From assembly GCA_000004985.1 (NCBI GenBank), contig GG738910.1: 64,000 bases of DNA; one strand, written 5' to 3'. The notes below the pieces were generated by a model. The model ran no database searches. It was not told the DNA's origin and saw only the letters and a list, made by a program, of their open reading frames with translations. The stretch comes from Naegleria gruberi. Its lineage: Eukaryota. This document shows positions 1 to 64,000 of the stretch, piece after piece. Made by a program: the position numbers and the translations under genes. Numbering within the stretch: position 1 is the stretch's first letter; the number at the start of each line of letters is the position of its first letter.

Positions 1-1492
1 CAAGTTGTTTTACAATCTTTGGGTAGACCTTTGAGTTTCTAGAGTGATTTCCACATAAAACTCCAAATGGCATATCTGATATAACAACATCAATGCTTTC
101 ATTTCTAAAAGGTAAGAATCTAGAATCACAATTTAAAATATGAATATTTCTGTTTTTGCTGCAATTATCCTTCATAGCACTCACTTCATCTAGATTGAAA
201 TCAATATTATAAAGTTGAACTTTAGGATCATTATCAGTGAAGAGATAATTAAGTGAGAGCGAAAGAGTACCACTTCCTGCAAATGGATCAACAAAAGTAA
301 CTAATTGTGATTGTTGGAATAATTTGTCGCGTAAAATTGAATTTTCCATCAATAAAGTTTTCCAAAGCATGTAGCTTGTTTGAGGTTTCAAGGTAGATTT
401 TCCGTAGGTTAATCTAATATCTTGTTTAGTGTATGAATAAATCAAATCACATGAATTCAATACATTCAATTCGTCCTCACTGAGATTACTATCAATAACT
501 TGATTGTTCAAAGAAAAATGTCTAATTTTCAATTCTTCTAAAGCATGTAATGGAGGGGACAATAGCATTCCTATAAACACTCTATCAATATCCAAATAAA
601 TTAAAATGTCAAGGTCATACTTTTTCAGGTTAACCTTCATGTCCTTACAAATTGTTTCTCCAATTCCGTATCCATACTCGGCGGCCATATCCATTGATTT
701 GTAGTCATGCTTCAAAATACTTGTTTGTTTTCTTACACCAGTAGCCCTAAAGTTGGTATCCTTGGAATAAAGGTTTTGTTTTTCAAACTTTTTGCAATAT
801 AATTTTTCGAATAGTTCAAAAGATTGTTTCCATGCTTGAGTATCTTGCTCTCTTTTTGGTATAGTTTCTGCAAATATTGGCATTGCAGTCTCTTTATCAA
901 AAGGTATATCAGGAACAATGCAAATAAATGAATACACAAAATCAATACTAGGAATAGCATTTAAATGGCAGACTAAATAAACTAGATTTTCCATAAATAA
1001 ATTATTATCACTTCCTTTAGAAGAAACATTAAATATTAATAATCCATTTCTAGAATATAAAAATTCAATTTCAAATAAATTAGAAAAATTAATAAATGTC
1101 ACTTTGTGACTCTCACTCAAAGTTTTTAGCTCGTTTGGTACCGAGTTTTCCACCTTTTTCATAAATTTACCAGCAATAGTTGTTGGATAATCGTGGACCC
1201 TAATTTTCGGATTTAATTTTTCATACCAATTAAATTGCAAATTTGAGTCAAAGAGTGAAAGAATTTCATCCTTCACAATTTGTTCAAAGCCATGTGTATG
1301 ACTCACAAGAAAAGTGTGTTCTTGTTTCTGTTGTTCATTTGAATGGCATGCAGACCTTGTCAAAATAGGATGATATACCTCTCCGCAATGTCCCATAGCA
1401 TCTGGTGGAAGTGGTTGTTTTTCCTTTTTCTTCTTCTTTTGTGATGAAGGGAATTTATTTTGTGTGGTATTGTTGCCTTCTTGATTTACCAT
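1..1492 (-). CDS. SAM-dependent (N-methyl)transferase with N-terminal THUMP-like region, copy A; ATG at 1492..1490, open reading frame continues past window start (3' ~190 nt missing)
   Basis: Continuous minus-strand ORF from ATG (MVNQEGNNTTQNKFPSSQKKKKKEKQP...). Motif I DPFAGSGT and motif IV DMPFG are seen in the paralogous copy at 44.5-44.9 kb. It is ~97% nt-identical to 42975-44885 but lacks that copy's 465-bp insert, frameshift and stop. It is not in the ORF track because it has no stop inside the window. Confidence 0.55.
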   Translation of the reverse strand, partial: MVNQEGNNTTQNKFPSSQKKKKKEKQPLPPDAMGHCGEVYHPILTRSACHSNEQQKQEHTFLVSHTHGFEQIVKDEILSLFDSNLQFNWYEKLNPKIRVHDYPTTIAGKFMKKVENSVPNELKTLSESHKVTFINFSNLFEIEFLYSRNGLLIFNVSSKGSDNNLFMENLVYLVCHLNAIPSIDFVYSFICIVPDIPFDKETAMPIFAETIPKREQDTQAWKQSFELFEKLYCKKFEKQNLYSKDTNFRATGVRKQTSILKHDYKSMDMAAEYGYGIGETICKDMKVNLKKYDLDILIYLDIDRVFIGMLLSPPLHALEELKIRHFSLNNQVIDSNLSEDELNVLNSCDLIYSYTKQDIRLTYGKSTLKPQTSYMLWKTLLMENSILRDKLFQQSQLVTFVDPFAGSGTLSLSLNYLFTDNDPKVQLYNIDFNLDEVSAMKDNCSKNRNIHILNCDSRFLPFRNESIDVVISDMPFGVLCGNHSRNSKVYPKIVKQL

Positions 1493-1525
1493 TATTTTTA
1501 ATTTTAAAAATTACAAAACAAAGAC

Positions 1526-4444
1526 ATGTTTTCTTTTCAGAGGTGCCTCTCTCCATCCTCATCAAACAACGGATCTGCAAGTGGCAGTTTTGTGAGGTGT
1601 GCTGAGACTTTGGAATTTATTCATAATAATTATAGAAAAGTAAAAAACACATCTTCCGGCCAGGAATCAAATACTCAGCCTTTTATTAATAATATTCAAA
1701 ATGTTGCTGGTCATTTTGCATTACATTTGTTTGGTGGTAAATTAATTATTGGTCTTGATAATATTCCTTTTTCGAGGCAAAATAATTCATCACAATTATA
1801 TTCTACGTTAATAGATTTATTTCAAACAAAAGATTTTTCAATATTTAATCAAAATCAACCACTTTCTCCCATGCTATGTTGTTATGACAAGGATGGATTC
1901 ATATATTCGGGATTTGAAATTAAAGAAGAGGTATCGGAACAATCTAGTGGATATAACTTTGGTTCTAGTTTTATTAAAGATTTGACCGTAGTAAGATTTA
2001 TCACGATCAATAGAAGTGGACAAGTAATTATTTGGAGATACCATGAAGATAGTACTGCATGGAAGGTTGAAAACATTTTTAATTTAATTGGAGGAAGTAC
2101 AAGTGTAAAAATTGAATATGCAACCGTACTAAGTTCATCAAGAACAATTATCTACAGGACGAGCAGTTCCCTAAATGGATCTGAAAATATTTTAAACATG
2201 CATTCTACTAACCATGGGAATTCATCATTCGTTTTTAGTAGAAGTAGACAAGAGGATAACCTCTTACATATTATTGAGTCTAAAAATTCTACAAATACTA
2301 CCAACATTCTAATAATTACAAAATCGAATATTTATTTATTTGATATTAAAAATAAGAAAGAAGTTTCACACTTAAAGAATATCAAGAAATTTTCTGAGAA
2401 TGAGAAGATAGACCCATCTATTATTTATTACTTATCCATAATAATTCATCCAATCACGAAAGAAGTAATTATTCTTGATTCTACATTTACAGTTTCTATT
2501 TATTCACACGATTTGAAAATTCACAAGAAATTAAACATCAAGGTGAATCAAAATTGTAAAAATTTGAATAGGGTACAAACATGTCTAATCCATAACACTT
2601 TCCTAGCATTTTATGACTCAAGCAGCAACATGTCTATTTATGATTTATTTAGTGGGTGTTTGATTTCAACAGTTATGATACCAAGTGACTTTACATTTGG
2701 AGAAAACTCCACAGTCACCTTGCTTGGAAATGGTTGCTTGAATTTAACTATTGAACAATCATTTACACTGTATTTATATGGTAAATCTCTTATTTATGAG
2801 CTGAAGTGTCCCCCATTGACTGAAATAATCAAGGCTAGCTCATTAACATCTAATTCTAGTCATAGCTATAATCACTTGCTGAAAGAATTCAAATTATTTC
2901 ATATTTACTGTAAAAATATAACCGAAGATATGCACAACAGCCCTAATAAGGTTACTGCAAATGTCAAGCAGTCTATTTCCCATCATTTAGAAAATCCATC
3001 TCTAGTTTGGACTTCTTGCACCACACTCCTTGAACAATCTAATAACTTAAATGATTCCGACCAATTTATTGATAACTATCCACCAATTAATACCTCTTTT
3101 TGGAAAAATAGAGTTGATAATCAGCAAAACTCAAGTAATACTCATAACTCATCTTCCTCTAATCAATCATTCAGTAGATTGACTCCATTGAATATGAGTT
3201 TAGTTCCTCCTCTTTATCAATCTTCATCTATTTGTAAAGATCAAATTTCAAATTTGGATATTTTAAAAGATTTTTCTAAATCACCAACACAATTAGAAGA
3301 TGAAATTGATTTTGATAATCTGACAGATATCGAGCTGTATGATCTGATTGAGACCAATCCATCCAAACTTTTATTACATTTGTTCAAAATTTGTGACTTG
3401 AATGAATTGAAAGCTATACTTGATAAAGGTACTACCAATGTAGATGCACCTAATATTTATGGATTACAATTGCCCTCTATGGAAAGTATGAAACCAATTA
3501 CAACTTTGATGAATTTCTATGAACAAAATTATGAAGAGAATATCAATCCACTTGATCTTTATAGAGTTGAGGAGAATAGAAATGAAGACTATGTAGTTTA
3601 CCAAAATAAGGTGTTTAACGCTTTGGAGCCAAAGAGAAATGCCAACCACACACGAAAGGGACTATTGTACATTGAAATATTGATCAAGACATTATTCTTC
3701 CATTGTGATTGCCCTCAAATAATTTTAATTCTAATCATAATGATGGAGGATTACAAATTAAAAGAATTGAATATTAGAAGGGAGCAATTGAAACAAGAAA
3801 TCGAGAACATCTCAAAGAAAAAATCACCTAATACTGCATCCTCATCAAATTTGACAACTACAACCAAAAACTATCAAATGGAACAATTCAATTTACAAAA
3901 TCTTCAAACGGAATATCAAGAGATTAATACAAAGCTGAAAAATAGTCTAAAACAAAAGTACAGTAAGGAAATTCAGAACATTATTGACTTCTCTCAAGAA
4001 GTAATGACACCACTCTCAGAAATGCAATTAAAAACACTTGCTCAACTCTATTTGTGGCAAGGTGAAAAATTGCATGCCCTTAGACTCTACATTGCACACA
4101 ATATAGAGGAACAAATCATCAAATTAATATCCTCCTACTATCTCAATCAACAAGGCAGTTTCCCAATTGAGGAGCAATATCAACTGTTGAATTTGCTCTT
4201 TGAGTACTGTCTCTCTGTGAAATGTTCTCCAACAGCAAAGGAAACACTCCTATCATATGCTTGGCAATTGATGCCACTCTCATACAGTGTTTTTGATTTC
4301 TTTTCCAAATACAGATCCGAGAGAATATTATCGGATAGTAATGGCAAAGTTTTTACCTCAGATGACGAAACAGTTGGTCAATATCTACAAGGATTACAAT
4401 CTTTCACCAACATGAAATTAAAGCTTGCCACACAAATGAAATAA
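1526..4444 (+). CDS. large (972 aa) Asn/Ser-rich hypothetical protein; possible beta-propeller N-half and alpha-solenoid C-half, function unknown
   Basis: Uninterrupted ORF from a real ATG at 1526, only 33 bp from the divergent start of the methyltransferase gene. Rare codons (TCG, CGG, ACG) suggest low expression. I recognised no diagnostic motif. Confidence 0.45.
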   Translation: MFSFQRCLSPSSSNNGSASGSFVRCAETLEFIHNNYRKVKNTSSGQESNTQPFINNIQNVAGHFALHLFGGKLIIGLDNIPFSRQNNSSQLYSTLIDLFQTKDFSIFNQNQPLSPMLCCYDKDGFIYSGFEIKEEVSEQSSGYNFGSSFIKDLTVVRFITINRSGQVIIWRYHEDSTAWKVENIFNLIGGSTSVKIEYATVLSSSRTIIYRTSSSLNGSENILNMHSTNHGNSSFVFSRSRQEDNLLHIIESKNSTNTTNILIITKSNIYLFDIKNKKEVSHLKNIKKFSENEKIDPSIIYYLSIIIHPITKEVIILDSTFTVSIYSHDLKIHKKLNIKVNQNCKNLNRVQTCLIHNTFLAFYDSSSNMSIYDLFSGCLISTVMIPSDFTFGENSTVTLLGNGCLNLTIEQSFTLYLYGKSLIYELKCPPLTEIIKASSLTSNSSHSYNHLLKEFKLFHIYCKNITEDMHNSPNKVTANVKQSISHHLENPSLVWTSCTTLLEQSNNLNDSDQFIDNYPPINTSFWKNRVDNQQNSSNTHNSSSSNQSFSRLTPLNMSLVPPLYQSSSICKDQISNLDILKDFSKSPTQLEDEIDFDNLTDIELYDLIETNPSKLLLHLFKICDLNELKAILDKGTTNVDAPNIYGLQLPSMESMKPITTLMNFYEQNYEENINPLDLYRVEENRNEDYVVYQNKVFNALEPKRNANHTRKGLLYIEILIKTLFFHCDCPQIILILIIMMEDYKLKELNIRREQLKQEIENISKKKSPNTASSSNLTTTTKNYQMEQFNLQNLQTEYQEINTKLKNSLKQKYSKEIQNIIDFSQEVMTPLSEMQLKTLAQLYLWQGEKLHALRLYIAHNIEEQIIKLISSYYLNQQGSFPIEEQYQLLNLLFEYCLSVKCSPTAKETLLSYAWQLMPLSYSVFDFFSKYRSERILSDSNGKVFTSDDETVGQYLQGLQSFTNMKLKLATQMK

Positions 4445-4627
4445 AACATTGAGGTGATGATGAATTAACTAAGACAATCTTTATCATCACCTTGTTCAAT
4501 TTTTTTAATTGGAAGTTTCATTGCCGCCAACGGTGCACTTCGGTTTGCGAAGAAACAACTTGCGCTTGTAATATGGCTTGTTAGATGTTGGTCAGGTATT
4601 GAAAAAAAATTCCTCATCATCTTTAAC

Positions 4628-6307
4628 ATGTCTGTTCGTGAATTTTCTCCACTCTTCAGTTGGGGTTTTTCTCTTCGTCGTTCCAAGTGGTTGATTCCAC
4701 TCTTTAATAATAACGTCTTTAGTTTCGGTACAAGTGCTGTGAATGATGGACCATATGGATACAAAAAGAGTAACAATAACCGTAGAGAAAAATCAACTAG
4801 TACAATTAATCATAAGGAGTCACACACAATGCTCAAAACAAAAGTAGAAGGAAGTGATTTGTTTGAAACGTAGGTATCTTGTTTTCTTTTTTATTAATTA
4901 TGTAGTCCTATTCAAGTTGTGACTGAGATCGGTAACAATACCTGCTCTGTCAGAATTACTCACGAAGATAGTGAAGATATCAAACAAAAGGAATTAGAAC
5001 AAAGGAGAAGAGAACAAGAAGAAATTAAACGAAAGGAACTTGAAAGATACAGACAATTATCGGATGGAGCTATCATTGATTTGATTGAAGGTGGTAAGCT
5101 TGCCATTTACAACCTGGAAGATAAACTTGGTGACAAGAAACGTGCTGTAAAAATTCGTAGAATGTTCCTTGCATCAAAAATTAATCCACAAGATGAAAAT
5201 CTTCTTGATAACCTTCCATATGCTCATGATTTAAATTACGACCAAGTTTTTGGAGCTTGTTGTGAAAGCGTTGTCGGATATGTTCCATTGCCAGTCGGTA
5301 TTGTTGGTCCAATTATTATTGATGGAAAGCCATATCATATTCCAATGGCTACTGTTGAAGGATGTTTGGTTGCCAGTACTCACAGAGGTTGCAAGGCCCT
5401 TTCCAGTTCTTTTGAAGGAGGTGTAAACAGCGTCATTTTGAGCGACGGAATGACTAGAGGTCCAGTTGTTCAATTTGCCAACACAAAGAGATGTAACGAG
5501 CTTAAACAATTCATTGATAATCCAGAAAATTTCAAGGAATTATGTAGAGTTTTTAACAGTGATTCTCGTTTTGCTAGATTGTTGGAAGTTAAAGTTGGTA
5601 TTGCTGGTAGAAAGGCATTCTTGAGATTCAAGTGCCGAACTGGTGATGCTATGGGAATGAACATGATTTCAAAAGCAACACAAAAGGCTCTTAAATTCTT
5701 GAAGAATGAACACTTCCAAGATATGGACATTTTAAGTTTGAGTGGTAACTATTGTACAGATAAGAAGCCATCAGCAATGAATTGGATTGAAGGTAGAGGT
5801 AAATCCGTTGTTGTTGATGCTACCATTCCAAAGGATGTTGTGAAGAATGTTCTTAAGACTACAGTTGATGAAATTGTCAGTCTCAATATATCTAAGAATT
5901 TAATTGGTAGTGCTATGGCTGGTTCTGTTGGTGGTTTCAACGCTCATGCTGCCAATATCGTGACAGCAATCTTTTTGGCTACTGGTCAAGATGCTGCCCA
6001 AAATGTGGAAAGCTCGAATTGTATGACTATTATGGAAAAGACTGATAATGGTGATTTATATGTCTCTGTGACAATGCCATCTATTGAAGTAGGTACAGTT
6101 GGTGGTGGTACTCACTTGGATGCTCAAAAGACTTGTTTGAAGATTATTGGTGTTGCTGGTGCAAACCAAGAAAATCCAGGTCAAAATGCTCAAACCCTTG
6201 CCAAATGTGTTGCTAGTACTGTAATGGCTGGAGAACTTTCTCTCATGGCTGCTCTTGCTGCTGATCACTTGGTGTCTGCTCATATTGCTCACAACAGAAA
6301 GAAATAA
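4628..6307 (+). CDS. hmgr: HMG-CoA reductase (class I catalytic domain) with a short non-membrane N-terminus; model join(4628..4869,4906..6307), 36-nt intron GTAGGT..TGTAG
   Basis: The catalytic-domain ORF 4919..6307 starts at GTG. The upstream ORF 4628..4873 (real ATG) ends at a stop that lies inside GTAGGT. Splicing to TAG|TCC at 4905/4906 restores the frame. Conserved HMGR blocks seen: CCESVVGYVPLPVG, MATVEGCLVAST, DAMGMNM, GTVGGGT. There is no room for a sterol-sensing membrane domain between 4444 and 4628. Confidence 0.8.
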
Positions 6308-6584
6308 TCAATTCCAAAATTTTGTAACAACAATAAATCCTAATTATTAATTAAAATACGAGTAAACATGTTGTATCCATTAGAAGATAAAGTATTAATG
6401 TGAAGATAGAAAATCCAGCAGAGAGTATGTTTAATTTGGCTTTTTGTTGATTTTTATTCACCAATATCCAAAAAATAACCTATTCCCAAATACAATAACC
6501 CTCATTCTCTAAATGATTTTCGCCCAATAGTGATTCTTCATCTTAATATTTTTGAATGTGATTTTTTAACCAATTCTCAATAGT

Positions 6585-8154
6585 ATTAGTAAAGATAAGA
6601 AAAAAATTAGGAGATTCGAATAGGTATATAATTTTTGTAGGACTACACTACAAATCTAGGGTGAAAAATAGCTTTTTAGCTTGGTCAATAGAATTTTCGC
6701 TGGAGGAATGGATCCACTTGACAAATTGTCGACCGCTCTCTATGGTTTTGAGATTGTTCCAAGTTCGCTATTTTCAAAACTCTTGCAAAATTAATGTAGT
6801 GTAGTTGACAATTTGAGCAACAGGCAAAGTTGATTCATTAACAATATCTCAATCCTTGAGCTTTTAATGTGTTTGTTTTAATTAATATATATTTTATTAT
6901 TTTGTGAATTTAAAAACATGTTGTTTTCCAAAACCACTATTTTATCTCAGTAAACCTCGATAGGAACATAAATTGTTGAAAAATGATTATGATGATACAA
7001 CTGACCTTTTTTTGATTACTCATATTACACGTTTTCAAATTCAAATTCAGTCTGTAAAGTTATAAGACAACTCTGTAAAATAATTTCATTTCAATTACAG
7101 ACCACTGTTATAAAGGGTCTACTGGATTAACAATAATTGAAACCTTCTTTAATAGCTGATCCAATTCTAAAACTACGTCAATTCCATTGTGATCGGAAAT
7201 ATTATAAATCCAATTAATTATCATTTAAAAATGTTTCCTCATATTCAATCAGAATTCAACATTACAATTCTTTTTTTCTAAATAATTCTAAACAGTCAAA
7301 CACATAACGGTTATTTTATTGGGATTTTGTTTAACAATGAATATTCATTTCCTATATGAAAACTACAATAACAATACCAATTTCAAATTAAGTTATCTAA
7401 ATCAAGTATGTTGTATTCTTTTTAGCAAATTTTAATATTCTTTCATATCACTAGATCGTTTCTGATCTTCCTTTTGATCTCTAATATCATTAAGCACCTC
7501 ACTACATTCTTTATCTTTCCGTCTTATCCTTGTGGATCTTATCAGTCATGGTGTTCTTGATGGTGTTTATATTATCTGAAGTAGAAATACTGGTAGAACT
7601 AACCGAATCATCTAATTGGCTTTTGTTATATTCATGCAATGAATGAGATGATGGTGATAAAAGTGGTTCTACTGTATCATTGTCATCATCTTCATCACTT
7701 TCAGCATAAAACGTCTCTTGTACTTCTTTAAAATCAGTAGAGGTAAAGTATTAAGACAGAAACGTAGAACATTTGATCATTTCAAACACTTTCTTATCAA
7801 CTACCTTAAAGGTTGTAGATTAAATCTATTTCAGTATCAAACAAACACCGCATTAGCCTGATAACTTTAGATTAATAAGGTCTTCCTATTGTATTAAATT
7901 TTTCCTTTTTTTGTTTCTTCTTTTTGTTTGTTACATTGTAAATTAATAAAAACAAGATTGAGAATAAGTAATTATACTAATGGATATTAAAGCTCAAAGA
8001 CTGTTTCATCTTTAAGGTGATTCAGCACTGAGAACTGCTTTAACGGATATAAATCTTTATTAGCAGGTCCCGAGATTAATAAATATGGCTCTTATAAAAA
8101 AACTTATCAATAGTATTAGTAAAGATAAGAAAAAAATTAAGAGATGCGAATAGG
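6585..8154. repeat. pair of ~48-bp direct repeats (tcaatagtattagtaaagataagaaaaaaatta[g/a]gagat[t/g]cgaatagg) ~1.5 kb apart inside a gene-free stretch (coordinates approximate +/-3)
   Basis: The same 48-mer with 2 mismatches occurs at ~6585-6632 and ~8107-8154. A short inverted repeat (ggactacactacaaat / atgtagtgtagttg) lies nearby at ~6641 and ~6793. Confidence 0.5.
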
Positions 8155-8665
8155 ACGGTCTAAACATAGCTCCCCAAAGCTTTACGAAAATAATAAAAGG
8201 AATTATGGTCTTTATTTACATAAACGACATCCTTTTAGTGGAAATTTGTTCAATTTGGTACTAGAAAATCTCCGAACGTTAATAACAGACTTAAAATTCC
8301 TTAGATGGCTTCTTCAAGGGAAATCAGTTCTAATTCCAACTCAAACTATTCAGTTTCTGGGCATCCTCTTCGATTTAGAAAATGGGAAAATTCTAATTCC
8401 AGAAGACAAGAAAGTAATAGCTATGGATATCATGGACAAACTAATCTTAGCAGAATCTCAAAGATCTCTGTTAAACTTAAGATTCGTCGCCAAATTCATA
8501 GGAAAAATGGAGTTCCTAGCATTAGCAGAACCAGCAATCATGTCATTCCTAGACAGATTAAGAAAGCAAATGTGTAATCGGGTGGAAATGAAAGGATGGA
8601 ATGGCATAATGATGATAAATCGTGGTCCTAGGAAAGATTTATGTTTCCTCAAAGAAATCTGGTAA
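8144..8665 (+). mobile_element. degenerate retroelement fragment: ORF resembling the thumb/connection region of an LTR-retrotransposon/DIRS-type reverse transcriptase
   Basis: 173-aa ORF with the spacing pattern FLG-x-x-F-(8)-I-(20)-RFVAKFIGKMEF-LALAEPAIMSFLDRLRK, similar to the gypsy/BEL RT thumb (FLG...SFLGL.NYYRRFI..F..IA.PL..LLKK). It has no ATG and sits in a 4.3-kb region without host genes. It starts immediately after the second direct repeat. Confidence 0.35.
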
Positions 8666-10633
8666 GATTCTGGAACATTACATAAAACTCAGAGACAACA
8701 TGGTGTTCTTCATAGATTATAATAAAAAGAGTAACAAATTGATTAGAGACAAATGGGTTTTAGAGTCAGGTAACTGTTTCACCAAATAAGAACCTGCTTT
8801 GATTAGATAAAAATCTTTATTAGCAATAAAATGTAAAAAACTTGCTAATAGACAATGCTAAAAGCAAGAAAAAACCAAATAAAGTGAAAAAATTAAATTA
8901 AAAAATAATATCCAAAAAGACACTAAGAGTGCTTAATAAATTGCCTCGCTTAATTAATTCACTTACTAAGAAATTAATTGGCGTATAAAAAAGGCTAAAA
9001 TATTTTAAAAACTAATATGGGAGGGATAAGGTGGGACCTATCATTTCTTGCTTAGGAAGTGTCATCTTGTGACAAATTTATTATTACAGGTTTTTTATAG
9101 AGGAGTTGTTCTATTTCAATCTCGATTTTGTAAACAACTATAATGTCAATGACTTTAAAAGCAGCATTTCTGAGCAACATACAGTGTTCTTATTGAAGTT
9201 TACTGAGATAAAGTAGTGTTTTTTGAAAACAACAATTGATTGAAAAATTTTACTCTATTTGTACTGAATATACCTCTTTTCTCATTCTCATTTTGATTCT
9301 TAAGTGTCAAGACGGTTGAGTAGGTTTTTTAATTCTTAACTTTTTGGTTTTTACCGATTTTTTTTTCCTACAAGAGTAGGTTTTTTTATATGAGTTGTTT
9401 TTTCAAAAAACAACTTGGTTTATTGGTAGAACGTATTACTTAAATTTGGTTTATTGAAAGTTTGTTAATAGAATAGGTAGAAGTTGTAGTGTGAACTTTA
9501 TATTCATTAGTTTATTTATTGCTGACTCTGATATTGCAAATCTGTCGATAATGTGGTTCTGAATTCTTTTTCTACCATACTTATCAATTCTGGTGATGAT
9601 TTCTAATCGCTTAAACCGCTTAGTTTGTCTGTAATTTTTCTCTGAGGGAATGTAGATTACTTTTGCAATTCTCGAGCCACATTCTATTTCCAAATTTTCC
9701 TTGCTATTTGAGCGAGGTTCGAAAGTTCCATATCTTTTTCTTATGTATGAGAGCGGCAGTTGAATTGGCCCTTCCTATTTCAAGATAGAGCTTTTGTGAT
9801 CTTGCTTCTGAAGAATTGAAGAATTGCCATCATTTCTTTCGAATCGATATGATCGTTGGTGTGAGATCTTCCTATAACAACAGTGTTTGAGGAGTGGACG
9901 CCATATCCTTGAGGAGAAGCATCTGAATTGACTATAATTGGGAAAGGTTGATTTAGATATAGGAGAGAACCTTTTGAGTTTGAACTGATCTACAGTTTTT
10001 TGCACCTTAAAACAATTTAATTATTAACAATAATGTAGATTTAGAAAAGAAGACATTGTTAATGAATTCGTCAACAATCATAAAGATAAAACAAAGAATT
10101 GGAATGATTTTATCTCAATTTCATCAACGAGAAAGGAGTTTCTTAAGATGTATATTGTGTCACTGGTATTGTTATTGCTTATCTTGATTGTTTTCAGCCA
10201 GCAAGAGTAATGCTCAATCCAATTTATACATTTGCAGCAGAGAAAGTTTTATGATGATGACGGGAAGGAAGTTGTTACCTCTCCGATGTTCTTGAGTTAA
10301 GACCTGTTTGGAAAGCTCTTCAACAATGGAGAAAAATTCTGACTTTTCAAAATTTAATAAGTTACTTGGATTCTATGTATCCTCACAAGATCTTGAAGTT
10401 TAATTGATTTGGAGAATAATGTTCGAACTATTCAAAGCAACAACACCCAACAACACTAACAATCAAAGTATGAATGTACAACAAGAAATAATGTTTAAAT
10501 CAACTCCTTTCTGTCAATGTAAATGTATTTACTAACCAAAGCAATGTCAATTTAAAACAATGATTGAGGTAATTTAATCATTTAGGAAGTTTAAGATGAT
10601 CTGAAAAATTATCTTTACTCGAAAATTTGTAAT

Positions 10634-12637
10634 TTACAATTCGTCATGTTGAGCATCAGCAGTGTTTGCTCCTTCAGCACCTGGTTGAGCACCACCTTGG
10701 GATTGGTAGAACTTGGTCATGATTGGCTTAATTTGTTCTTCCAATCTCTTTCTTTCTTCTTCAAATTCTTCCTTGGTAGCGTCTTGGTGTTGTTCTAACC
10801 AAGAAATAGACTTCTTGGTTTCTTCTTCGATAACCTTCTTATCTTCAGCTGGGAGTTTATCCTTGAACTTTTCATCATCCAATTGATTCTTCAATTGATA
10901 AGCATAACCTTCAAGAGCGTTTCTAGCGTCAATTCTTTCCTTTTGCTTTTTGTCTTCTTCTTCAAACTTGGCAGCTTCATTGACCATTCTTTCGATATCA
11001 TCCTTATCCATATTGAGCTTGTCGTTGGTAATAGTAATACTATTTTCAACATTGGCCTTAGAATCCTTAGCGGAAACATGAAGAATACCATCAGCATCAA
11101 CTGAGAAGGTAACTTCAATTTGTGGAACACCTCTTGGTGCTGGTGGGATACCAGTCAATTCGAATTTACCCAACAAATTGTTATCCTTAGTCATGGCACG
11201 TTCACCTTGATAAACTTGAATCAAAACTCCAGGTTGGTTATCTTGATAAGTGGAGAAAATTTGTGACTTTTGAGTTGGAATCTTAGTACCTCTTGGAATC
11301 AATTTGGTCATGACACCTCCGACAGTTTCAATACCCAATGAGAGGGAAGCAATATCAACCAAGACAATGTCTTCGTCCAATTCACCACCCAAAATACCAG
11401 CTTGAATAGCAGCACCAGCTGCAACAGCTTCATCAGGATTAATTCCTTGCTTTGGCTTCTTACCATTGAAGAAGTCAACCAACAATTGTTGAACCTTTGG
11501 AATACGAGTAGAACCACCAACAAGGACAATTTCTTGAACATCTTCCTTAGAAAGTTTGGAATCTCTCAAAACTTGTTCGACTGGCTTCAAAGTCTTGACA
11601 AACAAATCGTTGTTCAATTGTTCAAACTTGGCACGAGTCAATTTAGTGGAGAAATCAATACCATCATGGAGGGATTCAATTTCAACTCTAGCTTCATGTT
11701 GTGATGACAAAACTCTCTTGGCCTTTTCAGCTTCTCTCTTGAACTTTTGGATAGCCTTCTTGTCCTTTTCGACAGAAGCAGCAACCTTTGGATTCTTTCT
11801 CTTAAATTCATCCAAGAAGAATCTAACAACTCTGTGATCAAAATCTTCACCACCCAAGTGGGTATCACCATTGGTAGCCAAGACTTCAAAGAGACCTTCA
11901 TCCAAATTCAACAAACTGACATCAAAAGTACCACCACCCAAGTCAAAAACGAGAACATTGACATCTTTCTTATTCTTATCCAATCCGTAAGCAATAGCAG
12001 CGGCTGTTGGTTCGTTGATAATACGTTCAACACTAAGACCAGCAATAGTACCAGCATCTCTGGTTGCTTGTCTTTGAGCATCGTTGAAGTAAGCTGGAAC
12101 AGTAATAACAGCTCTGGAAACCTTTTGTCCCAAATATGTTTCAGCAATAGCCTTCATCTTTTGGAGAACCATAGCAGAAATTTCTTCTGGTGCAAAAATC
12201 TTCTTTTCACCAGCAATTTCAACTTGAATATATGGTTTACCATTCTTATCGACAATCTTGTATGGCAACAAAGCAGCATCCTTTTGAACTTCGACATCGG
12301 AGAACTTACGACCAATAAGTCTCTTAGCATCATAGACAGTGTTTGTTGGATTAATAGTAGCTTGATTCTTGGCAGCTTCACCGATGAGTCTTTCACCATC
12401 TTCAGAGAAGGCAACAACAGAAGGAGTAATACGATTACCTTGGTCATTTACTATAATTTCAGCCTTTCCGTTTTTATAAATAGCAACACAGGAATATGTG
12501 GTACCCAAATCGATACCAATGATTGGACCTCCAGACTTCTTATCAGTCTTTGTGGCATTCTCTTCAGAGAAAACAAATGTAGCCACAAAGCAGATTAAAA
12601 GAAGAGCTAACAAAGCCTTCGATGTATACTTGGACAT
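10634..12637 (-). CDS. bip: ER lumenal Hsp70 chaperone BiP/GRP78 (Kar2-like), single exon, signal peptide, C-terminal HDEL
   Basis: Real ATG; N-terminal signal peptide [18 protein letters not shown]. Hsp70 signatures seen: [34 protein letters not shown]. Ends ...AQHDEL. Strong optimal-codon bias. The opposite-strand ORFs inside it (for example 11747..12598) are antisense artefacts. Confidence 0.95.
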
Positions 12638-12913
12638 GTTGAGTTATTTTTTTTTGCTTTGATGATTCTGCAAATTTGAGTGGAATTTATTTGTGGGCTT
12701 ACAACAATTCCGAACACGTGTTCCTTGGGTGGGTAACTTCCGGAAGTAAGTAATAATTTCTCTCTTTTGGGTTGGATAACAGAGAAACACGAAAACAATT
12801 TGAAAAGTCAAAATGAATTTCTTACTCTGTATGTTGTCCACTCCATACCTAAATTTTAAAAACTCTACAGTTGTTTTTTAATTTAAATATTTAATATAAT
12901 TTATAAAAAGAAC

Positions 12914-14078
12914 ATGAAGGTTAAGGCTCTGTAAGTTTTGCGAACAGTTAAATTTTTATAGCTTTTTCAGGATTCTCGTTGGTGGCTATGGAACAAGACT
13001 TCGTCCACTTACTTTCTCAACTGCCAAGCCTCTTATTCACTTTGCAAATAAGCCAATAGTTGTTCATCAAATTGAAGCATTGAAGAAGGCAGGATGTACA
13101 GAGATTGTTCTTGCTGTAAATTATAAGCCACAAGAAATGATTGATGCTATGAAGAAGTATGAAGAAAAGTATCAAGTTAAGATTACATATTCCGTGGAAA
13201 ATGAACCATTAGGTACAGCTGGACCTTTGGCCCTTGCCAGGGATATTCTTGTTGCTGATGAGAATGAATACTTCTTTGTTTTAAATTCTGATGTTATTTG
13301 TGAATATTCGTTTGATGAACTGTTGGATTATCATAAGTATCATGGAAAGGAAGGAACCATTATGGTAACTAAAGTTGATGATCCTAGTAAATATGGTGTA
13401 GTTGTTACACAAGATGGAAAACAAGGTGAAATAGAAAAATTTGTTGAGAAACCAAAGACTTTTGTTGGTGACAGAATCAACGCTGGTATTTATGTGTTTA
13501 GTACAAAAGTGTTAGAAAGAATTGAATTGAGACCAACCAGTATTGAAAGAGAAATCTTTCCATTTATGGCCAGGGATAATGAATTATATGCAATGGATTT
13601 AAATGGCTTCTGGATGGATATTGGTCAACCAAAGGACTATATTACTGGTATGTGTTTGTATTTGTCTAGTGACAAACACAAGACAGAAAACAATCAACAA
13701 TTTGCTAAGAATCCAGAAGATGGTTCTTACCAAATAATCAATGAATCCTCAGTTCTGGTTGGAGAAAATGTTAAAATTGGAAAAGGAGCAATGATTGGAC
13801 CTAACGTAGTGCTTGGTGATAATGTCATTATAGAAGAAGGAGCCAGAGTTACTAGGTCAACAATTTTTGAATCAGCTTGGGTTAAACAACACGCTCTTGT
13901 TAAATCATCTATTATTGGCTGGAAGAGTTCTGTTGGTAAATGGTCAAGAGTGACAAATAACACAGTTCTAGGAGAAGACACACATGTCGACAATGAGATA
14001 TTTGTCAACGAGATCAAGGTGTTGCCTCACAAGACAATAAGTAGTGATGTGCTTGAACCAGGTCAAATAATAATGTAA
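12914..14078 (+). CDS. gmpp: mannose-1-phosphate guanylyltransferase (GDP-mannose pyrophosphorylase); join(12914..12930,12971..14078), 40-nt intron GTAAGT..TTTTTCAG after codon 6
   Basis: Track ORF 13080.. lacks the N-terminus. Exon 1 ATGAAGGTTAAGGCTCT spliced to G ATT CTC GTT GGT GGC gives MKVKALILVGGYGTRLRPLT (the canonical G-x-G-T-R-L N-terminus). Further matches: DIGQPKDYITG, left-handed beta-helix C-terminus, ends IIM like Psa1. Confidence 0.9.
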
Positions 14079-14886
14079 ATGAATGATTAAGAAATTTCAT
14101 TTTTATGGAGATATCAAAATTAAGGAAATTAAAAAATGAATAATACGCATTGATGCGTTCCTTGAAATAAAGAAATATATGTTTCATTGTTTTTAAATTT
14201 CCTTTTTTACGTTTTTTTCTATGTTTTGGAACAAAAAAAATATGGAGCAGTAGCTGACAGACCATCTGGATACAAGCGTTGTTTATGTGAAGGTATCTCA
14301 GAAGGTTTTCAATTATGGATGGCCAGATATTTTGGTTAGACTCTCAGATGTTGATAGAGGAGTTTCAATTAGAATTCCAAGATCGAGCGAAGCAGAAAAA
14401 AGGATACTTTGAACACAGAAGACCAGCTAGTAATGCTGATCCTTATATTATTTCTTCCTTGATCACTAACAACACTATTCTGTTGTAAGAAAGCATGAAT
14501 AACAAGTTGCTCATTTATTTAAAGAATGTATATACACCATTGGTTGCTGTTGAAGGAAACATAAGAAAACTTTTATCTAAAGTAATTTGATTGGAATAGA
14601 ATTGGACAATATCTGAAGCTGGGAATTGATAAATTATTTAACGAGTTTGGAAATCTTGAGATAGTGGAGTGGAAATCTGTATGAACTTATGTGAAAGTAA
14701 CGAATTTTCCAAAATTTAAAAGATTTCACAATATTTTCTGGCAACTTTCCTAAGAGGCAATGTAGTTCGTTTGCAATAATTTTAGTAATGATGAGCCGTT
14801 TTTTTAATAATATTATTAAGAGTGCACGGTTGTTGTGGTGAGGTGAGACGAAATATTGTGGTGCTCGCCCTTAATTATTATAAACA

Positions 14887-15894
14887 ATGCAAATAAAAAT
14901 GTCGGAATTACGTGTTCAACCTCTCGTTCTCACCGATCAGGATGTTGTTTTAGTAACAGGAGGAACCGGTCTCTTTGGTAAAGCCGTTGAACATGTTGTC
15001 AAACAAGATAATTTGCCAGGAAGTTGGGTTTTCTTAGGATCTAAGGATGGTGATTTACGTGATTTGAGTGCTTGTAAAGCACTTTTTGAAAAATACAAAC
15101 CAACCTATGTTTTACATTTGGCTGCTTTTGTTGGAGGTCTTTTCAAGAATATGAATTTTAAAGTCAGTTTCTGGCTCGACAATGTGAATATGAATAATAA
15201 TATTCTCTCATGTTGTTATGAATATGGAGTTAAAAAGACCATCTCTTGTTTATCTACTTGTGTCTTTCCGGACAAGATTGAATATCCAATTACTGAAGAT
15301 AAACTCCATGTAGGTCCACCACACTTTTCCAATGATGCCTATGCCTATGCCAAGAGAATGTTGGACATGTTGAGTGTTTGGTATAACGAACAAGCTGTTC
15401 GTGAAGGAAAGGAAAGCAGATTCTCAAGTGTTATCCCAACTAATCTCTATGGACCACACGATAATTTCAATGTTGAAAATGGTCACGTTTTGCCAGGTTT
15501 AATGCACAAGTGTTACAAGGCCCAAAAGGGAGGTTCCGATTTTATTGTTTATGGTTCTGGTAAGCCATTGAGACAATTCTTATTTTCACATGATGCTGCT
15601 CGTATGTTGTTGTGGACCATGTTGAATTATCAATCACAAGAACCAATCATGTTGTGTGTGAGTGAGGAAGATGAAAAGAGTATTGGACAAGTTGCTCAAA
15701 GTATCAAGGATGCTTTCAATTTTTCTGGAAATATGATTTTCGATACATCAAAGGCTGATGGTCAATTTAAGAAGACTGCCAGCAATGCCAAGATGTTACG
15801 TTTGAATCCAACCTTTAAATACACTCCATTTGATGAAGCCATCAAGACAACTGTACAATGGTTCTTGGATAATTATGAAACTGCTAGAAAATAA
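14887..15894 (+). CDS. ger: GDP-L-fucose synthase (GDP-4-keto-6-deoxymannose 3,5-epimerase/4-reductase; GER/FX/TSTA3-like), single exon
   Basis: Rossmann N-terminus VLVTGGTGLFGKAV; catalytic YAYAKRM (Y-x-x-x-K). SDR-extended fold of ~335 aa, typical of FX proteins. Confidence 0.9.
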   Translation: MQIKMSELRVQPLVLTDQDVVLVTGGTGLFGKAVEHVVKQDNLPGSWVFLGSKDGDLRDLSACKALFEKYKPTYVLHLAAFVGGLFKNMNFKVSFWLDNVNMNNNILSCCYEYGVKKTISCLSTCVFPDKIEYPITEDKLHVGPPHFSNDAYAYAKRMLDMLSVWYNEQAVREGKESRFSSVIPTNLYGPHDNFNVENGHVLPGLMHKCYKAQKGGSDFIVYGSGKPLRQFLFSHDAARMLLWTMLNYQSQEPIMLCVSEEDEKSIGQVAQSIKDAFNFSGNMIFDTSKADGQFKKTASNAKMLRLNPTFKYTPFDEAIKTTVQWFLDNYETARK

Positions 15895-16441
15895 ACAAAT
15901 AAAAATATTTCTTAATTGTTTTTTTGCAGGGTTTGGCACTAAACTGATACATTCCAACAAACTCTCTTGTTCCATTTCTTACCATGTCATTTGATATTTG
16001 AGATAATTTCACCACTTCATTTCAATTTTAGCCCTTGGACGAACGAATTCTTTAAATTCTATATTCTCTTGTTTAGAAATATTAATTGCATATAAATCAG
16101 TTAAGGTTCTGATTTTATAGAAAAAGGTAGATAGAAATATATCCAGAAAAATATAAATAGAATGCAAGTTTTTCATTTTTGTTTGTAGAAGACTATGACA
16201 TAAATAATTGTGCATGAGATAGATATTCATGAATAGAGTATATCATAAAAATAAGTTCAGCTTCTGATAGATCTGGAAATTGTTTCAAATTTTCAAAATA
16301 CTCCTTTGTTTGCTGGTAGTTTCTTCTTCGCTTGAATAGTTCAAGACCATACCACGAGTGAAATCTTTGAAATTGGGAACATTTTCTTCCAATTCAAATC
16401 TTTCAAATCATTCAAAAGTCTAGCATCTATCAGTTTCAAAC

Positions 16442-18199
16442 ATGAATCAACATTCATCTCATCTTTCATTCTTATTAAACGACTTGAGGGTCGCTGTGCT
16501 TAGTTTCCAGCCAAAATTTTTGTGCAAAAAAATGAACCTGCAATCATTTTCACTTTCCCCTACGCCAAAATTACGTTTTTTAACCAAAGCAGCTGTGATA
16601 GTATTTGTGATGGTGGCCTTTTTGTTGTGGAGAACTAAAAAAGACAGGTTCTCTAATAATATTCTTATTAAGGAAGATGAGACCAATCAAGCAAAACAAA
16701 CAATAGAACAACAAGTTGCAAAACTAACAACGGAACAAAAACTCAAGAAACAAGCACAACATTCTGACGATACAAAAATTTATCACCAAATTGCTGATCT
16801 TTTAACAAGACCAAGTGGTGTTGGTTCTTACGACTGGTATAAGCAACAACTTGAAAAATACAATTCAATCGGTAATACAACATTTAAGGATTCATATGTT
16901 TCAAGAATAGGATTTAAAAATGAAGAAATAACTTCGCCTAATTGGTTTCATTACTTCAGAACTTACAAGGTCAAAGAAGTATGCTCAAAACAGCATTCAT
17001 GTGAGATACTTCCATTCTCTTCAGCTCAAAGCGAACTCTCAAGAGGAGTAAAATTGGATGCAATCATCTATCATGATAAGTACAGTGAAGGAATTCTCGT
17101 GTCTGGACCTAAAGACATACCAGAACAAGTTAGTGTCAAAAAATTCCAAGAAACAATCAAATCATATGGTTTTTTAAATTCTGTTGAAGAAATATCAAAC
17201 AAGATTGATTCAGAGCTCGGGGAAACTCTTTGGAGAATGTTAAGAAGATTAACATTTTACATGAATGGGGAATCTGTTGTTAGAAACATTATTTCTGGAT
17301 ATTTGCAAACAAAAGATGATCCAGCATCAATGGAAAGATTTTCAAGCACTTCAATAGATGTTTCAGTTTGTTTTTTTAGAAGTTGTACTTTATTCAACAA
17401 TTATCTTTATTACCCAATTAATTTGCTATCGCCAAAGTTTGCCAAAAACACACAAACAAAACCTGGTTTGTGTGCTTTTATTTCAAATTGTGTAGCAGAA
17501 TCTCATGCAACTCAAAGATTACAAATCTTGGAACAACTTTCAACATACCTTCCTGTAAGACAATATGGAAAATGTGGTAGAAATGCATATGAAACTAACG
17601 GAGGTAAGATGTTCGAACTTGAACATAATTGCAAGATTTACTTTGCCATGGAAAACTCAGTAGTTCCAGATTATATTACTGAAAAATTATATGAAGGCTT
17701 CAAATCTATGGAGAATGGCGGAAGATTATTGATGGTTTACAAAGGTCCACCAAATATTGCTGATTTCAAATATCCAAAATCTGCATTCATCAATGTGGAT
17801 GATTTCTCCTCAATTGATGAGTTGGGACAATATTTGAAAAAGTTGAACGAAAATGAAGATGAATTCAATAAGAGATTTGCTGAACTAGAAAGAGACAGAG
17901 TCCAAATCAATCATGCAATTAAGATGATGAGACCAAGTCTTTCAAATTTCATCCCTTGCAGAATGTGTAAAATTGTTGGACAAACTAAATTAGCTAGATA
18001 CCTATTGTTCAAAATCGGATTACAAGTACAAAAGAAAAAACTCAACTATAGGGAATGGGATGAATTCAAGAAGCAATTCGATTATATAGGGCCAGAGAGG
18101 ATGGCAATCCTTGATTCTATTTATCTCAGAGCTTATGCAAATCAATTCCACTCAGAAAATATAAACACTGATATCAATGACGATGAAGTTTGGAAATAA
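16442..18199 (+). CDS. GT10 alpha-1,3/4-fucosyltransferase paralog A (type II membrane protein, long stem)
   Basis: Real ATG. TM segment AAVIVFVMVAFLLW near the N-terminus. Seen: C-terminal GT10 motif CKIYFAMENSVVPDYITEKLYEGF (the FucT 'alpha1,3 motif'), upstream CAFISNC and C-terminal CRMC cysteines. Confidence 0.85.
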   Translation: MNQHSSHLSFLLNDLRVAVLSFQPKFLCKKMNLQSFSLSPTPKLRFLTKAAVIVFVMVAFLLWRTKKDRFSNNILIKEDETNQAKQTIEQQVAKLTTEQKLKKQAQHSDDTKIYHQIADLLTRPSGVGSYDWYKQQLEKYNSIGNTTFKDSYVSRIGFKNEEITSPNWFHYFRTYKVKEVCSKQHSCEILPFSSAQSELSRGVKLDAIIYHDKYSEGILVSGPKDIPEQVSVKKFQETIKSYGFLNSVEEISNKIDSELGETLWRMLRRLTFYMNGESVVRNIISGYLQTKDDPASMERFSSTSIDVSVCFFRSCTLFNNYLYYPINLLSPKFAKNTQTKPGLCAFISNCVAESHATQRLQILEQLSTYLPVRQYGKCGRNAYETNGGKMFELEHNCKIYFAMENSVVPDYITEKLYEGFKSMENGGRLLMVYKGPPNIADFKYPKSAFINVDDFSSIDELGQYLKKLNENEDEFNKRFAELERDRVQINHAIKMMRPSLSNFIPCRMCKIVGQTKLARYLLFKIGLQVQKKKLNYREWDEFKKQFDYIGPERMAILDSIYLRAYANQFHSENINTDINDDEVWK

Positions 18200-19145
18200 A
18201 AACTAAAATTCTGTATCAACTGTTAAAAACGCTGTATATGCCTTCGAATATGAATTTACTGCAATTGGTTATGCATCGAATTAGAAGCAATTCTCACATG
18301 ACTGATAATGTTTATTCGTAATGAATGATTCAGATCAATAAATCTTGCTGACGATTATTCAATAATAACCGTATACTGGTATACTACCTTCGGTGTCAAT
18401 AATATGGTATTCAGTTAGTGCAAGGCCAAATTGATAGAAAAATTCACATAACTGGAGGATACAAAATCAGCAATCCAACCAGAATTCAAATAAACCAATT
18501 TTCTTCATACTTGGAAAGAGTCTCGATTGGATATTGATAATTTGCTTCTTACCATTTCGATCATGGGATTTCGCTACACCAAAAAACTGAACCGAAGGTC
18601 CTTCACATTTAAGTGGTGATAACTCTATCATTAATTCGGTAAGTTGTCGATCTATTCGAATTACCATTGTTTTCTAGTTCTGTATCTGAGGAAATTAATT
18701 GCATAGGGAAACTGTGAAAATATTTTTAAGCAAAGTAATCCATATTCTGGTAGAAGTACTTGTTTTCAACTAGGTATCAATTATTCAGGTCTGAGAGTGG
18801 TTGGAGCCTGATATAGTCATGATGATATTCCCATTAACTTTCTGTGTTATTATTGAAGAGATGTATGTTGAAAGAGAAACAAGTTTTATAAGTTAATTAA
18901 TCATGAATACTTAAGTAATTGAGAGGAATGTGTACAACGGTCGATTCGGAATTTGTTGTTGACTATTAATCGTCCTATTGATCTTCTTTAATAATGATGA
19001 TCATCGAGGAAGCTGTTATTAACATTGGCTTTTCATAAGTTGAAAGATAAGATCGGAGGTTCAGCATGCAACGTTAATGCTGTTAAGCTATCACATGGCT
19101 AAAGTAAATATTCTACGGAATCTCGTTATTTAAAAAACAATAAAA

Positions 19146-20312
19146 ATGTCTGAACCAACTGCTATTGATATTACTCAAATTCCACCTCAAATTCATCATA
19201 CAAAAGTGGCCTTAATTTCTGGTGTAACTGGACAGGACGGTTCTTACCTCGCAGAATTGCTCTTGGAAAAGGGATACACCGTTTACGGTATTATTAGACG
19301 TTCATCATCATTCAATACCGGTAGAGTTGAACACTTGTGTAAGGACATGCACGTTCTTTCTTCCAGTATGTTATTTAAATTCATGATTAATACTAAAATT
19401 TAGATAGGATTCAAGCTTGTTTATGGTGATTTGACTGATACTGGGAATCTTATTTCCATAATATCAAAGATTAAGCCTGATGAAATTTATAATCTCGGTG
19501 CTCAATCTCATGTTAAAGTCAGCTTTGAGATGCCTGAATACACTGCTAATGTTGATGCTGTTGGTACATTGAGAATGTTGGAAGCTATTCGTGCTTGTGG
19601 ATTAGAAAAGAAGACAAGATTTTATCAAGCTAGTACTTCTGAATTGTATGGTTTGGTTCAAGAAATCCCCCAAAAAGAAACCACTCCTTTCTATCCTCGT
19701 TCTCCTTATGCTTGTGCAAAGTTGTATAGTTACTGGATTGTCATTAATTATAGAGAAGCTTACAACATGTTTGCTTTGAACGGAATTCTTTTCAATCACG
19801 AAAGTATTAGAAGAGGACCAACATTTGTAACCAGAAAGATCACTATGGCTGTTGCTCGTATTCATCTTGGATTGCAAGATTGTTTGTATTTGGGTAATTT
19901 GGATGCTGAAAGAGATTGGGGGCATGCCAAGGATTATGTTAAAGCTATGTGGTTGATGCTTCAACAAGAAAAGCCAGCCGATTACTGTGTTGCCACTGGT
20001 GAGAAACACAAGGTTAGAGAATTTGTTGAAAAATCTTTTGCTGTTCTCGGAAGGAGGGTTGAATGGAAAGGAACACCAGGTACAGTTGATGAATACGGAG
20101 AAGTGGACGGTATTGTTAGAGTTAAAGTAGATCCTAGTTATTTCAGACCAACCGAAGTTGAACTCTTGATTGGTGATCCAACAAAGGCAGAAACTGAATT
20201 AGGATGGAACAGAAATGTTGGTTTTGATGAATTGGTGAAGGGAATGGTAGAAGGAGATGTTGAACTTTTACAAAAGGATGATGTTGAACTTGTTAAGAAG
20301 CAGTATCACTAA
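19146..20312 (+). CDS. gmd: GDP-mannose 4,6-dehydratase; join(19146..19365,19408..20312), 42-nt intron GTATGT..ATAG
   Basis: Track ORFs 19146..19403 and 19431..20312 are in the same frame, separated by a TAG inside a GTATGT...AG segment. Splicing gives ...[31 protein letters not shown] blocks seen: [62 protein letters not shown]. Confidence 0.93.
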
Positions 20313-20630
20313 TAAATGAAATTCCCTTTATAAATCCTGGAACCTTCTTGCTGCTTCAAGAACATCTTGTAAAAATGGTTTTTGCACGTTATGAATTCTA
20401 ATAGTTGGAATCTTAAAACTTTGATCACAATGATATCATGTTCAGTTGAACTATTAGTGAAACTATCACTACCTGAATTATAAATATAATAATTGTTGAT
20501 TGTTATTGACTTTTCTTTATTCAACAAACAATTTCCGTTCTCTATGTTGTTCTTCTCTGGGTTTTATATTAAATAGGAACAATTTAATAAATTTATTCAA
20601 TCACGACAATTAAGATTTATTTTTTAAAAA

Positions 20631-22109
20631 ATGACCATCAAAATGAGGAAGGCAATCATATCAATTCTTTGCTATTTATTGTCTTCATTTCTGTTGTATT
20701 ATTTGTTTTCTGTGAGGAGAGAGACTGCGCCTGTTAAAACCACGTTACTTAAACCATTAGATTCTACTCCAATCTTCGAATTAACAAACCCTTCCCATAT
20801 GGAAAATTCTTTTATGTGGTATTTAAGGCAAATTAAGGACCAGAAAATAGGACATGAACCTCTCTTAGAACCAATTAATTTTGCTTTTGATAGCATAAAA
20901 CTTAATGATAAGAAATGGTTTCACTTTTTTTATGATGAAGATAACAACACAAAGCAATGTAAAGTTAAAGGGTGTAAACTATTTTCCATTGATGCATCAA
21001 TAATCTCTAAAAGATTAGATGCAATAATCTACAATGTTTATATGGCCAATGGTCCAGAAATATCGAAAAAATTGTTCGAAAAATCGACAGGTAATGGAAA
21101 GAATGCCTTGCTTTCTTTAAAGAAAGTGTACAAGCAATTGAATTCAACTGCTATGGATAAGGAATTTGCAAACACTATATGGAAAGAAATGGCTCCTTTG
21201 AAAATTGTTTTTAGTTATGAACAATATACTGTAGGGGTTGTCAATCAACATATTGATTATATAGATATAAGTGGATGCAGCCATAGAAATTGTTCTATCT
21301 TTTGTGGATATAATTTTAACACAATCCAACTTGATGAAAAGGTGATAGGGACTAAAAAGAGCACGCATAATTCATTGTGTTCATTTATTTCAAATTGTGA
21401 TGTAATTGATGCAGCCCGAAGAATTCAAGATGTACTAAAGTTATCCACTTTTGTTAATGGAAGACATTATGGACAATGTGGAAAGAATGTTGCTGAAGAT
21501 TCCAGAGGAAAATTATATGAATTAGAGCATAATTGTAAATTTTATACTGCTTTTGAGAATACTAGAAAGGAAGATTATGTAACTGAGAAGTTTTTTGAAG
21601 GAATTAAGGCAATAGAGAATGGAGCAAAGGTATTGATGATTTATGATGGGGCTACAAATGTTGAAAGTTTCGGATTTCCAAAAGATGTTTTCATTAATAG
21701 AAACGACTTTAGCTCGGTGGATGAATTGGGAAAATATTTAAAGTCACTGAGTGAAGATGAATTATTATTCAACCAAACTTTTCTGAGGGCTTTTTCAAAA
21801 CAGAATATACCAATCATCGAAAAAGTCTTTAATTATCATTATTTGAAAAGAACCGACACAACAGTATGTAGAATGTGTACATCTATTGCAGAGGTGAAAC
21901 TCGCTAGGTACCTTCTTTACAAATGTGGATTGTTTGAGAAGGCTACATGGGGTGAATTTCGAGAGAGAATGAAAGTATTGCTTAGTAATGAGTCAAATAG
22001 ACTTTCTATTCTTGACTCAATGTTTGAAATTGCTTATGGAAGAGTGTTCAAGAAAAATTTGTCTGAAACAAATTGGAATGACTATAGCTATAACTATAAC
22101 ACACCTTAA
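20631..22109 (+). CDS. GT10 alpha-1,3/4-fucosyltransferase paralog B (type II membrane protein)
   Basis: Real ATG. TM IISILCYLLSSFLLYYLF. GT10 motif CKFYTAFENTRKEDYVTEKFFEGI, CSFISNC, C-terminal CRMC. Roughly 45% identical to paralog A across the catalytic domain. Confidence 0.85.
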   Translation: MTIKMRKAIISILCYLLSSFLLYYLFSVRRETAPVKTTLLKPLDSTPIFELTNPSHMENSFMWYLRQIKDQKIGHEPLLEPINFAFDSIKLNDKKWFHFFYDEDNNTKQCKVKGCKLFSIDASIISKRLDAIIYNVYMANGPEISKKLFEKSTGNGKNALLSLKKVYKQLNSTAMDKEFANTIWKEMAPLKIVFSYEQYTVGVVNQHIDYIDISGCSHRNCSIFCGYNFNTIQLDEKVIGTKKSTHNSLCSFISNCDVIDAARRIQDVLKLSTFVNGRHYGQCGKNVAEDSRGKLYELEHNCKFYTAFENTRKEDYVTEKFFEGIKAIENGAKVLMIYDGATNVESFGFPKDVFINRNDFSSVDELGKYLKSLSEDELLFNQTFLRAFSKQNIPIIEKVFNYHYLKRTDTTVCRMCTSIAEVKLARYLLYKCGLFEKATWGEFRERMKVLLSNESNRLSILDSMFEIAYGRVFKKNLSETNWNDYSYNYNTP

Positions 22110-22687
22110 TGGTACTTCCAGGTTGGAATTTTGAGACAATTCAGTAGTCACCAAAAAGAAGATGAAACTCAAATAAATATATATGCTATAGTCAACTAGT
22201 GTAAACAATTTAAAGGAGTTCTGGTTTCTATGCATGGCAAAATTCCACAATCAATCTCTGGGCAACAGGGATAATTCCACAAAATATCTTGTAATATACC
22301 TATTCAAAGGAAGCTGTTGTGGATGGGTGCCAGAACAATCAAACTAGTAACATCATTTTGATGGTCTAAATAATATTGAAATAGGTGTCCAAAAATATGG
22401 AAACCGGGTTCAACTCTTTTTCTTTTGTCTGCCACTAACGGATTCTATGCATGTTTATAAATCCTTTGATTTGCAATCATGTAAACTACATCTTCTGATG
22501 CGTTCGGTATTCCAAAATCGGTGTTTGGAAACTATCTCTTTTTGCTTAGGGACATGAATACTATTAATGACTGGGAAGGTACTATCAATCAGAAATACTC
22601 TGTTAGTTATTAAGCCTATATAAAATGAAAATGAAGCTGACCGTTGTTGACTGATTTTGTAGTATTTAATTATCAATTGTGCGTAAT

Positions 22688-25431
22688 TTACTTCAAATAC
22701 TTAGCTGAAAACATTAATTCATCTAAAACTAAACCATTATATGGTAAGGCATCACCACATGATGCACAAGATGAGAATGTATCGTCTGCAGTTGCTAATG
22801 TATATGATTCTCCGTATTTTTGCTCCATTCCAACCATGCCATTAATCTTCTTTTGAATTTGGGTAGATGTTAATTCTGTATCATTTGCATTAGTGTGGGT
22901 TGTTTCAGAACTTGCTTTTGAGTTTCCATTCTCTATAACACCCACATGTAATGTAATAGCGCTAATAGTATTATGAATTTCATGGTGTTTGAAAAGAAGA
23001 ATACTAGGTTGAGAACCTCTGTCATAACATCCAAATAACATATTTTCCTTACATGGAGAGAATGAATATTTGTGGTCCATAAAGATGCTGCTCTTTTCGT
23101 TGACCTTATTCATTTCTCTCATTCTAATTTCAGCGGTAGACTTGGCATCAACAGAGGAGCTTTGTTGAATTGAACGTACAAACTCCTGCACACTGATGAA
23201 AGAATATTGTAAAACATTAGGACAAGATAGTCTTTCCAATGAGCAGGTATAAGGGAATCGTTGCAAATTATGCTCATCTCCATTATTACAAAATCCCTCT
23301 CCCCAAACTATTGCAAGGAATGCCTTTTCCAATGAGGCATGACTCGTTCTGAATGAAGATATTGATGGATGATCACCAATACCTAATAGTTTTGGTAATT
23401 TTGGTTGTTGATAATTGTTGTCCTTTGAAATTGTCATATAGGTACCATAGATATTATTCTTTTCGGTAGAGTAGCAAATAATAATGAAAATATCAGGAAC
23501 TGGTAAATCTTCAATAGTAGGGATCAAGGCATGAATAGTCAATTTCTTCATAGACTCAAAACTGACTAAATTCTTGTTCGGTACTACTACTCTCTCTGCT
23601 AGTTTTAACTCGAGTGATTTTTCACCCTTTTGAATTTCATAATGGTGCACAGTTAGAGCTTGAGAAATTCTATCCTTACTTGCAACAATAATGGTATTTG
23701 CAAAAGCAGAAAATGATAGTAATTGAGATTCATTCGAGTCGACCTTTAAATTCTTATCCAAAATGAGTTCCCAATTATCAGAAACTTGAACCAATTTGAA
23801 GAAACTAACTATACCCGAATCAAAAAGTATTGCTAATCTGAATGACTTTAAATTATTTTTTAAACCTGTCATATCAACAACAGAGTTTCTATCCAATAAA
23901 ATCTCGTTACCGTTGCTACCTTTCAATTTTAAAGGTGGTGAGATCTTATGAGAGTTATAATCGTATATAGAATAAAAAATATTGTTGGCTTTTTCGTAGA
24001 CAATCAAAATGGTGTTGAGAGAATCAATGTTAATAATCTTTGGTGATTTTGCTTCTTCTGTACTTGGAATAGGTTCATTCCTACCATAATTAGAATATTT
24101 TGAAACAAATATCTCCATTTGTATTGGGTCAATATTACTGCTGAATCTTAAAACACCTTTCTTGGAAGGTTTCTTTGAGTATACCTCTAATGCCCTCCAA
24201 ATTTCATGCTGATCAGAGGGCTCCCAAAGGAATTTGGATTCTTCCAAATTATTGAATCTGCCATAGTTAATTTCTTGAGCTTCTTCTAAAAAGTGGGTTG
24301 GGGTTTTTTTGAAGTTTTTGGCTGCGTAATCATTTAACAATGGCTGGTTTAAATACTTAAAGCGAGAATATGGATCTTTCTTTGAAAATAGCCAACCATA
24401 TTCCTGGTTTGTTGGATCTTTAAAAACTTCTGTTGGGTCACGAGCGGATATATAAGTATAAGGCCAGTTTGGCCACTTATTCTCTAAACATTTTCTTGAG
24501 AAAGATTTTGTTCCACCACTTGTTCCACTTTCGTCCAGGATAAACTCTACGTTTAGATGTAATTTATCATTCCTAGAGTTAAATAACTGATACATTTCAT
24601 CAACAAGAATAATCCATTCATTATCTGGTTCCTTACAAGGATTTTTCATTGTTCCTACTACATATGTTCCGGTTCCTGCATTAGAATTGAACATAATTTT
24701 TTGGTACTTTAGACAAAGTGCAACATAAATTCTATCGGAACTATCAGGAAACCTATTTCTAATATCTGTTAATGTTTCAATTAAATCTATATAATCAAAA
24801 TATCCCATTCCGTTATCAGGTCCTCCAATCTTCGGTGGATCATGGGTTAAGAGAAGACAGCGATTACCATTATAAACTCCAGAGAGATCCCTTATACTTC
24901 TCTTACATAATTTACCATATGATTTGATAAAGTGGTCATAATCAATGTGGTAATAAATATCAACTTTAAAGTGTCTAACACCTTTTTGATATCCTTGAAT
25001 CCATTGTCTTAAATCATTCCATGAATGCACTTGATAGGAAATTGTAGGAGTAATCTTATTTTCAAAACTATGTGTGTCGTCAATTAATAATTCTCCATGC
25101 TCGTTCAATTCTCCAAAGCCTGGTCTATCAATCTTTGGATGGTGAGACAACAATAGGGAAGTCATCGTTAAACACATTAAAAAGACAAAAATCACAACAC
25201 TATAAAGAATTGCTTTCCGTATTGTTAACCCTGTTGTTGCCTTTTTCTTCACATTTTCTTCATCTATTAATGCACTGCTAGAGGTTGTGGTTGTATACTC
25301 ACTAACAGATACATCATTGCTCACTCTCCGATGAAATGTATATTGTTGATCAACATGCTGTATTGAATAACAGTCATCTATTTAATCGGAGGATGAATGT
25401 TATTAAAAATAAAGAATTTCCACTTACTCAT
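22688..25431 (-). CDS. type II membrane lumenal protein (897 aa model) with N-terminal PLC-like phosphodiesterase (PI-PLC X-box-like) region; tentative model complement(join(22688..25377,25428..25431)) with 4-nt first exon ATGA
   Basis: The long ORF begins at GTG with no in-frame ATG before the upstream stop. 50 nt upstream lies ATGA|GTAAGT...AAATAG|AT, which joins in frame (MNDCYSIQH...). TM VVIFVFLMCLTMTSLLL. HSWNDLRQW...RHFKVDIYYH resembles the H/H catalytic core of PLC-like phosphodiesterases. The C-terminal 400 aa are unassigned. Confidence 0.45.
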
Positions 25432-25601
25432 TTTTAAAATTGCTCAATTTTTTTCGTTGGTCTGAAGAAATAAATCGGAAGAAACATTACTGTAATTGAT
25501 CAACCTCATCAATTCTCTTCATCAGACAATTTGATCTAAGATTTTAGACGAAGTTGCTTTTATTCCCCAGTTAGCGTAATAAATTTTTATTAAATTAAAA
25601 A

Positions 25602-27053
25602 ATGAACATTGCTAGTACGGAAGAGACTCTTCCCATGGAAGTAAAAATGATAATATTCGAGTACTTATCGATAGTAGAATTGAATCATTTGAGGATTGTT
25701 TGTAAAGAATGGAATGATACACTTTGTTCATCAAAGTCTAATTTGATTTGGTCAGATTTGATTAACAATATGAAAGGTGGAAAATTATTATTTATTCCAA
25801 ATGATGATGGAAAAATTGTACAATTAACGAATAGTCAGCTGAGAAAATTGGCTAAACTTCTTTACTTGAAACAACAATCTTCATTAAACTTGTATAATTT
25901 GATCAGACAAAGAGCAACTGAACCACAAATTATTGAAGATCCTTCCGATGAGGACAGTGATATGGATTCTACTGATGAGGAAAAATCAAACGAACAACAA
26001 GAAACAAATACCATTATTGAAAAGGTAACTGATTTCCAGCTCATTCCACAGAAAGAACTTATTACAGAAGATATTCAACAGATTCAAAATAATTCAAAGG
26101 AAAAAACCTTGTTATCAAGAGGATTGGAAGCCAGCACAGTTGATAATGCTTCACAAAATATTGATTGTACAAGGGATGTAAGAAGTAGAAGAAAGTTTTG
26201 GTCTTCTAAAGGAAGTAAAACCACCCAAGTCAATGAGCATTTAATTTATCAATTGCAAGATCCTTGGTTTGTTGTGGAAAGAGAAAGAAAATTAGCAAAG
26301 CTAAAATCATCCACTTATGGATATCTTGATATCATTCATAAATATGTAAATACTTCTCGTGAAGAAAATCCAATGGATGATTTGGACCACATCAATCAAT
26401 ATTCAAATATTGGAATACTATACCTGGAAAGGATGAGCATTTGTCCATTTGTTGCTAGTTGGCAAAGCAATAACTGCTATTCACCTAAATTTGTATCACT
26501 CTCAATTGGAAAATCATCTGACAAGAATTCATTTATCAAAATTACTCAAGATATGCCAGTTGAACAAAATGGTGATTTTCAACAATTCGCACTAGGTCCA
26601 CTGGTTATCATCTATGAAAGAGCATTTAATTCAGATAATGAGGATGACCTATTGGTGAAATCAAAGGTACCTATCGTGCAGGAGGAAGTCAGGGATGATA
26701 CTATGGACGATGAAGAAGAAAACTTTGAAACAGAAGATGAAGAGGAGGAAGAAGGAGAACAAGGAAGACTAATGATTTCTGTGGAGGATGCCATGTTGGC
26801 CTTGGAAGAATCTGGTGGAGTGTTCAATGCAAGATTTATGGAAGTAGTTCAACAACTTGTAAGGGAAAGAATGAGAACGCAAGAAATGGAACAAGAGGAA
26901 AACAAAATGCTGAGTCAACTTACCTGCAGAGAACATGGGGATCTTATTCTACGAGCTGATTTGATTGGAAAGGTACAAACACAACCAGGCGATAATTTAT
27001 ATTACACCTGTTTAGAATACTTTGATGTTTCTGGATCAGCATTTACTTTGTAG
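25602..27053 (+). CDS. F-box domain protein with acidic (D/E-rich) tracts
   Basis: Real ATG. N-terminal LPMEVKMIIFEYLSIVELNHLRIVCKEWNDTL matches the F-box consensus (LP.E....I...L....L.....VCK.W). Confidence 0.6.
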   Translation: MNIASTEETLPMEVKMIIFEYLSIVELNHLRIVCKEWNDTLCSSKSNLIWSDLINNMKGGKLLFIPNDDGKIVQLTNSQLRKLAKLLYLKQQSSLNLYNLIRQRATEPQIIEDPSDEDSDMDSTDEEKSNEQQETNTIIEKVTDFQLIPQKELITEDIQQIQNNSKEKTLLSRGLEASTVDNASQNIDCTRDVRSRRKFWSSKGSKTTQVNEHLIYQLQDPWFVVERERKLAKLKSSTYGYLDIIHKYVNTSREENPMDDLDHINQYSNIGILYLERMSICPFVASWQSNNCYSPKFVSLSIGKSSDKNSFIKITQDMPVEQNGDFQQFALGPLVIIYERAFNSDNEDDLLVKSKVPIVQEEVRDDTMDDEEENFETEDEEEEEGEQGRLMISVEDAMLALEESGGVFNARFMEVVQQLVRERMRTQEMEQEENKMLSQLTCREHGDLILRADLIGKVQTQPGDNLYYTCLEYFDVSGSAFTL

Positions 27054-27190
27054 CAATATTAATCCTCATACTGTTATGGATGTTGTGAAATAGGAAGAAG
27101 GAGCCAATAGAGGATGTATTAAAATTAATTTACTTTACAACGTTAAAAGTGTGGTCCAAAGATGCTCTTGTCAGCAATCATCAGAAAAAA

Positions 27191-29057
27191 ATGTCAGGGG
27201 AACACCAAGCTCTGTCTCCAACGTCATCAGACTCTTCTGTGCCCACAATACAAATTCTACCACAAAAGGTATCATCACTACAAGATGACGATATGGATTT
27301 TAGCATTCGTACTCATCACTCTCTCAACACACCATTAACTTCTCCTAATTCTCCTTCCATGTCCTCTACCATTTCAACTCCTTCCTCAGAACCCTATCAT
27401 CCCAGCCTCATTCTCCAATCAGAACTTCCTCTCTCTCATATTAAAGTGGTGAGGAATCGTGAGGAAATTCTCTCTCCTTGTGTTTCTGCTGGCAGACATC
27501 ATCATCACATACCAGGTTCAGCATCATCTCTTGGTGGAGGAAGCACATTTGGTTCATCAACATCATTGAATGGCTTGTTAGACAATGAAGATTCTAGTCC
27601 CACAGATATCATGTCCTATAATGTGCCTCCACCAACCATTGTACCTCCATCAACATTCATAGAACCAATAACAAAGAGTGGAGTAGTGCCATGTGGTAGT
27701 GTTGATGATAATAATAATACTGACGACCATCATACAACAACATCCCTCGAAGCAGCTGCTGAAGAACTTCTTCATACGTTGGAAACTTCAAATAATCCCA
27801 AGTCATTAGAGGCTGCCATAACAACATTCATTGAACAGGAGACCACTAGAAGAAGATCTACTGTTGATAAGGAGGATATTGCAATACTACAGGAAATTGC
27901 TGCAGCCTCTTCTCAATTGGCTTCTAATACAACAACAACGGAAGAAAAAATTGAAACTCTTTCCGAAGTAGTACCAAGAAGGCTAACCATTACTTCATCA
28001 TCTGAAGAAATTAATAGAAATGAGGAGGTAAACAATAACTACAATACACTATCATTAGAAGCTTCATCAACAAATAATAACAAACCATTTAGATTCATGC
28101 AAAAAAGACCATCCTTTATTAATCCAGAATTGATGAGTATGCTCTTTTCTTCGTTATTATCCCTTCAGGATTTAAAACCGAGTGATAATCAGGTGGCTGG
28201 ACATGGACAAAAGGACGGAGAAGAACATTTAGTGGTTCGTCACTTGAGAGACAAAATTTACAAGCCAATTAATACAAAATCGAAACGTGCTTTTGATGAA
28301 GTCAAATTCTATGAACAACAGGCTCCAAAAATACCACTTTTAGAGCCTTTTCTGCCCAAATATCATGGTGTTCAGACAGTGAAGGAGAATGACCAACAAT
28401 TTTTGGTTTTGGAGGATTTAACTGCACCTTTCACAAATCCGAGCTTGTTGGATATTAGAATGGGAAGGAGAGTTTATGGAGATGATGCCAGTTTGGAAAA
28501 GATTAAAATGTTTGAAGAAAAGTACATTTATCAAAAAGAGTTAGGTTTTGGCTTTAGTAAGTATTATTGATTGATTTTTGATATTAATTTACAACATCCT
28601 AAAAGGTGGCATGAAGGTTTACAATACTGATCCAGAATTTTCTAAAATCAACAAGAGCAAGCACATAACACACAAAGATCAAAAGTATAAAGTCTATGAT
28701 AGATATTGGGGAAGACTATGTAAACCTGGAGAAGAGTCCACTGAGGCACTGGATGCCTTTTTCTTTGATACTTCATATGTAGATAGCGAAGTTGTAGGTA
28801 TCAAGACAGTGAAAAGTATATTGAGTCAATTGAAACAATTGGAAGAGTTATTCAAAACTCATCAATTGATTTTTAGAGTTTACTCGAGTTCACTATTCCT
28901 AGTTTTTGATGCAGATAAAGCAATAGTGAGGATGATTGATTTTGCTCACGTTCACGAAAACAAAGAACCATCAATTGATGAAAATTATCTGTATGGTTTG
29001 TCTAATCTGATTAACTATATTGAGGAGGTATTAAGGCGAAAAGACGCTAGTCTTTGA
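27191..29057 (+). CDS. inositol polyphosphate kinase (IPK family, Kcs1/IP6K-like); join(27191..28556,28606..29057), 49-nt intron GTAAGT..AAAAG
   Basis: PxxxDxKxG motif (PSLLDIRMGRRVYGDD); splice restores LGFGFS|GMKVY; C-terminal SSLLFVFD...IDFAHV (IPK SSLL and IDFAH motifs). Track ORF 27149 starts at GTG; the first ATG is 27191. Confidence 0.8.
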
Positions 29058-29332
29058 AATAGTAGTCTCTTCCAAAACATTTATTGCAATAAGTCCATTT
29101 TCTTTTGATTTATGGAGAAACCTAAGGATGTATTAACCTAAATGCTTCTGTAAAAAAAGGAATCAAACACAAGCAATTAATCCAACCAAAGGAACTTCAT
29201 TTTTATTTCAATTAATAATAATTCCTTTATTTTTATTTCGATTACAATATTATACTAGGTCAAACAATTTTTGTGTGGCACCGTAGAGAAACATGATTTT
29301 GCTCAACAACCTATTCTTTATTTAGGAAATAC

Positions 29333-31308
29333 TTAATTTTCAGAATCACACTCCAGTACCTTTTCTGTAAATAAATCCTCTGAGTCTTGTGTTGTTTCTT
29401 TGGTCTTTACTTCTTTCTCTCCATCACTTTCTAATTTTTCAGTGTTGGGCGATTCCTCGTTGTGTGCAGAAGCTTCTTTCATAACTGAGTCTTCTAATTG
29501 GGATATTGCCATAACTGAGTCACTTTGGCTATTAAATGATTGGTCAACCTGTGTTGGTTGAGGATTTTGCAATAGTTCAAATTCTATTTCTCTTTTTATA
29601 GATTCTCGCTTGGTGGGAATATCGCTTGTTTGGAAAAGCTCAGGTGCATCGAGTGGCAAGTTTTCTATTTTAGTACAAGCAAGAAGTTGGATGTAATGGA
29701 TCATAAATACACCACAATCAACATGGTTATCCTGTTTTGGAAGATTAGCCTTTCCAACAGGGAAATTATCAGCAGTAAAAGTCACTGGTTTTTCGTTTGG
29801 ATTCTCGAATGAGTATCTCTTTGCCAAGAATTCTCTTACACGTTTGGTTGTGTTGGTGGGAATAGCACCCCCCAACGAATCACAATACATCAACATCCTG
29901 GCATCAGCTGGATACTTCTTGGTAAGATCTAATTTTTCTTTTTTTACACTTGTTCCATTAGGATTACAAATAACAATTAAGGACCAGTGCACACTGAATG
30001 AGTTGATTAAAATGTATTAGTATTTAAACTGTATTAATAACATACTTTTCATTCACTGGAATAAATATTAATTTCTTTTCGAATAGAGTAACATTTTTAG
30101 CTATTCTTTCTGCAGCTCTACTTGAATCTTTTTTGAGCAATTGATAAAAGTGAGTATTAAAAATATAAAAATCATTTTTAACTTGTCTAGCCTTTGCTCC
30201 ATGAAACTGCTCCTCTATGTATCTGAAAAGGTTAATTACTGTTGCAATATATTCCACTTACCTCAAATAAAAATCAATTATATTATCATTTAAGAATTCA
30301 TCCGGTTCCAATCTTGAAATATCACGTAATGTTATCTGAATGCTATACTTGCTAAGGACAACTTTATCCAAATCCAAGTTGGCTCTGACAGATTTTGTTT
30401 TGGATCGTGTCACATGGTGTTTTGTTACAATGTCAGTATCTGAAATGTCCTCACTATCTGAAGATGATAGTTCTTGTTTTGTTTTTTCCACAACTTTTTT
30501 AATTTTCTTTGTAGGAGGTTTTTCAGGCGAATTATCTGTCACCTTTTCTTCAATTTTTCTCTTTTTCTCTTTCAAAGACTTTAGGTCCTTTTTATGACTT
30601 ATTGTCTCGATATTATTCACTTCGTCTTCAGAAAGCTCGTATTCACTATCATTTTTGATTATCTTTTTGTTTTTCTTGGGAGAGAGTAATTGCTTTTCTT
30701 CCCTTACCCTGTTCACAAATTCACAAGGAGTAAACTTCTCCCCTGGAATATTACAGGCAATGTCTGTCGTTGTTGGCCTTTCGGCTGTTATTTCTCCATA
30801 AGGTTCGAAAAAATTGTTAAAATTCGAAACTGAAAATTTGGTTTTAGGCTTGAAACAAACACCCCATTTCGGATGAGAATCAATATCCTGGACTGGGGCA
30901 ATACTATTCGAATAAGTTAATCCGAAAACATTCGCAGAAGAATTGTACCAAATTTTTGAAATATACTCCTTTTCAAGTCTTGCACCAATCCAACCCATAC
31001 CCTCCTTGATAAAGAATTTAATACATTCATCTGTAAATTCCATAGTTTTATATTCACTAGAATATTCGTATCCGATACAAATTGCTCCAAATTTTAAAAA
31101 TTCATCATTCTTTTTTTTTGTATTTACAAATCCTGCATCCTTGTCGGGAGTTGTTATCAAATTTAATTCCTTTTTTTTTCTCCCTGGCTTTCCTGTTGAT
31201 TTTCCTGTTGTTGCTTTTTTAAATTGGTCTTGAAACTATTCATAATAATTAACCAGTAAGAATAAAAGGCTGAAATCAATAAAATGTTAAACTTACATCA
31301 GACATCAT
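29333..31308 (-). CDS. ulp1: Ulp1/SENP-family SUMO protease (peptidase C48), 4 exons: complement(join(29333..29993,30046..30222,30262..31235,31297..31308))
   Basis: Three track ORFs on the same strand are separated by in-frame stops that sit inside GTAAGT/GTATGT...YAG segments (introns 61, 39, 52 nt). Spliced product contains IFNTHFYQLL, LIFIPVNENVHWSLIVI (catalytic His) and DCGVFMIHY (catalytic Cys). 12-nt first exon ATGATGTCTGAT. Confidence 0.85.
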
Positions 31309-31659
31309 CAAAGTGGTTTATTTTTTTTCGAATGTTAGATGGAAGTGATCTTGGCGGTTTGTCCCAAATTTTTTGTAATAGCTGCATAAAATGTGGAAAT
31401 TGTTAACCATGTTTTGAGGTTTTTTAGTCTTCTACATCCCAATGAAACAATTAAACCCTCAATATTTGTTTCATTGTTCCCTGTAGATACGGTCTGACTC
31501 AATTCGTGGCATAAACAGTGACTCAGCAAGTCATTCAAAAATTATCTACAAAAAAAAAATTAAAAACCTCTCCGTTTCATTTTGTACAATATTATCCCAC
31601 TTCTTTCTGGAGGCAAAAAGAGAGGCTAAAGAACAAGTAACACTCACCGAGAACGAAGA

Positions 31660-33751
31660 ATGGAAAAGAAAATATTAACAAAAGCTACTTCCGAAACAGA
31701 AGAACCAACTCCAGGTTGGATGTTTCACCATATTGCCAGTACTACAAAAAAGTCTCCTCAAGCTTGTGAGGAAACAACAAATTGGTTGATGAAGAGATTA
31801 ACCCACAAAAATCCTCACGTAAAAAAGAAAGTTTTGTTGATTATAAAGAGCGTTGCTCAATCTGGTGATGCTGAATTTGCCAGAATAATAGTCAAGAGAA
31901 GCGAAGAAATCAAACAATACGCTAGTAAGTATTAGATTTTCGAAAATAACGTTTAATAACTGATGCATCACAATTTTAGATTTCAGAGGAGATAAAGATC
32001 CACTTCATGGTGATGCTTTGAATCAAAGTATTAGAACAGCAGCATCCCAGGCAATTGAAGCAATATTTGAAAGAAATGAAAGTGGTTCCAAGTTTAAAGT
32101 AAATATGGATTTGAATGGTTCCGATCAAAATTCTGGAAGAATTGGAACTGCACCAACTGGAGGATTTGGTGTTTTTGGAGGAGGAGTAGGAAGTTCAGAC
32201 TATGGTAACGACTATACACACGCTTCCGATACTGAAAATAGACCAGCTTTTGGTGGAGGTTTTGGACCTAATACTCCTGCTTTTGGTGGAGGTTTTGGTT
32301 CAAATACTGTTAATAATCAAGCTTCTAATGCAGGAAGAGTTGGTACCATGACTGGTATTGGTAGTACATTTGCGAATGAGCAAATAGCAAAACAAAATCA
32401 ATCTGCTGGTTGGACTGGTACTCTCAGTAATTTAACAAACTACCTCCCAACTTGGTCTAAACAGAAGGATACTCACGGTATGGATAAAAACAATTTCCCA
32501 GGACTAATTGCTGGATCAGAATACGAAGGTGCTGATGCAAATGGCTCATATGTTGGAGTTATTCTTCCACCTGGAGGATCTTCTGGTCTATCTGGATCAT
32601 CTCATGTTCCTGGAAAGAAACTTTGGGAAACTGATACCCCTTCAACAAAATCAACTAACAATACAGTGGGAGAGTTAGAAATTAAGGTGGTGAATGAATT
32701 TACTTCACCAGGAGGTATTCGTAAACCTGCTCCAACGAAGAAGGAATGTACAGACTTTGCTCAAAAGTGTTCATCGCTCAACTTATTGCAAGTAGCCGAA
32801 TTATTGAATCAAAAATTGGATGATCATGAATGGATTGTAAGACTTAAGGCTCTGTATGGTATTGAGGCTCTTTTGAAGGCTGAAAATAAGGCTGTCACTG
32901 AATTTTATTCCGAAAATTGTGAAAATATCTTAAAACAATCAGAATCCGTGCAAGAAAGTGTTAGACAACAAGCAGAAAAGGTTGCCAAATTGTTGAACTT
33001 TGATGAAGGAGATGATGCTCAGTATGGACCAACACTTCTCGAAGATTTTGGAGGCATGTCCATTTCAACCTCCTCTCCATCTACCTCTAAAACTACTAGA
33101 AAACAAATCAATTTTGTTCCATCCAGTGGTTCTACCACAACCACTAACAATAACTCAAATGATGCCTCTGACTTCTTTGATATGATGAATGATAATTCAA
33201 CAAGTAATTCAGGTGATGATATATTAAGCGGATTTGAGGTGAAGAACTACCAACCAACACCAAAGCAACCTGTTCAACAAAAGACAACAAGAACACCAAC
33301 AGAGACAAAGCCAAGAGTACAACCAAGTCAAAAGACTCCATCAAGTGCAACAACCCCAACCAAATCAGATTTGTTGGACCTTGATACCTTACTCTCTGCT
33401 CCAACAATTCCCTCCCAAAAGACAACTACCACTACACCAACATCCATTCCATACACTGTCCCTGTACAACAACCAATCTATGCTATTCCAACATATCCAC
33501 CAATGTACCAACCATATGGCGTAGTACCTCAACCTGGAGTACCAATTTACCCTGTTTATCAACAACCTTATTATCCACCACAAACCTTTGCAAATGTCGG
33601 AACAATTCCAAACAGATCAAATCCTCCTCCAATTATGCCAAAAGGTTCACAAAGTCAAGCTTTTGATTTTATCAATAATACTCAACCTCAAGAGCAACCA
33701 AAAGAAGAAAAGGATTCTTTTGATTTTGTTAAGCAAGTTTATCTTAAATAA
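31660..33751 (+). CDS. ENTH/VHS-domain protein (epsin-R/tepsin-like) with long Pro/Gln/Thr-rich tail; join(31660..31924,31980..33751), 55-nt intron GTAAGT..TTTTAG
   Basis: N-terminal helices KNPHVKKKVLLIIKSVAQSGDAEFARIIVKRSEEIKQYA then F-RGDKDPLHGDALNQSIRTAA resemble the ENTH core. The splice removes the in-frame TAG at 31933. Confidence 0.6.
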
Positions 33752-33773
33752 AGTTTTGTTTTATGTACAATTT

Positions 33774-34238
33774 TTACTCGATTTCACCAATAGCGTCTAT
33801 TGGATCCTTAGTATCATCATTATCAACTGCCTTATTATCTCCAAATTCTTCTTCAATGTTATCCAGTTCTTTTGGAACATCATCATTATTATTAGCAGCT
33901 GATTCATCCATTTTCTTCATTTCTTCAGCAATCAATTCGTTCAATTCCTCATCTTCTGCCTCTTTCTTTTCTGCTGACTGATTTAAATCAGTTTGAGGGT
34001 TTTCAACCATTTCCTCTAAAATATCGTTATTGTTTGTTGTTCCATTATTATCAGTTTGTTCTTGAGTGTTTTTTGGAACATCACCTGTTGTTGTATTAAG
34101 TTGTTCCGACGATATATCTTGGACAACTGTTGTTGATGTATTATTTACAGGTTCTACTGTATCTTTGTCCCTTGGCGATTCTGGTTGTTGGCTATTGGCG
34201 ACATCAGTGGCTTTAGTCGTTGAACAAGAACTTCCCAT
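33774..34238 (-). CDS. small acidic Asn/Glu-rich protein with N-terminal MGSSCS (myristoylation/palmitoylation-type) motif
   Basis: Real ATG; G2 plus S6 fits the N-myristoylation consensus with Cys5. The rest is low-complexity acidic sequence. Confidence 0.45.
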   Translation of the reverse strand: MGSSCSTTKATDVANSQQPESPRDKDTVEPVNNTSTTVVQDISSEQLNTTTGDVPKNTQEQTDNNGTTNNNDILEEMVENPQTDLNQSAEKKEAEDEELNELIAEEMKKMDESAANNNDDVPKELDNIEEEFGDNKAVDNDDTKDPIDAIGEIE

Positions 34239-34540
34239 TCTAATGAATCTCTTGTTGTTACGTTTTTTTCAGTTGTGTGGCAAATTCATTAAAAACCACT
34301 GAAAGTACCAACCGTTTAATGTGGGAACTTGTTATTGAGGGTGATTGATATTGAGCGACACAACAAAATATCATTCAATTTTTAAAATCGATGTATTTAA
34401 TTCTAATTGAAAAGTAAAGTGGCTTAAATTTTCTTCCAAATTCTTTGGATTAATAATTTTATTATCAAATATCAATACATCAATGTATTTAAATATTTTC
34501 AATTAAATAACATTCAATCAATTTTGTCGTCTTCAAAAAA

Positions 34541-37342
34541 ATGCAAAAACTGACTGTTAAACTTTTAAACAAGGCTTCCTCATCCATCAACGGCAGTTAT
34601 CTTCAACAGGTGTTGGCACAAAATTCATGCCGTCATCTATCCCAAAGAGCAGCCTTTTCTACATCAATAATTAAAAGAGAAGATGTTGTAGTTGAATCAC
34701 AGGACTCAAATGCCTCTTTCAGAAAACCTGCATGGGAAAATAACATCACAACAGCCACCCTCTTCGAAGAAAATCCTGCCATTGAAGAAGGTATTGTCGT
34801 TTCTCAAGGTTTATACGGAGAACAAGCAGCTAAGTTGGAAAGAGACAGCAGAAACCAAATTCAAAAGAAGTTTGAACAATTTATTGGTGAAATCGGACAA
34901 CAAATTGATGAAGTTAAATTGTTACTTAAACAAAAAGAATTAGAAACACGTTCTATGGATATTGCAAAGGCTAGGTATAGAAAAGATTTAAAATCAGCCA
35001 CATCAAGAAATCAAAGTGCTTGCCTTCCACCAGCAAAGAAAATAATGTTGGAATGGTATGAACCATTAACAAAAATTATTCGAGAAAAACAAGATGAAGT
35101 TAATTTCTCTTGTTCTAAAAAGAAATCATCATCAACCAATACTACAACCACCACTTCCCAAGACAATTTTGCCATTCCTCTCTACCTAACCTCCATTTCA
35201 GCTGAAAAACTCGCCATTATCACTCTCCATGAACTTTTGGCATCATGTCTCAAAGAAAGAGGTGGATCACCAGTTTCTTCAATTTCCTATCAAATTGGTG
35301 ACGCTATCCAAGCAGAAATTAACGTTGAAAAGTTGAAGAGGACAAACTATTTTAAACTCATCATTAAGAATCAAATGATTTACCACAATATTAACAAAAT
35401 CTCCAAATTGAAATTGAATGAATACGTTACATTCACAAAGGAAGAGCTCGTACAATTGGGCTCGTATTTAATTCAACTTGCTCTCTCCACTGCCCACGTA
35501 CCTCTTATCTCAAATCCAAAAGAAACAGTTCCTGCCTTCATTCACAGAAATATTACCAGAAATTCCAAGATTATTGGTGTAGTTGAACCAGATGATAATT
35601 TACTTCATTTAATTGGTAGAGAACACGTCGCTCAAGAAATATTATATCCAAATCATTTGCCAATGTTGGTTCCTCCAAATCCATGGACAAGTTCTACCGC
35701 TGGTGGTTACATCGCTCTTAAAGTTTTAATAATGAGAACAAGAGGTTCTCACTTACAGGCCTATACACTAAAGTCTGCCGAATTGAACGATCTTTTATCT
35801 GGTTTAAATACACTCAATGAAACTAGATGGAGAATCAATCCAACAGTATATGAAACAGTTCTTAAAGTTTGGAATTCAGGAGGTGGATTGGGAGAATTGC
35901 CATCAAGATTTGACGATACTCTTCCAGAAGAACCAGAAACTGATGATCCAGAAATTAAGAAAAAATGGAAACGTACAGTAGAAAAGATTAAGACTCACAA
36001 TAGAAACTTACACTCTCTCAGATGTGACATGCTTCTCAAACTTAAAGTTGCTGAAGATTTCAAGGATAACACTTTCTATTTCCCACACAACATCGATTTT
36101 AGAGGAAGAGCTTATCCAATCCCTCCTCATTTGAACCATCTTGGTGCTGATATCAACAGAGGTTTACTCACTTTTGAAAAGGGAATGCCAATTGGTAAGA
36201 GGGGTATCTTTTGGCTCAAGATTCACTTGGCAAACTTGTACGGAAAAGACAAATTACCATTCGATGAAAGAGTTCAATTTGTTGATGAATATATTAATGA
36301 AATTATTGATTCTGCCGATCAACCTTTAGAAGGAAACAGATGGTGGTTGAAATCTGAAAATCCATGGCAAACATTGGCAGCTTGTGTCGAACTTGCTGAG
36401 TGTTTGCGCTCTCCAAACCCAGAAGAATTCTTATCACATCTCCCAATTCAAATGGATGGTTCATGTAATGGTTTACAGCATTATGCTGCCCTTGGTAGAG
36501 ATAACCTTGGTGCTTTGCATGTGAACTTGTTACCAACCTCTAAGCCTATGGACGTCTATGTTGGTGTATTGGAAGTTGTAAAGAAACATATTGAAAGAGA
36601 TATGAAGGCAGGAAACAAACTTGCTAAACTTTTGCATGGTAATGTTTACAGGTCTACAATTAAGCAAACTGTCATGACCAGTGTGTATGGTGTGACATTT
36701 GTCGGAGCTAGAGAACAAATTCAAAAACGTCTTAAGGAAAAGAAGGAAGTTCCAGAAGATGATGTATTTGCCTGTGCCTCATACCTTGCTTCTATTACAC
36801 TTAAATCACTTGGTGAAGTTTTTAGTAGTGCTCAAAATATTATGGAATGGCTCAATGATTGTGCTCTTTTAATATCCTCATCAGATACACCTGTAAGCTG
36901 GATTACACCTTTGGGTTTACCTGTCATTCAACCATACAGATCTAAACGATCAAAGATTGTGAAGACGGTTATGCAAAGCATTACTCTTGCCGATTCATCT
37001 GATAAACTTCCAGTAAGCAGAACCAGACAAAAATCCGCATTCCCACCTAACTATGTTCACTCCCTTGATTCATCCCACATGTTTATGACTGCTAGTGCAT
37101 GTCAAAAAGAAGGAATTGAATTTGCTGCTGTTCACGACTCTTTCTGGTGTAATGCTGGTAACGTTGACAGAATGAACACAATTATCAGAGAACAATTCAT
37201 CAATCTCCATTCTCAACCTTTGCTTGAAGAATTGAATGCTACCTTTACTAATTTATATCCACAAATCCAATTCCCACCTCTTCCAAAGAAGGGATCTTTA
37301 GATTTAACTCGAGTTTTAGATGCCCCATATTTCTTCGATTAA
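34541..37342 (+). CDS. rpo41: mitochondrial single-subunit (T7-phage-type) DNA-directed RNA polymerase
   Basis: 933-aa single exon with presequence-like N-terminus. T7-RNAP motifs seen: DGSCNGLQHYAALGRD (motif A region), YGVTFVGAREQI, HDSFW (motif C). Confidence 0.9.
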   Translation: MQKLTVKLLNKASSSINGSYLQQVLAQNSCRHLSQRAAFSTSIIKREDVVVESQDSNASFRKPAWENNITTATLFEENPAIEEGIVVSQGLYGEQAAKLERDSRNQIQKKFEQFIGEIGQQIDEVKLLLKQKELETRSMDIAKARYRKDLKSATSRNQSACLPPAKKIMLEWYEPLTKIIREKQDEVNFSCSKKKSSSTNTTTTTSQDNFAIPLYLTSISAEKLAIITLHELLASCLKERGGSPVSSISYQIGDAIQAEINVEKLKRTNYFKLIIKNQMIYHNINKISKLKLNEYVTFTKEELVQLGSYLIQLALSTAHVPLISNPKETVPAFIHRNITRNSKIIGVVEPDDNLLHLIGREHVAQEILYPNHLPMLVPPNPWTSSTAGGYIALKVLIMRTRGSHLQAYTLKSAELNDLLSGLNTLNETRWRINPTVYETVLKVWNSGGGLGELPSRFDDTLPEEPETDDPEIKKKWKRTVEKIKTHNRNLHSLRCDMLLKLKVAEDFKDNTFYFPHNIDFRGRAYPIPPHLNHLGADINRGLLTFEKGMPIGKRGIFWLKIHLANLYGKDKLPFDERVQFVDEYINEIIDSADQPLEGNRWWLKSENPWQTLAACVELAECLRSPNPEEFLSHLPIQMDGSCNGLQHYAALGRDNLGALHVNLLPTSKPMDVYVGVLEVVKKHIERDMKAGNKLAKLLHGNVYRSTIKQTVMTSVYGVTFVGAREQIQKRLKEKKEVPEDDVFACASYLASITLKSLGEVFSSAQNIMEWLNDCALLISSSDTPVSWITPLGLPVIQPYRSKRSKIVKTVMQSITLADSSDKLPVSRTRQKSAFPPNYVHSLDSSHMFMTASACQKEGIEFAAVHDSFWCNAGNVDRMNTIIREQFINLHSQPLLEELNATFTNLYPQIQFPPLPKKGSLDLTRVLDAPYFFD

Positions 37343-37475
37343 CAAGTTTCTTCTAATAAATCATACCACCTTTTCGATTTTTACGTAGTCTTCGGAGCTC
37401 TTTCTCCGTTTGCCAAATTTTCTATTTAAAAATTTATAAAATAAAATATTTATTTTTTAATCATAATAATAAAAA

Positions 37476-38240
37476 ATGTCTGACTCAAAGAATAGACTTC
37501 AAGTCCTTCCAAGTCGTATGACTTTGTCTAACATGAAAATTCGTTTGCAAGGTGCCAAGAAGGGTTACAGTTTATTAAAGAAAAAGTCTGATGCTTTGAA
37601 TATTAAATTCCGTTCCATCTTGAAGGATATCAAGGATCAAAAGGAAGGCATGTCGGATATGTTCCGTAAAGCCTACTTCTCACTTGCTGAAGCTCGTTAT
37701 AATGCTGGAGATATTTCATATGCTGTGATTGAAAGTGTTAAAAGTGCTGCTACAAAAGTCAAGATGCGTACAGACAATATTGCTGGTGTTACTTTGCCAG
37801 TTTTCCAACAAGATGATAGTTCACAAAGTGAAGAAGGAATGACATCAATGATTTCACGTGGTGGTGAACAAATTCAAAACTGTAAATCCATCTTTACTGA
37901 AGCACTTCAAAGTCTCATCAAACTTGCCAGTTTACAAACCAGTTTCGTTACACTCGATCAAGCAATCAAATTAACAAATCGTCGTGTTAACGCTTTGGAA
38001 AAGGTTATTCAACCAAGAATTCAAAATACTATTAGTTATATTATCAGTGAATTGGATGAATTGGAAAGAGAGGAATTCTTTAGATTGAAGAAGATTCGTA
38101 ACAAGAAGATCAAGGACGCTCAAAGGAAACAAAAGATTGCTGATGAATTGAAGAAGTTGAATCCAACATCATCCGAACCAGTTCATCAAACCCAACAAAA
38201 GAACGTTTTGGATACATTCGATGATGAAATTGTTGTGTAA
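37476..38240 (+). CDS. vatD: V-type H+-ATPase subunit D
   Basis: [35 protein letters not shown] and [17 protein letters not shown] are characteristic of V/A-ATPase D subunits. Confidence 0.9.
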
Positions 38241-38441
38241 ATTATTAATAAAAACCCATTTAATTAAAAATTAGTTTACTTCTAAGATTTTTACAAGGAG
38301 ATTGTCCAAACTTATTCAAACATATGACAATTGAGGTCTTCTCTACTTTCATCCCTATTGGTTTCTTAATTGAGCCAGTAACCGTTGGAATGAAAGAGTG
38401 CCACCCATGTACGACCTTGACTCAAACAACATCAAATAAAA

Positions 38442-40907
38442 ATGTCCACAAGACTAGTGGATTACATTGCAGTTGTTGGCTCTCCCTATGACCCCAGGGA
38501 AATGATGCACACCAAGAGGTTGTCGTCAACAATAACAAAATACACTTCAACAGTGGGAAGGGATCAAACAATTGATAGTGAAGAAGATGAAGAACAGAGA
38601 AGTAATTTATCTGAAGTTGAATCTGAAACTTTGTCTGTTGGGGAAAATTCATCTAATATAATTGATGATAAAGTTTCTGTTGGAGTTGTAGTCGAGGAGG
38701 TAGGAATGAATAGTTATGATGCAGTGTTTGATAATAGTGCGGAAATGTTTATGGACAAACTTAGGAAACCAATTGTATTGGACAGATATCCAAGAGAGGA
38801 CTATCCTTCAGCTCCACTATCACCTGAAATACCTCTCTTTTGTTTTCCGAATGGAGAGATTGGAATTCGTATTGATGAATGTACTTTACCAATGTATTAT
38901 ACTTTTGTTTTAACTGCTGCTGATGGTAACAAAACCTATGGAGCTTGCCTAAATATTTGGGAGGAATATCATTTGGAAGATGAATTATTGAATACTGAAA
39001 AGAAGGATAATGATGACGGAATGATTTCCATAACTTTTGATCCAATCAAGACTGAACGAGAGACTTCTACAATTTATATGTCAAAAAGCATTGTACTAAT
39101 TTCTCATTATCCATTCTATAATTTATTCAAATTCTTTCTGACTCAAATGTATAGAATTAGTATTACACCATCTAAAATACCAATTGAAAGATTTATTTCA
39201 AATTTCATTTTTGAGGTACCTCTACCTTGTCAGGGAAAAGTACAGGTCCACTACAGCATTGGTGATAAGGAGATTTTTATAACAAGACCTCCACCTAATG
39301 AGTTACCGATGGCTGAAGTTGATTTTGAACTCTTATTTTGTACATTAAGCATTGAGAACATTATGATTTTATTTGATTTAGTATTACAAGAAAAAAAAAT
39401 TTTATTTACTTCAAGTCATGTAGCTTTATTGACTCAAATTTCTGAGATTATTTGCCATTTAGTGTTTCCTTTCAAGTGGCACCATATTTATATTCCATTA
39501 TTACCTGCCAAATGTGCAGAATTTTTATTTGCTCCAGTTCCCTTTATGATGGGATTGGCAAAGGATTTTGTAAATAATATCGAGATACCATCAGATGTTT
39601 TCCAAATAGATTTGGATAACAATCAAATTGTTTGTTCAAAGCAGCAATCAATTCCAAATCTTCCTGAAAAACAAAAGATTAGATTACAAAACACTTTGAA
39701 TAGCTTGGTAAGGACAAAAGTTGGATCCCAAAGAGCTATTGATAAGTTGCACTTTGTAGATCTAGCTTATGCTATGGCTCCAATTACAGAAGAGATTGAC
39801 CCAAAAACAGGAGAGGCATTTCCATTCCCAACACGAGAAGTAAGAATGGCTTTCACACGATTTTTCGTTTCTCTCTTTTTCAAATATAAGAATTTTTTCA
39901 GAGAAGCTCAGGATTCTGAGCTAGAGAGCATGTTAGATTTAGATCATTTCTTTAATAAGAATGCATTCACACACCAACTTCCAGAACAGGCTAGATCATT
40001 TATGGAAATATTTCTGCATACTCAAACATTTGAAAGGTTTTTATTAGATAGATTGGAAAAAGTAAATCAGAATGAAGTTCAATATTTCGAAGAATTAATG
40101 ATACAGAAAGATAATGAATCAAAGTTCAAGTTCAGAAAGCAACCAACCCCATTTCTCTCCAAAAATTTTGCCATCTCAAGAACGTTGATGGCTCTTTCAC
40201 CAGATAACTCCAATCTTACTTCAAGTACTGAACCATATATTTATTTATATTTTCCAACTAAGTTAGATCATACGCTATTCACTAAAAGAGAATATACTCA
40301 ACTATTAGTTTCAGAATCTGACGTGGTTTCTAATAATGAAATTAACTTATCATGGAAATCTTGTATTGCTGCTCTCTCATCCCTTTCTACAAATCAGTAC
40401 TCCAACAAAACAGATAATAATACAAAGATGGCATCAGCAAATATAATACTAGATGAAAATAGAAATGAGAACCTTTTTGATAGATTCTCATTCCAGACGG
40501 ATTCAAAATGTTATCATTGTGAGCATATTTGTAAGGAATCTGAAATAAGGTCTGGTTGGAGTTCAAGTAATTCGCAGAGTTATACAACAACATGTACACA
40601 TTGCTCCAAACAATTCGTTCCTTACTTTTCAGTTTACTTTAAACTTCCTTCAGTCACACAAGAATTACACCAGTTAACCTCTGTTGAATATCTATCACCT
40701 CTAGTGATAAGAAAAGAAATTGAAAATTTGATATCACATGATGTCAAAGCAGATTCTGCCCTGTGTTGGCAGCACCCAGTACTTTTTTGGAATCTTGTGG
40801 TACATTTCAGATCACTTCCTCTTTCGTTTATATTTCCATGTATTGATTGGAATGCTATTCAATCTCATCTTGTTACATCTCTATCTCAAAATTCTACTGT
40901 TAATTGA
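38442..40907 (+). CDS. tripartite DENN (uDENN-DENN-dDENN) domain protein, putative Rab GEF
   Basis: FCFPNGEIGI...YTFVLT (uDENN), FISNFIFEVPLPCQGKVQVHY...ELLFCTLSIENIMILFDLVLQEKKILF (DENN core), dDENN-like C-terminal part; Cys-rich tail. Confidence 0.8.
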   Translation: MSTRLVDYIAVVGSPYDPREMMHTKRLSSTITKYTSTVGRDQTIDSEEDEEQRSNLSEVESETLSVGENSSNIIDDKVSVGVVVEEVGMNSYDAVFDNSAEMFMDKLRKPIVLDRYPREDYPSAPLSPEIPLFCFPNGEIGIRIDECTLPMYYTFVLTAADGNKTYGACLNIWEEYHLEDELLNTEKKDNDDGMISITFDPIKTERETSTIYMSKSIVLISHYPFYNLFKFFLTQMYRISITPSKIPIERFISNFIFEVPLPCQGKVQVHYSIGDKEIFITRPPPNELPMAEVDFELLFCTLSIENIMILFDLVLQEKKILFTSSHVALLTQISEIICHLVFPFKWHHIYIPLLPAKCAEFLFAPVPFMMGLAKDFVNNIEIPSDVFQIDLDNNQIVCSKQQSIPNLPEKQKIRLQNTLNSLVRTKVGSQRAIDKLHFVDLAYAMAPITEEIDPKTGEAFPFPTREVRMAFTRFFVSLFFKYKNFFREAQDSELESMLDLDHFFNKNAFTHQLPEQARSFMEIFLHTQTFERFLLDRLEKVNQNEVQYFEELMIQKDNESKFKFRKQPTPFLSKNFAISRTLMALSPDNSNLTSSTEPYIYLYFPTKLDHTLFTKREYTQLLVSESDVVSNNEINLSWKSCIAALSSLSTNQYSNKTDNNTKMASANIILDENRNENLFDRFSFQTDSKCYHCEHICKESEIRSGWSSSNSQSYTTTCTHCSKQFVPYFSVYFKLPSVTQELHQLTSVEYLSPLVIRKEIENLISHDVKADSALCWQHPVLFWNLVVHFRSLPLSFIFPCIDWNAIQSHLVTSLSQNSTVN

Positions 40908-41192
40908 ACCAGCTGCCCTGTCCAATTTAAAATGAGCAAGATTTTAATTATGATTTGTAGTATTTAGATAACTAAATAAATGAATTATAGTATTAATATA
41001 ACCTCTTGACGTTGAATAACTGAAACAAAGGAGCTGTTTGTCGTTAATGGATGGGTATTAAAACTCTAATTGAATATACTTCAAACAAAGAAAAATCTGA
41101 ATAGCCTTCAAAAGGAATCAAGCTCTGAGAAAACTCAAATATTCATGTATTGAATCATACATATGGTCCTTCTGTTTAGCACGATCTAAAAA

Positions 41193-42860
41193 ATGTCTCC
41201 ATACCCTACAACAGGCTTTGGATTTCATAGTATAGGGAAATTTTTGAAACAAGGAGATGATAAATCCTTATTACCTCATTTTCAACAGGCCGAAAACACC
41301 TCAAATATATTTATCTTAAGAAGATATAGATGGTTTTTGGTTGGTGTTTTCGTGTGTTTCTTTATGTGTTTTGTACGGTGGAATACTAATTCTGAGGATG
41401 AAATCAATAATAATACTGTGATCATAACCTCTGATCATAAAATTGGAAACAAGATTGAATCAATGCAAACTCATTCTACACTTGTGGTGAGTGAACAAGG
41501 CATTAGACTTGAACCAGAGGTGAAGCAGGTACCTATGGTTAAGGAGGATCCAAAACACACCTTCACCGGAATTTTATTACATTTTAAAAGAAGAAATGGT
41601 ATTAAGAAAATCCTTTCAATGATGATTAAATACCCTTTTATTTCTCAAGTAATTGTGTGGAATAACAATCCTGACGTTAGCATAACTCACCAAAATCTGA
41701 TAGAGGACTATCTTTCTGATGGAGAAAAATCAAAAACACTCGAAAAGTACAAGGAAATGGTTTTTATTCACAATCATAATGAAAATATTAAGGACAAAGC
41801 AAAATATTTAGCTTGTGAATTGGCAAATACTACAGCTTGTTTCTACTGTGATGATGATTGGGATATAACAAGATACGCCAACGCTCTACTAGCAGACTTC
41901 TACAATGAGCCTAGCGTTATGCATAGTGTAACAGAACCATACACGTATTACACAAACCTTGTTTGGTCCTTTTATGATTCAAATATTAATCTTCACACAG
42001 CTTTTGCTTGGATTGGTTGTGGGTCTATGTTCTTGAAGTCACTTGCTGTTAACCACCTCCAAAAAGTTGACAAGTTTTTGGAATCGAATCCAAAATTGAA
42101 AAATCTTGTTCCTCTGAGTGATATATTTTTCTCAATATGGCAAAATAATGCTCCTTCACAGATTGTTGCTAACATTGCAGAAATAAGTGTAGAGAAGGAA
42201 AATGTGGCATTTTCTAGTCAGGGTGGGTTTTTACAATTACAACATGAATCAAGTATGATGGCTATTAAGATTCTTCATGATGAACTCACATACAACTCTT
42301 TCTTTACAATATTCCCAAAGAAAGAGATTGAAAATCCATTTCCTCTCTTCCTTAAATCACCTTCTTCAAAGGATTCATTCTTATTTTATTCAGACTTGTT
42401 TCCGTTCTTATTGAAAAATGTTTCCTTTGACATTACAAACCATGTTCATGCAAAAAGAAGCACTAGAGATAACCTTCCTCAAGGTGCTGATGTTGATTTT
42501 TTTTACAACAACAACCCAACAAGGGCGGTTGATTCTGATCCATCATCTTGTTGGCAATCAAACAGAAACGTTGGCATGGACAGTTTTTTTGGAGTGGATC
42601 TGTATTCTGTTGTAACAGATATCGCTATTGAAATTATTTACTCACACACAAAAGATTTTCATGCAACCCTCAAAACAAGACACTCCATTGACAGGAAAAA
42701 TTGGGTTGACACAAGTGCAGCCAGCTATGAATCGAATAACTTTTCTCGCCACTCATTCAAAGACTCAGTAAGATATATCGAGTTCTTCACTCAAACTGGC
42801 TCAAGAAACAAATTTGGTATTTGTGATTTTAAAGTTTTCAAGAATGGAACCTCTATCTAA
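41193..42860 (+). CDS. type II membrane glycosyltransferase, GT64/EXTL-like catalytic region fused to C-terminal F5/8 type C (discoidin) domain
   Basis: TM FLVGVFVCFFMCFV. Catalytic region FTGILLHF..ISQVIVWNNNP...ACFYCDDDWD...VW parallels the GT64 pattern (FT.VI...QIIVLWN...LDEDT...VW). C-terminal AVDSDPSSCWQS...GVDL...RYIEFF...FKVFKNG fits the discoidin fold. Confidence 0.55.
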   Translation: MSPYPTTGFGFHSIGKFLKQGDDKSLLPHFQQAENTSNIFILRRYRWFLVGVFVCFFMCFVRWNTNSEDEINNNTVIITSDHKIGNKIESMQTHSTLVVSEQGIRLEPEVKQVPMVKEDPKHTFTGILLHFKRRNGIKKILSMMIKYPFISQVIVWNNNPDVSITHQNLIEDYLSDGEKSKTLEKYKEMVFIHNHNENIKDKAKYLACELANTTACFYCDDDWDITRYANALLADFYNEPSVMHSVTEPYTYYTNLVWSFYDSNINLHTAFAWIGCGSMFLKSLAVNHLQKVDKFLESNPKLKNLVPLSDIFFSIWQNNAPSQIVANIAEISVEKENVAFSSQGGFLQLQHESSMMAIKILHDELTYNSFFTIFPKKEIENPFPLFLKSPSSKDSFLFYSDLFPFLLKNVSFDITNHVHAKRSTRDNLPQGADVDFFYNNNPTRAVDSDPSSCWQSNRNVGMDSFFGVDLYSVVTDIAIEIIYSHTKDFHATLKTRHSIDRKNWVDTSAASYESNNFSRHSFKDSVRYIEFFTQTGSRNKFGICDFKVFKNGTSI

Positions 42861-42935
42861 TAAAATCCGTTGCAGTACTACTAATGGGACTGAATTGCAA
42901 TAAATTTAGCACTAGATATTAAAAAAAAAACAAAA

Positions 42936-45073
42936 ATGGTGCTAGAGGAATTAACAGATGCCGAAAGACCTTCATCACAAAAGAAGAAAAAGGAAAACAA
43001 CCACTTCCACCCGATGCTATGGGCCATTCGGGAGAAGTCTATCATCCTATTTTGACAAGGTCTGCAGGCTATTCAAATGAACAACAGAAACAGGAACACA
43101 CTTTTCTTGTGAGTCATACACATGGCTTTGAACAAATTGTGAAGGATGAAATTCTTTTACTTTTTGACTCATTAAATTTGATGTAATTTAATTGGTATGA
43201 AAAATTAAATCCGAAAATTAGGGTCCACGATTATCCAACAACTATTGCTGGTAAATTTATGAAAAAGGTGGAAAACTCGGTACCAAACTACCTAAAAACT
43301 TTGAGTGAGAGTCACAAAGTGACATTTGTTAATTTTTCTAATTTATTTGAAATTGAATTTTTATATTCTAGAAATGGATTATTAATATTTAATGTTTCTT
43401 CTAAAGGAAGTGATAATAATTTATTTATGGAAAATCTAGTTTATTTAGTCTGCCATTTAAATGCTATTCCTAGTATTGATTTTGTGTATTCATTTATTTG
43501 CATTGTTCCTGATATACCCTTTGATAAAGAGACTACAATGCCAATATTTGCAGAAACTATACCAAAAAGAGAACAAGATACTCAAACATAGAAACAATCC
43601 TTTGAACTATTCGAAAAATTATATTGCAAAAAGTTTGAAAAACAAAATCTTTATTCCAAGGATACCAACTTTAGGGCTACTGGTGTAAGAAAACAAACAA
43701 GTATTTTGAAGCATGACTACAAATCAATGGATATGGCCGCTGAGTATGGATATGGAATTGGGGAAACAATTTGCAAGGACATGAAGGTTAACCTGAAAAA
43801 GTATGACCTTGACATGTTAATTTATTTGGATATTGATAGAGTGTTTATAGGAATGCTATTGTCCCCTCCATTACATGCTTTAGAAGAATTGAAAATTAGT
43901 TCAGCATGTTCAGGACATGGTGGTTGCATCTCACCAAATAATTGTTCATGTGTCTCTGGATATTATGGAAGTGATTGTAGCCAATTTGATTGTTATGGAA
44001 CTGCCTCCACAAATACATCAACATGTACTAATCACGGTAGTTGTATATCCCCAAATAACTGTTCCTGCTTATCAGACTATTATGGAAAAGAGTGTACTCA
44101 ATATGATTGTTTTGGAACTATTTCAACAAATGGTTCAGTATGTTCTGGACACGGTACCTGTCTCTCACCAAATAACTGCTCATGCTTAGCTGGATATTAT
44201 GGAAATGATTGTAGTGAATTTGATTGTTACGAAACTGCCTCCACAAATGCATCAGCATGTTCTGGACATGGTGGTTGCATCTCACCAAATAATTGTTCTT
44301 GTTTAGATGGATACTACGGAAATGTTTGTAGTCAATTTGATTGTTATGGAACTGCCTCAACAAGACATTTTTCTTTGAATAATCAAGTTATTGATAGAAA
44401 TCTCAGTGAGGACGAATTGAATGAATTGAATTCATGTGATTTGATTTATTCATACACTAAACAAGATATTAGATTAACCTTCGGAAAATCTATCTTGAAA
44501 CCTCAAACAAGTTACATGCTTTGGAAAACTTTACTGATGGAAAATTCAATTTTACGAGACAAATTATTCCAACAATCACAATTAGTTACTTTTGTTGATC
44601 CATTTGCAGGAAGTGGTACTCTTTCACTCTCACTTAATTATCTCTTCACTGATAATGATCCTAAAGTTCAACTTTATAATATTGATTTCAATCTAGATGA
44701 AGTGAGTGTTATGAAGGATAATTGCAGCAAAAACAGAAATAATCATATTTTAAATTGTGATTCTAGATTCTTACCTTTTAGAAATGAAAGCATTGATGTT
44801 GTTATATCAGATATGCCATTTGGAGTTTTATGTGAAAATCACTCTAGAAACTCAAAGGTCTACCCAAAGATTGTAAAACAACTCGAAAGAATTGTTAAGC
44901 CTGATGGAATTGTAATGCTGTTGACAATTGAACTTACCTTACTGGAATCTCAACTGAATGCCAGAAATCGGTGGACATTCACAACACAAAAAGTAACACT
45001 TGGAGATTTAGGTAAGGAATCCAAGCAACCATTTACATTGGCAAGAAGAAACCTCCACAAAATAAATTTATGA
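42936..45073 (+). pseudogene. methyltransferase copy B (inverted paralog of the 1..1492 gene), disrupted by a 1-nt deletion (~42995) and a TGG>TAG nonsense (43589..43591) and carrying a 465-bp in-frame insertion; a C-terminal ORF 43706..45073 remains open
   Basis: Direct nucleotide comparison with the reverse complement of 1..1492. About 97% identity from ~42975 onward. Copy A reads through where copy B has stops. DPFAGSGT/DMPFG methyltransferase motifs are intact in the open C-terminal ORF. Confidence 0.6.
43898..44362 (+). repeat. 465-bp array of ~4 tandem 117-bp (39-aa) EGF-like/tenascin-type cysteine repeats inserted in frame into methyltransferase copy B
   Basis: Repeat unit (S/T)ACSGHGGCISPNNCSC(L/V)xGYYGxDCSQFDCYGTASTN(T/A)S, iterated about 4 times. 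First and fourth units are near-identical at the nt level. The sequence is absent from copy A, which goes straight from ...gaaaatt to agacattttt. Confidence 0.75.
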
Positions 45074-45303
45074 TCAGTAATCAATTAAACCTCTTTTGCT
45101 GACAAGTCATCCGGCCGTGTTCTGTAATCACATGTCATTAATGTAACAAGCAGAAGAAAGGCTAGATTTTTCCACATCAAAAAAACAAAAAAATATTTGG
45201 TAAGTGTTTGGCTGTTCTCACTCTTTGCTCTTACACTGCTCGTATTGATGATTTGATAATGATGATGCGATCGCAAAAACAACAACAGTAGTATACTATC
45301 AAG

Positions 45304-46399
45304 ATGATTTTCTTAGAAGCTGGAAACAAAATTATTCAAGAAATCCTTCTCAAGCAATTTGATGCTTCGTACGTATTTGATGTTTTTAGCTTGATGTTTT
45401 ACTAACAACACCACAACATTTAATCTTTAATCTATTCTTTATACTGTGTAAATTAATATAACAACAACATACCATGATTCAATTTATCATCGCTCACATA
45501 TTAACAACAAAAACAGAACAAGACAACCAAGCGTCCATGTTAACGGAGGTGATTTTGATGGTACTAAATTTGTTATTCAATCTGATGCTGGTAATAAGAA
45601 CCTTCTCACCTTGTCCATCTATGTTCATGGTGAAAAGGAATTTAATCAATATGGAGGTATTGAATTGGTCAAGAAAACTTTACCAGGATTGGATGTTAAA
45701 GCACCAGGTTTAACAGTCGATGATCAAAAACATACTTTCACAGTTACTATTGATGTTGAAAAGGAAGAAAAGAATAAGGACAAGTGGTTAAAGGAATTGC
45801 CACGTGTCAAAACTACATATATGAGTGCTGTCTTTTTGCAAGCCATGGATAAACACGCAAAGGGAGAACAATTCGAACCAATCAAAGTTCCATACAGACC
45901 AGATGAAAATATTTACATTATTTCTTATAAGGGCAAGTCTTTGGTTGTTGTTTATAGTATTTTGTTCAGAGATCCTGATGATGTCGTTTTTGCCAATGGT
46001 TTCTTGTGTGAATTCAAGGATGCCAAGAAGGATCGTGCTCTCAATGCTGCTCCAAATATGAACTTTTCACAAGGTCAATTGGCTGGTGAATTGGTTGACG
46101 TAAAGAGTGTTACTGAACCAAAGGACGAAAGAACTTTGAAGAAGGAAGGTTGGGGCTTTGTTTCTATTGGTTTGTTGGATAATCATACCAAGGCTGATAA
46201 GCAATTGAATACTGCTGAATTATTGCTTGGTTTCCGTTCATATTTGCACTACCATTTGAAGTGTATGAAGGCTTACATGCACATTCGTATGAGAGAATCT
46301 GTTGAAAAGTTAATGTTGAACTTGAATGCTGCTAAGGATTTGAGCGGTAAGAAGACTGAAAAGAAGACCATGTCTGGTAGAACTTTCAAACAACAATAA
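45304..46399 (+). CDS. arpc2: Arp2/3 complex subunit 2 (ARPC2/p34-Arc); join(45304..45368,45517..46399), 148-nt intron GTACGT..TACTAAC..CAG
   Basis: Exon 1 MIFLEAGNKIIQEILLKQFDAS matches the ARPC2 N-terminus ([23 protein letters not shown]). Exon 2 ...DFDGTKFVIQS...LSIYVHGEKEF...GFRSYLHYHLKCMKAYMHIRMR aligns with the conserved core and the RxYLHYHIKCSKAY block. The first AG after the TACTAAC branch point is the acceptor. Confidence 0.9.
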
Positions 46400-46739
46400 C
46401 TTGTTTGAGTGAGAGAACATAATGACATCAGTGTCATTCACATCTTTTTGTAGTTATAAAATCACCTTATTTATTTATTTATAATTAAGTAGACTCATAT
46501 TGATGATTATTCTCAATCATATCTTCCACATTTGTATGGGGAATACCCTAACGTTTATAAAAACAAAATACTGTTTTACATGCACAAAAGCTTGTCAAGG
46601 TTGCAACTTCTCCCTCAACTATAATATAATATGGAAACTGGATAGAAAAAAGTACTGAAATCTACATAGATTTTAAACAATGCAAATATCTAAGCAAGTT
46701 ATATTGTTCCTTAATGATATTGAGGTCTCATTCTACTTT

Positions 46740-47060
46740 TCCTTTTACTAGTTCCTCGAATTGAGACTTTTTCTCCCATCCTAATTCAGTTTCAGCCTTT
46801 GTTGTTGGGTCACTAATAAACTTGTGTTGCAGGTCTGAAAGTTTTCATTCCTTTGTATGGCCCAATCTCTTTTGAACAGCCCTACAAATCAAAGAGTACA
46901 CCGTATGGTAAGATTAAGAAAAAGGCCAAAATTCTCAAAGATCTCACGCCCACTCCTTCTCGTCCCTCGTTCAAGCTTAGTAGAGGATCGGACCGTCCGT
47001 ACCTGATCATATCATTTCCTCATTCCATGCTCCTAGCCGACTTTGGGATGTTGAAATGTC
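46740..47060 (-). pseudogene. decayed fragment of a second GDP-mannose 4,6-dehydratase gene (C-terminal ~100 codons) with frameshifts and stops
   Basis: Minus-strand translation gives ...[29 protein letters not shown], versus ...[31 protein letters not shown] in the intact GMD at 20.2 kb. Upstream pieces seen: FRPATQVY ([13 protein letters not shown]) and REIFENFGLFLN ([15 protein letters not shown]), read in shifted frames. The region is locally GC-rich. Confidence 0.6.
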
Positions 47061-47145
47061 CAAGTCTGCCTTAATACCACTCCCTTCAATTCAACAAACA
47101 GATCATAGGCTTAAAAAATCAAGTTTCTTGAAATTAACTACAAAC

Positions 47146-48683
47146 ATGAAAGAAAAAATGCAAAAGAATCAATTGATTATCACGTTGGTTGTCTTATTGA
47201 GTGTGGTCGCTTGTACTGTCTATGGTTTCTCAGCTAATCCATGCACATTCTGTCAAACAAGTTTTGATATGGTTGCTACAGATAAGAGTAAGTATGATAT
47301 TTCTTTTTGAATGGTCATGAACTCGTTGCATGAATAATCCATTCAATCCTCAACCGATTAATCCAACTCCAGTGAAGCAATTAGTTCCTCCAGTTGCTCC
47401 ACAAAACGCAAGTGAAACTGCCATCTTTTCTGATAGTAACGGAAATGCCACAACTAATAGTTCTTCGATCTTGAATGGCACCTTGGTAACTTCACACTCA
47501 ACTCAACTCATAGTCTTCATATTAATGGAAGCATTGAACACGCCAACGGTTCTATTACAGTTGGTAATTTGACCTTTGAAGGTGATTTCCATGCCAGTGG
47601 AATTATTGCCATGATTAATGACTCTTTGATTGTTGATGGTTCATCTTTAATCAATGGTTCAATTGATCACGGATTGATTCAAGTAAATGGTAGTGTTGCT
47701 TCTAATGGTTCCTTAATGATTTCCATCTCAACTTGGTTCTCTAATGGGTCTCTCTTAATTAATGGATCGTTCGATACTGATGAAGGAAATGCTTTTGAAT
47801 TGAATGGTACTTTGGGTCATAGTGGTGGTTTCGTCTATTCAAACCAGTCTTGGAACACTAATGGTTCCTTGACCATTCAAGGTGATTTGATTCTTCCTTC
47901 CATGGACGAATTCAGTGGTACTCTTCAAGTTAATGGTACTGTTAATTCCTCAATCAGTGGTGATTTGAGCATCATCGGTTCCATGCTTTTAGATGGTTCT
48001 TTCAATGGAAATGAAACTGATTTCAACATGAACGGTATTTTGACACACAACGGTTTGTTCTTCCAAGATAATGAAACTGTTCACATTGCTGGTTCATTGG
48101 TTTTTGAAGGTAACATGTCTCCCATCCAACAACTCACTTAATGGAACTGCTGTTATCGATGGTACCATGAAATCCTCAGATGGTCAATTGTATATTAATG
48201 GTTCAATGATTATCAGTGGTACATTCTTGAGTAATGAAAATCTTGAATTGAGTGGTTATTTGGCTAATAACGGTTCATTCTTAATTGATAACTCCTCCAT
48301 GACAAGTAATGGTTCTCGAAATGACTGGTACCATTTCATTGCCATGCTCAACCTTAATTGATGGTAATTTGACTGTCAATGGTAACTTGAACTCAACAGT
48401 TGGAAGTATGTTAACTATCAATGGAACTACCCATGTTAATGGTAACTTGACATTGAGCCATGCCTTACTCATCACTGGTAACTTGACAATTCACGGAACT
48501 GTTCATTTGAATAACACAAATGTTGCAATCATTGTTCAAGGGGGCGATTTCACATCTGTTGGTGGTATTGTTGCTAATAACACTGCTGATGGTGCTTTGA
48601 GAGCTGACAATGTTTTAACTTTCATGAATATTACTGATATGACTTTCACTAGTATCAAGGTGAAGAGTACAATGAAGTAATTG
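47146..48683 (+). pseudogene. secreted Asn/Gly/Ser-rich beta-helix-like repeat protein gene, interrupted by at least three frame changes (possible pseudogene or sequence errors)
   Basis: Signal peptide MKEKMQKNQLIITLVVLLSVVACTVYG, then possible intron GTAAGT (47288) to AG (47372). The same repeat family (..NGSLxIxGxL.., dense N-x-S/T sequons) then continues through four consecutive track ORFs (47330, 47569, 48071, 48309) that each use a different frame. The switches fall at a CTCAA microsatellite, a CCC run and near TCTCGA. Confidence 0.45.
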
Positions 48684-48938
48684 AAACTCTGTAACCATAT
48701 GGATTAATTGGTAAGAATGTTGTTAAATAGTTTACAAAATAAGAGTTTGGCAAAAAAATTTTCTTTGAATCATATCTTACTACCTTATCGCAAAGGTTCC
48801 AGTCAACGAATCGACCATTAAATATTTCATCTAGTGAAGTTCACAAAATTCTAAGCAAACCTGTTGATTGGACAAGAATGTTGTGAGATGGCTTGGCAAT
48901 CTGGAGATTCATTTACTGGCATTTTAGTGTTAGAACTA

Positions 48939-49853
48939 TCATTGAAAAATTGAAATTTCTTTGGATTTGTTATTAATAACATAGAGTAAACCAGTTCTCT
49001 TATCAACAAACAATCCAAAATTTCTTGAAAAGGCATTAGAATCTTCAAATGTTTTTACAATTGAGAAATCAAACAATCTAATGACAAAAATTCGATGATT
49101 TTCAGTATCCGATAAGTAAACTAATCCAGATTCCTTCTCATAAAATATTGAATAGGCAGTTGAACACTTGGGAATGACCACTCTTCTTTTAGAGATCCAA
49201 TTATTTTCTTGCTTTTTGAAAATTTCCAAAGATTGTTGATTGGATGTTAATATTTCACTTTCAGATAAAAATTCAATTCCATATCCATTAACTAAACTAA
49301 TCCCATCTTCACCTTCATCCTTTCCTGTTTCCTTATTTGCTTTACAAACTACTGATCTATTGTAATCAAGAAAAAACACTTGATTTCCCATCAAATCCAA
49401 CCCCCAAATATTCGTGTTTGATTTTTTACATTCCCACACAATTCCTTCCTTTCCTTCCATCAAATCCTTCACTCTAATTTTAATAATTCCTCCACTTGTA
49501 CTTGCATAAATAAATTCCTCTGAATTCTCATTCACCAATCGCAAACAATGAAACACAAATTCCTTATACTTGACAGCAAATAAAAGGGAATTTTCAGAGG
49601 TGACAACTTTTGATTTATCGAAAATCATTAATGATGATCCACCAACTACAATAATTACGTCGAAACAATTAGAAATTGCAATATCAAAGCTCGGCTCGAA
49701 ATTAGCAACATTCAACGTTCGTACAAGTTTAAAATTTAAAGAAAATTGGAGGAATTTGGAAGCGAGTGATTGCTTTAAATATTTAAATAATTGATCAATG
49801 TTGTTGTCTTCCGAGGAGGATTTTAGATCAATTAGTGAAATGATTGTTGACAT
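48939..49853 (-). CDS. NHL-repeat/beta-propeller-like protein
   Basis: Real ATG. NHL-type strands seen: YVSDTENHRIFVI, LLYVINNKSKEISIF, IIKIRVKD. Confidence 0.5.
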   Translation of the reverse strand: MSTIISLIDLKSSSEDNNIDQLFKYLKQSLASKFLQFSLNFKLVRTLNVANFEPSFDIAISNCFDVIIVVGGSSLMIFDKSKVVTSENSLLFAVKYKEFVFHCLRLVNENSEEFIYASTSGGIIKIRVKDLMEGKEGIVWECKKSNTNIWGLDLMGNQVFFLDYNRSVVCKANKETGKDEGEDGISLVNGYGIEFLSESEILTSNQQSLEIFKKQENNWISKRRVVIPKCSTAYSIFYEKESGLVYLSDTENHRIFVIRLFDFSIVKTFEDSNAFSRNFGLFVDKRTGLLYVINNKSKEISIFQ

Positions 49854-50097
49854 TTTTTAATAATACATTTGAGAGATATGAGGCTGTTCCTAAAATAATT
49901 ACTATTTGATGAAAATAATCCACTAATATCAATTACTATCACTACAATATAATGTTGAGTTACATGATGTGTGTAAACCACCAAACTCCGAAATATAATC
50001 ACTAAGAATTACTAGTTGAAATTAGTATTTCATTTTGGCGCCTTACTAACCGTAAACTTTCAAGTTCGCCGCCATATGTAATTTCACCTTAAAAAAA

Positions 50098-50910
50098 ATG
50101 AAAAAAGAAATCTCCCTTAGCACATTTTTTAAGTAAGTGCCTTGTTAAATTATTAAAAACTGAAAATGTTTAAGGGGAGAGAAGAAACGTAAAATAGATT
50201 GCGTTTCGGAAGAGTTTGAGGATGAAGAGGGAGTTTGGGTCCTGATATATGGAACATTTGGAATGTTAAATTGGCCTGGTTTGTATGATAAGAAGAATCA
50301 CAAGGCAATAATATTGAATGTCGATGATTTAGGTGATTATGAGGTATTATCGGTCCTTGATTTTTCATTATGTGATTCGGATGTTTTCATGACCAAAGTA
50401 CCTGATTATCTTCAAAGTTCTTGGAAGAGTGCTTTGGAATTAACGAATAATAATACAAAAGAGGAATTAATAATGAAACACGTTTTTGAAAAACAAGAAA
50501 AGACTGTTATTGATAGAATAGAGGCAGAGAACAATGATGTTGCTCCTGACTTGCCACTAAGTACAAAATCTTTTCTTGCAAAAGGTTTGATTTCTCTTAA
50601 ACCAACAGGCATAGTGTTTGATGATAATAGGGACATGTTAAAAGTTGAAGAAGATATGGAGTGTGTGTTTGATAGGGACAAAATAGAAAATGTTGATTGT
50701 CCTATTGAGTTCTCCAAAAAACTGTTCCTCTCCTACAAAAACAACAATCCAACTCCATTACTGTCACCACTGTATGCATTACAGAACATGTATTTTGAAC
50801 AAAATTCAGAAATGAACTATCAGGAAACTCTTTCTATTCTGTTTGCCTATCTCATTAGTATTTCAAATGGAAACTTGGCCTCTACTGAGTATGTTCACCA
50901 ATTCTTTTAA
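50098..50910 (+). CDS. hypothetical protein (256 aa model); join(50098..50132,50175..50910), 42-nt intron GTAAGT..TTTAAG
   Basis: Track ORF 50263.. is open upstream to 50164 without an ATG. Upstream ATGAAAAAAGAAATCTCCCTTAGCACATTTTTTAA|GTAAGT splices in frame (MKKEISLSTFFK GEKKRKIDC...). Confidence 0.5.
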
Positions 50911-50969
50911 ATTCCAACTTTAACTCTTTTAGAAATGTCAGACAACAATCACCTGAAAATCAAACTAGA

Positions 50970-52745
50970 TTGGCTTCATATTTCACAACAAAATATTTCC
51001 TGCCTGATAAAATATTGACTCGCAGAAATATTATTCAAGACTATGATTGGAGATGCTTTTTTGGAGAATGGAAACCAGTGGAAGTGGATACAATTTACGA
51101 CCATCCAGACTTTAAGAAAATTGTGTTACTAATGAGAGGATCTTTAAAAGAATTGATGAATAAGTTGTTCTCAAATAATTTACTTAATTCAGATACTGAA
51201 CTGGACAACTTTGGATCGCTCTCTTGTGGGACTAAAATTTGCTTTTTAAGACTTTTTCTTGTACCAAAGAGTAGAAATACTGACATTTTTTGTTATTGTT
51301 TTAGATTATTCAGTTCGGAATGGTATGATATTAAAACATCGAAAGGAAGAGCAAAAGTTATATCAATAATTCTTCAAATTGGAAAAAACTGCTTGAATAA
51401 GAATTTCAATGAAGTCAAAAAAAAGGTGGCAACAATATCTGACACACCAACAACTTCAAAGTCCAGGACAGATCCAGGACCTTTTGATATAACCAATCAG
51501 TCAATTATGATACATCAATTATTCCCTCAACATTTGTTATACGAATTTAAAACACCCGATGATGCTATTGAACATTTTTCTCTAATACTACGATATCCAG
51601 TACCTGTTGAAGAAATAGTTCAAAAAGAATACAAAAGGTCTTTTATCAAAAATTATCTGAACCAAAAAGGAAGAACCTTACTGTTTTTTACAAAGGAAAA
51701 ACCTTTCGAATTGAATGTTTGTCCAAGGGGACAATTATGTCCCCATCCTATGAATGAAATTCAGTTGTTGTCCAGTATTAAAGGAGAGAAGCAGACTTAT
51801 AGGTATTGGTTAGTTAAAGTTTCAATGAGAACAATTGAATATATATATTCTAGAATTGAAGATGGACACGATCAAGAGGATTTTGAGGACGATGAAAGGG
51901 AGGATGATGAAAGGAAAGGCGATTATAACAAAGATAATAACAATGATCAAAGCGATAACAACAATACTTCTCTTTTTCGTCTTTCCCAAAGTATTCATGA
52001 TCTTGATTTAGGATCAGACTTTAGCAACTTGCAAATGGAAAAACTAGAACAAAAATCAATTCTAGGAACCATACAATATAAGAATAAGGAATCGTATTTC
52101 AAGATTACAAATAGAGAATTTGATAATGTGTTTGTAATGAAATTGATGCAAGAAATTAGAGACCCTAATATTTGCAATATTTTCTATTATGGACCTGTAA
52201 ATAGCCAACTAAATATTACAGTTCAAGAAAAATTATTAAACTATGATGAGCTGATAAAAAAGATGCAAAGCAATCAAGAATATCAAGGAAATTCCATAAT
52301 AAGAACCATCATACTGAAGACATTGATAGGTTGTTTACATGCTCTTAAATGCATTCATAATAAGGGCATTGTTCATTGTGATGTCAGTGTTCATAATATT
52401 ATGTTTAGAATGAAAACCAGTTGCGATTTCGATGCTGTTTTAATAGATTTCAATAACTCGAAATACTTGAATTCCAATCAACCAAGTATATTGAATTACA
52501 AAGATGATTACACACCCCAAGATCCGAATATCAGATTCACGGTAAAACATGATATATTCGCTCTATCTGTGGTTATTAAAAAGTTAATGGCCAACTACTC
52601 CAGTGTTTGTGAAGAGATTTGTAGTGACATTCATTTTGAAGAATACAACATTATTCCAATCTCCAATTGTATGGAGAAAATGAGTGCACTTAAGTATTCA
52701 AGAGTTACTGAAGTATTGGATGACATTGTCTCCATGACCATTTAA
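50970..52745 (+). CDS. protein-kinase-like domain protein (probable pseudokinase/atypical kinase); true 5' end unresolved (track start is TTG)
   Basis: C-terminal kinase-like core: VMK (VAIK-like), HNKGIVHCDVSVHNIMF (HRD-like with Asp and Asn kept, Lys replaced), VLIDFNNS (DFG>DFN). No glycine loop. N-terminal 400 aa unassigned, with an acidic D/E/N linker. Confidence 0.55.
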   Translation: MASYFTTKYFLPDKILTRRNIIQDYDWRCFFGEWKPVEVDTIYDHPDFKKIVLLMRGSLKELMNKLFSNNLLNSDTELDNFGSLSCGTKICFLRLFLVPKSRNTDIFCYCFRLFSSEWYDIKTSKGRAKVISIILQIGKNCLNKNFNEVKKKVATISDTPTTSKSRTDPGPFDITNQSIMIHQLFPQHLLYEFKTPDDAIEHFSLILRYPVPVEEIVQKEYKRSFIKNYLNQKGRTLLFFTKEKPFELNVCPRGQLCPHPMNEIQLLSSIKGEKQTYRYWLVKVSMRTIEYIYSRIEDGHDQEDFEDDEREDDERKGDYNKDNNNDQSDNNNTSLFRLSQSIHDLDLGSDFSNLQMEKLEQKSILGTIQYKNKESYFKITNREFDNVFVMKLMQEIRDPNICNIFYYGPVNSQLNITVQEKLLNYDELIKKMQSNQEYQGNSIIRTIILKTLIGCLHALKCIHNKGIVHCDVSVHNIMFRMKTSCDFDAVLIDFNNSKYLNSNQPSILNYKDDYTPQDPNIRFTVKHDIFALSVVIKKLMANYSSVCEEICSDIHFEEYNIIPISNCMEKMSALKYSRVTEVLDDIVSMTI

Positions 52746-53433
52746 CGTATACAAATAGCAAATATCTAAGAGCAGAAATAGTTTGCTTACTGAATATGAT
52801 CTATTCCAAAATCTCCATCCTCTGTTCGAACAATAGCAAAATGATATCTAGCAAGAATGTGAACTGGATTATCTACAAATTCAAAGATACATGTTGAAGA
52901 AGATTTGATTGTTCATCTTGTAATTACATGAATTTTGGAAAGTTGTATATAGCTCAATGTGGTTCAAAAATGGTTTGCCACCTTCAAGTGTACCAAAACA
53001 TGTGATCACACGTCTTTAACACGGCACATGTTGAGGAAATTCATATGCTCATCATCCATATGTACATGCGTTGTGGTAGTTACTCTGTGTAAATGAACCA
53101 GCTCCTTGTATTGTTGTGAGATTAAGGAGTTCTGTTTTTTTAGTTTCAGAGTGAGATGGTGTATTATATTTTTATAGAAAATCATCACTGTCTTTCATTA
53201 TTTACCATTATAGAGAAGGCCCTTAATTGAACATTAAGGCCGTGTTGCCACTTTTAGAGAAGATTACAATGTGAAGAAGAGTTGACGGTTTATTTTGATT
53301 GTATAAACTTTATTTTGAGCTTGTAAATTCATCAAGGAGAGAACTCATCTTTTTCGTATGGATTATTGTTCCTCTTGGCAATTATTATGATGATTAAAAA
53401 GAGAAGAATGGAGAAGGGTAATTAGTCATTTTA

Positions 53434-54477
53434 TTAATTTAACGAACTTGTGTTGTAATTATCATTTTCATCATCAGATCCATCATCAGATTCAGAGTAA
53501 TACGGTACAGATTCATCATTTTCATCTGCTGTGCAAAGAGTTATTCTGCCTTGCCTTGCTTCATCATAAATTTGCTCAATTTCGGCTGCTGACATCTCGG
53601 CACCTCTTGTTTTATGGTTATAATTGATATGATACAACTTAACTCTTTCTGCTTCATATTCCAACAATGAAACAGTTTTATAATCTTTCTGGCTTGAAAT
53701 AAAATTGTTTTCCACCAAGTTGGCATAGAGGCCTTGGTCCTTATTGAATAACATTTGGATGATTTTGCTTCTGCATGGGTGAGAATGTAGTTTCAGATTA
53801 CTAAATTCTGAGTTGTTGTCAGTATTGAATTTTGGGAGATTGTCAAGAGAGCTACTAAGAACGTCTCCAAAAATGGAATAGATCACATATGTCTCACCAT
53901 ATGAAAACCAAACTCTGTCTAAATGTAATTGTACATTCTTGTTGTTTTTGAAAAGAAACTTGGATCTGTGTACTTTCATTGGATAGGTGAAACAAAAGTA
54001 CTCCATACTTTGGAACCTGACATAATCTGTATCTGATTCTTCAATTCTTGTCTCTGAAAAACTAATTGGGTAAATTTCATTTCTGTATGCAGACGATTCT
54101 GCCAGAGTTTCATTTGTTTTAACAGAAAAACCCATTTGTTTCCCTTGATGTTGCACTCGCTTAATCCACAACTTGTGGTTCATGAAATAATTTCCTGGAG
54201 TATCAAAGAAAGCTTCCTCAAACTCATCATATCCAACAAAATATAGATTGGGACGTAACAGCTTTTTAAAATCCTCTCTTCCCATCACAAACGAATACTT
54301 TACACGAACCTTCTCGGCACTGTCAATACGATTTGTTGCTGCCTTGAATAGAAAGTCAGGAAAAACAGAATATTCCAGCACCAAAGTTGCTGTTTTGTGG
54401 TTTGAAACTTTCGACTGGCAATAAGTTACGAACTCGGCATATGGAGGAGGCCTGTACTATTCATTTTTTTTCTTCAT
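53434..54477 (-). CDS. CYTH-domain (thiamine-triphosphatase-like) protein; ORF preceded by ATG..(6 codons)..TAG in the same frame
   Basis: EEAFFDTPGNYF (CYTH FxDxYYDTP block) and KLWIKRVQ (WxxRxR) resemble ThTPase/CYTH. The track ORF starts at TTG. The frame is open upstream to a TAG that lies 6 codons after an in-frame ATG (54477..54475). Confidence 0.5.
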
Positions 54478-54602
54478 GTATTGCTGGAAACTTGAGGCTT
54501 AATCTCAAACCTTACTCAATTGTTAAACAATTCACAACTAAGCGGTAGATTAAGGACTTGTTTAATTATAAAAAGGAGTAAATGTCGACTGACATGTAAA
54601 TA

Positions 54603-56401
54603 TTAATGTTCACACAAGGAAAATTCTCTTTCATATTGTTCGTTTTTGTCATCTCTCTTATACTTTCTGTGATCCATGAGAATTTCACGAGTTTCATTTG
54701 CTTGTTCCTCAGTCATTTGTGGAATGAAGGGAATGACATTTTTCACAAGCACTGGATAGGTAATCTTTTGAGCTAACGAGAAGGAATTTGAAATAATGAC
54801 ATCTCTTCTCTGATTATCAATGTGACTTGTTGAGATAATTGGTGCATCTGGATCAACAAAGAAAAAGACAAGGATTTTTCTAGTTGCTGTCTTTTTTGGG
54901 TCTTCAGGGAAGAAATGTTTCACTCTGTGTTGATTTGTATTTGGGAAAATGATGCATTTACCTTCAGTTGTCTTGACCTTTCCAATTACTTCACATAATT
55001 TGTCTCCGTCATGAATCTGAATTTCCAATTAATTTCCAAAATAAAAAGTCAACTTACACCAAATCGTTCCCAAGCTTGCAAAACATTATCCTGTTCAATG
55101 TAATAAAAGTTTTCCTCACGTAACGATTGTCTAAATTCCAAGAAACTTTGCTTAATATTTTGACATTCATAATAGAAAATGCCAGTTGCCACAATATTCT
55201 CAGTATCTCCCTCAGTATGCCAAGTTCCTCCTGGATAGAAACCTTGTTCTGGAGTGACAATTACATTAGCTGCCTTGACAATTACTTGAACCTTATCCTT
55301 AATGTTAACAAAATTGTTGACAGGTTCAATAAAATGTGATAAGACTTCACAAATGGTATCTTGCAAATCCTTTTGAGTAATTGGATTAACATTGTTAATA
55401 TAAGATAGAGGAGTAACCTTATTATCACTATCCACTTTGAAATCAGTTGGTATCCATTGAGTTTCAGCAACTCCAACACGAACTTCACCTTTCTTTTCAT
55501 TCAAAACACTCAACTCTTTCGAATAGCAATACAAAGAAGGATGAATAATATCCAAAACTTGTTGATTTGAACCTGGATGCCAATCTAACTTGTCAACTGG
55601 AGTATTTTCCACAATTTCGTTCAATTGTTTCTTTAACCTTTCAGTCAAATCTGCAGGAATTAAATTTTCCTTTTCGAGACAAACATAGCTTGAAACACCT
55701 CTTTCATCAAATGCACAATGGGCACAGGGACACAAACAGAATTTTGTAGATCTTGGGTAATAACCTTCTTCTTCTTCTTCTTCGTCATCTTCAATTATTT
55801 CGTCATCATCTTCAATCACTTCGTCTTCATTTTCATTCATTTCGTCTTCATTGTCTTCATCTTCCTCATTTTCGTCTAGTTTCTTTTTAATTTTCTGGTC
55901 AGCATTACCTTCTGCTTTCTTTTTTTCCTCCTCTTGAACTTTCTTCTTTTTCTTTTCAGGTTCTTCTTCAGTACTTTCGAATAATGTTTCATTCTCATCA
56001 ATTGTCTTCTCCTCTCTATCACTCCAATTTTTAATTTTCTTTGGATTGGCATTGCAACAACCACAACAACGTTTCCTATAGGTAGAAATTTCAAGTAAAT
56101 CGTTCAAAATATCCATCGCTACGAGGAAACTACTTTCGGATATTCCTTGTGAAATAGTTTCCTTTCTCCATTTTGCAACAATGGTATTGAATATGATCTT
56201 TTCTTGCCAATTGTCCTTGTCTAGTATTTGGCGAACAATCTTTTCGGCATCTAGTGGATTGACCTGAACTCTTGGATGTCTGTGTGAAATAAATTCTTCT
56301 TCCTCTTGAGAAGATTCTTCAAATTCTTCTTCGTCTTCTTCGTTACCAGAGATTTGGCTGGTTGGCTCTTCTTCGGTATCGCTGAGTGATCGTTTCGACA
56401 T
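54603..56401 (-). CDS. DUF4246-like (putative 2OG-Fe(II)-oxygenase-superfamily) protein with acidic low-complexity insert; complement(join(54603..55016,55058..56401)), 41-nt intron GTAAGT..AATTCAG
   Basis: Track ORFs 55049..56401 and 54603..55028 are joined by removing GTAAGTTGAC...AATTCAG, giving ...QAWERFG|IHDGDKLCEV... in phase. Motifs WHTEG, TNQHRVKHF and Cys clusters CCGCC/CLCPCAHC are as in fungal DUF4246 proteins. Confidence 0.55.
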
Positions 56402-56479
56402 TTTTTTGTGGAATTTGATGAGAGATTCTCACTGATTAGTATCTGTAATTACAATGGTGTGTATTTTAAAAGTACATGT

Positions 56480-58732
56480 TTATTGGATAACACTCTCAGT
56501 CTTGTGTGTAACTGTTACTCCTGCCAACACTTTGGAAACAAATTGATTTTCAAATTCCTTCATTCCTAAATAATGGGTCTTGTAGGTTGGTGTTTGTTTC
56601 AATCGACTGAAAGCTTCAATTAGTTGGAAGGTTACTATACTGGTGAATTTCTTTTTCCATTCAAGATTGTTTGCGACAATTCCCTGATGTTGTGTTGGAG
56701 GAAATTTTGTGGATGATTCCTCAATGACTTGCTCAAGTTTTTTCAAATTAGTTTCAACACTTTCTTTCAATTTGAATGAAGTTGACCCTACATTAATAAT
56801 ATTTTGAATAACATAATATGAGAATGTATCTATCATTTCCTTTTCGGTAAAGCTATTGTTATTGTTAATAAAAAAGTATATTTCCAATAGTTCAGCCCTG
56901 AATTCGGCTGTTAAAAATCTTTTCATAATATCTACACATGGTATTTCATCAATAGTGTTGGCAAAGAACATTTCCATTTCTGATTTCAATTGTTTCAATC
57001 CTTCAAATTCAATTGCTGGTTGGTGATATTCATGCCAGTAGATGAAAAGTAAATAACCTGGCTCGAAACAAACTAGACATACTTCGAATATTGTTTTGGA
57101 AATACCGTACATTGCATATCCAACAATATGGGTGGCTAACATGTTGGAAACTGGTAAAAAGAACTTGGACATATAATTATTATTGATCCAACTAAGTAAA
57201 AAGTACAAAACTCCAGAAATAGCTGTAATAATTACAGTAAAAAATTCAGCATGATATTTAAAAGTATCATCATAAAGGAAATACCACTTGACAACTTGAA
57301 CAAAACTTCCCAATTGTTTGATAATAACTCTATTTGCCAACAAGTACAGAACTGTTGAGCCAAGACTGAGAATAATCATAACAGCAAAGGCTGCAACTGT
57401 TAAATAATCTAAAACGTCATTCTTAATACTAAAATCCTCAATGTCAGACGCCAGATAAATCACAATAATTTCAATTCCAATCACCAAAACAGAACAGATA
57501 ACGTAGGTGAATTTTGAGGATATAAATCTAAACCAAAAAGTTTCCTTCCTTTCAGATTCATAATATTTCTTATAAAACCATCTAGAAAGAAAGTATCTAA
57601 CTGTTTGTAGGGTGTACAGAGAAAATACCAGTATTAAAATGGCAGTCATTACAAGATTCATGTAATAATTGTCAGCTAGTGCCACTACAAAACCAAACCT
57701 CAAAGAACTGGCAATGAAGAATAGAATTGTGGAAAAGTACGGTGAGAAGAATCTCGATTGAATGTATCTATTCTTTCGAGCAATAATGAGCATTATGAGA
57801 AGACCTACACAAACAAGGGCTACAATAAGACATGATATACCCTTCCATATATTATACAGTGGTCTGGTTTGGAAATATGCAGAATCACAGTCCGATTCCC
57901 ATCCATGTGATTGAATCAATTTGAATGTTTGTGACATCTCAAATTGCTGTTCCTCTAGTATAAATGATCTTGAATAAGATTGATTGTTAGAATATTTTAC
58001 AAACTCCTGTAGTCCAATACTCCTCTTAAAAACTACTTGTACCATTGTTTCATTGTCCAAACCAGGTAGTAAGGTACTGTTGATTCTGAGATTGGTCATC
58101 AACTGGAGTGGAGTAAAGGTCAATTGTTCTTCCTCGTGTGTATACCTACTAGTGTTGGAACCAAATATAACATTCTCCAACTGAGACGGCTCACACTTTT
58201 CCCAATATGTCTCATTCTTAAATTTAACACACGTTGAATATGAATACCCTCCAAATGTATCATAATTTCTCGGCTCATACACAATATGATTACAGAAAAA
58301 GTAATAAGGAACATTAATAAACATTCCCTTTGGTGTGAATGAAGGAGATTTTGCTGCTCCCGATACTATAAACGAAAATCCTTGACAAATGAATATTCTA
58401 TCAATGGTTGATGAGTAAAGTCTGAAATCCATACTCGTCAAATTTGTTCCTGTTGTTGAATGGGACATGTCCCACTCTACTCTTACTTGACCATTCACCA
58501 TACAATTTCTATTGCCATCTCTAGCCTCCACTCCTACAATAAAACCCTTACTATTACCAATCAGCCCTCCAATTATTATTATATATATTAAATAACTAAA
58601 TATCCAATTATTATTATTATTATTACAATTATTATTCTGCTCAATATCATCATCACCATGCCTCTCATTATTATTATTTACTTCTATTCTACATTTAAAA
58701 TTCTTCTTATTATGATAAGTATGATAACACAT
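56480..58732 (-). CDS. seven-transmembrane receptor-like protein with C-terminal RGS domain (7TM-RGS) and large Cys-containing N-terminal ectodomain
   Basis: Seven hydrophobic helices between ISCLIVALVCVGLLIMLI and THIVGYAMYGISKTIFEVCLVCF, followed by an RGS-like block (MEMFFANTIDEIPCVDIMKRFLTAEFRAELLEIYFFIN...FTEKEMIDTF). Real ATG; poly-Asn N-terminus. Confidence 0.75.
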   Translation of the reverse strand: MCYHTYHNKKNFKCRIEVNNNNERHGDDDIEQNNNCNNNNNNWIFSYLIYIIIIGGLIGNSKGFIVGVEARDGNRNCMVNGQVRVEWDMSHSTTGTNLTSMDFRLYSSTIDRIFICQGFSFIVSGAAKSPSFTPKGMFINVPYYFFCNHIVYEPRNYDTFGGYSYSTCVKFKNETYWEKCEPSQLENVIFGSNTSRYTHEEEQLTFTPLQLMTNLRINSTLLPGLDNETMVQVVFKRSIGLQEFVKYSNNQSYSRSFILEEQQFEMSQTFKLIQSHGWESDCDSAYFQTRPLYNIWKGISCLIVALVCVGLLIMLIIARKNRYIQSRFFSPYFSTILFFIASSLRFGFVVALADNYYMNLVMTAILILVFSLYTLQTVRYFLSRWFYKKYYESERKETFWFRFISSKFTYVICSVLVIGIEIIVIYLASDIEDFSIKNDVLDYLTVAAFAVMIILSLGSTVLYLLANRVIIKQLGSFVQVVKWYFLYDDTFKYHAEFFTVIITAISGVLYFLLSWINNNYMSKFFLPVSNMLATHIVGYAMYGISKTIFEVCLVCFEPGYLLFIYWHEYHQPAIEFEGLKQLKSEMEMFFANTIDEIPCVDIMKRFLTAEFRAELLEIYFFINNNNSFTEKEMIDTFSYYVIQNIINVGSTSFKLKESVETNLKKLEQVIEESSTKFPPTQHQGIVANNLEWKKKFTSIVTFQLIEAFSRLKQTPTYKTHYLGMKEFENQFVSKVLAGVTVTHKTESVIQ

Positions 58733-58889
58733 GCTGAATATTATTATTCTTATTAATGATGACTATTCAGTGTTTCAAATAGAATGGTTGTTCATTCAGG
58801 ACTGTAGTGAGCGCTTTTTTGTTGTGCATGTTTTGGTGGTGAGGCTGTGGACTTTTTCGGTCTCCAGTGGTTTGTTTTTGTTGGTAATA

Positions 58890-59868
58890 TTTGGCGCCAC
58901 GAGTTGTTTTTCTGTGGTTGATCTTGACCAGTAGGGTTTGTTGTTGTTTGATTAGAGTTTCAATTTAGAAAATAGCTTTAAATTCATCACGGAATTGTTG
59001 AAGAGGAGGTTGAGCATTTTCTTTTGATGTTTGAATTTGATTGAATGAGACTATTGGCAGAAATCGATCAAGTTGAATTGACTACTTAACAAATGGAATC
59101 AACTTTAAAGATTTCCCTCCTAGTATAGCAATCTATTGGAGCGTGAAAGAGGCTGCTTCATTGTACCCATGTTCAAGCAATTAAGTTTCTTAATATTTCT
59201 CTGAACCATCCTCAAAACTCCTTAATTCTCCTGGATAGTGGAGTTTGATCAATCGTACAAGGATTACTCCCTTAATATAGCTCTGCATTTCCATCCCAAT
59301 TTGGCGCCAATAACAGTAAAAAAAATGGCGCCAACAAGTAGAGTTCCATTAACTCTTCAGACAAAAACTTTCGAGTTACCATCATACAATGATTGTATCA
59401 ATATTATTCCAGAAAGTCTACTACAATGTTCTTTTAAGTGTTTGTATTAAATCTCAACAACCATCAAAAAGTCTCAACATTTTTCCTTTCTCACCAATTC
59501 AATGAAGAGATTTTCCCAAATATTCAAAATAGAAAAAATCTATTAATAATCTTATTGTTTAGAATTGTTTCCAACACGTCACATAACATGACCATTTGTG
59601 ACATTTTTAATGTTTGATTGCTTTGTAAACTTTCAAGAATCCATTAATAGTGAGACAGAGATGAAAATATTCAATATCAACAACGTTACTAACAAAGCCA
59701 TTGCTTTATCCCACTTTCCAATGGCTCACCACCACAACAATATTATGAACAACTCTCTCAGGCACAATACCGTATTTCAGCTGTACTTCCCACCAAAATC
59801 ATCATCGCTACAAGGATGCCTTCAATTTGATAATGTGTGTTCTACTTCTCATCTAATAAGGCGCCACT
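58890..59868. promoter_or_regulatory. divergent intergenic region with four GGCGCC-core palindromes resembling E2F sites (TTTGGCGCC at ~58890, TTTGGCGCCAA at ~59300, ATGGCGCCAAC at ~59326, AAGGCGCCAC at ~59859; coordinates approximate)
   Basis: TTTGGCGCCAA is the classical palindromic E2F element. GC hexamers are rare in this AT-rich intergenic DNA. The region lies between the 7TM-RGS gene and the cyclin gene. Confidence 0.3.
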
Positions 59869-60023
59869 GGAACCTGCTAATGTGTAGCCAACGATTCGAG
59901 TACGTGTTGACAAACGTGGCTGAGTGCGAAGTTGTTTCTGAAAGGAGAAGGGGATCGCAACAACTTTGCTGTTGGTCATCATTTAAAAAAAAAATTGCCG
60001 TACAATTTTATCCGCAAAGTACA

Positions 60024-61108
60024 ATGGCAAGACAACAACGAACCAATTCTTCGAAACAGGGAGGACGCAGAAGAAGATATTCCAATGATGGGGACTCGAG
60101 AGAGGAATATAGCAGCACTACAACAACAACAAATAATGGTGTTGCTCATACTAATAACACTACTTCAGTTGCTGCTGCTGTGAGTTCTCAAGCTTATTCT
60201 TCTAAAAAGTCTGAAGATTGTAAGGGAACTTCTCCTGCAAGAGATGTTGGCGTTGTTCAAAATAACAATTCCACTATTAATAATAATAACAATAATACTA
60301 CCACCACTACTTCCCAATCATCATCAATTCCTTCCTCTACAACAAATTCTTCAACCACCTCCACTACTTCTAAAGATGAAGTTATCCCAGCTAAACTCTC
60401 CCAAGAAAATTCATATTTTGGATTAAACCAAGATGAATTCATCAATGCCTTCTCTTCTGTAATTCAAGAAATTTCATCACAAGGAGACATGATCCCTATT
60501 GAAGCCCAACAAAAAACACAATTCCACACCTCTCTTCCACCAAGAATATCACTTCGTAAATATTTGGACAGAATTATCAAGTTTGCTTTCTGTTCTGCTG
60601 AATGTTATATTCTCAGGTATGTTGTTTCAACGAAATTCATAATTATTCATCATCTTTCTACAGTCTTGTATATATGGATAGGTTGGTACAATCGAATCCT
60701 AATTTTGTGATTAGCAGCTTGTCTATTCATCGTTTACTCATCACCAGTATTATGGTTGCTGCCAAGTTCTTTGATGACAAGTTCTATAGCAATGAATACT
60801 ATGCCAATATTGGTGGTATCAAGAAGGAGGAAATTAATAAGTTGGAGATTGAATTTCTCTACATGATTAACTTTTCTCTCCACTTCCAACCACCTGAATT
60901 TGAGCAGTATAAGGAAGAGTTTATTGTTGCTCCAGCCCTCAGAGAGAGAGCTCTCAAGAAACGAACAACAGCTGTTGGTTCTTCTAAACAGTACTCTGTG
61001 GGACAATCACATCATAGTTATGGTGATGAAGTGAGCATTGAGGAATCATGTATATCCATATGTTCAGAACAACAACAATATCCACGACATTCGTCTCCCA
61101 TCCATTAA
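60024..61108 (+). CDS. PHO80-like cyclin; join(60024..60616,60664..61108), 47-nt intron GTATGT..CTACAG (start codon choice uncertain; frame open from 59598)
   Basis: Two overlapping track ORFs in different frames are reconciled by the intron: ...KYLDRIIKFAFCSAECYIL|SLVYMDRLVQSNPNFVISSLSIHRLLITSIMVAAKFFDDKFYSNEYYANIGGIKKEEINKLEIEFL. This is the PHO80/cyclin-U box. I chose ATG 60024 (aaagtacaATGG). The upstream part of the ORF is GC-richer with rare codons. Confidence 0.75.
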
Positions 61109-61281
61109 CTTATTTGAATAAATTATTTTCTATAGTTTATTCTACTCTATCCATACCTTTATTCTGCAGCACATGGCAGATAAATTCACTGAATTCGTTA
61201 TCTTCCTCCAACCAAGTGGTGTGAAGAAACTATTTTAAATTATTTAAAATAAAATTAAAATCGAATTCAATCAAATAAAAA

Positions 61282-62094
61282 ATGCAACAAGACAAAGACA
61301 TCACAACACCACCAACAACAACTACATCGGAACAAAAATCATTCAATACAAAAACATGGTCGAAACAGGTGATTAAAAAAACAAGTTATGGAGTAGGAGT
61401 TGGAGCATTGATGGGATTAACATTAGGCTTGCTCAGGAAGAGGTTCAATGCATCCTCTTTTCTCAACAGATGGTCTATTGGAGTGAAACCACTGAGAATG
61501 TCAGAGACCGTAGTGACTACAGGATCCGTGCAACCTCCAACATCCATTTTCAATACGACAGTTGCATTGGCAGGAAATGTAGGCATTAGTTGCTATGTAT
61601 ATTTTAGTGTCGAGGAATACCTACACCTGAGCAACCTTATACCTTCGCAGTTTATTTCACACTTTGTGACTGCATTTGGACTATATTCGAGTATAACATT
61701 TTTCAAAAGGTTAATGCTGTCAAATGCAGGTAATAAGGGATTGGCAGTTCCTTATTATTTATTGAGATCGATGGCAGGTGGATTGGGAGCAGGTACTGCT
61801 GCCATGTCTCTTTCACTATTGGGGCTATACATCGAACACAGAATTCAATTATACAAACTCAAGAATAATCTTACTGCTGATGAATACAGAGAAATGATGG
61901 GAATTTCTAAGGAAGAAGAAGAGAAAACCTTCATGGCTAAAATTGAGGAAAGACTTCCTGTGTGGTTAACTGTCCCATCATCTCAAAACAGAAATGCATT
62001 GGACGAAATTAGAAAGTATCACTCATTGAGGTCAGTTGAGATTACAACTCTGGATAAAAAATCAAAGGAGGAGAAGGAAAATCAAGAAAATTGA
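61282..62094 (+). CDS. small membrane protein with Gly-zipper helices (Tim17/OEP16-family-like; tentative)
   Basis: Real ATG. GVGVGALMGLTLGLL and MAGGLGAGTAAMSLSLLGL are GxxxG-rich helices as in PRAT/Tim17-family proteins. C-terminal charged tail. Confidence 0.4.
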   Translation: MQQDKDITTPPTTTTSEQKSFNTKTWSKQVIKKTSYGVGVGALMGLTLGLLRKRFNASSFLNRWSIGVKPLRMSETVVTTGSVQPPTSIFNTTVALAGNVGISCYVYFSVEEYLHLSNLIPSQFISHFVTAFGLYSSITFFKRLMLSNAGNKGLAVPYYLLRSMAGGLGAGTAAMSLSLLGLYIEHRIQLYKLKNNLTADEYREMMGISKEEEEKTFMAKIEERLPVWLTVPSSQNRNALDEIRKYHSLRSVEITTLDKKSKEEKENQEN

Positions 62095-63206
62095 ATGTTG
62101 CATAACCTTGCAATAAAAACAGATGGTTCTGGAATTTATTCAAGTACTAGGATTGATAACCATCTGTAACAGGAGAACAAGCCACGGTTGGCCAACCATT
62201 TGTGTCACCTTTCGCAAGCTTCGTATCGTTCAATAAATCGTAGAGTGTATAACTCAACGATGGCGACAAGGGAAAACTGAGCTTAATATAGGCATTCAGT
62301 TTTGGTGTTCATCCTTATGTGGAATATACAATCAGACATTTGGTGGTTTTCGAACATTTTTTAATTGCCAAATTCCAAAATGGATACATTTCACGTATTT
62401 GTTAATGTATTATACAGTTACTGACTTATAACCAACTTTATAAGGTCGGTTTTTGGACAGGGAGAAGTCTCCATAATCAAGCCAATTGGAGACATTTAAG
62501 GAAGCAGGAACTGGACAGTGAGATTCTTATCACACCTTGATCTGGCATTGAGTTTTTAAAATTGAGGAACATATCCCAATGTCGTAGATATGAATGACAT
62601 CGCCTTGTCTATTATTGTCAAGGTATTAAGGGTGAAAATAACCTCACTGTAAACATAATGGCACTGATAGATGAATTAATGTTGTGCTATTTGGCTTTTC
62701 TCTAACATGGACTACACAATCACTGTACCATCACCAATTAAATCACTAGATCCTTAATGGACTACCTTAATGCTGAGTTGGAGTCATTGAATATTCTTCA
62801 ATTGATAGCGAATATTCATTCAATTGAAGAAAACACATCGAAAAAAACTCTCAACATAATCCCATCAAGCGAACGTTGGTTGTACACGACTCTTTCCTTA
62901 ATATAACCCTCAAGCGTGAAAAGAACACATTACTGGCATTCCATTAACAGCTTTAATCAAATCTGGCCATCCCCCTTCGTACATATTTTGCACAACACCA
63001 CACAGACACAACTGCTTCCTAGCCACAACACAACAAAAAAAACAACAATAACCTAGCTTAATAGAGAATCTTCCTTATTATCCAAACACAAACACATACA
63101 GCTTGATCAATTGAAAAGCGACAAACAGTGTTTAATTACCTCCCTGTATCATTTCCTTACCACAGAATACATGTTTCCTATCAGACAATTCAATCAACAA
63201 GGGTTG

Positions 63207-64000
63207 ATGAATAGCAATGCTGCTTCCTTTTCCAGTTCAACTACTACCCCAGGTGGCGCTTCTGGAAGTGAATGGACAGGTCGTCCACAAGAGCAAGAAA
63301 TCTTCAATGCCATTTATAATTGCAGCAGCAAGAGCTTGCCTGGATCTCCTTCTCTTGATACCTTCCTTGATAGTGCTCAATTGCAACAATTGGACAACTT
63401 GGCTCGTTGTGAAAAGCAATTCTGTAGAGGAACAACTCCAAGTAATGAAAGCATTGCAGCTCAATGGCTCAATGACTTCTCGAACGTTGGTGAACACCGT
63501 CTCACTCACTTTATCCAATCTCACAGCAACTTGGTTGTATACTTGCCTGATTATCCATATCCTGTGTTTGTATTCAATCTTGGTTATTTGAATAACATTT
63601 GCCAACAAGTGAGCGTCCTGGAGAGTAGAAGAATGTTATCATTGGCTCTTCCACATCTAGAGATTGGAACCTTGCTGAATAGTGAAGTGGTTGTAACCGA
63701 TTTACCATTTGCCAACTCAGCCACCTATCCAACCCTCTACTTGGACATTCCATTGCCAAGCAGTTACAATGGACACTTTAAAAAGTATGTCCCTTCCCCT
63801 GAGACCTTACCTACATTGAAGACCTTGAGAGAGAGCTATGCCTTCCAAAGATCAGTTCCACTCACTCTCGACATTGAACGTGCCTTCAAGTTAGCTCAAG
63901 CAGTTCCATACTTTTTTGGCTCAAAGAGATCGAACCTTGCTACTCAAGTGTTGAGAGAGTGCTACTCTATTGAACCTCACTCAATCTATGTCTATTGTAT
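63207..64000 (+). CDS. 5' part of an unidentified gene running off the window end (264 codons, no stop); strong optimal-codon bias
   Basis: ATGAATAGCAATGCT... open to the last base. It is not in the ORF track because it has no stop. Track ORFs 63217 (+) and 63237 (-) are alternative frames of it. Codon set TTG/AGA/CCA/GGT/TTC/TAC/AAC as in BiP. Confidence 0.5.
   Translation, partial: MNSNAASFSSSTTTPGGASGSEWTGRPQEQEIFNAIYNCSSKSLPGSPSLDTFLDSAQLQQLDNLARCEKQFCRGTTPSNESIAAQWLNDFSNVGEHRLTHFIQSHSNLVVYLPDYPYPVFVFNLGYLNNICQQVSVLESRRMLSLALPHLEIGTLLNSEVVVTDLPFANSATYPTLYLDIPLPSSYNGHFKKYVPSPETLPTLKTLRESYAFQRSVPLTLDIERAFKLAQAVPYFFGSKRSNLATQVLRECYSIEPHSIYVYC

What the first reader, a model, noticed from the sequence alone, without database searches (positions are those of the whole stretch)
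43898..44362. In-frame insertion of four tandem 39-aa EGF/tenascin-like cysteine repeats
Exactly 465 bp (155 codons) are inserted between K-I and R-H-F of the methyltransferase ORF. They consist of ~4 units of xCSGHGGCISPNNCSCxxGYYGxDCSQFDCYGTASTNxS (six Cys per unit, EGF-like spacing). Units 1 and 4 are nearly identical in nucleotides, which indicates recent unequal crossing-over. An extracellular-type module inside a cytosolic methyltransferase gene suggests exon/module shuffling or minisatellite capture.
Basis: seen in the sequence. Interest (0 to 1): 0.55.

Follow-up and report, generated by a model that had tools for sequence, protein, structure and literature searches.

The report
EGF-repeat fragment inserted into decaying methyltransferase paralog
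A 465-bp piece of a Naegleria surface-protein gene, coding four EGF-like repeats, was pasted in frame into a duplicated RNA-methyltransferase gene that is now a pseudogene, so it is a real but ordinary mutational scar, not a new kind of protein.

Summary
Copy B (window 42966-45073, +) carries exactly 465 bp that are absent from its inverted paralog, copy A (2-1492, -). The block is four 117-bp units (4x117-3), with four EGF_2 matches (E 1.5e-23) and 24 Cys. The window is Naegleria gruberi: A is XP_002670961 (intact) and B is XP_002670926, a model that starts at an internal Met. Copy A and three Naegleria orthologs lack the block, so it is a derived insertion after I323, between the THUMP and methyltransferase domains.

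B is decaying: it has two in-frame stops (TAA 43184-86, TAG 43589-91), frameshifts near both ends, and G>E in a conserved motif. Polarised amino-acid changes are 9 in B against 3 in A. The units differ by dS 0.36-1.03 with dN/dS 0.14-0.43, while A and B differ by dS 0.078, so the units diverged in a functional donor gene. Units 1 and 4 are 87-89% identical, which does not indicate recent unequal crossing-over. The unit belongs to giant heterolobosean NHL+EGF proteins (up to 7087 aa), but the exact donor was not found (best 54.5%). The junctions share only a 2-nt AG, with no inverted ends and no poly-A. The most likely origin is fragment capture or templated repair at a DNA break.

The parts
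43898..44362 (+). The 465-bp insert in codon phase (155 codons, SSACSGHGG...CYGTAST). Because of the shared AG it can equally be written 43900-44364.
   Evidence: Absent from copy A. TRF period 117 x 4.0. Pfam EGF_2 x4, E 1.5e-23. No stops in this frame and 24 Cys.
43898..44014 (+). Unit 1 (39 aa)
   Evidence: HMM of the units, 76.5 bits. 87% nt identity to unit 4 and 73% to unit 2.
44015..44131 (+). Unit 2 (39 aa), the most divergent unit
   Evidence: dS to unit 1 is 1.03.
44132..44248 (+). Unit 3 (39 aa)
44249..44362 (+). Unit 4 (38 aa, one codon short of a full unit)
   Evidence: Insert length is 4x117-3.
43898..43899 (+). Left copy of the AG dinucleotide shared by both junctions (microhomology or 2-nt duplication)
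   Evidence: Alignment of B with A.
44363..44364 (+). Right copy of the AG dinucleotide
   Evidence: Alignment of B with A.
42966..45073 (+). Copy B: degenerate paralog of the THUMP + UPF0020 methyltransferase gene. The annotated model XP_002670926 / NAEGRDRAFT_74071 covers only 43727-45073.
   Evidence: the translation of 43727-45070 equals P0018.
2..1492 (-). Copy A: intact paralog (first 497 codons of XP_002670961 / NAEGRDRAFT_74053). It runs off the window start. The empty insertion site is at 523|522.
   Evidence: P0017 starts with this translation.
43184..43186 (+). In-frame TAA in copy B, next to a 6-bp indel. Copy A has CAA here.
43589..43591 (+). In-frame TAG in copy B. Copy A and all three orthologs have W (TGG in A).
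42986..42996 (+). A-rich run where B is 4 nt shorter than A. This puts the only upstream ATG (42937) out of frame.
44834..44836 (+). GAA (E) in B where A, three orthologs and the Trm14/TrmN structures have G (motif DMPFGvLCG).
45014..45022 (+). Site of an inferred 1-nt deletion. B reads GKESKQPFTLARRN, whereas A and the orthologs read GKGIQATIYICKKK.
   Evidence: Protein comparison. Copy A's DNA here lies outside the window.

Best explanation
A 465-bp fragment was copied from one of Naegleria gruberi's genes for giant secreted or membrane proteins built of tandem 39-aa EGF-like units. It was inserted into copy B of a duplicated THUMP-domain RNA methyltransferase gene, at the THUMP/methyltransferase domain boundary (after I323 in copy A numbering).

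The four units had already diverged from each other in the donor gene, so the block arrived as one piece and did not expand in place. The junctions share only 2 nt (AG). There are no inverted ends, no poly-A and no longer target-site duplication. The most likely route is therefore repair of a double-strand break, either by end-joining capture of a stray DNA fragment or by microhomology-primed copying from the donor. This step is inferred, not shown.

The block has no function of its own. It lacks a signal peptide context and is cut inside an EGF loop. Copy B is now a pseudogene, with two nonsense codons, two frameshifts and damaged conserved residues. The reading frame through the block is still open because the event is recent. 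It may also be open because in-frame events were the only ones tolerated while B was still in use. The reference annotation hides all this by calling a 448-aa 'EGF + methyltransferase' protein from an internal Met.
For: Shown:
- Exact 465-bp presence/absence between paralogs that are 96-97.7% identical.
- Copy A and three orthologs lack the block, with no gap at the site.
- The block is EGF_2 x4.
- It matches 1994 proteins in an exhaustive HMMER search. The top hits are giant N. gruberi, N. fowleri and Acrasis kona proteins with up to 29 whole-block matches and strict 39-aa periodicity. Their other domains are NHL/teneurin-NHL and NPCBM, and a C-terminal hydrophobic stretch is visible in the printed sequence of P0170.
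- Unit-unit dS is 0.36-1.03 with dN/dS 0.14-0.43. A-B dS is 0.078.
- B-specific lesions are TAA, TAG, a 4-nt deficit, a C-terminal frameshift and G>E in a residue conserved as far as Trm14/TrmN.
- Polarised amino-acid substitutions are 9 derived in B against 3 in A.
- The share of nonsense changes in B fits the neutral expectation of about 5%.
- No inverted repeat joins the two ends of the insert.
- No other unit occurs in the 64-kb window.
Against: - The donor was not found. The best match to the whole block is 54.5% (N. gruberi NAEGRDRAFT_63708) and the best single unit is 74%. A donor of the expected age (dS at most about 0.08) should be more than 90% identical.
- The donor search was incomplete. 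The exhaustive library holds only representatives of 50%-identity clusters and lists 150 hits. The word-index searches failed their positive control, because they did not return P0018 itself. No N. gruberi genome DNA was reachable.
- The A-B dN/dS of 0.20 is lower than expected if B had been neutral since the duplication. B was therefore constrained for part of its history, and the order of insertion and inactivation is unknown.
- The chance that a random fragment lands in the EGF frame and keeps the downstream frame is about 1 in 18. This hints at selection, or at both junctions falling in the same unit phase.
Confidence: 0.7

Rival explanations
1. Working chimeric gene. The 448-aa ORF from the internal Met (43727) is expressed and makes a new partial-THUMP / EGF / methyltransferase protein, so this is domain shuffling caught in use.
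For: The ORF is open for 455 codons and is annotated as a gene. The A-B dN/dS of 0.20 shows B was constrained for part of its history. The in-frame, sense-orientation insertion is about a 1 in 18 event by chance.
Against: Upstream there are two nonsense codons and a frameshift, so the THUMP domain (233-308 in A) would be truncated, since the Met corresponds to residue 267 of A. G>E falls in an invariant motif, and the C-terminal frameshift removes the conserved ATIYICKKK tail. The model's N-terminus shows no hydrophobic signal-like stretch in the printed sequence, so the 24 Cys would sit in the cytosol. The block also starts and ends inside an EGF loop. An open frame is expected anyway at 2.8% divergence.
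Confidence: 0.08
2. Assembly or cloning chimera. The EGF block was joined into copy B by a misassembled or chimeric Sanger clone and is not present in the organism.
For: Copy B is a repeat of copy A, and the insert is itself tandemly repetitive. Both are classic trouble spots for assembly. No reads were available to check this.
Against: The junctions are clean and lie at a single point in an otherwise colinear alignment, with homology resuming exactly on the other side. A chimera normally switches to foreign sequence and does not return. No 100%-identical source was seen among N. gruberi proteins, although that search was incomplete.
Confidence: 0.07
3. Nascent intron. Written as A|GTTCAG...CAACAAG|A, the block is bounded by GT...AG, and its removal would restore copy A's sequence exactly, so it could be spliced out as a newly gained intron.
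For: The GT...AG reading follows directly from the sequence. Intron gain through insertions that use a duplicated AG|GT is known from introner elements (my knowledge, not tested here).
Against: Given the AG microhomology, only one further base (T) is needed, so the chance is about 1 in 3-4. GTTCAG departs from the GTRAGT-type 5' site (my knowledge). In the one putative intron inspected in this window (ARPC2), the best candidate 5' site reads GTACGT with a TACTAAC downstream, although its boundaries were not defined. There is no ACTAAC in the block. The reading frame of the block is intact and EGF-coding. The upstream stops make splicing irrelevant to function.
Confidence: 0.04
4. In-place minisatellite growth. 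A single captured unit expanded to four by unequal crossing-over inside copy B.
For: The length is 4x117-3, which is what one 114-bp unit plus three full units would give. Units 1 and 4 are the most similar pair.
Against: Units differ by 13-27% in nucleotides and dS 0.36-1.03, which is 5-13 times the A-B dS of 0.078, and with dN/dS 0.14-0.43 they were selected as protein. That much divergence cannot have arisen inside B after the duplication.
Confidence: 0.03
5. Ancestral segment precisely deleted from copy A.
For: A presence/absence difference alone cannot be polarised.
Against: Three orthologs (N. lovaniensis, N. fowleri and an ENA heterolobosean) lack it and align without a gap across the site.
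Confidence: 0.01

Closest known systems
Tenascin/teneurin-type EGF-like repeats (Pfam EGF_2 PF07974, EGF_Teneurin PF23106), as found in the giant NHL+EGF proteins of Heterolobosea (e.g. N. gruberi NAEGRDRAFT_63708, _82303, _70916, _53247, _71475)
   Same: Six-Cys unit with CSGHGxC...NxCxC..GYYGxxC, strict 39-aa period and an N-x-S linker. The block aligns end to end many times in these proteins.
   Different: The setting is a cytosolic-enzyme reading frame with no signal peptide, NHL domain or membrane anchor. There are only four units, and the block is cut inside a loop. Identity to any known member is at most 54.5% for the block and at most 74% for a unit, so the actual donor is unknown.
Filler-DNA or templated insertions at repaired double-strand breaks (end-joining capture, microhomology-mediated template switching)
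   Same: A few hundred bp of unrelated genomic sequence at a single point, 2-nt junction microhomology, and no transposon or retroposon hallmarks.
   Different: The repair pathway was not observed and the donor locus is unidentified. The near-integral number of repeat units (4x117-3) is not a usual feature. It may reflect both junctions using the same short motif of the unit, which is inference only.
THUMP-domain SAM methyltransferases (archaeal/bacterial Trm14/TrmN; eukaryotic THUMPD2/3 class; Pfam UPF0020 PF01170 + THUMP PF02926)
   Same: Copy A has a borderline THUMP match (233-308; 20.5 bits, 0.1 below the 20.6-bit cut-off) and UPF0020 (399-537), with the DPFAGSGT and DMPFG motifs. Its PDB relatives are Trm14/TrmN.
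   Different: Copy B carries stops, frameshifts, a G>E change and the 155-aa insert between the two domains. No family member seen here has EGF units.
Introner-like intron gain
   Same: The insert can formally be written as GT...AG, and its removal restores the paralog sequence.
   Different: There is no repeated element family, no splice-site consensus and no branch-site motif, and the content is coding.

Membership tests
EGF-like domain (Pfam EGF_2 / teneurin-type EGF) | Profile match above the curated cut-off | tested here: met
   EGF_2 83.3 bits against 22.1, four stretches. EGF_Teneurin 51.0 against 24.3. EGF_PEAR1L 69.2 against 37.5.
EGF-like domain (Pfam EGF_2 / teneurin-type EGF) | Six cysteines per unit with C-x-C and GY/FxGxxC spacing | tested here: met
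   24 Cys in 155 aa. The pattern is visible in all four units.
EGF-like domain (Pfam EGF_2 / teneurin-type EGF) | Secretory or extracellular context that allows disulfide formation | tested here: not met
   The host frame is a THUMP methyltransferase. The N-terminus of the model (MDMAAEYGYG...) shows no hydrophobic signal-like stretch in the printed sequence, and no signal-peptide predictor was run. Disulfides themselves cannot be tested here.
Heterolobosean giant 39-aa EGF-repeat proteins (donor class) | Same 39-aa period and unit consensus | tested here: met
   P0035 prints in perfect 39-aa register. There are 17-29 whole-block matches per protein.
Heterolobosean giant 39-aa EGF-repeat proteins (donor class) | A specific donor at least 90% identical to the block | tested here: inconclusive
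   Best match 54.5% for the block and 74% for a unit. Metagenomes gave 52%. The searches were incomplete (searches failed the positive control), and no genome DNA was available.
THUMP/UPF0020 RNA methyltransferase | UPF0020 methyltransferase domain match | tested here: met
   PF01170 scores 48.8 bits (B) and 51.6 bits (A) against a cut-off of 22.3.
THUMP/UPF0020 RNA methyltransferase | Intact reading frame and conserved catalytic-region residues in copy B | tested here: not met
   TAA 43184-86, TAG 43589-91, a 5' 4-nt deficit, a C-terminal frameshift and G>E in DMPFGvLCG.
DNA transposon / retroposed copy | Terminal inverted repeats, a target-site duplication longer than 2 nt, or a poly-A tail | tested here: not met
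   No inverted repeat pairs the two ends. Only AG is duplicated, and the 3' end reads ...CCTCAACA.
Minisatellite expanded in place | Units no more diverged than the age of the host locus allows | tested here: not met
   Unit dS 0.36-1.03 against host paralog dS 0.078.
Spliceosomal intron | GT...AG borders | tested here: met
   A|GTTCAG...CAACAAG|A. Removal of the block gives copy A's sequence.
Spliceosomal intron | Actual removal from RNA, and consensus 5' and branch sites | not testable with these tools
   No RNA data. GTTCAG and the absence of ACTAAC argue against it.

The most novel reading that the evidence does not exclude
The block entered copy B while B was still a working paralog. A-B dN/dS of 0.20 shows a period of constraint. 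This would make it a caught-in-the-act case of intron-independent domain accretion in an intron-poor protist. It would also suggest that the 117-bp EGF units of Naegleria's giant surface-protein genes are unusually prone to being copied in frame into unrelated genes, with both junctions using the same short motif of the unit, which would explain the length of 4x117-3.
Probability: 0.1. Interest if true: 0.45.

Novelty: new member of a known kind. Interest (0 to 1): 0.22.

Why it matters
This matters mainly as a correction. The N. gruberi reference protein XP_002670926 (D2VYC5), which databases show as an 'EGF + methyltransferase' architecture, is the open remnant of a pseudogene that carries a captured repeat fragment. 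It should not be counted as a real domain combination in studies of domain shuffling or of EGF origins. It is also a clean, datable example of ectopic insertion of coding repeat DNA in a heterolobosean. The host paralogs are at dS 0.078 and the empty site is preserved 42 kb away. If the donor can be located, the example would be useful for studying how break repair moves sequence between genes.

Tried and rejected
1. Donor search with the word-index protein search gave at best 51% with the whole block and nothing with units 2-3. Both runs failed to return P0018, which contains the query, so they are uninformative.
2. An exhaustive HMMER search identified the family but no donor.
3. The metagenome scan returned three loci at 39-52%.
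4. Exact-protein look-ups for the DENN neighbour, P0017 and P0018 found no contig, so no N. gruberi DNA beyond the window could be read.
5. An HMM of the unit against the six-frame translation of the window found no other copy.
6. A scan for an intron consensus in the window was uninformative, with one pattern hit and too few introns.
7. The literature search found no paper describing this locus or the Naegleria EGF giants.
8. Rejected readings: deletion in copy A, in-place expansion, and transposon or retrocopy.
9. NAEGRDRAFT_53247, a 4502-aa EGF giant on the same 243,952-bp scaffold, was considered as a nearby donor. It is only about 52% identical.

Full report
**What is there.** The window is AT-rich (33.9% GC) and comes from Naegleria gruberi. 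The translation of 43727-45070 is identical to XP_002670926.1 / NAEGRDRAFT_74071 (P0018, 448 aa). The minus-strand translation of 1492-2 is identical to the first 497 residues of XP_002670961.1 / NAEGRDRAFT_74053 (P0017, 563 aa). Both lie on one 243,952-bp scaffold. These are inverted paralogs about 42 kb apart. Copy A is at 2-1492 (-) and copy B at 42966-45073 (+). They are 96.0-97.7% identical in DNA, with a sharp 5' limit of homology at B 42966 / A 1453.

**The observation.** B 42969-43899 aligns to A 1450-522, and B 44363-44883 aligns to A 523-3. Exactly 465 bp are therefore extra in B, and the dinucleotide AG is present at both junctions. TRF reports period 117, 4.0 copies, 76% matches and score 548. 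The 155 codons give four EGF_2 matches (83.3 bits, E 1.5e-23), plus EGF_Teneurin and EGF_PEAR1L, with 24 cysteines. Only the EGF frame is free of stops. They are 87-89% identical.

**Direction of the change.** Orthologs from N. lovaniensis (P0019), N. fowleri (P0020) and an ENA heterolobosean (P0021) have no EGF domain. Together with copy A they align without a gap across the site (...EELKI|RHFS / ...EYGL|RHFS / ...SAGL|RYFQ). The block is therefore a derived insertion in B, placed after I323 of copy A. That is 15 residues beyond the Pfam THUMP match (233-308) and just before a linker of variable length that leads into the UPF0020 methyltransferase domain. The host family is the THUMP methyltransferase class, and its solved relatives are Trm14 and TrmN.

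**State of the recipient.** Copy A is open from its ATG to the window edge. Copy B carries the following lesions:
- an in-frame TAA at 43184-86, next to a 6-bp indel
- an in-frame TAG at 43589-91, where A has TGG and all orthologs have W
- a 4-nt deficit in an A-run near 42986-96, which puts the only upstream ATG out of frame
- GAA for GGA at 44834-36, in DMPFGvLCG, a glycine conserved as far as Trm14/TrmN
- a shifted C-terminus (GKESKQPFTLARRN instead of GKGIQATIYICKKK), which implies a 1-nt deletion near 45017

At positions where at least two of the three orthologs match one copy and none matches the other, nine amino-acid changes are derived in B and three in A. The two nonsense changes fit the roughly 5% nonsense share expected for random substitutions in this sequence. 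B is therefore a pseudogene. The reference model starts at an internal Met, and this hides the decay.

Pairwise A-B values are dS 0.078, dN 0.016 and dN/dS 0.20. That dN/dS is lower than expected if B had been neutral since the duplication. B was evidently constrained for part of its history, and the order of insertion and inactivation cannot be told.

**Origin of the block.** The four units differ from one another by 13-27% in nucleotides, with dS 0.36-1.03 and dN/dS 0.14-0.43. That is 5-13 times the synonymous distance between the host paralogs, and it carries the mark of selection on the protein. The units therefore diverged inside a functional EGF-repeat gene, and the block arrived as one piece. 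In-place expansion and recent unequal crossing-over are rejected.

An exhaustive HMMER search found 1994 matching proteins. The top hits are giants of up to 7087 aa, with up to 29 end-to-end matches of the whole block. The named examples are N. gruberi NAEGRDRAFT_63708, _82303, _70916, _53247 and _71475, N. fowleri FDP41_005437 and an Acrasis kona protein. P0035 prints in perfect 39-aa register with the consensus xVCSGxGxCxSPNNCxCxxGYYGxxCxxFxCxGxxxNxS. P0170 ends in a hydrophobic stretch that looks like a membrane anchor. Shorter relatives combine the unit with NHL/teneurin-NHL or NPCBM domains, and none of those sampled has a cytosolic enzyme domain. The donor class is therefore clear.

The donor itself was not found. 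The best identity is 54.5% for the block and 74% for a single unit, and 52% in metagenomes. No other unit occurs in the window. This negative result is weak. The exhaustive library holds only 50%-identity cluster representatives. The word-index searches did not return even P0018. No N. gruberi DNA outside the window could be read.

**Mechanism.** The junctions share only AG. No inverted repeat joins the ends. There is no poly-A and no longer duplication. This excludes the usual mobile-element routes. It fits repair of a double-strand break, either by end-joining capture of a fragment or by microhomology-primed copying. That step is inferred.

The length of 4x117-3 means both junctions fall at nearly the same phase of the unit, in the ...ACA AAT xxx TCA... 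linker. The pre-insertion site AAAATTAGACAT loosely resembles that linker (AAAT...ACAT). This could explain the near-integral unit number, but it is speculation until a donor is found.

By the canonical EGF cysteine pattern (established knowledge: C1-C3, C2-C4 and C5-C6 disulfides, with C4-x-C5-x8-C6), the domain boundary lies between ...GxxC and SQFD-C. The block therefore begins after C1 of its first EGF and ends after C1 of a fifth. It is a random cut and not a module excised at its borders.

**Rivals.**
- A working chimeric gene is unlikely. The THUMP domain would be truncated, conserved residues and the C-terminal tail are damaged, and no signal-like N-terminus is visible.
- An assembly chimera cannot be excluded without reads. 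It is unlikely because homology resumes exactly after the block.
- The block can formally be written as GT...AG, and its removal restores copy A. However, GTTCAG is a poor 5' site, no branch motif is present, and given the AG only one further base is needed for this pattern.
- Deletion in copy A is refuted by the orthologs.

**Verdict.** The insertion is real and was correctly located. Its nature, a fragment of a heterolobosean EGF-array gene, is established, and its exact donor is not. The host is a decaying duplicate. This is a new example of a known kind of event. Its value lies mainly in correcting a misleading database architecture, and it offers a tidy case of ectopic sequence capture. 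Interest is low to moderate.

Noticed in passing
window 2-1492 (-) and 42966-45073 (+): There is an inverted segmental duplication of the THUMP methyltransferase gene about 42 kb apart, with a sharp 5' homology limit at B 42966 / A 1453 (inside codon 15 of copy A). The duplicate therefore lacks A's start codon and promoter. The 3' limit lies beyond the window start.
   Followed up: partly
window 43727-45073: The reference model NAEGRDRAFT_74071 (XP_002670926, D2VYC5) starts at an internal Met downstream of two in-frame stops. Databases therefore list a spurious EGF + UPF0020 architecture.
   Followed up: yes
proteins P0022-P0170 (not in the window); NAEGRDRAFT_53247 is on the same 243,952-bp scaffold: A large heterolobosean family of giant proteins (up to 7087 aa) is built of strictly 39-aa EGF-like units, often with NHL/teneurin-like NHL domains. 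It is present in N. gruberi, N. fowleri, Acrasis kona and many metagenomes. No paper describing it turned up in two literature searches.
   Followed up: partly
tool behaviour: The word-index protein search returned neither P0018 (which contains the query at 100%) nor any N. gruberi EGF giant, and it found only 322 and 1 candidates. It appears to be blind to this Cys-rich repeat, so negative results from it should not be trusted for such queries.
   Followed up: partly
window 17468-17838 and 21375-21742: A direct repeat of about 370 bp at 65.6% identity, possibly two diverged paralogous genes or domains.
   Followed up: no
window 45305-46399: This is an Arp2/3 subunit ARPC2 (P34-Arc) gene. A short first exon (MIFLEAGNKIIQEILLKQFDAS) is followed by a putative intron. 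The best candidate 5' site reads GTACGT and there is a TACTAAC motif downstream. The main ORF resumes before 45611.
   Followed up: partly
window 38442-40907 and 41193-42860: The neighbours of copy B are an intronless 821-aa uDENN-DENN-dDENN protein and a 555-aa protein with a weak F5/8 type C match. Copy B begins only about 105 bp after the stop of the latter.
   Followed up: no
window 47330-48141: ORFs rich in N-G-S / N-x-S/T motifs (for example 47569-48141...INGSIDHGLIQVNGSVASNGSL...) suggest a repetitive glycoprotein-like gene.
   Followed up: no

What the first reader, a model, noticed from the sequence alone, without database searches (positions are those of the whole stretch)
46740..47060. 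Relic of a second GDP-mannose 4,6-dehydratase gene
On the minus strand the sequence translates to [29 protein letters not shown]-stop. This matches the C-terminus of the intact GMD at 20.2 kb ([31 protein letters not shown]). Further upstream are fragments (FRPATQV, REIFENFGLF) in shifted frames. It is a decayed paralog about 26 kb from the fucose cluster. It also explains a local GC-rich island that otherwise looks like a small RNA gene. Together with the duplicated methyltransferase it marks 42.9-48.7 kb as a zone of segmental duplication and gene decay.
Basis: seen in the sequence. Interest (0 to 1): 0.6.

Follow-up and report, generated by a model that had tools for sequence, protein, structure and literature searches.

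The report
Dead GMD gene fragment beside transposon-like scrap
A short, broken copy of the tail end of the amoeba's own GDP-mannose dehydratase gene really does lie here, but it is ordinary genomic debris at a rearrangement breakpoint, and the GC-rich patch next to it is a scrap of a different gene.

Summary
The window is Naegleria gruberi nuclear DNA. On the minus strand, 46726-46841 is homologous to the last part of the intact GMD coding sequence (20144-20257): tblastn E=4e-7, blastn 76% identity E=3e-10, and a local score of 96 against 25.7±4.7 for shuffles. The FRPATQV piece belongs to it and is joined through an 8-nt deletion that shifts the frame. The copy is dead. It has that frameshift, a GGA->TGA stop and two 3-nt insertions, and its own substitutions fall evenly over codon positions (7/4/7). 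Only about 116 nt is recognisably GMD, or about 147 nt if a weak 24-nt piece (p≈0.01) is included. Nothing else upstream or downstream exceeds chance. REIFENFGLF is not GMD. It is the antisense reading of a second relic on the plus strand (46898-47058), which matches N. gruberi protein XP_002681148.1 at 50 of 51 residues. That protein resembles endonucleases only weakly. This second relic, not GMD, accounts for the 50% GC island, and no RNA gene is supported there. Both scraps sit in the ARPC2 downstream spacer, exactly where synteny with a related Naegleria ends. Four related ARPC2 loci carry no GMD sequence. The methyltransferase duplication is much younger (96-98% identity) and separate. 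This is an ordinary pseudogene fragment of low interest.

The parts
46726..46841 (-). Core GMD-derived fragment, homologous to GMD 20144-20257 (YFRP...KGMVEGD). Aligned sites are 76% identical, including a 29/30-nt block CAACAAAGGCTGAAACTGAATTAGGATGG.
46818..46818 (-). Site of the 8-nt deletion relative to GMD (GTT[GAACTCTTG]ATT becomes GTT-T-ATT). It shifts the frame between FRPATQV and ISDPTT. The flanking 3-nt insertions are GCA at 46828-46830 and a duplicated ACA within 46800-46805.
   Evidence: manual codon alignment
46728..46730 (-). TGA stop codon where GMD and all its relatives have a Gly codon (GGA/GGC/GGT; GMD 20253-20255).
46849..46872 (-). Possible second GMD piece: AAAGAGATT-GGGCCATACAAAGGA against GMD 19909-19933 (encodes ERDWGHAKD). 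It is collinear and on the same strand. If real, it implies an internal deletion of about 210 nt. Marginal.
   Evidence: p=0.002 to 0.018 by shuffles, 0.011 by genomic control; family HMM -0.8 bits, not significant alone
46898..47058 (+). Second, unrelated relic that makes the GC-rich island. It is a fragment of the gene family of N. gruberi XP_002681148.1 (NAEGRDRAFT_46456), residues ~497-561: YGKIKKKAKILKD / LTPTPSRPSFKLSRGSDRPYL / PDHIISSFHAPSRLWDVEM. 50 of 51 residues are identical, with a 27-nt in-frame deletion and a 10-nt frameshifting deletion.
19146..20312 (+). Intact parent gene, GDP-mannose 4,6-dehydratase, two exons with one intron near the 5' end. 82% identical to N. lovaniensis GMD over 99% of its length.
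45611..46399 (+). Last large exon of ARPC2 (p34-Arc), intact, 100% identical to the N. gruberi protein. Its stop codon marks the end of synteny with the related Naegleria contig L002.
47146..48680 (+). Downstream neighbour, a gene for a protein with a signal peptide and NGS/NGT repeats. Its start codon lies 88 nt after the second relic.
   Evidence: read from translation; gene model not verified

Best explanation
The feature is a non-functional fragment of Naegleria gruberi's own GDP-mannose 4,6-dehydratase coding sequence. It covers roughly the last 38 codons before the C-terminal tail, about 116 nt and perhaps about 147 nt. It lies in reverse orientation in the ~750-bp spacer between ARPC2 and a secreted repeat-protein gene. 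It arose in the N. gruberi lineage after the split from the N. lovaniensis/N. fowleri group, when a piece of GMD sequence was copied into this spacer. The spacer is a synteny breakpoint. The fragment has since drifted neutrally and now carries an 8-nt frameshifting deletion, a Gly-to-stop change and two 3-nt insertions, with substitutions spread evenly over codon positions. Within about 25-55 nt of it lies a much younger scrap of a different N. gruberi gene (XP_002681148.1, weakly similar to endonuclease/exonuclease/phosphatase domains of non-LTR retrotransposons). That scrap is the GC-rich island. Shown here: the homology, its extent, the lesions, the relaxed constraint, the lineage of origin, the absence from related loci, and the identity of the GC island. 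Inferred: that the fragment does nothing; that it was inserted already truncated, for example as filler DNA during break repair or rearrangement, rather than being the last remnant of a complete paralogue; and that the second relic comes from a mobile element.
For: Homology to GMD: tblastn E=4e-7, blastn E=3e-10, nucleotide score 96 against shuffles 25.7±4.7, family HMM E=1.8e-4, and Pfam PF16363 as the only family hit. Extent: neither flank exceeds chance at nucleotide level (downstream 113/300 and upstream 159/300 shuffles do as well) or at frameshift-tolerant protein level. Lesions were read directly from the alignments. Relaxed constraint: changes unique to the relic fall 7/4/7 over codon positions (uniform, p=0.61), against 5/4/26 and 2/0/12 between functional GMDs (Fisher p=0.017 and 0.012). 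Origin within the lineage: among 121 GMD C-termini the local GMD and its closest relative P0005 score best. The relic is 24% diverged from N. gruberi GMD and from L005 GMD, but 36-39% from N. lovaniensis (L006) and L007. It shares 12 derived sites with N. gruberi plus L005 only. Absence elsewhere: no GMD-like sequence lies within 5-8 kb of ARPC2 in N. fowleri (L001), two metagenomic Naegleria (L002, L003) or Willaertia magna (L004). Breakpoint: collinearity with L002 runs from the methyltransferase to ARPC2 and stops at the ARPC2 stop codon. N. fowleri and L003 have a NamZ gene downstream instead. Second relic: it is the only hit among 1.84 billion representative proteins, E=1.4e-5. tblastn gives E=2e-14 and 1e-7, and the source protein is from N. 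gruberi.
Against: The marginal second GMD piece at 46849-46872 (p about 0.01) would imply a longer original copy with an internal deletion. That fits a decayed longer paralogue better than a fragment that was short from the start. Changed codons are 10 nonsynonymous to 7 synonymous, against a neutral expectation of 79% nonsynonymous (one-sided p=0.044). This is a faint hint of some past constraint, although several of these calls depend on uncertain ancestral states. Transcription and small-RNA status could not be examined, so lack of function is inferred and not shown. The rest of the N. gruberi genome was not searchable (searches found nothing on record). Other copies of this fragment, or a mobile element carrying it, therefore cannot be excluded.
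Confidence: 0.8

Rival explanations
1. This is the last remnant of a complete second GMD gene. A full-length paralogue was once here, perhaps functional for a time. Deletions then removed or scrambled everything but the 3' end.
For: A possible collinear second piece matches the conserved ERDWGHAKD region, which would imply a longer original copy (p about 0.01). Nonsynonymous changes are mildly fewer than expected (p=0.044). Compact genomes tend to lose dead DNA by deletion (general knowledge).
Against: No other GMD-like segment is found in 46840-47400 or anywhere else near it. The space upstream is occupied by an unrelated relic and then by the next gene's start at 47146. Four related ARPC2 loci lack any GMD sequence. 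Relic-specific changes are uniform over codon positions.
Confidence: 0.2
2. This is a composite retrotransposition product. A non-LTR element related to XP_002681148.1 inserted here, and a second priming event (twin-priming-like) copied the 3' part of GMD mRNA in inverted orientation. That would give antisense GMD joined to a sense element fragment.
For: The two relics lie 25-55 nt apart in opposite orientation. The 3'-most GMD sequence is on the outside and the 5'-most is at the junction, which is the topology expected of twin priming (topology reasoning from general knowledge of L1 biology). The source protein has weak hits to PF03372 and PF14529, the 'Endonuclease-reverse transcriptase' family.
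Against: The ages disagree. The GMD piece is 24% diverged from its parent, while the element piece matches its parent at 50 of 51 residues. No poly(A) tract, no target-site duplication and no reverse-transcriptase sequence were found. The element piece stops 79 codons before the end of the source protein. The Pfam hits are below the gathering thresholds, there is no PDB sequence match, and the structure model was unusable.
Confidence: 0.07
3. The fragment is functional. One option is a coding exon or micro-ORF on the minus strand. The other is a source of RNA antisense to GMD mRNA, produced when the plus strand is transcribed (ARPC2 read-through or the 5' leader of the downstream gene).
For: A 30-codon open frame survives. 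A pyrimidine-rich stretch ending in AG (tttattag) lies just before it. A 29/30-nt block, including 19 consecutive identical bases, is retained against GMD.
Against: No upstream minus-strand exon or ORF with any family match exists. The substitution pattern is neutral, and there is a stop at a conserved Gly and a frameshift within the homologous segment. My own estimate is that a 29/30 block in a 114-nt alignment at 74-76% identity arises by chance at roughly p=0.1. No Rfam family matches and there is no unusual RNA structure.
Confidence: 0.03
4. The similarity is chance, or it comes from a different short-chain dehydrogenase/epimerase gene and not from GMD.
For: The D-P-x-K-A-x-x-x-L-G-W motif is common to many extended SDR enzymes (general knowledge). 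Two unrelated metagenome contigs share the 24-nt motif.
Against: The match holds at nucleotide level against this genome's own GMD and is far beyond shuffles. The local GMD ranks first among 121 GMD C-termini. The relic shares lineage-specific nucleotides with N. gruberi and L005 GMD.
Confidence: 0.01

Closest known systems
Pseudogene fragments (truncated duplicated pseudogenes) in eukaryotic intergenic DNA
   Same: It has significant homology to a functional parent gene in the same genome. It carries disabling lesions (a frameshift and a premature stop). Its substitutions follow a neutral codon-position pattern. It lies in a spacer at a rearrangement breakpoint.
   Different: It is very short, about 116 nt. 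It lies in a compact protist genome where such debris is presumably rarer than in animals or plants. It is not known whether it was truncated on arrival or cut down later.
GDP-mannose 4,6-dehydratase (Pfam PF16363, extended short-chain dehydrogenase/reductase)
   Same: The fragment aligns to the last ~35 profile positions (296-330 of 332). It shares the lineage-specific residues [13 protein letters not shown] and ELVKG-VE with the N. gruberi enzyme.
   Different: It lacks the Rossmann fold, the catalytic residues and about 85-90% of the protein. It scores below Pfam's threshold and its reading frame is interrupted. It is derived from the family but is not a member enzyme.
Processed pseudogenes, and chimeric or twin-primed insertions mediated by non-LTR retrotransposons
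   Same: A 3'-biased fragment of a cellular gene lies beside a fragment of a gene with weak similarity to retrotransposon endonucleases. The two are in inverted orientation.
   Different: No poly(A) tail, target-site duplication, 3' UTR homology or reverse-transcriptase sequence was found. The two pieces differ greatly in divergence from their parents. The retrotransposon nature of the neighbouring fragment's parent gene is unproven.
Filler DNA captured during double-strand-break repair or chromosomal rearrangement
   Same: Short scraps of unrelated genes, in mixed orientation, lie exactly where gene order differs between related species.
   Different: No junction microhomologies or ancestral empty site could be examined, because the closest relatives' spacers are not alignable.

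Membership tests
GDP-mannose 4,6-dehydratase (functional enzyme, PF16363) | Whole-protein match to PF16363 at or above the gathering score (27 bits) | tested here: not met
   18.2 bits for the 30-aa frame and 23 bits after joining FRPATQV across the frameshift. Only profile positions 296-330 of 332 are covered.
GDP-mannose 4,6-dehydratase (functional enzyme, PF16363) | N-terminal Rossmann NADP-binding region (GxxGxxG) and catalytic Thr/Tyr/Lys region present | tested here: not met
   Nothing upstream of 46841 resembles GMD residues 1-313 beyond chance. The intact gene has these regions ([10 protein letters not shown]).
GDP-mannose 4,6-dehydratase (functional enzyme, PF16363) | Uninterrupted reading frame | tested here: not met
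   There is an 8-nt deletion at about 46818 and a TGA at 46728-46730 in place of a conserved Gly.
Pseudogene fragment derived from the resident GMD gene | Significant nucleotide and protein homology to a functional parent gene in the same genome | tested here: met
   blastn E=3e-10 and tblastn E=4e-7. The local GMD is the top scorer among 121 homologues.
Pseudogene fragment derived from the resident GMD gene | Disabling lesions and relaxed selective constraint | tested here: met
   A frameshift and a stop are present. Relic-unique changes fall 7/4/7 by codon position, against 5/4/26 in functional lineages (Fisher p=0.017). Caveat: the codon-level nonsynonymous to synonymous count is 10:7 (p=0.044 against neutrality).
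Pseudogene fragment derived from the resident GMD gene | Not expressed as a functional product | not testable with these tools
   No transcriptome or proteome data were available.
Processed (retrotransposed) pseudogene | Poly(A) tract at the 3' end and flanking target-site duplications | tested here: not met
   There is no A-run after the homologous segment on the minus strand. No flanking direct repeats rise above chance-level short matches.
Processed (retrotransposed) pseudogene | Homology continues through the parent's 3' UTR; parental introns are absent | tested here: inconclusive
   Similarity downstream of GMD position 20257 is not above chance. The only GMD intron lies far outside the retained segment, so intron loss cannot be judged.
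Small non-coding RNA gene (for the GC-rich island) | Match to a known RNA family, or a structure more stable than shuffled sequence | tested here: not met
   Rfam gathering search of the whole window gave 0 hits. A permissive search of 46400-47200 gave only two chance-level hits, E=1.8 and 8.4. No tRNA was found. Folding z-scores were +0.87 and +0.91.
Non-LTR retrotransposon fragment (for the GC-rich island) | Homology to an element-encoded endonuclease or reverse transcriptase recognised at curated thresholds | tested here: inconclusive
   The fragment is nearly identical to part of XP_002681148.1. That protein reaches only E=6e-4 on PF03372 and E=3e-3 on PF14529, both below gathering scores. 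It has no PDB sequence match, and its structure model was too poor to use (pLDDT 38). tblastn with that protein found no other copy in the window. Copy number in the genome could not be measured.

The most novel reading that the evidence does not exclude
The reverse-oriented GMD scrap lies between two plus-strand genes. It could be transcribed as part of ARPC2 read-through or of the downstream gene's leader. That RNA would carry a 29/30-nt stretch complementary to GMD mRNA and could feed the amoeba's RNA-interference machinery to tune fucose-nucleotide synthesis. A second option is that the antisense-GMD / sense-element junction is a fossil of twin-priming-like retrocopying in a heterolobosean.
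Probability: 0.04. Interest if true: 0.45.

Novelty: new member of a known kind. Interest (0 to 1): 0.1.

Why it matters
It matters little beyond annotation. The result stops this stretch being called a second GMD gene or a small RNA gene. It shows that the ARPC2 downstream spacer of N. gruberi is a rearrangement breakpoint that has collected scraps of at least two genes. It also gives a small dated marker: the copy was made after the split from the N. fowleri/N. lovaniensis group, at about the time N. gruberi separated from the organism of contig L005. If the neighbouring scrap proves to come from a retrotransposon, the locus would be one data point on how gene fragments get moved around in Naegleria.

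Tried and rejected
A frameshift-tolerant protein-DNA alignment, nucleotide local alignment and a 121-sequence family HMM on six-frame pieces all gave chance-level scores. REIFENFGLF is the antisense reading of another relic.

(2) I tested for extension into the GMD C-terminal tail and 3' UTR. It is not above chance, although MAFFT aligns some AT-rich sequence there.

(3) I tested the GC island as an RNA gene. Rfam at gathering and at E<=10, tRNA search and folding were all negative.

(4) I compared the island with the only other comparable GC peak in the window (59861). There is no similarity.

(5) I looked for an orthologous relic or intact paralogue near ARPC2 in N. fowleri, two metagenomic Naegleria and Willaertia. 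None was found.

(6) The protein database search with the 45-aa relic peptide found no candidates, because of the word filter.

(7) I tried to retrieve the N. gruberi loci themselves. Exact look-ups found nothing on record, so genome-wide copy number and existing gene models could not be checked.

(8) Metagenome scans: the element pattern gave 0 hits. The GMD-motif pattern gave 3 loci, one an unrelated full GMD at 55% identity and two with only short motif-level matches. None is an orthologue of the relic.

(9) Classifying XP_002681148.1 by PDB sequence search and AlphaFold was uninformative.

(10) The bacterial promoter/terminator scan is irrelevant for a eukaryote.

(11) A quick script to bridge the frame changes of the downstream repeat gene with introns was mis-framed, and I abandoned it.

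Full report
**Organism and setting**

The window is eukaryotic and 34% GC. Its ARPC2 exon (45611-46399) is 100% identical to the annotated Naegleria gruberi protein. The intact GDP-mannose 4,6-dehydratase (GMD) gene at 19146-20312 has one 5' intron. It is 82% identical to N. lovaniensis GMD and 78% to Willaertia magna GMD. The finding lies in the ~750-bp spacer between the ARPC2 stop (46399, plus strand) and the start of a plus-strand gene at 47146. That gene encodes a signal peptide followed by NGS/NGT repeats.

**Check of the observation**

The quoted minus-strand peptide is present exactly as written. Several independent measures show it is homologous to the GMD C-terminus:

- tblastn of GMD against the window gives 21/37 identities and E=4e-7, while the next hit has E=0.047.
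- blastn of 46400-47200 against the window finds one non-self hit, GMD 20179-20257, at 76% identity and E=3e-10.
- The local nucleotide score of the core is 96, against 25.7±4.7 for dinucleotide shuffles with a maximum of 43.
- An HMM built from 121 GMDs scores the open piece 46844-46731 at 18.4 bits, E=1.8e-4. It is the only significant piece in the window outside the gene itself.
- Pfam gives only PF16363, at profile positions 296-330 of 332. The score is 18 bits alone and 23 bits when FRPATQV is joined on.

A frameshift-aware alignment confirms that FRPATQV is part of the same homology.

**Extent**

The homology covers 46726-46841, matching GMD 20144-20257. Neither flank exceeds chance:

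- Downstream (46400-46725 against the GMD tail and 3' flank), 113 of 300 shuffles score as well.
- Upstream (46840-47150 against the rest of the CDS), 159 of 300 shuffles score as well.
- A frameshift-tolerant protein alignment of 46840-47400 against GMD residues 1-316 scores 36.5, below the shuffle mean of 43.
- The family HMM finds nothing further.

One marginal exception is a 24-nt stretch at 46849-46872. It matches GMD 19909-19933, which encodes the conserved ERDWGHAKD. The match is collinear and on the same strand, with p=0.002 to 0.018 by shuffles and 0.011 by a genomic control. If real, it implies an internal deletion of about 210 nt.

**State of the copy**

Relative to GMD and three related GMD genes (L005, L006 = N. 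lovaniensis, L007), the copy has four lesions:

- a 3-nt insertion after the Pro codon;
- an 8-nt deletion at about 46818 that shifts the frame;
- a duplicated ACA codon;
- TGA at 46728-46730 in place of a conserved Gly codon.

The 18 substitutions unique to the relic fall 7/4/7 over codon positions. Functional GMD comparisons give 5/4/26 and 2/0/12 (Fisher p=0.017 and 0.012). This is the pattern of neutral drift. One small contrary hint exists. Of 17 changed codons, 10 are nonsynonymous, against a neutral expectation of 79% (p=0.044). It rests on few sites and on inferred ancestral states.

**Origin and age**

Among 121 GMD C-termini, the local GMD and its nearest relative P0005 score best against the relic. 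Divergence at aligned nucleotide sites is:

| Compared with | Divergence |
|---|---|
| N. gruberi GMD | 24% |
| L005 GMD | 24% |
| N. lovaniensis GMD (L006) | 39% |
| L007 GMD | 36% |

Twelve sites are shared only by the relic, N. gruberi and L005. So the copy was made from the resident gene lineage. It postdates the split from the N. lovaniensis group and dates to about the time N. gruberi and the L005 organism separated.

No GMD-like sequence lies near ARPC2 in N. fowleri (L001), two metagenomic Naegleria (L002, L003) or Willaertia (L004). L002 is collinear with the window from the methyltransferase through ARPC2, and the collinearity stops at the ARPC2 stop codon. N. fowleri and L003 have a NamZ gene downstream instead. 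The spacer is therefore a synteny breakpoint.

**The GC-rich island**

The stretch 46930-47040 is 49.5% GC, in the top 0.06% of 110-nt windows here. The GMD core is 38% GC and its parent segment 41%. The island lies outside the GMD homology, so GMD does not explain it. It is not a recognisable RNA gene either:

- Rfam gives no hit at gathering thresholds over the whole window.
- Rfam gives only E=1.8 and 8.4 hits at permissive settings.
- There is no tRNA.
- Folding is no better than shuffles.

I searched the plus-strand open frame 46820-47071 against 1.84 billion representative proteins. It gave a single hit, P0140, at E=1.4e-5. P0140 is N. gruberi XP_002681148.1 / NAEGRDRAFT_46456, encoded on another scaffold. 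tblastn of P0140 against the window gives E=2e-14 and 1e-7. Three blocks are matched, YGKIKKKAKILKD, LTPTPSRPSFKLSRGSDRPYL and PDHIISSFHAPSRLWDVEM, with 50 of 51 residues identical. They are separated by a 27-nt in-frame deletion and a 10-nt frameshifting deletion.

The island is therefore a young scrap of a different gene, on the opposite strand from the GMD scrap.

P0140 has only sub-threshold Pfam matches to endonuclease/exonuclease/phosphatase families, including PF14529 'Endonuclease-reverse transcriptase' (E=6e-4 and 3e-3). It has no PDB sequence match, and the structure model was unusable. A retrotransposon origin is plausible but unproven.

**Mechanism**

The best-supported reading is that a piece of GMD sequence was copied into a spacer that has been a site of rearrangement, and has since decayed neutrally. 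Later, a scrap of a second gene landed or was left beside it.

Whether the GMD piece arrived already truncated or is the stump of a longer copy cannot be settled. The absence of further pieces and of any copy in relatives favours a fragment. The marginal 24-nt piece and the mild deficit of nonsynonymous changes favour a longer copy. A retrocopy origin lacks its hallmarks: no poly(A), no target-site duplication and no 3' UTR homology. A twin-priming-like composite with the neighbouring element fits the topology but not the very different divergences of the two pieces. Function as an exon or as an antisense source is not excluded. The lesions and the neutral pattern argue against a coding role, but they say little about an antisense RNA role.

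**The wider 'zone' claim**

The methyltransferase duplication is real. 42969-43899 and 44363-44883 match 1450-522 and 523-3 in inverted orientation at 96.0% and 97.7% identity. A block of four 117-nt EGF-like repeats is present only in the 43.7-kb copy. This duplication is far younger than the GMD scrap. It ends 1.8 kb away, and an intact ARPC2 gene lies in between. These are separate events and do not form one zone.

**Comparison with what is known, and verdict**

This is a pseudogene fragment, a well-known kind of object. It is derived from the GMD family but fails every test for being a GMD enzyme. It is most likely undescribed as an individual locus and is unremarkable. Interest is low. 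The useful outcome is a corrected annotation of 46726-47058: two unrelated gene scraps, no second GMD gene and no RNA gene.

Noticed in passing
window 3-1450 (minus) and 42969-44883 (plus): There is an inverted, near-identical duplication of a methyltransferase (UPF0020/RMKL-like) gene, 96.0% and 97.7% identical in two blocks about 41.5 kb apart. The copy at 43.7 kb carries an extra 465-nt block of four tandem 117-nt EGF-like repeats (43899-44363). That block is absent from the copy at the window's left edge and from the orthologue on related contig L002. The left copy runs off the window.
   Followed up: partly
window 46399-46402 / L002 4549-4552: Gene order shared with a metagenomic Naegleria contig (methyltransferase then ARPC2) ends exactly at the ARPC2 stop codon. 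The downstream neighbour differs in three lineages: an NGS-repeat gene in N. gruberi, a WD40 gene in L002, and NamZ in N. fowleri and L003.
   Followed up: partly
window 47146-48680 (+): The gene for the signal-peptide plus NGS/NGT-repeat protein reads through four overlapping open frames, with frame changes near 47480-47570, 48070-48140 and 48310-48360. Only one obvious GTAAGT intron is present, at 47290. It has either unrecognised short introns or frameshifts, so it may itself be decaying. My attempt to bridge the frames with introns was flawed.
   Followed up: no
window 47056-47058: The ATG that ends the XP_002681148.1-like scrap (the M of WDVEM) is in frame with the downstream gene's start at 47146, with no stop between them (ORF 47056-47310). 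It could provide an upstream start codon or a leader ORF for that gene.
   Followed up: no
window 59861-59970: This is the only other 110-nt stretch in the window reaching 50% GC. It lies about 50-160 nt upstream of a likely start codon (MARQQRTNSS..., about 60023) and is followed by an A-run. It has no sequence similarity to the 46.9-kb island.
   Followed up: partly
window 19146-20312: The protein database search with the spliced N. gruberi GMD returned N. lovaniensis (82%) as the best hit and no N. gruberi entry. Other N. gruberi proteins (ARPC2, XP_002681148.1) are in the same database.
   Followed up: no
L010 5508-6569 (contig Ga0114970_10000035, 73.8 kb): A 28% GC metagenome contig carries a full GMD gene 55% identical to the N. 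gruberi enzyme. It shares the exact 24-nt AARGCWGAAACTGAATTAGGATGG motif. Its origin was not examined.
   Followed up: no

What the first reader, a model, noticed from the sequence alone, without database searches (positions are those of the whole stretch)
47146..48683. Secreted N-glycosylation-sequon-rich beta-helix-like repeat gene read in four successive frames
A signal peptide (47146) is followed by about 450 codons of NGS/NGT-rich repeats (..NGSLxIxGxL..). The repeat continuity is carried successively by four track ORFs (47330, 47569, 48071, 48309), each in a different frame. The switches fall at simple-sequence sites (a CTCAA repeat, a CCC run, near TCTCGA). The gene is either a pseudogene decaying next to the GMD relic or a locus with assembly indels. 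If intact it would be a heavily N-glycosylated secreted or cell-surface protein.
Basis: seen in the sequence. Interest (0 to 1): 0.5.

Follow-up and report, generated by a model that had tools for sequence, protein, structure and literature searches.

The report
Frame-broken orphan secreted repeat gene
This is a Naegleria gruberi-specific gene for a secreted, sugar-site-rich beta-helix protein whose reading frame is broken three times in the assembly, and the public gene model hides the breaks behind implausible mini-introns; it is most likely a young pseudogene or a sequencing artefact, not new biology.

Summary
A signal-peptide exon (47146-47287) is followed by about 435 codons of NxS/T-rich repeats. 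The coding track runs in frame 1, then 2, 1, 2, 0 (position mod 3).

The window is Naegleria gruberi. The locus is the annotated gene NAEGRDRAFT_81705 (XP_002670928.1, 394 aa, "predicted protein").

- **First switch:** an ordinary 85-nt GTAAGT...CAG intron (47288-47372).
- **Other three switches** (about 47482-47520, 48110-48123, 48312-48324): frame-breaking indels with no credible intron.
- **Public model:** it bridges them with a 273-nt intron that skips coding-like sequence, and with 31- and 34-nt GTTCA-donor "introns". All ten credible introns in the window are at least 39 nt with GTA[ACT]GT donors.
- **Internal template:** three tandem units of about 75 aa (40-41% identical) align colinearly across two of the shifts, and the model's "introns" encode conserved unit residues.

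The protein is an orphan with no relatives in 1.8 billion representative proteins. It has a hexapeptide period, and a low-confidence model folds as a beta-helix. It gives a partial Pfam bactofilin hit.

No other gene in the window has an unexplained frameshift. I cannot separate real indels (favoured, about 0.5) from local assembly error (about 0.3) without reads. Interest is low.

The parts
47146..47287 (+). Exon 1. ATG at 47146; the public model starts at the in-frame ATG 47158. It has a K-rich n-region, the hydrophobic core LIITLVVLLSVVACTVYG (signal peptide), and then ...CTFCQTSFDMVATDK. It ends in codon phase 1.
   Evidence: Kyte-Doolittle scan: the only segment above 1.6 is residues 5-33.
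47288..47372 (+). Intron 1, 85 nt, GTAAGT...TTAATCCAACTCCAG. It has no internal AG and shifts the frame from mod 1 to mod 2.
   Evidence: The donor type and first-AG rule match the other credible introns in the window. Alternative in-phase acceptors lie at 47384 and 47393.
47373..47485 (+). Coding segment a (frame mod 2): KQLVPPVAPQNASETAIFSDSNGNATTNSSSILNGTL, with 4 sequons in 37 aa. If read on without correction, it stops at 47570-47572, giving a 113-aa product.
47482..47520 (+). FS1 window. The shift is from mod 2 to mod 1: a loss of 1 (or 4, 7, 10) nt, or a gain of 2 or 5 nt. The unit motif LNGxL...GxFxxxNxS is split between the two frames at 47485/47486. (ACTCA)3 lies at 47496-47510.
   Evidence: There is no GTA[ACT]GT donor here.
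47486..48118 (+). Coding segment b (frame mod 1, open 47461-48138), about 210 codons. It includes a divergent unit and the intact unit U2 (47746-47976).
   Evidence: (60.4 bits, 0.27 per codon).
48110..48123 (+). FS2 window. The shift is from mod 1 to mod 2: a gain of 1 nt (for example in CCC 48121-48123) or a loss of 2 nt (best alignment at 48117-48118).
   Evidence: and the unit alignment (LP/PS conserved across the site).
48119..48316 (+). Coding segment c (frame mod 2, open 48044-48358): ...PSNNSLNGTAVIDGTMKSSDGQLYINGSMIISGTFLSNENLELSGYLANNGSFLIDNSSMTSNGS.
48312..48324 (+). FS3 window. The shift is from mod 2 to mod 0: a loss of 2 nt (TC in TTCTC, which gives gapless NGSLEMTGT against NGSLTIQGD of U2) or a gain of 1 nt.
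48317..48680 (+). Coding segment d (frame mod 0), C-terminal 121 aa plus stop TAA 48678-48680. It has no C-terminal hydrophobic tail, so no TM or GPI signal.
47746..48422 (+). Three tandem units of about 75 aa: U2 47746-47976, U3 47977-48199 (spans FS2), U4 48200-48422 (spans FS3). They are 40-41% identical with 20 invariant columns.
   Evidence: E = 2e-12; E = 2e-24 and 1e-18 without composition correction.
48312..48515 (+). Stretch matching Pfam Bactofilin PF04519 (profile positions 6-66 of 98), with a hexapeptide pattern xIxGNL.
   Evidence: E = 1.9e-10, 41.3 bits, cutoff 27.9. One search lists the precomputed PF04519 hit on P0001.
48079..48109 (+). 31-nt 'intron' of the public model (GTTCAC...GAAG). 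In the upstream frame it encodes VHIAGSLVFEG, which is homologous to WNTNGSLTIQG and MTSNGSLEMTG of the sister units.
48273..48306 (+). 34-nt 'intron' of the public model (GTTCAT...CAAG). In the upstream frame it encodes GSFLIDNSSMTS, which is homologous to GGFVYSNQSWNT and GLFFQDNETVHI.
46713..46823 (-). Neighbouring relic of the C-terminus of GDP-mannose 4,6-dehydratase, with an in-frame stop. This is context, not part of the gene.
   Evidence: PF16363 positions 308-330 of 332, E = 0.026; 5uzh_A N. fowleri GMD 308-343 of 345, E = 1.2e-5.

Best explanation
The locus is a lineage-specific (orphan) Naegleria gruberi gene, NAEGRDRAFT_81705.

**Original structure.**
- A short exon encoding a signal peptide.
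- One 85-nt spliceosomal intron.
- One long exon encoding about 435 residues of hexapeptide-period, N-glycosylation-sequon-rich beta-solenoid, partly built by triplication of a unit of about 75 aa.

The intact product would enter the ER and be heavily N-glycosylated. It has no membrane anchor, so it would be released or deposited on the cell or cyst surface as a rigid beta-helical rod.

**State in the assembled sequence.** The long exon carries three small frame-breaking indels, with shifts of -1, +1 and +1. The spliced mRNA would terminate at 47570-47572 after 113 residues.

**Favoured reading.** The indels are real, and this is a recently inactivated gene (or a null allele) sitting beside another decayed fragment, the GMD relic. 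The 394-aa public protein would then be an artefact of a gene caller that patched the frameshifts with one over-long and two impossibly small introns.

**Shown:** frame structure, intron 1, internal-unit colinearity, orphan status, sequon enrichment, periodicity.

**Inferred:** secretion and glycosylation, beta-helix fold (low-confidence model), and that the indels are biological rather than sequencing errors.
For: **Identity.** The only relative is P0001, 'predicted protein [Naegleria gruberi]'. All 394 of its residues map exactly onto the window. GC of 33% fits N. gruberi NEG-M (PMC8296547).

**The shifts are not introns.**
- No GT..AG pair of the right length at FS1-3 has a GTA[ACT]GT donor.
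- All ten credible introns in the window have that donor. Their lengths are 39, 41, 42, 44, 47, 49, 52, 55, 85 and 147 nt. Nine use the first or second AG after the donor; in the 147-nt ARPC2 intron the acceptor is the first AG after the TACTAAC branch site.
- The only overlapping high-scoring open-frame pairs in the window that lack such an intron are the three in this gene.

**The sequence was once one ORF.**
- Units U2, U3 and U4 align colinearly across FS2 and FS3.
- Residues encoded inside the model's 31- and 34-nt 'introns' are 8 of 23 identical to the sister unit, against 9.4% expected (P = 8e-4).
- The stretch skipped by the model's 273-nt intron holds 8 sequons in 63 codons and the split unit motif LNGTL|GNFTLNS.

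**The lesions cluster.** About 41 kb of ORFs of 250 codons or more elsewhere in the window are uninterrupted. Every other frame junction is explained by a consensus intron. A uniform assembly error rate is therefore excluded.

**Neighbourhood.** A truncated GMD relic with an in-frame stop lies about 320 nt upstream.

**Protein nature.**
- One N-terminal hydrophobic segment only.
- 37 sequons.
- Period-6 autocorrelation: G 0.37, hydrophobic 0.24.
- All-beta AF2 model.
Against: - No independent reads, assembly, transcript or orthologue could be obtained, so real indels cannot be told from local low-coverage Sanger error.
- The reconstructed 483 codons contain no in-frame stop, and their codon usage is as good as that of live genes. 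That is mildly unexpected for a sequence old enough to have collected three neutral indels, and it fits sequencing error or very recent inactivation.
- The three lesions span about 830 nt, roughly one Sanger read.
- Orphan status means no dN/dS test is possible.
- The structure model is low confidence (mean pLDDT 57.9, single sequence).
Confidence: 0.5

Rival explanations
1. Assembly or sequencing artefact. The gene is intact in the organism, and the three indels are consensus errors in a locally low-coverage or low-quality stretch of the draft assembly. The true product is the roughly 483-aa secreted glycoprotein.
For: - There is no in-frame stop in 483 reconstructed codons, and coding statistics are normal.
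- Repeat-unit conservation is undiminished around the sites.
- Candidate sites include a C run and a TC dinucleotide run.
- The lesions span about 830 nt, about one Sanger read (inference).
- JGI-type callers commonly patch such errors with mini-introns (general knowledge).
Against: - The rest of the window shows no unexplained frameshift in about 41 kb of long ORFs. An error explanation therefore needs a special local cause.
- Three consensus indels within 0.85 kb is far above the usual error rate of an 8x Sanger assembly (general knowledge).
- The public protein model shows that the assembly it was called on has the same frames.
Confidence: 0.3
2. The public model is right. The frame changes are bridged by splicing, with introns at 47288-47560 (273 nt), 48079-48109 (31 nt) and 48273-48306 (34 nt), giving a functional 394-aa protein. 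These could be mini-introns recently carved out of coding repeats.
For: - All three are GT..AG and of the right length class, and the product has no stop.
- Genuine introns here are very short, down to 39 nt.
- The 273-nt intron uses the consensus GTAAGT donor.
Against: - The donors GTTCAC and GTTCAT do not fit the GTA[ACT]GT seen in 10 of 10 credible introns. Lengths of 31 and 34 nt are below the shortest credible intron.
- Both 'introns' stay open in the upstream frame and encode residues conserved in the sister units (8 of 23 identities, P = 8e-4).
- The 273-nt intron would bypass 9 internal AGs, including the first AG at 47372 that follows a TTAAT branch-like site. It would also discard 63 sequon-rich codons.
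- GT..AG pairs of suitable length are abundant by chance: 10 to 18 candidates per site.
Confidence: 0.1
3. Recoding. The mRNA is read through the shifts by programmed ribosomal frameshifting or by insertional or deletional RNA editing.
For: None specific. It is only that the downstream frames remain open and coding-like.
Against: - It would need three events of two different directions in one mRNA.
- No slippery heptamer, stop-codon context or downstream structure was noted at the sites (sequence).
- No such nuclear system is known in Heterolobosea (general knowledge).
Confidence: 0.02
4. It is not a gene at all. The open frames would be a by-product of biased, repeat-derived DNA.
For: It is an orphan with no homologue in 1.84 billion representatives, 5.8 billion clustered proteins or the metagenome contigs.
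Against: - There is no DNA-level tandem repeat.
- Periodicity and unit conservation exist at protein level only.
- Codon usage is gene-like.
- A canonical signal peptide is followed by a consensus intron in the correct phase.
- Antisense and off frames are full of stops.
Confidence: 0.03

Closest known systems
NAEGRDRAFT_81705 / XP_002670928.1 / EFC38184.1 / UniProt D2VYC7 ('predicted protein', Naegleria gruberi NEG-M)
   Same: It is the same locus. All 394 residues map at 100% identity to window segments 47158-47287, 47561-48078, 48110-48272 and 48307-48677.
   Different: - The public model omits about 90 residues of coding-like sequence.
- It changes residues at two junctions (VTCLP, VMVLE).
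- It does this through a 273-nt intron and two non-consensus introns of 31 and 34 nt.
- My reading is a 483-aa ancestral ORF with one 85-nt intron and three indels.
Bactofilin domain (Pfam PF04519 / DUF583), bacterial cytoskeletal beta-helix
   Same: - The Pfam score is above the gathering threshold over 61 of 98 profile positions.
- Strands have a hexapeptide period, about 18 residues per turn.
   Different: - This protein has a signal peptide, 37 sequons and more than 340 residues of continuous repeats, instead of one cytoplasmic domain of about 110 aa with disordered tails.
- No individual bactofilin is retrieved by phmmer against 1.84 billion proteins or against PDB sequences.
- The resemblance may be convergent repeat periodicity.
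Right-handed parallel beta-helix adhesins and passenger domains (pertactin 2iou_H, Vag8 7akv_G, UpaB 6bea_A, EtpA 8vba_A), and fungal Awp1/Awp3b wall adhesins (7o9q, 7o9p)
- Like them, this protein is predicted to be extracellular and rod-like. Some of them (TibA, Awp) are heavily glycosylated.
   Different: - Sequence identity is only 10-18%, and Foldseek finds nothing significant.
- There is no autotransporter barrel or TPS domain.
- The model has low confidence (pLDDT 57.9).
- The match is a fold-class analogy only.
Unitary pseudogenes or sequencing-error frameshifts masked by gene-caller mini-introns
   Same: The model places GT..AG 'introns' of length 3n+1 exactly where the frame changes, and these 'introns' remain open and homologous to coding sequence.
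   Different: Nothing unusual for this class. The only special point is that the internal triplication supplies its own template for a frameshift-aware alignment.

Membership tests
Bactofilin (PF04519) | Profile HMM score above the Pfam gathering threshold | tested here: met
   41.3 bits against a cutoff of 27.9, E = 1.9e-10. The match is partial (profile positions 6-66 of 98). PF04519 is also precomputed for P0001.
Bactofilin (PF04519) | Detectable pairwise homology to bona fide bactofilins | tested here: not met
   exhaustive phmmer over 1.84 billion representatives returns only four low-complexity repeat proteins (E = 2.6e-5 to 2e-4); no bactofilin chain among the PDB sequence hits.
Bactofilin (PF04519) | Cytoplasmic protein: one beta-helix domain of about 110 aa flanked by short disordered tails, with no secretion signal | tested here: not met
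   There is an N-terminal hydrophobic signal-like segment, more than 340 aa of continuous repeats and 37 sequons.
Spliceosomal introns of this genome (applied to the model's 31-nt and 34-nt introns) | GTA[ACT]GT donor and length of at least about 39 nt, as in all credible introns of the window | tested here: not met
   The donors are GTTCAC and GTTCAT, and the lengths are 31 and 34 nt. This compares with 10 of 10 consensus donors at 39-147 nt.
Spliceosomal introns of this genome (applied to the model's 31-nt and 34-nt introns) | Intron sequence is not homologous to coding sequence | tested here: not met
   In the upstream frame they encode residues 8 of 23 identical to the sister unit (P = 8e-4), the same level as the flanking exons.
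Spliceosomal introns of this genome (applied to 47288-47372) | Consensus donor, first AG as acceptor, and correct phase linking two coding frames | tested here: met
   GTAAGT donor, 85 nt, 0 internal AG, and it links mod 1 to mod 2 without a stop.
Pseudogene | Frame-disrupting lesions relative to an intact homologous template | tested here: met
   The intact unit U2 serves as the template. U3 and U4 need a frame change at 48110-48123 and 48312-48324 to stay aligned.
Pseudogene | Lesions present in the organism's DNA (independent reads) | not testable with these tools
   No reads or second assembly are reachable. Look-ups and scans came back empty.
Pseudogene | Relaxed selective constraint (dN/dS near 1, accumulated stops) | tested here: inconclusive
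   There are no orthologues for dN/dS. There are zero in-frame stops and codon usage is normal, which argues for very recent inactivation or for error.
Secreted N-glycoprotein | ER signal peptide plus N-x-S/T sequons | tested here: met
   Hydrophobic core at residues 10-28, with no other hydrophobic segment. 37 sequons against 12.6 +/- 2.9 expected. Actual cleavage and glycosylation are not testable here.
Right-handed parallel beta-helix (pertactin-like) fold | Three-stranded coils stacked into a long solenoid | tested here: inconclusive

The most novel reading that the evidence does not exclude
The two mini-'introns' (31 and 34 nt, GTTCA donors) and the 273-nt intron of the public model are really spliced in vivo. 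Under this reading, Naegleria has recently 'intronized' pieces of a coding repeat, using cryptic non-consensus splice sites to rescue frameshift mutations and keep a secreted beta-helix glycoprotein functional.
Probability: 0.05. Interest if true: 0.6.

Novelty: new member of a known kind. Interest (0 to 1): 0.2.

Why it matters
The value is mainly for annotation.

- **A public protein is probably wrong.** XP_002670928.1 / D2VYC7, which also carries a Pfam bactofilin label, is probably a gene-caller construct. It hides three frameshifts and should not be used as evidence for a "eukaryotic bactofilin".
- **A cheap test for similar cases.** Compare a model's introns with the local intron consensus, and align internal repeat units across the suspect sites. 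This can flag similar patched models in the N. gruberi annotation.
- **If the gene proves intact.** It would be a species-specific, heavily N-glycosylated extracellular beta-helix. That would make it a candidate surface or cyst-wall component, of modest interest.

Tried and rejected
**Independent copies of the locus**
- Exact-protein look-ups of the neighbouring ORFs, two flanking ORFs and P0001 itself found nothing on record. No second assembly or reads were available.

**Relatives of the protein**
- The word-indexed search with the reconstruction found only P0001.
- The exhaustive HMMER search with P0001 gave only low-complexity hits.
- A profile of the three 75-aa units gave nothing.
- A back-translated scan of metagenome contigs gave nothing.
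- tblastn found no paralogue elsewhere in the window.

**Literature**
- No paper mentions the gene IDs or Naegleria bactofilin. Nothing useful was found on Naegleria frameshifts or pseudogenes.

**Canonical-intron rescue of FS1-3**
- I enumerated all in-phase, stop-free GT..AG pairs and none has a consensus donor.
- The 28-nt GTAACT...CATAG candidate at FS1 has the wrong length class (3n+1 where 3n+2 is needed).

**Structure and fold**
- Foldseek against PDB gave no significant hit.
- The afdb50 library was unavailable.
- PDB sequence search with the C-terminal part gave only chance-level hits.

**Other rejected ideas**
- I suspected a frameshift in the control gene ARPC2. It is a normal 147-nt intron with a GTACGT donor and a TACTAAC branch site.
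- The frame-switch sites could not be pinned to single nucleotides. Scores differ by only a few BLOSUM units across 10-40 nt.
Full report
**1. What is in the sequence**

The window is AT-rich (about 33% GC), gene-dense, and carries long ORFs in the standard genetic code.

- An ATG at 47146 opens a K-rich n-region followed by the hydrophobic core LIITLVVLLSVVACTVYG.
- Downstream, an N/G/S/T/L-rich repeat track runs in position-mod-3 frames 1, 2, 1, 2, 0.
- The track ends at TAA 48678-48680.

The named ORFs (47330, 47569, 48071, 48309) exist. Each is in a different frame from its predecessor, although only three frames are involved.

**2. Identity of the locus**

A search with my frame-corrected 483-aa reconstruction returned a single protein, P0001.
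- It is annotated as "predicted protein [Naegleria gruberi]".
- It is 394 aa, with identifiers NAEGRDRAFT_81705, XP_002670928.1, EFC38184.1 and D2VYC7.

Every residue of P0001 maps at 100% identity to the window. The window is therefore N. gruberi, consistent with the 33% GC reported for strain NEG-M (PMC8296547).

The public model reaches one reading frame by using three introns:
- 47288-47560 (273 nt)
- 48079-48109 (31 nt, GTTCAC...GAAG)
- 48273-48306 (34 nt, GTTCAT...CAAG)

The assembly on which that model was called must therefore have the same frame structure as the window.

**3. Which switches are introns**

I collected the credible introns of the window. These are places where two codon-usage-positive open frames on one strand are joined in phase. 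One is additionally checked against a conserved protein: ARPC2, exon MIFLEAGNKIIQEILLKQFDAS joined to TRQPSVHVNGGDFDG.

| Intron | Strand | Length (nt) |
|---|---|---|
| 19366-19407 | + | 42 |
| 28557-28605 | + | 49 |
| 31925-31979 | + | 55 |
| 50889-50932 | + | 44 |
| 60617-60663 | + | 47 |
| 55017-55057 | - | 41 |
| 30223-30261 | - | 39 |
| 29994-30045 | - | 52 |
| ARPC2, about 45370-45516 | + | 147 |
| 47288-47372 (this gene) | + | 85 |

- All ten have GTA[ACT]GT donors.
- Nine use the first or second AG after the donor. In the 147-nt ARPC2 intron, which has a TACTAAC branch site, the acceptor is the first AG after that site.

The first switch of this gene (mod 1 to mod 2) is such an intron. 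It reads GTAAGT...TTAATCCAACTCCAG, has no internal AG, and is in the correct phase.

For the other three switches I enumerated every in-phase, stop-free GT..AG pair, and none has a consensus donor. In the whole window, the only overlapping pairs of high-scoring open frames that lack a consensus intron are the three in this gene.

**4. Internal template test**

tblastn of the reconstruction against the window revealed an internal duplication (E = 2e-12 with composition correction). BLASTP and MAFFT resolve three tandem units of about 75 aa:
- U2: 47746-47976
- U3: 47977-48199
- U4: 48200-48422

They are 40-41% identical, with 20 invariant columns. The consensus is:

GSMLIxGSFxxNExxFELNGxLxHNGxFxxDNxSxxxNGSLxxxGxxSLPSxxxxxGTLxVNGTxNSSxxGxLxIN

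U2 lies wholly in one frame. U3 and U4 stay aligned with it only if the frame is changed at 48110-48123 and 48312-48324 respectively.

The segments that the public model removes as introns encode conserved unit residues in the upstream frame:
- VHIAGSLVFEG and GSFLIDNSSMTS align to WNTNGSLTIQG / MTSNGSLEMTG and to GGFVYSNQSWNT / GLFFQDNETVHI.
- That is 8 of 23 identities to U2, against 9.4% expected from composition (P = 8e-4). This is the same conservation level as the exons.

The stretch skipped by the model's 273-nt intron also looks coding:
- It contains 8 sequons in 63 codons.
- It contains the unit motif LNGTL|GNFTLNS split between frames 2 and 1 at 47485/47486.

The three segments were therefore once a single ORF, and the model's introns are frameshift patches.

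**5. Nature and position of the lesions**

- **FS1** (mod 2 to mod 1). It needs a net loss of 1 nt or a gain of 2 nt. Its position is poorly defined (47482-47520). One possibility is a loss of 1 or 10 nt at TTG^GT (47485). The other is gain of one ACTCA unit in (ACTCA)3 at 47496-47510.
- **FS2** (mod 1 to mod 2). It is either an extra C in CCC (48121-48123) or a 2-nt loss near 48117. The 2-nt loss keeps the unit length and the conserved LP.
- **FS3** (mod 2 to mod 0). It is best explained by loss of a TC from TTCTC (48314-48318). This gives gapless NGSLEMTGTISLP against NGSLTIQGDLILP.

As assembled, and after removal of intron 1, translation would stop at 47570-47572 after 113 residues.

**6. 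What the protein would be**

- **Sequons.** There are 37 in 483 aa, or 7.7 per 100 aa. Other long ORFs in the window have 1.0 per 100 aa, and shuffles give 12.6 +/- 2.9.
- **Topology.** The single hydrophobic segment is N-terminal, and there is no C-terminal anchor.
- **Periodicity.** Glycine and hydrophobic residues show period-6 autocorrelation with harmonics at 12 and 18-19.
- **Model.** A single-sequence AF2 model is all short beta strands. Mean pLDDT is 57.9 overall and 60-89 in the C-terminal half.
- **Pfam.** There is a partial bactofilin match: 41.3 bits against a cutoff of 27.9, profile positions 6-66 of 98.
- **No real bactofilin is found.** None is retrieved by exhaustive phmmer or PDB sequence search. 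The signal peptide, sequons and length also contradict the bactofilin architecture.

I treat it as a beta-solenoid of uncertain ancestry, not as a bactofilin family member.

**7. Orphan status**

The following searches found nothing beyond the protein itself:
- Exhaustive HMMER over 1.84 billion representatives, which returned only four low-complexity hits.
- A profile of the three units against 5.8 billion clustered proteins.
- A back-translated scan of metagenome contigs.
- tblastn for a paralogue elsewhere in the window.

**8. Pseudogene or artefact**

For real indels:
- About 41 kb of long ORFs elsewhere in the window are uninterrupted, and every other frame junction has a consensus intron. 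Errors are therefore not general.
- Three lesions cluster in 0.85 kb of one orphan gene.
- A truly decayed fragment lies about 320 nt upstream. It is the C-terminal 37 residues of a Naegleria-type GDP-mannose 4,6-dehydratase with an in-frame stop, at 46713-46823 on the minus strand.

For artefact:
- There is no in-frame stop in 483 codons.
- Codon usage and unit conservation are undiminished.
- The lesions span roughly one Sanger read length.

No reads, second assembly, transcripts or orthologues were reachable, so this cannot be settled here.

My estimates:

| Explanation | Probability |
|---|---|
| Real indels (young pseudogene or null allele) | 0.5 |
| Assembly error | 0.3 |
| Public spliced model correct | 0.1 |
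| Not a gene | 0.03 |
| Recoding | 0.02 |
| Other or unassigned | 0.05 |

A Nanopore plus Illumina re-assembly and RNA-seq of N. gruberi exist (PMC12695648) and would decide the question.

**9. Verdict**

- There is one ordinary intron plus three indels, in an already annotated orphan gene whose public model is very probably wrong.
- This is a known kind of thing: a frameshifted gene masked by a gene caller. Nothing here requires new biology, so interest is low (0.2).
- The only exciting reading left open is genuine splicing of non-consensus 31-34-nt mini-introns carved from coding repeats. I give it about 5%.

Noticed in passing
window 46713-46823 (-), possibly extending to about 47010 in other frames: This is a relic of the C-terminus of GDP-mannose 4,6-dehydratase. 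The peptide [36 protein letters not shown] matches residues 308-343 of 345 of N. fowleri GMD (5uzh_A, E = 1.2e-5) and the end of Pfam PF16363. It contains an in-frame stop. No N-terminal part is present, so it is a truncated pseudogene fragment between ARPC2 and the repeat gene.
   Followed up: partly
window 43706-45073 (+) (open frame 43592-45070): One uninterrupted ORF carries four EGF-like domain hits (residues 67-217) followed by an RNA/SAM methyltransferase domain (UPF0020 / Methyltransf_31, residues 272-433). This is an odd extracellular-plus-enzymatic combination. It may be a real fusion, or two genes read through.
   Followed up: no
window-wide: 19366-19407, 28557-28605, 29994-30045(-), 30223-30261(-), 31925-31979, 50889-50932, 55017-55057(-), 60617-60663, about 45370-45516: The credible introns in this window are very short, mostly 39-55 nt. 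All have GTA[ACT]GT donors, and nearly all use the first or second AG downstream. The 147-nt ARPC2 intron has a yeast-like TACTAAC branch site, followed by an AG-free stretch of about 105 nt before its acceptor.
   Followed up: partly
window 45305-46399 (+): The Arp2/3 complex subunit ARPC2 (p34-Arc, Pfam E = 1.8e-62) is intact. At first it looked frameshifted, because an out-of-frame ATG ORF (45474-45713) overlaps its second exon. The true first exon is about 45305-45369 (MIFLEAGNKIIQEILLKQFDAS).
   Followed up: yes
window 47056-47145 (+): An in-frame upstream ATG at 47056 would extend the repeat gene's ORF by 30 codons (MSKSALIPLPSIQQTDHRLKKSSFLKLTTN) ahead of the signal peptide. If it were used, the signal sequence would become internal. 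It is probably 5' UTR.
   Followed up: no
window 48939-49853 (-): The convergent neighbour is a 304-aa ORF with only one weak NHL-repeat hit (E = 2.6e-4). No exact record was found in the contig collection. It is probably another poorly characterised Naegleria gene.
   Followed up: no
window 42923-45070 (+): Three open frames in the same frame (42923-43183, 43187-43588, 43592-45070) are separated by single stop codons. The first two have low coding scores, so this may be chance in AT-rich intergenic DNA rather than in-frame stops in a gene.
   Followed up: no
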